Shown here piece by piece: positions 1-14,989 of a stretch of DNA of 14,989 nt; position 1 is the stretch's first letter, and every line of letters starts with the position of its first letter. The stretch is taken from the IMG/VR virus record IMGVR_UViG_2531839523_000008, positions 1 to 14,989 of that record; one strand, 5' to 3'. The notes below the pieces were generated by a model. The model saw only the letters and a list, made by a program, of their open reading frames with translations, had not been told where the DNA came from and searched no databases. Position numbers and translations under genes: made by a program. The DNA is from a virus (lineage: Duplodnaviria; Heunggongvirae; Uroviricota; Caudoviricetes).

Positions 1-299
<299 letters not shown>

Positions 300-338
300 T
301 TTAGCGCGCTGGGGTATTTACGCGTCGATTATCAATGA
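300..338 (+). pseudogene. 3' remnant of a fimbrial subunit gene (sfmH-like) cut by the IS insertion
   Basis: Frame ending at TGA 336-338 reads FSALGYLRVDYQ*, an alternating-hydrophobic C-terminal strand ending in YQ as in chaperone-usher pilins; it lies 11 nt upstream of sfmF. Assignment to sfmH is by expected gene order, not verified. Confidence 0.3.
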
Positions 339-348
339 GGTACGGAGA

Positions 349-864
349 ATGAGAAGAGTACTCTTTAGCTGTTTCTGCGGGTTACTGTGGAGTTCCAGTG
401 GATGGGCAGCTGACCCTTTAGGAACGATTAATATCAATTTGCACGGTAACGTTGTTGATTTCTCCTGTACCGTAAACACAGCGGATATTGATAAGACGGT
501 AGATTTAGGCAGATGGCCTACGACACAATTACTGAACGCTGGCGATACCACGGCACTCGTCCCTTTTAGCCTGCGGCTGGAGGGATGTCCTCCGGGTTCA
601 GTTGCGATTTTATTTACGGGAACGCCGGCATCCGATACCAACCTGCTGGCTCTGGATGATCCCGCAATGGCACAAACCGTCGCCATCGAATTACGTAATA
701 GCGATCGCTCCCGGCTCGCACTGGGGGAGGCGAGCCCGACTGAGGAAGTAGATGCAAATGGCAATGTCACACTAAACTTTTTTGCCAATTATCGAGCGTT
801 AGCCAGCGGTGTTCGGCCAGGTGTGGCGAAAGCGGATGCGATATTTATGATCAATTATAATTAA
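349..864 (+). CDS. sfmF: fimbrial-like protein SfmF
   Basis: 171-aa ORF starting with a signal-peptide-like N-terminus (MRRVLFSCFCGLLWSSSGWA), pilin-like composition, position immediately upstream of fimZ/argU as in E. coli. Confidence 0.85.
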   Translation: MRRVLFSCFCGLLWSSSGWAADPLGTININLHGNVVDFSCTVNTADIDKTVDLGRWPTTQLLNAGDTTALVPFSLRLEGCPPGSVAILFTGTPASDTNLLALDDPAMAQTVAIELRNSDRSRLALGEASPTEEVDANGNVTLNFFANYRALASGVRPGVAKADAIFMINYN

Positions 865-866
865 TA

Positions 867-1499
867 TTATATTAATTCGTATAATTTGGCGTAGTCGATA
901 AGCTCTACAATTGAATGCAAACCTAGCTTGCCATAAATATTAGATTTATGCGCACTAACTGTTTTATTGCTAAGTAATAACTTATCGGCAATTTCTTTAT
1001 TAGATAATCCGCTAACCAGATAACGTAATATGGTCACTTCACGATTAGATAGCACAGTGATCGTTGAACTATTCGTACTACATTTATTGCTTTTTATATA
1101 GTTAAGCGTTTCGCTAGGAAAAAACGTGTATCCGGAGAGGATCATCTGAACGGCATGAAAAATATCATTCTGATCATTGCATTTACTGACAAAACCGTTA
1201 GCACCAGCTTGTATCGCTCTGCCAGCATAAAAGCATTCTGATTTCGATGATAAAAATAACACTTTCACTGTGCTCTGGATTTGTTTGATCCTTTTCAGGA
1301 AGGTAAAACCGTCTGTTCCGGGCAAGTCTATATCCATAATGATTAAATCAACAGGACGGGTTCGGAGATAATCGATGGTTATGCGGTAATCATCCGTTTT
1401 CAGGACAATCTGCAATTCACTGTTTTTTTGCAACAGAACTTCAATAGACATTCTGATGATAGGATGAGTATCCATAATGATCACCGACGTTGGTTTCAT
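867..1499 (-). CDS. fimZ: LuxR/NarL-family response regulator FimZ
   Basis: Receiver domain (VIIMD...DLIIMDIDLPGTDG) plus C-terminal LuxR HTH (LSNREVTILRYLVSGLSNKEIADKL). Start trimmed from the track's 1562 to the ATG at 1499..1497 (MKPTSVIIMD..., 210 aa). Confidence 0.9.
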   Translation of the reverse strand: MKPTSVIIMDTHPIIRMSIEVLLQKNSELQIVLKTDDYRITIDYLRTRPVDLIIMDIDLPGTDGFTFLKRIKQIQSTVKVLFLSSKSECFYAGRAIQAGANGFVSKCNDQNDIFHAVQMILSGYTFFPSETLNYIKSNKCSTNSSTITVLSNREVTILRYLVSGLSNKEIADKLLLSNKTVSAHKSNIYGKLGLHSIVELIDYAKLYELI

Positions 1500-1682
1500 A
1501 GTTACCAGTCTCATAGGAGCGGACAATTTTCCGTTAGGGCGGTAAATTGTACTTTGATACATGAAAATACGGGTTTTCTTGATTCAGACGCGCAGCGGTG
1601 TGCGTTTGTTTGCCACTATAGCGAAATAAATCAGAAAATCAGACGCGGTCGTTCACTTGTTCAGCAACCAGATCAAAAGCCA

Positions 1683-1710
1683 TTGACTCAGCAAGGGTTG
1701 ACCGTATAAT
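1683..1710 (+). promoter_or_regulatory. sigma70 promoter of argU (TTGACT - 16 nt - TATAAT)
   Basis: Perfect consensus -35 TTGACT (1683-1688) and -10 TATAAT (1705-1710), about 30 nt upstream of the tRNA 5' end. Confidence 0.55.
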
Positions 1711-1741
1711 TCACGCGATTACACCGCATTGCGGTATCAAC

Positions 1742-1818
1742 GCGCCCTTAGCTCAGTTGGATAGAGCAACGACCTTCTAAGTCGTGGGCCGCAGGTTCGA
1801 ATCCTGCAGGGCGCGCCA
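1742..1818 (+). tRNA. argU: tRNA-Arg (anticodon UCU)
   Basis: 77-nt sequence GCGCCCTTAGCTCAGTTGGATAGAGCAACGACCTTCTAAGTCGTGGGCCGCAGGTTCGAATCCTGCAGGGCGCGCCA with cloverleaf features, anticodon loop CU-TCT-AA and encoded CCA. Known DLP12-type prophage attachment site. Confidence 0.95.
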
Positions 1819-1833
1819 TTACAATTCAATCAG

Positions 1834-2997
1834 TTACGCCTTCTTTATATCCTCCATAATTCCAGAGTGGGACATATTTGGGACATTATCACCAAAAATG
1901 TCGTCTATTTTCCTCGCATGCTCTGTCAAATGATTAGGCGCAAGGTGAGCATACCTACGAACCATTTCTATGGACTCCCATCCGCCCATTTCCTGAAGCA
2001 CTGATAATGGGACGCCTGACTGAATCAGCCAGCTTGCCCAGGTGTGTCTGAGGTCATGGAAACGGAAATCTTCAATTCCTGCACGACGACAAGCTGATAG
2101 CCATGATGTCTTGCTGTCGATGCGCATCTTCCTGACCGCAGGCGTTGATGTTCCATCTGCTCGCTTAGCCGCCTTGGTATGTACAAACACCCATTTGTGA
2201 TGCTTGCCTATTTGATCACGCAACACTTTACAGGCGGTATCGTTCAGCGCCACACCAATGGCGCGGTTTGATTTGCTCTCTTCTGGATTCACCCAGGCAA
2301 CTCGTCGCTGCATGTCGATTTGTTGCCATTCCAGATTTATGATGTTCGACTTTCTCAGACCAGTTGCCAGCGCAAACTTGACGACAGATTTCAGTGGTTC
2401 GGGGCACTCATCAATAAGGCGTTTTGCTTCCTCCTTTTCCAGCCATCTGACTCGCTTGTTTCTGACCGCTGGTATCTTGATGACAGGCGCTTTTTCCAGC
2501 CACTTCCAGTCGCGTTCTGCAGCACGGAGAATGGCCTTTATCATGGCAAGATGCTTTGCCTTTGTCTGAGTTGATACTGGCTTTGGTTCATAAACAGGCA
2601 GTTCTTTACCTTTCCTGATGGCGGCCTGAACTTTCTGTTTCCATATTTCTTTCGTCTTTCTGTTATGCATTCTGCTTACAGCAGAGTAAATCTTTGCCTC
2701 CGAGATATCTTTAAGCCTTATACCCTCAAAATGTTCAAGCCAGAACTCAATCCGGCTTTTATCTGAATCGAGAGATTTTTTATCAGCTTTTTCCTCAAGC
2801 CATCTTAGGCAGGCCTCTTCAAAAGTGACATCAGGTAAATCCCCTAGCTTTTCTACTCGCCAGAGTTCTGCTTTTCGCTTGTCGTGCAACTCCTGAGCTT
2901 GCCGCTTGTCCTTTGTGCCAAGAGATTCCTTAATTCGTTTCCCGCCCGGGAGCGAATACGAGGCATACCATATTTCATTTCTGCGGAAGAGTGACAT
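1834..2997 (-). CDS. intD: prophage tyrosine integrase (DLP12 IntD-type)
   Basis: 387-aa ORF starting [41 protein letters not shown]-terminal catalytic region has HDLRHTWAS ... RRYAHL (R-H-R-Y signature). Gene abuts the tRNA 3' end. Confidence 0.95.
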
Positions 2998-3224
2998 TTT
3001 CTTTCCTCTGTTATGCCATCACCCGCGCTCACCTGGACAGTATGCAGCGGAGACTGAAGCGCCGCAATGCAGGCTTGCCGTGTTGTGAGGTAAGGAGATT
3101 TTGGCTTGGTTGGATCTTTACGTGTTGCCTGTAGGCGGCCTGTTCGTATCCAGTTGGTGGCGGTTGGTCTGGATATCTTAAGAAACTGACAGGCCTCATC
3201 GAGTGTGAGGCTGTATGATTCCAT
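2853..3224 (-). CDS. xis: excisionase-like HTH protein (Xis/AlpA-type); long C-terminal tail overlapping int, possibly frameshifted
   Basis: ATG at 3224..3222. N-terminal region [31 protein letters not shown] is a typical Xis/AlpA helix-turn-helix. The ORF runs 145 nt into int in another frame, which is longer than usual for xis. Confidence 0.55.
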
Positions 3225-3474
3225 GGTTACCTCTGCTTTTTGAACGCATGTCACGTAACTTCTTAATGTGTTCTGCCGTTTCGATCTCTTCTGCTATCCG
3301 ATCTGCATCAGCTTTATTCACAGGTTCAAAGTCATGATTAAAGCGGAACATGCTGGCGATACATGTTCTGCCTTTTCGGATGTAGTGAACTTTGTTGTGG
3401 GTAGAACGCAGGATTTTGCAGGGAGTGCCGTGGTGGTCGACGTACCAGGTGTTAGGAAAAATGATTCTGAACAT
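3196..3474 (-). CDS. hypothetical small prophage early protein (92 aa)
   Basis: ATG at 3474..3472 preceded by GAGGTG Shine-Dalgarno sequence; no family assigned. Confidence 0.5.
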   Translation of the reverse strand: MFRIIFPNTWYVDHHGTPCKILRSTHNKVHYIRKGRTCIASMFRFNHDFEPVNKADADRIAEEIETAEHIKKLRDMRSKSRGNHGIIQPHTR

Positions 3475-3521
3475 TTTTACACCTCAGTTGGACGATGTTG
3501 AAATTTGCTGCTTTGAGGCCA

Positions 3522-3740
3522 TCACAGTCCCCATTGTTTGTTCTTAAGTTCGATCTCCTCCTGGCAACTTGCACAAGTCCGACAACCCTGAACAGCCAGG
3601 CGTCTTCGCTCATCTATCGGATCGCCACACTCACAACAATGAGTTGCGGATACAGTCTGGTAGTTCAGACGACGCATTTTTATTGCTGTATTGCGCTGTA
3701 ATTCTTCGATTTCTGATGCCGAATCAATGATGTCTGCCAT
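3522..3740 (-). CDS. TraR/DksA-family C4 zinc-finger protein
   Basis: 72-aa ORF with C-x2-C ... C-x2-C spacing (HCCECGDPIDERRRLAVQGCRTCASC) typical of phage TraR homologues; GGAAG Shine-Dalgarno sequence upstream of ATG 3740. Confidence 0.8.
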   Translation of the reverse strand: MADIIDSASEIEELQRNTAIKMRRLNYQTVSATHCCECGDPIDERRRLAVQGCRTCASCQEEIELKNKQWGL

Positions 3741-3792
3741 CTTCCATTAATCCCTGAATTGTTGGTTAATACGCTTGAGGATGAATGCGAAC

Positions 3793-3816
3793 AATAAAAA
3801 AGGAGCCTGTAGCTCC
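3793..3816 (-). terminator. putative intrinsic terminator inside the leftward early operon
   Basis: Minus-strand hairpin GGAGC-tacag-GCTCC (plus 3802-3816) followed immediately by a T-run (plus-strand A-run 3796-3801). Confidence 0.45.
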
Positions 3817-3838
3817 CTGATGATTTTGCTTTTCATGT

Positions 3839-4150
3839 TCACCGTTCCTTAAAGACGCCGTTTAACATGCCGATCGCCAGGCTTAAATGAGTCGGTGTGA
3901 ATCCCATCAGCGTTACCGTTTCACGGTGCTTCTTCAGTACGCTACGGCAAATGTCATCGACGTTTTTATCCGGAAACTGCTGTCTGGCTTTTTTGATTTC
4001 AGAATTAGCCTGACGGGCAATGCTGCGAAGGGCGTTTTCCTGCTGAGGTGTCATTGAACAAGTCCCATGTCGGCAAGCATAAGCACACAGAATATGAAGC
4101 CCGCTGCCAGAAAAATGCATTCCGTGGCTGTCATACCGGGTCTCTCTCAT
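3839..4150 (-). CDS. hypothetical prophage early protein (103 aa)
   Basis: ATG at 4150..4148, start overlaps the stop of the upstream 63-aa ORF by 20 nt (possible translational coupling). No motif assigned. Confidence 0.45.
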   Translation of the reverse strand: MRETRYDSHGMHFSGSGLHILCAYACRHGTCSMTPQQENALRSIARQANSEIKKARQQFPDKNVDDICRSVLKKHRETVTLMGFTPTHLSLAIGMLNGVFKER

Positions 4151-4322
4151 CTGCTTCTGCTTTCGCCACCATCATTTCCAGCTTTTGTGAAAGGGATGCG
4201 GCTAACGTATGAAATTCTTCGTCTGTTTCTACTGGTATTGGCACAAACCTGACTCCAATTTGAGCAAGGCTATGTGCCATCTCAATACTCGTTCTTAACT
4301 CAACAGGAGATGCTTTGTGCAT
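4131..4322 (-). CDS. hypothetical small prophage early protein (63 aa)
   Basis: ATG at 4322..4320 with GGGAGG Shine-Dalgarno sequence 7 nt upstream. Confidence 0.5.
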   Translation of the reverse strand: MHKASPVELRTSIEMAHSLAQIGVRFVPIPVETDEEFHTLAASLSQKLEMMVAKAEADERDPV

Positions 4323-4483
4323 ACCGCCTCCCGTTTATTATTTATCTTCTCAGCCAGCCGCTGTGCTTTCAGTGGATTTCTGATAACAGAAAGGCCGGGA
4401 AATACCCAGCCTCGCTTTGTAACGGAGTAGACGAAAGTGATCGCGCCTACCCGGATATTATCGTGAGGATGCGTCATCGCCAT
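4295..4483 (-). CDS. hypothetical small protein (62 aa) overlapping the exo stop
   Basis: ATG at 4483..4481 overlaps the exo TGA (ATGGCGATGA); overlaps the next ORF by 28 nt, so one of the two may be spurious. Confidence 0.35.
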
Positions 4484-5154
4484 TGCTCCCCAAATACAAA
4501 ACCAATTTCAGCCAGTGCCTCGTCCATTTTTTCGATGAACTCCGGCACCATCTCGTTAAAACTCGCCATGTACTTTTCATCCCGCTCAACCACGACATAA
4601 TGCAGTCCTTCACGCTTCATACGCGGGTCATAGTTGGCAAAGTACCAGGCATCTTTTCGTGTCACCCACATGCTGTACTGCACCTGGGCCATGTAAGCCG
4701 ATTTTATGGCCTCGAAACCACCGAGCCGGAACTTCATGAAATCCCGGGAGGTAAACGGGCATTTCAGTTCAAGGCCGTTGCCGTCACTGCATAAACCATC
4801 GGGAGAGCAGGCGGTGCGCATACTTTCGTCGCGATAGATGATCGGGGATTCAGTAACATTCACGCCGGAAGTGAACTCAAAGAGGGCTCTGGCGTCGTTC
4901 TCGTACTGTTTTCCCCAGGCCAGCGCCTTAGCGTTAACTTCCGGAGCCACACCGGTGCAAACCTCGGCAAGCAGGGTGTGGAAGTAGGACATTTTCATGT
5001 CAGGCCATTTCTTTCCGGAGCGGGGTTTTGCTATCACATTGTGAACCTCTGAAGCGGTGATGACGCCGAGCCGTAATTTGTGCCACGCATTATCCCCCTG
5101 TTCGACAGCTCTCACGTCGATCCCGGTACGCTGCAGTATAATGTCCGGTGTCAT
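4474..5154 (-). CDS. exo: lambda-type exonuclease (Red-alpha)
   Basis: 226-aa product [21 protein letters not shown]...GFVFGEQWR is near-identical to lambda Exo as I recall it. Confidence 0.95.
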
Positions 5155-5936
5155 GCTGCCACCTTCTGCTCAGTGGCTTTCTGTTTCAGGAATCCAAGAG
5201 CTTTCACTGCTTCGGCCTGTGTCAGTTCTGACGATGCGCGAATGTCGCGGCGAAATATCTGGGAACAGAGCGGCAATAAGTCGTCATCCCATGTTTTATC
5301 CAAGGCGATCAGCAGAGTGTTAATCTCCTGCATGGTTTCATCGTTAACCGGAGTGATGTCGCGTTCCGGCTGACGTTCTGTAGTGTATGCGGTATTTTCG
5401 ACAATGCGCTCGGCTTCATCCTTGTCATAGATACCAGCAAATCCGAAGGCGAGACGGGCACACTGAATCATGGCTTTATGCCGTAACATCCGTTTGGGAT
5501 GCGACTGCCACGGGCCGGTGATTTCTCTGCCTTCGCGGGTTTTGAATGGTTCGCGTCGGCATTCATCCATCCACTCGGTAACGCAGATCGGATGATTACG
5601 GTCCTTGCGGTAAATCCGGCATGTACAGGATTCATTGTCCTGCTCAAAGTCCATGCCATCAAACTGCTGGTTTTCATTGATGATGCGGGACCATCCATCA
5701 ACGCCCACCACCGGAACGATGCCGTTCTGCTTATCAGGGAAGGCGTAAATTTCTTTCGTCCACGGATTAAGGCCGTACTGGTTGGCGACGATCAACAATG
5801 CGATGAACTGCGCATCGCTGGCATCGCCTTTAAATGCTGTCTGGCGAAGAGTGGTGATCAGTTCCTGTGGGTCGACAGAATCCATGCCGACACGTTCAGC
5901 CAGCTTCCCTGCCAGCGTTGCGAGTGCTGTACTCAT
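5151..5936 (-). CDS. bet: lambda-type single-strand annealing protein Bet (Red-beta)
   Basis: 261-aa product [66 protein letters not shown]... matches Red-beta; ATGA overlap with exo as in lambda. Confidence 0.95.
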
Positions 5937-5941
5937 CCGTT

Positions 5942-6238
5942 TTATACCTCTGAATCAATATCAACCTGATGGTGAGCAATGGTTTCAACCATGTACCGGA
6001 TGTGTTCTGCCATGCGCTCCTGAAAGTCAACATCGTCATCAAACGCACGGGTAATGGCTTTTTTGCTGGCCCCGTGGCGTTGCAAATGATCGATACATAG
6101 CGATTCAAACAGGTGCTGGTGCAGGCCTTTTTCCATGTCGTCTGCCAGTTCTGCCTCTTTCTCTTCACGGGCGATCTGCTGGTAGTGACGCGCCCAGCTC
6201 TGAGCCTCAAGACGATCCTGAATGTAATAAGCGTTCAT
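5942..6238 (-). CDS. gam: RecBCD inhibitor Gam (short GamS form)
   Basis: [39 protein letters not shown]... matches lambda GamS. The upstream in-frame extension has no canonical start codon. Confidence 0.9.
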
Positions 6239-6312
6239 GGCTGAACTCCTGAAATAGCTGTGAAAATATCGCCCGCGAAATGCCGGGCTGATTAGGTAAA
6301 CAGGAAAGGGGA

Positions 6313-6603
6313 TTAGTGATTCAGACCGTTGCCGCGCCCGTCGAGAAAAACTTCCACGAGCAAGTCGCGGGTATAAGTGCGCTCGATGCCGCGATGCAGA
6401 TAAAGCCGTCCGCGTAAATTAGCTGATGCAGTCCAGGTACCATCTTTGTGTTTGACCAGCATTCCTGGCATGACCGCACCGCGATTAACGGTCTGCGTTC
6501 CGTAATGTTGATGAACCATAAAAACTCCTGCCCGTAAGCTGGGCTGCTGAACATATAGAGACTTCTGCGCGTATTCAGGCGGTGGATGGCCGCCGGTTGT
6601 CAT
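6313..6603 (-). CDS. hypothetical protein (96 aa), first ORF downstream of the inferred PL
   Basis: ATG at 6603..6601 with GAGG about 12 nt upstream. GC-rich region with a second overlapping open frame (6321..6554), so coding status is uncertain. No arginine-rich N-like motif. Confidence 0.4.
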
Positions 6604-6799
6604 AACTAAGCCGCCTCGTTGAAGCGACTGAGGTATGAGGTGTTGAGTTGAGTTGATTTCAGCTGGTCACACCGACGTTCACGCGTCCGTTTCCCCCCTC
6701 GCACTCCCCGGAGCCTGCCGAAATTCAAGCTGCGGATCTAAGCGGTCATCGCAACGGTGAATCAGGTGGTTGCCGTATCGTTGTGTTGTTGCGACATGG

Positions 6800-6920
6800 T
6801 AATAATAGCTATTGCTATTGGCGGTATCAATACTTATAGCTATTGATTGATGTGTTTTGATATTAACTGTTTGATAGCAAAAAGAATTAATTTTGTGACT
6901 TGCATCGCATAGCGATAACT
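6800..6920 (-). promoter_or_regulatory. putative OL/PL operator-promoter region
   Basis: Palindromic sites ATAGC-TATT-GCTAT (6805-6818) and ATCGC-ATA-GCGAT (6904-6916), plus the motif TTGCTATTG (6812-6820) that recurs in the cI-cro intergenic region at 8667-8675. Position matches lambda OL/PL. Confidence 0.45.
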
Positions 6921-6968
6921 GAAGGGAGGTTGTGGTGGTTTTTTGAACGGTGTGTGATGAGGGGAGGC

Positions 6969-6995
6969 AAAAGAAAACCCGGCACGACGGCCGGG
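6969..6995 (-). terminator. intrinsic terminator ending the cI immunity transcript
   Basis: Minus-strand stem CCCGGC / GCCGGG (plus 6978-6983 and 6990-6995) with a 6-nt loop, followed immediately by TTTTCTTTT (plus-strand A-run 6969-6977); 5 nt after the stop of the 287-aa ORF. Confidence 0.6.
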
Positions 6996-6999
6996 GAAA

Positions 7000-7863
7000 T
7001 CATTTCGCATCTACAATAAATAACCTGTTTATCTGGCCTTTTTTAACAGTAGCCTTTGCGGTTATAGTGAATACTGCAGATGGATCACCTTTGGTTGATA
7101 TATATGCACTAAGAGCTCTAATATACGGGTTATTCTTCTTTCCTGCAGCTGGATCGCTAATTTCAGCAGTGATTCTCTTTTTTGAGTCATCACCATCTAA
7201 AATTATTTTAGCTGTCATATTTTGTGCATCAAATTCTGTAAGAAAAGCACGATACTCACGAAGACCGAGAACTTCATCATCATCAAGCCTATCAATTTCA
7301 GCTTTATCTCTCTCGTTAACTTTTAGAAGGCAGCCGTCAACATTTGTTGCAACACTTATCTGATCGCAAGTATTACCAATAGGTGATACTGCCTGCCTTA
7401 CAGAGGGGCGAAGCTCTACAGCCATTCGGTCAATCAAAGAGATCAACTTATCAATGGTTCCAGCATCCTTGTTTCCTAGTGCCTCTATGGCCTTTTCAAG
7501 TGACTGCTGCAAAGCTTTCATTTCATCTTTCTTGTTAGAATTTCTCGCAAAAATATATTGTAGTATTGCGCCAAGTATAGTTGCGGCGATCCCCGAGAAC
7601 AACTGGTTCTGAGTGGCGAAGTTAAGAACTGCTTCAAGAGTAAAGCAGTTAGCTTTTGCTTCGCGTGCGTAAACCTTAACTTCCTGATAATTAATGTATT
7701 TACTATATTTTTGTGTAACAGAGAAAGAAGCTGCTGTTGAGAGAACTTTAGAAAAACCCTTTAGGGATTCTCCTAGGCAGTTCAAATCTATTTCATGATT
7801 TAAAGCATCTTTTCCGTCATACCTAAGAGAGATTTTTATATCCTGTAAAGCGTCACAATCCAT
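7000..7863 (-). CDS. uncharacterised 287-aa protein with one predicted transmembrane helix; AT-rich moron in the rexAB-equivalent slot
   Basis: Uninterrupted 864-nt ORF in AT-rich DNA (roughly 35-40 % G+C by hand count of sampled lines, versus about 50 % in the red genes). ATG at 7863..7861, 66 nt downstream of the cI stop with no terminator between. Central hydrophobic segment [19 protein letters not shown]; no recognisable enzymatic motif. Confidence 0.7.
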
Positions 7864-7929
7864 AAATCGCTCTCGTCTAATTCTAATTAAATTTACTATC
7901 CCCTAAACGACTCATCAGCACAGTACTGA

Positions 7930-8622
7930 TTATCCATGTTTCCTGTACGTTTGGGGCATGCTCCCAATAACCTTACCGAAGATGAACACCCGGTTCATCT
8001 CGTCTTTCTCGATCGGGTCCCACGGTGAGTAGCTCTTGTTATCAGAGATAACCAGCAGCTTATCCTTCATCATTTGCAGGCGCTTTACATGGGCGGTGTC
8101 GTCGTACAGAAACGCATAGATGCCATCACCGTCGAAAGATTTAACCGTGATATCAACGAACAGCAGATCACCTGGTTCGATCGTTCCTGACATGCTGTCA
8201 CCACGCACGTTAATGATGCGGATATTTTCTGCCTTCCTACCATCGAACATGTGACGAGCATCGTCAAACGAGTACTCAACCGAGCGTAGAACTTCTACAA
8301 ACTCACGGTTGATGACTCCCGGCCCGGCACTCACTTCTATATCAAGAACGTCAATCTTGAAGTATTTGGGATGGTTGGCAGTAGGCTTCCCTAATTGTTG
8401 ACCGTCATTTCTCATCGGGCCTATGCCTGATGAGAGCCACTCTGTTCGAACACCCAATGCATTAGCTATTTCAACAATTTTTGTTGAGCCGCGCGCGTTG
8501 CCGCTTGTCAGTCTCCAGATTGTGGGTTGAGCTACGCCAGACGCCTTTGCAAGAGCGCCTTGAGACATTCCAGATTGTTCCATCGCTAGGTTTAAGCGAT
8601 CAGCAAGAGTTTCTTTTTTCAT
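7930..8622 (-). CDS. cI: prophage repressor cI (LexA-like, HTH + S24 peptidase domain)
   Basis: N-terminal HTH (MSQGALAKASGVAQPTIWRL), Ala-Gly autocleavage site (EVSAGPG), catalytic Ser in GDSM and Lys in HVKRL. Start trimmed from the TTG at 8658 to the ATG at 8622..8620; no Shine-Dalgarno sequence, consistent with a leaderless PRM-type transcript. Confidence 0.9.
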   Translation of the reverse strand: MKKETLADRLNLAMEQSGMSQGALAKASGVAQPTIWRLTSGNARGSTKIVEIANALGVRTEWLSSGIGPMRNDGQQLGKPTANHPKYFKIDVLDIEVSAGPGVINREFVEVLRSVEYSFDDARHMFDGRKAENIRIINVRGDSMSGTIEPGDLLFVDITVKSFDGDGIYAFLYDDTAHVKRLQMMKDKLLVISDNKSYSPWDPIEKDEMNRVFIFGKVIGSMPQTYRKHG

Positions 8623-8732
8623 AAGTTTTAATTTATACGCTTGCGTATTGATGGTCAAAACACGTTTTGCTATTGTTATGATTAATACGCATTGCTATTA
8701 TTTATTCGTTGCAATACCAATAGGAATTGATA
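8623..8732. promoter_or_regulatory. OR operator / divergent PRM-PR region between cI and cro
   Basis: 110-bp divergent intergenic region with palindrome ATACGC-TT-GCGTAT (8635-8648), half-site variant ATACGCATTGCTAT (8685-8698) and TTGCTATTG (8667-8675). Confidence 0.6.
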
Positions 8733-8960
8733 ATGACAAATCAAACCATTCAACTCGCAATCAGTATTACAGGTAGTCAAAAACGACTGGCAGATCTATG
8801 CGGTGTAGCCCAACCCACTGTTTGGCGTTGGCTACACGGTGGCGGAATTGATGCCCGCTATGTAATGAAAATTGTCTCAGCCACTGGTGGAAAGATTAAA
8901 CCAGCAGATATTCGTCCCGACCTCGCACCATTGTTTAACGCGAGTAATTCTGCCGCCTAA
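8733..8960 (+). CDS. cro: Cro-like HTH regulator (YdaS-type)
   Basis: ATG at 8733 with AGGAA Shine-Dalgarno sequence (track start 8727 is TTG). Product MTNQTIQLAISITGSQKRLADLCGVAQPTVWRWLHGG is a YdaS/Cro-type HTH; divergent from cI. Confidence 0.8.
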   Translation: MTNQTIQLAISITGSQKRLADLCGVAQPTVWRWLHGGGIDARYVMKIVSATGGKIKPADIRPDLAPLFNASNSAA

Positions 8961-8984
8961 ACTGCGGCGTTAACTGATAAGGCA

Positions 8985-9530
8985 ATGACTATGCAACCAC
9001 TTACATACCAACAGACTAGCGGATTTAGCCCGACTGCGGTGATAAATCGTTCTCAAACAAAACAAGCTCCAGGCCACGAAAAAATCCGTGATGCCGTCCG
9101 CGCCTGGTCGGCTGCAGATAATCAGGATGTTGTTGCCGCACTCATTGTGAATGAGTATCGGGAGCAGGGCGGCGGCACCATCGATTTCCCTGATGATGTC
9201 AGCCGTGCACGCCAGAAGCTGTTCCGCTTCCTCGATAACAAATTCGATTCTGAAAAATACCGAAATAACGTGCGTGAACTGACCCCGGCAATTCTGGCGG
9301 TACTACCGCTGGAATATCGCGGTTACCTGGTTGAGCAGGATAGCTTTATGGCTAGGTTGGCTGAAATGGAAAAGGAACTCAGTGAGGCAAAACAGGCTGT
9401 CATTCTCAACGCACCACGCCACCAGAAACTGAAGGAGATGAGTGAAGGCATTGTGTCGATGTTTCGAGTGGACCCGGATCTGGCTGGTCCATTGATGGCG
9501 ATGGTCACCACCATGCTGGGGGCAATATGA
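8985..9530 (+). CDS. YdaT-like protein in the cII position
   Basis: 181-aa ORF following cro; motifs EYREQGGG and LTPAILAVLP resemble Rac YdaT-family proteins as I recall them; AAGG Shine-Dalgarno sequence upstream. Confidence 0.65.
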   Translation: MTMQPLTYQQTSGFSPTAVINRSQTKQAPGHEKIRDAVRAWSAADNQDVVAALIVNEYREQGGGTIDFPDDVSRARQKLFRFLDNKFDSEKYRNNVRELTPAILAVLPLEYRGYLVEQDSFMARLAEMEKELSEAKQAVILNAPRHQKLKEMSEGIVSMFRVDPDLAGPLMAMVTTMLGAI

Positions 9531-9616
9531 CAGGTTCAAAAATGGCGAAAGTCGGTCTGCGGGAACAGAACCGACTTTCAGGTGCAAATCGTAACACACT
9601 CATTGCGGGAGGAATT

Positions 9617-10546
9617 ATGGCAAACACTGCTAAGATATTCAATTTTCCAGTGCCGGATGCGGCACAAAAGGAGCCGCGTGTGGCAGATCTCGATGATGGT
9701 TATACGCGCATTGCAAATGAGTTGCTGGAAGCTGTGATGCTGGCCGGATTAACACAGCACCAGCTTCTGGTCTTCCTGGCTGTCATGCGCAAAACATATG
9801 GCTTTAATAAAAAACTGGATTGGGTGAGCAACGAGCAACTTTCCGAGTTGACCGGGATATTGCCGCACAAGTGTTCTGCTGCAAAAAGTGTTCTGGTAAA
9901 GCGTGGGATTTTTATTCAGAGCGGGCGGAATACCGGCATTAATAATGTGGTCAGTGAATGGTCAACATTACCCGAATCAGGTAAGAAAAATAAAGTTTAC
10001 CTGAAAGAGGTAAATTTACCTGAATCAGGTAAAAAAAGTTTACCCAAATCAGGTAAAGGCGTTTACCCGAATCAGGTAAACACAAAAGACAAACTAACAA
10101 AAGACAATATAAAACCTTTTTCGTCCGAGAATTCTGGCGAATCCTCTGACCAACCAGAAAACGATCTTCCTGTGGTGAAACCGGATGCTGCAATTCAGAG
10201 CGGCAGCAAGTGGGGGACAGCAGAAGACCTGACCGCCGCAGAGTGGATGTTTGACATGGTGAAGACCATCGCGCCATCAGCCAGAAAACCGAATTTTGCA
10301 GGGTGGGCTAACGATATCCGCCTGATGCGTGAACGTGACGGACGTAACCACCGCGACATGTGCGTGCTGTTCCGCTGGGCATGCCAGGACAACTTCTGGT
10401 CCGGTAACGTGCTAAGTCCGGCCAAACTCCGCGACAAGTGGACCCAGCTCGAAATCAACCGAAACAAGCAACAGGCTGGCGTGACAGCCGGCAAACCAAA
10501 ACTCGACCTGACGAACACTGACTGGATTTACGGGGTGGAGCTATGA
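9617..10546 (+). CDS. O: replication initiator O
   Basis: ATG at 9617 with GGGAGG Shine-Dalgarno sequence (track start 9527 is an upstream extension). N-terminus MANTAKIFNF... and C-terminal half (SSENSGESSDQPENDL...WIYGVEL) closely match lambda O; internal iterons present. Confidence 0.9.
   Translation: MANTAKIFNFPVPDAAQKEPRVADLDDGYTRIANELLEAVMLAGLTQHQLLVFLAVMRKTYGFNKKLDWVSNEQLSELTGILPHKCSAAKSVLVKRGIFIQSGRNTGINNVVSEWSTLPESGKKNKVYLKEVNLPESGKKSLPKSGKGVYPNQVNTKDKLTKDNIKPFSSENSGESSDQPENDLPVVKPDAAIQSGSKWGTAEDLTAAEWMFDMVKTIAPSARKPNFAGWANDIRLMRERDGRNHRDMCVLFRWACQDNFWSGNVLSPAKLRDKWTQLEINRNKQQAGVTAGKPKLDLTNTDWIYGVEL
9968..10079. repeat. replication origin iterons inside O (about five 18-bp repeats)
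   Basis: Repeats TTTACC(C/T)(G/A)AATCAGGTAA at about 9968, 10015, 10039 and 10062, plus a degenerate copy at 9996; palindromic core CCTGAATCAGG; 23-24 bp spacing; followed by an A-rich tract (10080-10120). Encodes the repeated LPESGKK peptide. Confidence 0.8.
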
Positions 10547-11244
10547 AAAACATCGCCGCACAGATGGTTAACTTTGACTGTGAGCAGATGCGCCGGATCG
10601 CCAACAACATGCCGGAACAGTACGACGAAAAGCCACAGGTACAGCAGGTAGCGCAGATCATCAACGGTGTGTTCAGCCAGTTACTGGCAACTTTCCCGGC
10701 GAGCCTGGCTAACCGTGACCAGAATGAACTGAACGAAATCCGCCGCCAGTGGGTTCTGGCTTTCCGGGAAAACGGGATCACCACAATGGAACAGGTTAAC
10801 GCTGGAATGCGCGTAGCCCGTCGGCAGAATCGACCATTCCTGCCATCACCCGGGCAGTTTGTCGCCTGGTGCCGGGAAGAAGCATCTGTTAACGCCGGGC
10901 TGCCAAACGTCAGCGAGCTGGTTGATATGGTTTACGAGTATTGCCGGAAGCGTGGCCTGTATCCGGATGCAGAGTCTTATCCGTGGAAATCGAACGCGCA
11001 TTACTGGTTGGTTACCAACTTGTACCAGAACATGCGGGCCAATGCGCTGACTGACGCGGAATTACGGCGCAAGGCTGCCGATGAACTGTCCTGTATGACC
11101 GCGCGAATTAACCGTGGTGAGGCGATACCTGAACCAGTAAAACAACTTCCTGTCATGGGCGGTAGACCTCTAAATCGTGCACAGGCTCTGGCGAAGATCG
11201 CAGAAATCAAAGCTAAGTTCGGACTGAAAGGATCAAGTGTATGA
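10543..11244 (+). CDS. P: replication protein P (DnaB helicase loader)
   Basis: 233-aa product MKNIAAQMVNFDCEQMRRIANNMPEQYDEKPQVQQVAQIINGVF... is near-identical to lambda P; ATGA overlap with the O stop. Confidence 0.95.
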   Translation: MKNIAAQMVNFDCEQMRRIANNMPEQYDEKPQVQQVAQIINGVFSQLLATFPASLANRDQNELNEIRRQWVLAFRENGITTMEQVNAGMRVARRQNRPFLPSPGQFVAWCREEASVNAGLPNVSELVDMVYEYCRKRGLYPDAESYPWKSNAHYWLVTNLYQNMRANALTDAELRRKAADELSCMTARINRGEAIPEPVKQLPVMGGRPLNRAQALAKIAEIKAKFGLKGSSV

Positions 11245-11543
11245 CGGGCAAAGAGGCAATTATTCATTACCTGGGGACGCATAAGAGCTTCTGTGCACAG
11301 GACGTTGCCGCGGTAACAGGTGCAACCGTAACCAGCATAAATCAGGCTGCGGCTAAAATGGCGCGGGCAGGAATCCTGGTCGTTGATGGTAAGGTCTGGC
11401 GAACGGTGTATTACCGGTTCGCTACCAGAGAAGAACGGGAAGGAAAGGTGAGCACGAATCTGATTTTTAAGGAGTGTCGCCAGAGTGCCGCGATGAAACG
11501 GGTACTGAGGGTATATAAAAGAACATCAATGGGAACACAATGA
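11241..11543 (+). CDS. ren: Ren protein (intact)
   Basis: MTGKEAIIHYLGTHKSFCAQDVAAVTGATVTSINQAAAKMARAGILVVDGKVWRTVYYRFATREEREGK matches lambda Ren; ATGA overlap with P. Confidence 0.9.
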   Translation: MTGKEAIIHYLGTHKSFCAQDVAAVTGATVTSINQAAAKMARAGILVVDGKVWRTVYYRFATREEREGKVSTNLIFKECRQSAAMKRVLRVYKRTSMGTQ

Positions 11544-11610
11544 TGAAACAGGTGAGTTGAGTTCAAACTGTAGTACAATTCTCTCCAGTTTGAACAGGAA
11601 AGAATATGCT

Positions 11611-11943
11611 ATGAACCCTTATATTTATCTTGGTGGTGCAATACTTGCAGAGGTCATTGGTACAACCTTAATGAAGTTTTCAGAAGGTTTTACACGGTTA
11701 TGGCCATCTGTTGGTACAATTATTTGTTATTGTGCATCATTCTGGTTATTAGCTCAGACGCTGGCTTATATTCCTACAGGGATTGCTTATGGTATCTGGT
11801 CAGGAGTCGGTATTGTCCTGATTAGCTTACTGTCATGGGGATTTTTCGGCCAACGGCTGGACCTGCCAGCCATTATAGGCATGATGTTGCTTTGTGCCGG
11901 TGTGTTGGTTATTAATTTATTGTCACGAAGCACACCACATTAA
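11611..11943 (+). CDS. emrE: small multidrug resistance efflux transporter EmrE
   Basis: ATG at 11611 (MNPYIYLGGAILAEVIGTTLMKFSEGF..., 110 aa, four TM helices) with AGGAAA Shine-Dalgarno sequence; track start 11557 is an upstream extension. Confidence 0.9.
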   Translation: MNPYIYLGGAILAEVIGTTLMKFSEGFTRLWPSVGTIICYCASFWLLAQTLAYIPTGIAYGIWSGVGIVLISLLSWGFFGQRLDLPAIIGMMLLCAGVLVINLLSRSTPH

Positions 11944-11973
11944 AATAATTTGTTTCTAAACGACTAAAATATG

Positions 11974-12014
11974 GAGGCTCTTATATTTATATGAGCCTCG
12001 TTTTATGCTTTTTG
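11974..12014 (+). terminator. intrinsic terminator after emrE
   Basis: Stem GAGGCTC / GAGCCTC (11974-11980 and 11993-11999) with a 12-nt AT loop, followed by GTTTTATGCTTTTTG. Confidence 0.55.
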
Positions 12015-12197
12015 TTAATGTCTTTATTTTTTATGTATTCTTTTGTGCTTTCAAGATTATGGCGTAAGAAAATTGCAATACGATTATTGTTGTATATTCA
12101 AGATAATGTGACCTTAATTGTCTTTTTAAATAAAAATTAAACAAAAATTATATCCCACCACTAAGGTTTATAAAAGCATACGTTAGCAGGTGTCACC

Positions 12198-13724
12198 ATG
12201 AAAAAAGCCATAGCATATATGCGATTTTCATCACCAGGTCAGATGTCTGGCGACTCATTAAACCGACAGAGAAGACTTATTGCTGAATGGTTAAAGGTAA
12301 ATAGTGATTATTATCTTGATACCATAACATATGAAGATTTAGGATTAAGTGCATTCAAAGGAAAGCATGCACAATCAGGAGCTTTTTCGGAATTTTTAGA
12401 TGCTATAGAGCATGGTTATATATTGCCAGGAACTACATTGTTAGTTGAAAGTCTGGACAGACTTTCAAGAGAAAAAGTCGGTGAAGCGATTGAACGTCTG
12501 AAATTGATTTTGAATCACGGTATTGATGTTATAACTCTTTGCGACAATACAGTCTATAATATTGACTCTTTGAATGAGCCATATTCATTAATAAAAGCCA
12601 TACTTATAGCACAAAGGGCAAATGAAGAAAGCGAGATAAAGTCAAGTCGGGTTAAATTATCATGGAAGAAAAAACGGCAGGATGCACTGGAATCAGGTAC
12701 GATTATGACGGCGTCTTGTCCGAGATGGCTCTCCTTAGATGACAAAAGAACGGCTTTTGTTCCAGACCCCGACAGGGTGAAAACTATTGAGCTAATTTTT
12801 AAACTCAGGATGGAAAGGCGCTCATTGAATGCAATAGCCAAGTATTTAAATGATCATGCTGTAAAGAATTTCTCAGGAAAAGAAAGTGTATGGGGACCTT
12901 CTGTAATTGAAAAATTATTAGCGAATAAAGCTCTGATAGGTATATGCGTACCTTCATATCGTGCAAGAGGGAAAGGGATAAGTGAAATCGCTGGTTATTA
13001 TCCCAGAGTCATATCAGATGATTTGTTTTACGCTGTACAGGAAATTCGGTTGGCACCTTTTGGTATTAGCAATAGTAGCAAGAATCCTATGCTAATAAAT
13101 CTACTTCGAACAGTTATGAAGTGTGAGGCTTGTGGTAATACCATGATTGTTCATGCGGTATCTGGAAGTTTGCATGGCTATTATGTTTGTCCGATGAGAA
13201 GATTACATCGATGTGACAGGCCATCAATAAAAAGAGATTTGGTTGATTATAATATCATTAATGAATTGCTTTTTAATTGTAGCAAAATTCAACCAGTTGA
13301 AAACAAGAAAGATGCTAATGAAACTTTAGAGTTAAAAATTATTGAGCTTCAGATGAAAATTAATAATTTAATCGTTGCATTGTCTGTCGCGCCTGAAGTT
13401 ACCGCTATAGCAGAGAAAATAAGACTATTAGATAAGGAATTACGAAGGGCTTCGGTATCATTGAAAACTTTGAAGAGTAAAGGTGTAAATTCATTCAGTG
13501 ATTTTTATGCTATTGACTTAACCAGTAAAAATGGACGAGAGTTATGCCGTACACTTGCCTATAAAACATTCGAAAAAATCATAATTAATACGGATAATAA
13601 AACCTGTGATATCTATTTTATGAATGGCATTGTTTTTAAACACTATCCTTTAATGAAAGTAATATCCGCCCAGCAGGCGATAAGTGCTCTCAAATATATG
13701 GTTGATGGTGAGATTTATTTCTAA
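12198..13724 (+). CDS. ybcK: large serine recombinase (DLP12 YbcK-type)
   Basis: 508-aa ORF; N-terminal resolvase-type catalytic motif AYMRFSSPGQ (nucleophilic Ser); Cys-rich segment (CEACGNTMIVHAV...YYVCP...HRCD) consistent with a recombinase zinc ribbon; AT-rich gene; AGGTG Shine-Dalgarno sequence. Confidence 0.9.
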   Translation: MKKAIAYMRFSSPGQMSGDSLNRQRRLIAEWLKVNSDYYLDTITYEDLGLSAFKGKHAQSGAFSEFLDAIEHGYILPGTTLLVESLDRLSREKVGEAIERLKLILNHGIDVITLCDNTVYNIDSLNEPYSLIKAILIAQRANEESEIKSSRVKLSWKKKRQDALESGTIMTASCPRWLSLDDKRTAFVPDPDRVKTIELIFKLRMERRSLNAIAKYLNDHAVKNFSGKESVWGPSVIEKLLANKALIGICVPSYRARGKGISEIAGYYPRVISDDLFYAVQEIRLAPFGISNSSKNPMLINLLRTVMKCEACGNTMIVHAVSGSLHGYYVCPMRRLHRCDRPSIKRDLVDYNIINELLFNCSKIQPVENKKDANETLELKIIELQMKINNLIVALSVAPEVTAIAEKIRLLDKELRRASVSLKTLKSKGVNSFSDFYAIDLTSKNGRELCRTLAYKTFEKIIINTDNKTCDIYFMNGIVFKHYPLMKVISAQQAISALKYMVDGEIYF

Positions 13725-13922
13725 ATAATGATCTCGGATTTTAAGTTATGCTATGGTGATAAAGTGCAAGACAGAATTAATTATCTTTGACGAAACTTAA
13801 TGGGTAATTACTTTGTTTGCTCCCACAAGCGAGTTTTGTACGGCTGTATTGGGGTAGTAAATGAGCTATACAATCTTAATCATTTGTTAGGTGAGAACTC
13901 TTGGTCGCAGATTCAAATACTG

Positions 13923-13972
13923 AAAATACGTGACAAATTATTATGAGCAAAATGGTGTATGTCACGTATTTT
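13923..13972. repeat. 13-bp perfect inverted repeat with 24-bp spacer in the ybcK-ybcL intergenic region
   Basis: AAAATACGTGACA (13923-13935) and TGTCACGTATTTT (13960-13972) are exact reverse complements. Confidence 0.6.
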
Positions 13973-14105
13973 GAATGGTAGGTTAAAAAATAACACCGAC
14001 TTTCGTAGGTATTACTAATAATAAAGCAGAGTTTTTAGATAGTATCAATGTGCTTTGTGTATATTGTGGCAAATAATTGGGTTGGGGGTACAATTGTGAT
14101 TGCTT

Positions 14106-14135
14106 TTGCATGAACATTGCGCCTTTATGCATAAT
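14106..14135 (+). promoter_or_regulatory. candidate sigma70 promoter for ybcL (TTGCAT - 18 nt - CATAAT)
   Basis: Motifs at 14106-14111 and 14130-14135, about 55 nt upstream of the ybcL ATG; by-eye match only. Confidence 0.3.
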
Positions 14136-14188
14136 GAGATAAAGGAATATCAAATAAAATAACGATAGGTCATAACAAAGAGGTTTTT

Positions 14189-14656
14189 ATGAAAACACTT
14201 ATCGTTTCAACTGTATTGGCATTCATAACATTTTCTGCGCAGGCTGCAGCATTTCAGGTCACTAGTAATGAAATAAAAACAGGAGAGCAACTTACAACGT
14301 CTCATGTCTTTTCTGGATTTGGGTGTGAAGGTGGTAATACATCGCCCTCATTAACCTGGTCTGGTGTTCCTGAAGGTACCAAAAGCTTTGCCGTAACTGT
14401 ATATGATCCAGATGCACCTACAGGCAGTGGTTGGTGGCATTGGACTGTTGTTAATATTCCAGCAACAGTAACATATTTGCCCGTTGATGCAGGGAGACGT
14501 GATGGAACAAAACTGCCGACTGGTGCTGTTCAAGGCCGAAATGATTTTGGCTATGCTGGGTTTGGTGGCGCATGTCCTCCTAAAGGAGATAAACCACATC
14601 ATTACCAGTTTAAAGTATGGGCTCTAAAAACTGAAAAGATTCCTGTAGATTCTTAG
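14189..14656 (+). pseudogene. ybcL: ybcL (PEBP/RKIP-family periplasmic protein) truncated at its 3' end by IS2
   Basis: Signal peptide MKTLIVSTVLAFITFSAQAAA and PEBP-like body. ORF ends at codon 155 with a TAG (14654-14656) formed by the first bases of the IS2 terminal repeat; as I recall, K-12 YbcL is about 28 residues longer. Confidence 0.75.
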
Positions 14657-14989
14657 ACTGCCCCCCTGAATCTCCAGACAACCAGTATCACTTAAATAAG
14701 TGATAGTCTTAATACTAGTTTTTAGACTAGTCATTGGAGAACAGATGATTGATGTCTTAGGGCCGGAGAAACGCAGACGGCGTACCACACAGGAAAAGAT
14801 CGCAATTGTTCAGCAGAGCTTTGAACCGGGGATGACGGTCTCCCTCGTTGCCCGGCAACATGGTGTAGCAGCCAGCCAGTTATTTCTCTGGCGTAAGCAA
14901 TACCAGGAAGGAAGTCTTACTGCTGTCGCCGCCGGAGAACAGGTTGTTCCTGCCTCTGAACTTGCTGCCGCCATGAAGCAGATTAAAGA
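14654..14989 (+). mobile_element. IS2 (IS3 family), left end; continues beyond window
   Basis: Terminal repeat TAGACTGCCCCCCTGAATCTCCAGACAACCAGTATCACTTAA matches the IS2 IRL from memory, followed by orfA (insC). Confidence 0.85.
14745..14989 (+). CDS. insC: IS2 OrfA (InsC) transposase HTH protein, N-terminal part (truncated by window edge)
   Basis: [81 protein letters not shown] matches IS2 InsC; GGAGAA Shine-Dalgarno sequence upstream. Confidence 0.9.

Follow-up and report, generated by a model that had tools for sequence, protein, structure and literature searches.

The window analysed here, the whole 14,989-nucleotide stretch, carries a lambdoid prophage integrated at the argU tRNA gene. 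Its left flank holds fimZ and a DLP12-type integrase and its right flank holds emrE, ybcK, and ybcL, identities that we take in part from the layout of this site in E. coli K-12. The leftward order beyond exo is genes for DUF1317 and DUF1382 proteins, an orf61-like gene, a TraR/DksA-like gene, xis, and int; the rightward order is a YdaS-like cro, a YdaT-like cII, O, P, and ren. The region of interest, 6239-6968, is 95-97% identical to phages Perceval, 4A7, 4C10, 1W, 3W, and the PhiR phages (genus Bievrevirus). This near-identity to sequenced phages indicates that the architecture is that of working phages, and not merely that of a decayed prophage. The features are as follows:

1742-1818: argU tRNA, the prophage insertion site and the sole Rfam match in the window at gathering thresholds
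3800-3818, minus strand: earliest convincing intrinsic terminator along the early-left operon, an 8-bp stem with TTTTTATT
4474-5154, minus strand: exo, 3′ of bet
5151-5936, minus strand: bet, 3′ of gam
5942-6238, minus strand: gam (PF06064, E 1e-63)
6313-6519, minus strand: kil, KilR-type, 68 aa (phrog_294, PF27398)
6520-6637, minus strand: proximal part of the leader, a homologue of the phi80 tL1 region, with CAUACCUCA ahead of hairpin 1
6544-6530, minus strand: hairpin 3, adjoining the Shine-Dalgarno (SD) sequence AGGAG at 6529-6525
6594-6578, minus strand: hairpin 2, GGCGG-CCAUCCA-CCGCC, followed by a conserved block
between hairpins 1 and 2, minus strand: conserved linker UUAGUUAUGAC, containing ATG 6603
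6629-6609, minus strand: hairpin 1, holding an SD-like GAGG that precedes the conserved AUG 6603
6606-6728, minus strand: arginine-rich 40-codon frame, starting MNFGRLRGVRGGKRTRERRCDQ, with the motif ..RGGKRTRERRCDQLK..
6638-6795, minus strand: distal leader, C-rich in its 5′ part, G-rich in the middle, and carrying a (TCAAC)n tract
6656-6642, minus strand: (TCAAC)x3, which reads (GTTGA)x3 on the plus strand, at the junction of distal and proximal leader
6802-6845, minus strand: PL/OL, with -35 TTGATA (6830-6825) and -10 TATTAT (6807-6802), a 10/12 match
6978-6995, minus strand: intrinsic terminator of the cI/rex-slot (immunity) transcript, a 6-bp all-G-C stem, then TTTTCTTTTG, just upstream of PL
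7000-7863, minus strand: rex-slot gene, flanked by cI and PL (DUF7946/DUF7947, E 4e-55 and 1e-18)
7930-8658, minus strand: cI (Peptidase_S24 and HTH)

An initial annotation of this region had remarked that no recognisable N antiterminator lies between PL and gam. That observation is confirmed, there is no nut site either, and the features it listed are present where it placed them. The immunity terminator that it put at 6969-6995 was found on the minus strand at 6995-6978, as six G-C pairs and a T run. Upstream of it, the rex-slot gene also gives a weak PADLOC match to PDC-S42 (E 1.5e-4). In relatives the slot holds SIR2 (O157:H7, Z570), ASCH together with a hypothetical protein (4A7), or two other genes (Perceval), and it looks like a swappable defence slot.

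PL is the top sigma-70 match within 3500-9200, a scan of 5.7 kb. Three CAATAGC half-sites overlap it (6845-6839, 6820-6814, and 6814-6808) and another copy lies at PR (8675-8669); these four are among six copies in the whole window, against 2.2 expected. Relatives carry three distinct PL/operator types, and in all three the junction with the common leader falls no more than a few bases from the predicted +1, which is placed at about 6795 (±2). The promoter match, the half-site shared with PR, and this leader junction give good support to the PL that had been proposed. The 11-codon mini-ORF described in the leader (MSQQHNDTATT) is present, starting at 6797, with its ATG at or just before the predicted +1. 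It is not a conserved feature, because the ATG is missing from both other PL types that share the leader. From the immunity terminator down to 6603 there is, as had been noted, no minus-strand ORF of at least 60 aa. The GC-richness that had been described is only modest: 6560-6799 has 54-59% GC, compared with some 50% in the adjacent genes and 30-39% in the PL/operator stretch (6800-6979).

That first ORF, a 96-aa frame at 6313-6603, had been proposed as an accessory gene of unknown function in the kil slot. The slot is correct, and the family can be named: a profile search assigns the frame to phrog_294 ("Kil protein for bacterial septation inhibition") with E 1e-38 over residues 20-96. The 68-aa form read from ATG 6519 matches the same family with E 1.3e-37 over residues 1-68, the full conserved domain. 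PF27398 is a precomputed assignment on kil homologues, and a Pfam scan reported no other Pfam family for the product, lambda Kil included. The product is thus a KilR-type Kil and is predicted, from annotation and from the literature on its relatives, to be a cell-division (FtsZ) inhibitor.

The conserved Kil protein probably begins at ATG 6519, a correction to the start at 6603 given in the initial annotation. This Met is where the homologues in Enterobacter, Klebsiella, Citrobacter, HK225, HK639, and KO-TP1 begin, and 5′ of it their sequence is different. RefSeq phage records and PGAP also start kil at 6519; PGAP calls a 207-nt gene in O157:H7 and leaves 6520-6645 unannotated in 2322 E. coli genomes. 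An AGGAG stands 5 nt upstream of this ATG. Reading from 6603 would add a non-conserved extension of 28 codons. Across 84 distinct relatives, diversity at codon positions 1, 2, and 3 of the kil frame is 0.0075, 0.014, and 0.073, as opposed to 0.021, 0.005, and 0.013, with no third-position excess, in the extension. To judge from this pattern, the kil frame is genuinely coding, and the earlier suspicion that the 96-aa frame might not encode protein stands for the extension and falls for the 68-aa part. The second open frame reported across the ORF does exist (77 aa, 6321-6554), but it has no family match in domain and profile searches.

Early expression in lambdoid phages classically proceeds through N and nut sites or, in HK022, through put. 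Here, the first gene after PL is not N-like: where a small basic protein with an N-terminal arginine-rich motif was sought, there is only the 40-codon arginine-rich frame, and no leader frame matches a family in Pfam or PHROG. The search for boxA and boxB that had been proposed is negative. Sequences resembling boxA (YGCTCTTTA-like) are absent from the PL and PR operons, the window as a whole holding five matches with at most one mismatch where 6.8 are expected by chance, and the PL transcript from 6800 to 3000 holds no boxB-type hairpin (5-bp stem, GNRA-like pentaloop). The full annotation of 4A7 lists a Q-like antiterminator and no N.

RNA-mediated antitermination of the HK022 type, in which put RNA acts in cis via the beta-prime zinc-binding domain of RNA polymerase, was addressed with a covariance model. 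The model was built from seven sequences: putL and putR of HK022, putL of HK639, and sites in CobraSix, S9-5, phiEt88, and UPF_BP1 that were found by similarity to HK639 putL. It scores 45-95 bits on known put sites. It also detects put RNA in two Siccibacter colletis prophages (L103 910-997 and L109 330-417) at 105.8 bits, above every model-building sequence scanned. In the window leader it gives no match at E values up to 10, and nowhere in the 49-kb genome of the related phage 4A7 does it exceed 9.2 bits. The suggestion of a put-like RNA "as in HK022" consequently fails as a statement of family membership.

Comparison with other phages shows that the leader, which runs about 275 nt from the predicted +1 to kil, is bipartite, with a family-specific distal part (6795-6638) and a proximal part (6637-6520) of tL1 type. 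The proximal element has homologues in the phages HK639, HK225, KO-TP1, and phi80 and also in Citrobacter, Enterobacter, Huaxiibacter, and Siccibacter prophages; 12 divergent loci were compared. Hairpin 1 shows compensatory changes at 5/9 pairs, with 95% of cells paired; none of 500 shuffles reaches the observed level, and slid controls are 35-54% paired. Invariant G-U pairs of hairpin 1 fix the structure on the PL-sense RNA. The element covariance model agrees in strand, scoring 62-92 bits in sense and 16-31 bits in antisense orientation, with 91.3 bits in the window and 67.6 bits in phi80. An invariant UUAUGA(C) lies 3′ of hairpin 1 and is followed by hairpin 2, the conserved block, and a small hairpin by the SD of the next gene. 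That gene is kil in the window and in HK225, and something else in the other loci.

AUG 6603 and the bases that follow (6578-6600, encoding MTTGGHPPP, a polyproline start) are conserved across genera at the nucleotide level. A uORF from ATG 6603 was considered as a conserved protein or a simple coupling device and was rejected, as its peptide, frame, and stop position vary across the 12 loci; its length ranges from 11 to 96 codons, and in three loci a 5-nt deletion alters the peptide. Because peptide and length vary while the nucleotides are kept, conservation acts on the RNA, and 6637-6520 is best regarded as a conserved structured RNA element, not as coding sequence. No promoter was found within it by scan or by eye, no Rfam family matches it on the sense strand, and no literature on it was found. 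At relaxed thresholds the sole notable Rfam match, to the ALIL pseudoknot (RF01497) at 6568-6674 on the plus strand, antisense to PL, scores 24.9 bits where the cut-off is 50 (E 2.4e-4); hairpin 2 contributes most of that score, and the match is considered spurious. HK022 contains a weak match to the element model (L003 4440-4488, minus strand; 19.7 bits, E 0.0045), in PL orientation and next to IS903, which may be a degraded copy.

What lies immediately upstream of the element differs. In all 12 other loci (11 aligned, and phi80), a G-C hairpin with a T run, annotated as tL1A in phi80, stands directly 5′ of CATACC, and in the window (TCAAC)3 takes that place. The window family thus lacks both the antiterminator module and its terminator. 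The pentamer repeat had been recorded in the initial annotation as (GTTGA)x3 at 6642-6656 and is present there. Its copy number differs among near-identical relatives: three in the window and in loci L017, L024, and L034, and two in most. Each copy step shifts the frame that links the arginine-rich ORF to kil.

The distal leader was found in only 16 phage records, all from E. coli and all at least 94% identical (DLP12/Bievrevirus-type). It is present in 2210/5426 complete E. coli genomes (41%), O157:H7 among them, at 95% identity or more in nearly all, and is never annotated; literature searches by sequence string and by topic returned nothing on it. Under operator types A and B the conserved sequence begins at the predicted +1, and type C has other sequence in place of the first ~43 nt. 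Diversity is 0.022 in 6728-6657 versus 0.073 at kil third codon positions. The fold of the leader is no more stable than that of shuffled sequence (z = +0.79), and folds of PL types A and C reveal no convincing common structure. Local alignment to the HK639, HK225, and HK022 leaders gives nothing above shuffles, a 15/19 match at the 5′ end included. In 6675-6616 the ratio of C to G reaches 2.2, which places this tract no lower than the window's 95th percentile.

Downstream, the PL strand has one convincing terminator, at 3818-3800; the orf61-like gene precedes it, and the TraR/DksA-like gene, xis, and int follow. A scan of 1700-4500 for sigma-70-like promoters was negative. The plus strand has no intrinsic-terminator-like site anywhere beyond PR (8700-14989, the window's last position; cro, cII-like, O, P, ren, emrE, ybcK, and ybcL). 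In 4A7, an opposite-strand esterase gene sits between the cro-to-ybcL block and Q.

These observations are accommodated by an early-left operon that, in DLP12-type (Bievrevirus-like) lambdoid prophages, would be N-independent as far as the terminator at 3818-3800, a reading for which confidence and doubt are about evenly balanced. It is favoured because N, nut, and put are absent, the tL1A-type terminator is missing, and the early operons are poor in terminators; that the family is functional follows from the 16 sequenced phage records carrying this exact leader. On loss of repressor, RNA polymerase would start at PL near 6795 and cross the leader straight into kil, gam, bet, and exo. With N, nutL, putL, and the tL1A-type terminator all absent, no dedicated antiterminator would be encoded or needed here. 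The proximal element would serve as the kil 5′ UTR, and the distal half would be a family-specific leader. The terminator at 3818-3800 would limit, and probably leak, transcription into the TraR-like gene, xis, and int. Leakage at this site would be enough for excision, and nothing else would antiterminate. The initial annotation had left three options, with antitermination absent, provided elsewhere, or RNA-based; absence is the favoured one, and an RNA of the HK022 type is not supported.

Three considerations weigh against N-independence. Read-through is required at 3818-3800 with no promoter before xis and int; as the phages are inducible, something must carry transcription through that terminator. 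The distal leader looks constrained, in its low diversity, its sharp start at +1, and its presence in 41% of genomes, and such constraint points to a function. Finally, an untranslated leader of 275 nt with C-rich tracts should be exposed to Rho.

In a rival reading, unlikely though far from negligible, the distal leader (6795-6638) would be a new cis-acting processive antiterminator RNA, put-like in action and unrelated to put in sequence. RNA polymerase would then be modified promoter-proximally and would pass both Rho sites and 3818-3800. Consistent with this, the distal leader is conserved right from the predicted +1 behind two heteroimmune types of PL, its diversity is below that of the synonymous-like sites of kil, and its copies are nearly all at least 95% identical across the 2210 E. 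coli genomes that carry it. The division of the operon from xis and int by a terminator with no promoter after it fits as well. Its position is that of put in HK639, and likewise that of putL in HK022 (Hwang et al. 2022, PMC9378689). However, the put covariance model does not match it, its fold stability is that of shuffles, and its resemblance to the leaders of HK639, HK225, and HK022 does not exceed chance; the element also persists where PL type C swaps the first ~43 nt, and the distal leader sequences are too alike for any covariation test. For the present it is rather doubtful that the distal leader founds a cis-acting RNA class of its own, one that does the work of put and makes polymerase termination-resistant. 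The exposure to Rho may instead be the purpose of the leader, as a Rho-dependent attenuator like the phi80 tL1B-type region that keeps toxic kil and the genes downstream low, in which case the element would concern termination and not antitermination. The homologous phi80 element does lie between tL1A and the annotated Rho-dependent tL1B, the window leader is long and apparently untranslated with C-rich, G-poor tracts, and Rho reportedly silences rac kilR (Cardinale et al. 2008). The phi80 tL1B site is nevertheless ~110 nt past the element, in sequence that is not conserved in the window, and the C/G bias is only moderate, which leaves attenuation quite improbable. An antiterminator RNA and Rho attenuation are not mutually exclusive.

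In a further rival reading, the arginine-rich frame at 6728-6606, which the initial annotation overlooked, would encode a short N-like peptide or be an N remnant, shortened by the same deletion that took out tL1A. Its position, immediately 5′ of the tL1-type element, is the N slot, and its KRTRERR resembles the arginine-rich motif of N proteins, which in lambda N is RRRERR. A motif of the R.RERR type arises in only 65 of 20,000 leader shuffles, a pattern chosen after the sequence had been seen, but the general R/K richness of the frame is not unusual (p = 0.09), and a CG-rich hairpin, CGGACGCGUGAACGUCGG, falls on the arginine codons. Most relatives have a GTG start with GGAG ahead of it, which one gene caller used (P0010); the same codon is GGG in the window, where the remaining starts have a poor SD or poor spacing. 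With (TCAAC)x2, as in most relatives, the frame is fused in frame to kil to give 139 codons, the whole of which is annotated as Kil in Perceval. The C-terminus hence varies with TCAAC copy number, and about a quarter of relatives have a stop codon in the frame. Only eight of its sites vary, without a clear coding signal. A mini-N would find neither boxA nor boxB to act on, and neither tblastn nor a degenerate DNA pattern in IMG/VR revealed relatives outside the phage family, 95 of the 119 pattern matches belonging to that family and the other 24 being unrelated. That this frame is a working or vestigial N is accordingly very improbable.

On the N-independent reading, the region represents a third arrangement of lambdoid early control, with neither an antiterminator nor a tL1A-type terminator. 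Nor is this N-less form rare: phages that are viable (4A7, Perceval, and others) have it, as do some 41% of complete E. coli genomes. It raises the question of how toxic kil is controlled and how transcription passes a good terminator to reach xis and int. If a new antiterminator RNA did reside in this, the commonest lambdoid prophage family of E. coli, it would explain the passage of 3818-3800 to xis and int. The analysis also brings to light a conserved structured RNA with compensatory changes, shared with the phi80 tL1 region.

Compared with lambda, the operon has the same order and orientation, an operator-overlapped PL, and the gam-bet-exo-orf60a/63/61 block; it differs in being without N, nutL, ral, sieB, and cIII, and its Kil is of the KilR family (phrog_294). 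In phi80, the order is PL, nutL (boxA TGCTTTTTA), N, the Rho-independent tL1A, the element, tL1B (annotated as Rho-dependent), small ORFs, and kil. A KilR-type kil downstream of PL and the structured element are common to both, the alignment reaching the SD of the next gene. In contrast, phi80 has N (98 aa), nutL, and tL1A upstream of the element, whereas the window has none of the three and its element abuts kil. PL leaders homologous to the phi80 nutL leader (boxA UGCUUUUUAACAA) occur in HK225, KO-TP1, and several Enterobacter and Huaxiibacter prophages (L004 1739-2034, L005 2295-2542, L112, L116, L118, and L239 1770-1980). The first ~60 nt of these prophage and phage leaders recur in the HK639 leader, 5′ of its putL.

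HK022 and HK639 are, like the window prophage, lambdoid without N, and a leader function would sit right after PL in each; the put sequence and structure are theirs and have no counterpart in the window. HK639 also shares the layout of cI, YdaS-like cro, and YdaT-like cII, as well as kil, gam, and the tL1-type element, upstream of which it carries putL, as the Siccibacter prophages do. HK639 keeps terminators in the operon, whereas the tL1A one is absent from the window family. The cryptic prophage DLP12 of K-12 has the same argU site, fimZ, intD-type integrase, emrE, ybcK, and ybcL. The window prophage presumably differs from that remnant in keeping exo-bet-gam-kil, the immunity region, and O/P, and its close relatives, for example 4A7 and Perceval, are viable phages.

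Follow-up and report, generated by a model that had tools for sequence, protein, structure and literature searches.

A DUF7946/DUF7947 protein behind the cI repressor gene of a lambdoid prophage as a candidate anti-phage determinant

The open reading frame (ORF) at positions 7000..7863 (minus strand) of the DNA stretch analyzed here, the 14,989-nt window, encodes a 287-residue, two-domain protein whose gene directly follows that of the prophage repressor. It belongs to a family that is catalogued but uncharacterised. We infer, at a probability of about 0.5, that this ORF is a horizontally acquired cargo gene that shares the repressor transcript and is expressed in the lysogen, and that its product serves as a single-protein anti-phage determinant with the sensor-effector mechanism outlined below. 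An anti-phage role is the best inference because of the conserved synteny with repressor genes, the variable contents of this genomic slot, which include a PADLOC defence candidate, and the presence of AbiD and SIR2 proteins next to some members of the family.

The repressor unit and its surroundings

The sequence represents a lambdoid prophage located at argU, the DLP12 site. First in order are sfmF and fimZ (867-1562, minus strand), followed by tRNA-Arg(tct) (1742-1818) and intD (1834-2997). Then come exo, bet, gam, kil, the operator/promoter region, the ORF, cI, and cro, and after these a YdaT-like cII, O, P, and emrE-, ybcK-, and ybcL-like genes. According to Pfam, the cI-type repressor (7930..8622, minus strand) consists of the HTH_3 and Peptidase_S24 domains, and the divergent cro-like gene (8733..8960, plus strand) belongs to the YdaS/P22_Cro family. 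The space between cI and cro contains operator-like repeats (OR, 8659..8702) that overlap a PR-like promoter (8673-8701, plus strand) predicted by a consensus scan. A PRM-like promoter candidate with the structure TTGACC-17-TAAATT, a consensus match only, is located just upstream of cI (8630..8658, minus strand). Repeats of the same family, TAATAGCTATTGCTATT, are found at 6800..6845 (OL), where they overlap a PL-like promoter identified in the same way (6830..6802, minus strand). Since these repeats and this promoter lie beyond the ORF, the ORF is located between cI and OL/PL, and the two repeat arrays, at 6800-6845 and 8659-8702, flank cI together with the ORF. This agrees with the rexAB-equivalent position, just before OL/PL, assigned in an earlier sequence-only reading of this DNA.

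The ORF is intact, with an ATG start and a TGA stop. The spacer that separates it from the cI stop (7864..7929, minus strand) is 66 nt long and has a Shine-Dalgarno-like GAGAG run about 8 nt 5' of the ATG; a consensus scan of the minus strand found no promoter-like or terminator-like sites in it. An intrinsic terminator (6968..6995, minus strand), in which a CCCGGC-loop-GCCGGG hairpin (GC-rich part, 6995..6978) is followed by a T-run, begins 4 nt past the ORF stop. The sequence-only reading had described this intact minus-strand ORF, the 66-nt gap without a terminator, and the terminator behind the gene, all of which the coordinates and the scan reproduce, except that the terminator had been placed at a distance of 5 nt. 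The ORF is the single one between cI and the terminator and the sole coding sequence from cI to OL/PL. As judged from the consensus scans, cI and the ORF are probably cotranscribed in the lysogen.

The G+C content of the ORF is 38.4% (GC3, 29.5%), as opposed to 48.2% in cI, 52.2% in bet, and 52.6% in exo, with P also falling within the 48-53% range, so that the low G+C content previously estimated from hand counts is real. The ratio of dN to dS is 0.06 for the ORF (the window versus its Klebsiella orthologue) and 0.036 for the family members from phi80 and Klebsiella aerogenes. Values of 0.04 to 0.06 indicate strong purifying selection and, together with the breadth of the family, rule out a spurious ORF or a pseudogene.

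The DUF7946/DUF7947 family and its gene neighborhoods

The N-terminal part of the ORF protein (amino acids [aa] 11 to 191) matches the entire Pfam DUF7946 profile (positions 1-183/183; 187.2 bits versus a gathering threshold of 27, E = 4e-55), and DUF7947 follows at aa 201 to 287 (67.1 bits versus a gathering threshold of 27, E = 1e-18). The protein is also covered end to end by phrog_5147 (positions 1-287/287, E = 1.5e-178). It had been thought to represent a possibly undescribed family; it turns out that the family is already listed as DUF7946/DUF7947, as PHROG 5147, and as protein 40A of phage phi80. A profile search of 1.84 billion representative sequences yielded 498 clusters (50% identity), which, almost without exception, are 270 to 300 aa long and share a single two-domain architecture; both Pfam domains are present in 109 of the 111 family representatives selected for alignment. 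PADLOC, NCBIfam, PHROGs, and the PDB sequence set contain no characterised family that matches the ORF protein. A literature search by names and accessions, whose coverage excluded the phi80 genome paper and the Brenes and Laub screen, found no functional test of any family member.

The phi80 protein 40A (PHI80_46, AFV29182, UniProt P14817), which was split into 40A and 40B in the 1988 record X13065, is 62% identical to the ORF protein over aa 1 to 285 of 287 (tblastn, E = 2e-114). It has the same two Pfam domains and, in the annotated phi80 genome, the same slot, with cI followed by 40A and then by OL/PL (the CI operators and pL). However, it belongs to a different, phi80-type subfamily (288 aa), whereas the window-type subfamily groups with Klebsiella, Enterobacter, and Erwinia proteins at 87 to 91% identity, and its spacer from cI is 137 nt long instead of 66 nt. 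The “acetate kinase superfamily domain” mentioned in the GenBank note on 40A is not reproduced by Pfam.

In most sampled contexts, which come from Gamma- and Betaproteobacteria, the family gene is found directly downstream of a repressor gene of the same orientation, and a divergent cro is usually present as well. Morganella has four prophages with a repressor upstream of the family gene and with different recombination and replication modules. In K. aerogenes, represented by four contexts, an identical protein is encoded behind at least three different sets of repressor, cro, and replication genes. A same-strand repressor gene also precedes the family gene in Vitreoscilla, Neisseria, Mannheimia (three loci), and Enterobacter, and in the Rac-like prophages of Klebsiella pneumoniae this repressor is a 131-aa protein of a non-S24 type. 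In Erwinia, two inserted ORFs, one with a Tlde1 domain and one small, separate cI from the family gene. The gene that immediately follows the Vitreoscilla member codes for a SIR2/STALD protein that hits the PADLOC model PDC-S25 (E = 2e-142). The Serratia member resides in an AlpA island that lacks a repressor and adjoins AbiD (E = 5e-55). Neither a repressor nor a defence gene adjoins the family gene in Rahnella, where it comes after dinI, in a Burkholderiaceae metagenome-assembled genome (MAG), or in a Helicobacter prophage. On one metagenome contig, the family gene is found beside a transposase and an integrase; the distant family members are on short metagenome contigs that offer little gene context. 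Adjacency to a repressor gene is therefore the rule in most of the sampled contexts, with Serratia, Rahnella, the Burkholderiaceae MAG, the metagenome contig with the transposase and integrase, and Helicobacter as the exceptions.

The cI gene of the window is 96 to 98% identical at the nucleotide level to those of phages D2, 4A7, Lambda_4C10, and PhiR68_2. With this same cI allele, the slot holds the PADLOC candidate pair PDC-M11A/B in D2 (E = 3e-133 and 7e-52) and two uncharacterised genes in PhiR68_2. Accordingly, this slot is a site of variable cargo, and its recognisable contents are, by sequence, defence genes or defence candidates. These comparative (synteny) data support the earlier description of the ORF as a horizontally acquired moron that occupies the rex slot and is probably transcribed with cI.

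The same repressor-distal position is the home of two abortive-infection determinants, rexAB and bstA, and by analogy this precedent would favor an anti-phage role of the ORF protein. In lambda, rexAB is located between cI and OL/PL and is carried on the repressor transcript. Exclusion by RexA and RexB, of T4 rII among other phages, is accompanied by membrane depolarization. The proposed logic, a cytoplasmic sensor combined with a membrane-directed effector, may be similar as well; however, the Rex system consists of two genes, for a sensor and a multipass membrane channel, whereas in the window this slot holds a single ORF, whose product has one borderline apolar helix. The absence of similarity to RexA, RexB, and SieB suggested by the sequence-only reading is upheld by hhalign probabilities of 0.2% (RexA) and 0.1% (RexB) and by the absence of Pfam SieB, RexA, or RexB matches. 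BstA of the Salmonella phage BTP1 is a proven abortive-infection protein, encoded downstream of cI by a gene with its own rho-independent terminator; it is prophage associated, its synteny with the repressor is kept across Proteobacteria, and rexAB was placed by the authors of that study at the equivalent site (PMC8585504). The ORF family shares with BstA the arrangement of a single gene behind a prophage repressor, its own terminator, and the conservation of this synteny across taxa. BstA differs in having an N-terminal KilA-N-like DNA-binding domain, which finds no match in the ORF protein in Pfam searches with E values of up to 0.1. The 5' end of bstA contains a cognate DNA element for self-immunity, aba. 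The DUF7946/DUF7947 family, which spans Enterobacterales, Pasteurellaceae, and Neisseriales, is a further recurrent occupant of the slot that houses these genes.

PADLOC models of experimentally validated systems match neither the ORF protein nor any of the 111 representatives. The model PDC-S42, which is a single-gene phage-defence candidate only, matches the ORF protein over aa 9 to 127 (profile positions 4-113/302 only; E = 1.5e-4, 19 bits) and the N-terminal modules of 28 of the 111 representatives (best E = 3e-8). At the level of sequence, this is a related N-terminal module and not membership in PDC-S42. LAPAL_fam, an NCBIfam family of putative phage structural proteins, shows the same pattern: 61 of the 111 representatives match it, and the ORF protein scores 26.2 bits, where the cutoff is 60, over 116 N-terminal positions only. 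PDC-S42, LAPAL_fam, and PHROGs 3243 and 13337 have in common with the ORF protein an N-terminal module of about 115 to 190 residues that includes the apolar helix, as well as a total length of 275 to 302 aa; however, these matches are weak (E values of 1e-4 to 1e-10) and leave the C-terminal OB fold uncovered. The remote similarity to PDC-S42 could count in favor of an anti-phage role, but it is weak and confined to the N terminus, and some family members, as listed above, have neither a repressor nor a defence gene next to them. Searches with defence models and Pfam thus yielded the two DUFs and no validated defence system.

An alternative explanation, which we regard as unlikely, is that the ORF protein tunes the switch or induction of its own prophage, with the OB fold binding ssDNA or the repressor/RecA* complex and altering cI cleavage or the CI/Cro balance. 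It resembles the role in the lysogenic-to-lytic transition that has recently been proposed for lambda RexA. However, an identical protein is found behind several unrelated repressors, among them one of the non-S24, Rac type, and the Serratia member adjoins AbiD without any repressor. Furthermore, the same cI allele works with entirely different cargo in D2 and PhiR68_2, which argues that the ORF protein is not a part of the switch. Finally, the OB fold is closest to the CusF/SilF type and not to SSB, and the conserved positions of the 111-sequence alignment reveal no aromatic ladder in the OB domain.

Predicted structure and proposed mechanism

The AlphaFold model built from the alignment of 111 sequences has a pLDDT of 92.9 and a pTM of 0.80; it supersedes a model from 21 close homologues, in which the N-terminal domain was poor (pLDDT, 76). 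In the model, the DUF7946 domain (7291..7833, minus strand) consists, in this order, of an α/β N-terminal module, an apolar helix, and amphipathic helices. The α/β module (aa 9 to 82) contains the most highly conserved motif of the family (Y15, G17, A20, H23, L30, S33, and G36). The amphipathic helices are predicted at aa 112 to 128, 134 to 150, and 152 to 158 and are followed by a conserved P161-x-G163-x2-C166 linker with a β-hairpin. The C-terminal domain (aa 197 to 287; 7003..7275, minus strand), which includes DUF7947, is a five-stranded OB barrel with conserved D212, R230, D237, P238, N245, Y247, and K270.

A confident model with a C-terminal OB fold was thus obtained, while the structure search with this model found no solved analogue of the N-terminal ~190 residues, whether catalytic, pore forming, or other. 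Foldseek comparison with models of viral proteins returned only other uncharacterised proteins. Sequence searches of solved structures gave no matches with the single ORF protein as the query and only noise with the 111-sequence profile (best E = 0.029, prefoldin). The OB domain shares its fold, at 5 to 13% sequence identity, with SilF/CusF, with RPA, SSB, and PriB, and with the B subunits of AB5 toxins, but in the ORF protein it is fused to the 190-residue domain that has no such solved counterpart. The best match is the metal-binding CusF/SilF type, with 7 to 8% identity to SilF. R230, Y247, and K270 are conserved in the modeled OB domain, where they might bind nucleic acid.

The apolar helix (aa 87 to 108, 22 residues; 7540..7605, minus strand) is rich in Gly, Ala, and Ser and corresponds to the segment earlier taken for a transmembrane (TM) helix. 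Its position is conserved in the family, its central part (aa 88 to 106) is uncharged, with a mean Kyte-Doolittle value of 1.85 for the 19-mer (family median, 1.6), and its small residues are of the kind seen in packed TM helices. These features, along with a weak match of one family member to ZorA/MotA, would fit a protein constitutively anchored in the membrane by a single TM helix and excluding superinfecting phages by blocking DNA entry, in the style of P22 SieA or HK97 gp15. The energetics and topology of the helix make this explanation improbable. The insertion energy of aa 88 to 106, summed on the Hessa scale, is +1.6 kcal/mol, the family median is +3.7, and only 22 of the 111 representatives have values below +2 kcal/mol. 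At least two charged residues are found within the segment in 55 of the 111 members, a soft count given the gappy alignment. Lys and Arg residues cluster at the C-terminal flank of the helix in 109 of the 111 members; this implies an N-out topology, in which an 86-residue N-terminal domain would have to be exported without a signal peptide, making a membrane anchor unlikely. In addition, AlphaFold places the helix with high confidence inside the compact model, and neither Pfam nor PHROGs match the ORF protein to SieB or to other known Sie families (P22 SieA/SieB, HK97 gp15 type). The hydrophobic moment of the helix is 0.09, compared with 0.49 to 0.50 for the amphipathic helices around it. Based on the model, the helix is probably packed within a soluble fold, from which it might be deployable, and a constitutive anchor is not likely. 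Hence, of the single TM helix proposed from the sequence, the conserved apolar helix persists, while membrane anchoring through it has become doubtful.

These features allow an outline of how an anti-phage determinant of this kind might work. The lysogen would express the ORF on the cI message, in the order PRM, cI, the gene, and the terminator, and its product would be a soluble cytoplasmic sensor-effector that counters superinfecting phages through exclusion or abortive infection. A phage-derived ligand, either ssDNA or a replication intermediate or a phage protein, might be recognized by the well-conserved OB fold together with the conserved N-terminal motif. In a speculative step, binding of this ligand would free the apolar helix, shielded at rest by the strongly amphipathic helices. 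The freed helix could then drive oligomerization and/or insertion into the inner membrane, collapsing the energy state of the infected cell. A protein of this kind would achieve the RexA/RexB outcome with one polypeptide and thus might represent a one-chain analogue of that pair.

The relationship of the OB domain to CusF brings up the least probable of the explanations considered, lysogenic-conversion cargo unrelated to phages, such as a host fitness or stress factor expressed from the repressor operon and binding a small ligand or metal through the CusF-like fold: CusF and SilF are periplasmic, whereas the ORF protein has no signal peptide and is only 7 to 8% identical to SilF, none of the conserved positions corresponds to the Met, His, and Trp residues that coordinate metal in CusF-type proteins, and the neighborhoods point to defence genes.

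phi80 lysogens and the distribution of the family

Lysogens of Lula/phi80, unlike those of lambda, do not plate T4 and give an approximately 10-fold lower yield of P1, with no gene assigned to either effect in the texts covered (PMC2885432). Another phi80 protein, TaiEcA (orf63; Tai, tail assembly inhibition), is a proven lysogen-expressed defence factor active against temperate phages, namely HK544, HK578, and HK106 (PMC11364771). Because phi80 already carries TaiEcA, the T4 and P1 phenotypes could be credited to 40A only with a deletion. TaiEcA was considered as a possible homologue of the ORF protein and rejected (hhalign probability versus PHI80_63, 0.27%). An extended version of the anti-phage hypothesis, in which DUF7946/DUF7947 proteins are widespread new repressor-linked, single-polypeptide Abi effectors whose OB-fold sensing frees a hidden membrane-active helix and in which 40A causes the T4 block and P1 interference of phi80/Lula, is doubtful in this full form. 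Still, the 62% identical homologue in phi80, a phage in standard laboratory use, and the interference of its lysogens with T4 and P1 provide a direct experimental handle on the defence hypothesis. If the ORF protein does act in defence, this family would be an addition to the repressor-linked prophage defence genes, a variant of those already known and possibly one with a new effector principle; if not, the repressor-linked slot would also carry cargo that is unrelated to defence.

The window contributes one more member to a family that is catalogued and functionally blank. The exact protein encoded in it is present on at least 1000 public contigs, each time named hypothetical or DUF7946, and the corresponding region of the window is found at 99% or higher identity in 77 of the 5426 complete Escherichia coli genomes.

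Cassettes in the cI-distal slot

The interval between cI and OL/PL, which in the window holds the DUF7946 gene, is occupied by different cassettes in phages with the same cI allele as the window. The cassettes of D2 and PhiR68_2 consist of two genes each. That of phage D2 (OM475427; positions 1003-2419 of locus L037) matches the PADLOC defence candidate PDC-M11A/B, whose B protein contains an ASCH domain. The cassette of PhiR68_2 (PV340576; positions 950-2405 of locus L038) encodes proteins of 341 aa and 149 aa that have no match in Pfam or PADLOC and represent another uncharacterised candidate.

When window positions 6900-8000 were searched against 5426 Escherichia coli genomes, partial matches at 90-95% identity were found in 1480 of these, whereas coverage of at least 80% was seen in only 77. 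Thus, some flank is far more common in E. coli than the DUF7946 gene itself; this widespread segment is probably the 3' end of cI or the OL side of the gene.

Stacked cargo and a distant family member

In Erwinia sp. CGal63, the prophage cI is separated from the DUF7946 gene by two ORFs (positions 3188-3933 of locus L003). One contains the Tlde1 domain (Pfam ID PF10908), and the other encodes a hydrophobic protein of 71 aa. Tlde1 is a type VI secretion effector that resembles L,D-transpeptidases, and the two ORFs look like a putative toxin/immunity pair stacked in the cI-distal slot. The immunity region of Vitreoscilla sp. C1 encodes, directly 3' of the DUF7946 gene, a 537-aa SIR2/STALD protein with a ThsA-like region (positions 5661-7274 of locus L017; PADLOC PDC-S25, E = 2e-142), which places two candidate defence genes in tandem behind cI.

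The gene for P0118, a distant member of the DUF7946/DUF7947 family from metagenome contig ERZ27256727, is overlapped on its upstream side by a 226-aa ORF with no Pfam match (positions 2873-3553 of locus L031) and followed by a 91-aa ORF (4396-4668). An Apyc1-like (anti-Pycsar) metallo-beta-lactamase gene is located just upstream. This setting suggests a phage context in which the operon is arranged differently.

Other intervals of the window

A PL-like promoter (6830..6802, minus strand) lies ~200 nt from kil, and between them there is only one ORF, a very short one that starts near 6797. This interval (6603-6800) shows no gene for an N-type antiterminator, in contrast to phi80 and one Klebsiella aerogenes relative, which both carry N at the corresponding position.

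On the 3' side of replication gene P, a low-GC block (11557-14656; 30-38% G+C) includes genes for an emrE-like SMR transporter (11557-11943), a ybcK-like large serine recombinase of 508 aa (12198-13724), and a ybcL-like PEBP family member (14189-14656), which we take to be the DLP12 cargo set. Strain ST70 has the same prophage backbone, but there an inverse autotransporter gene follows P in place of this block.
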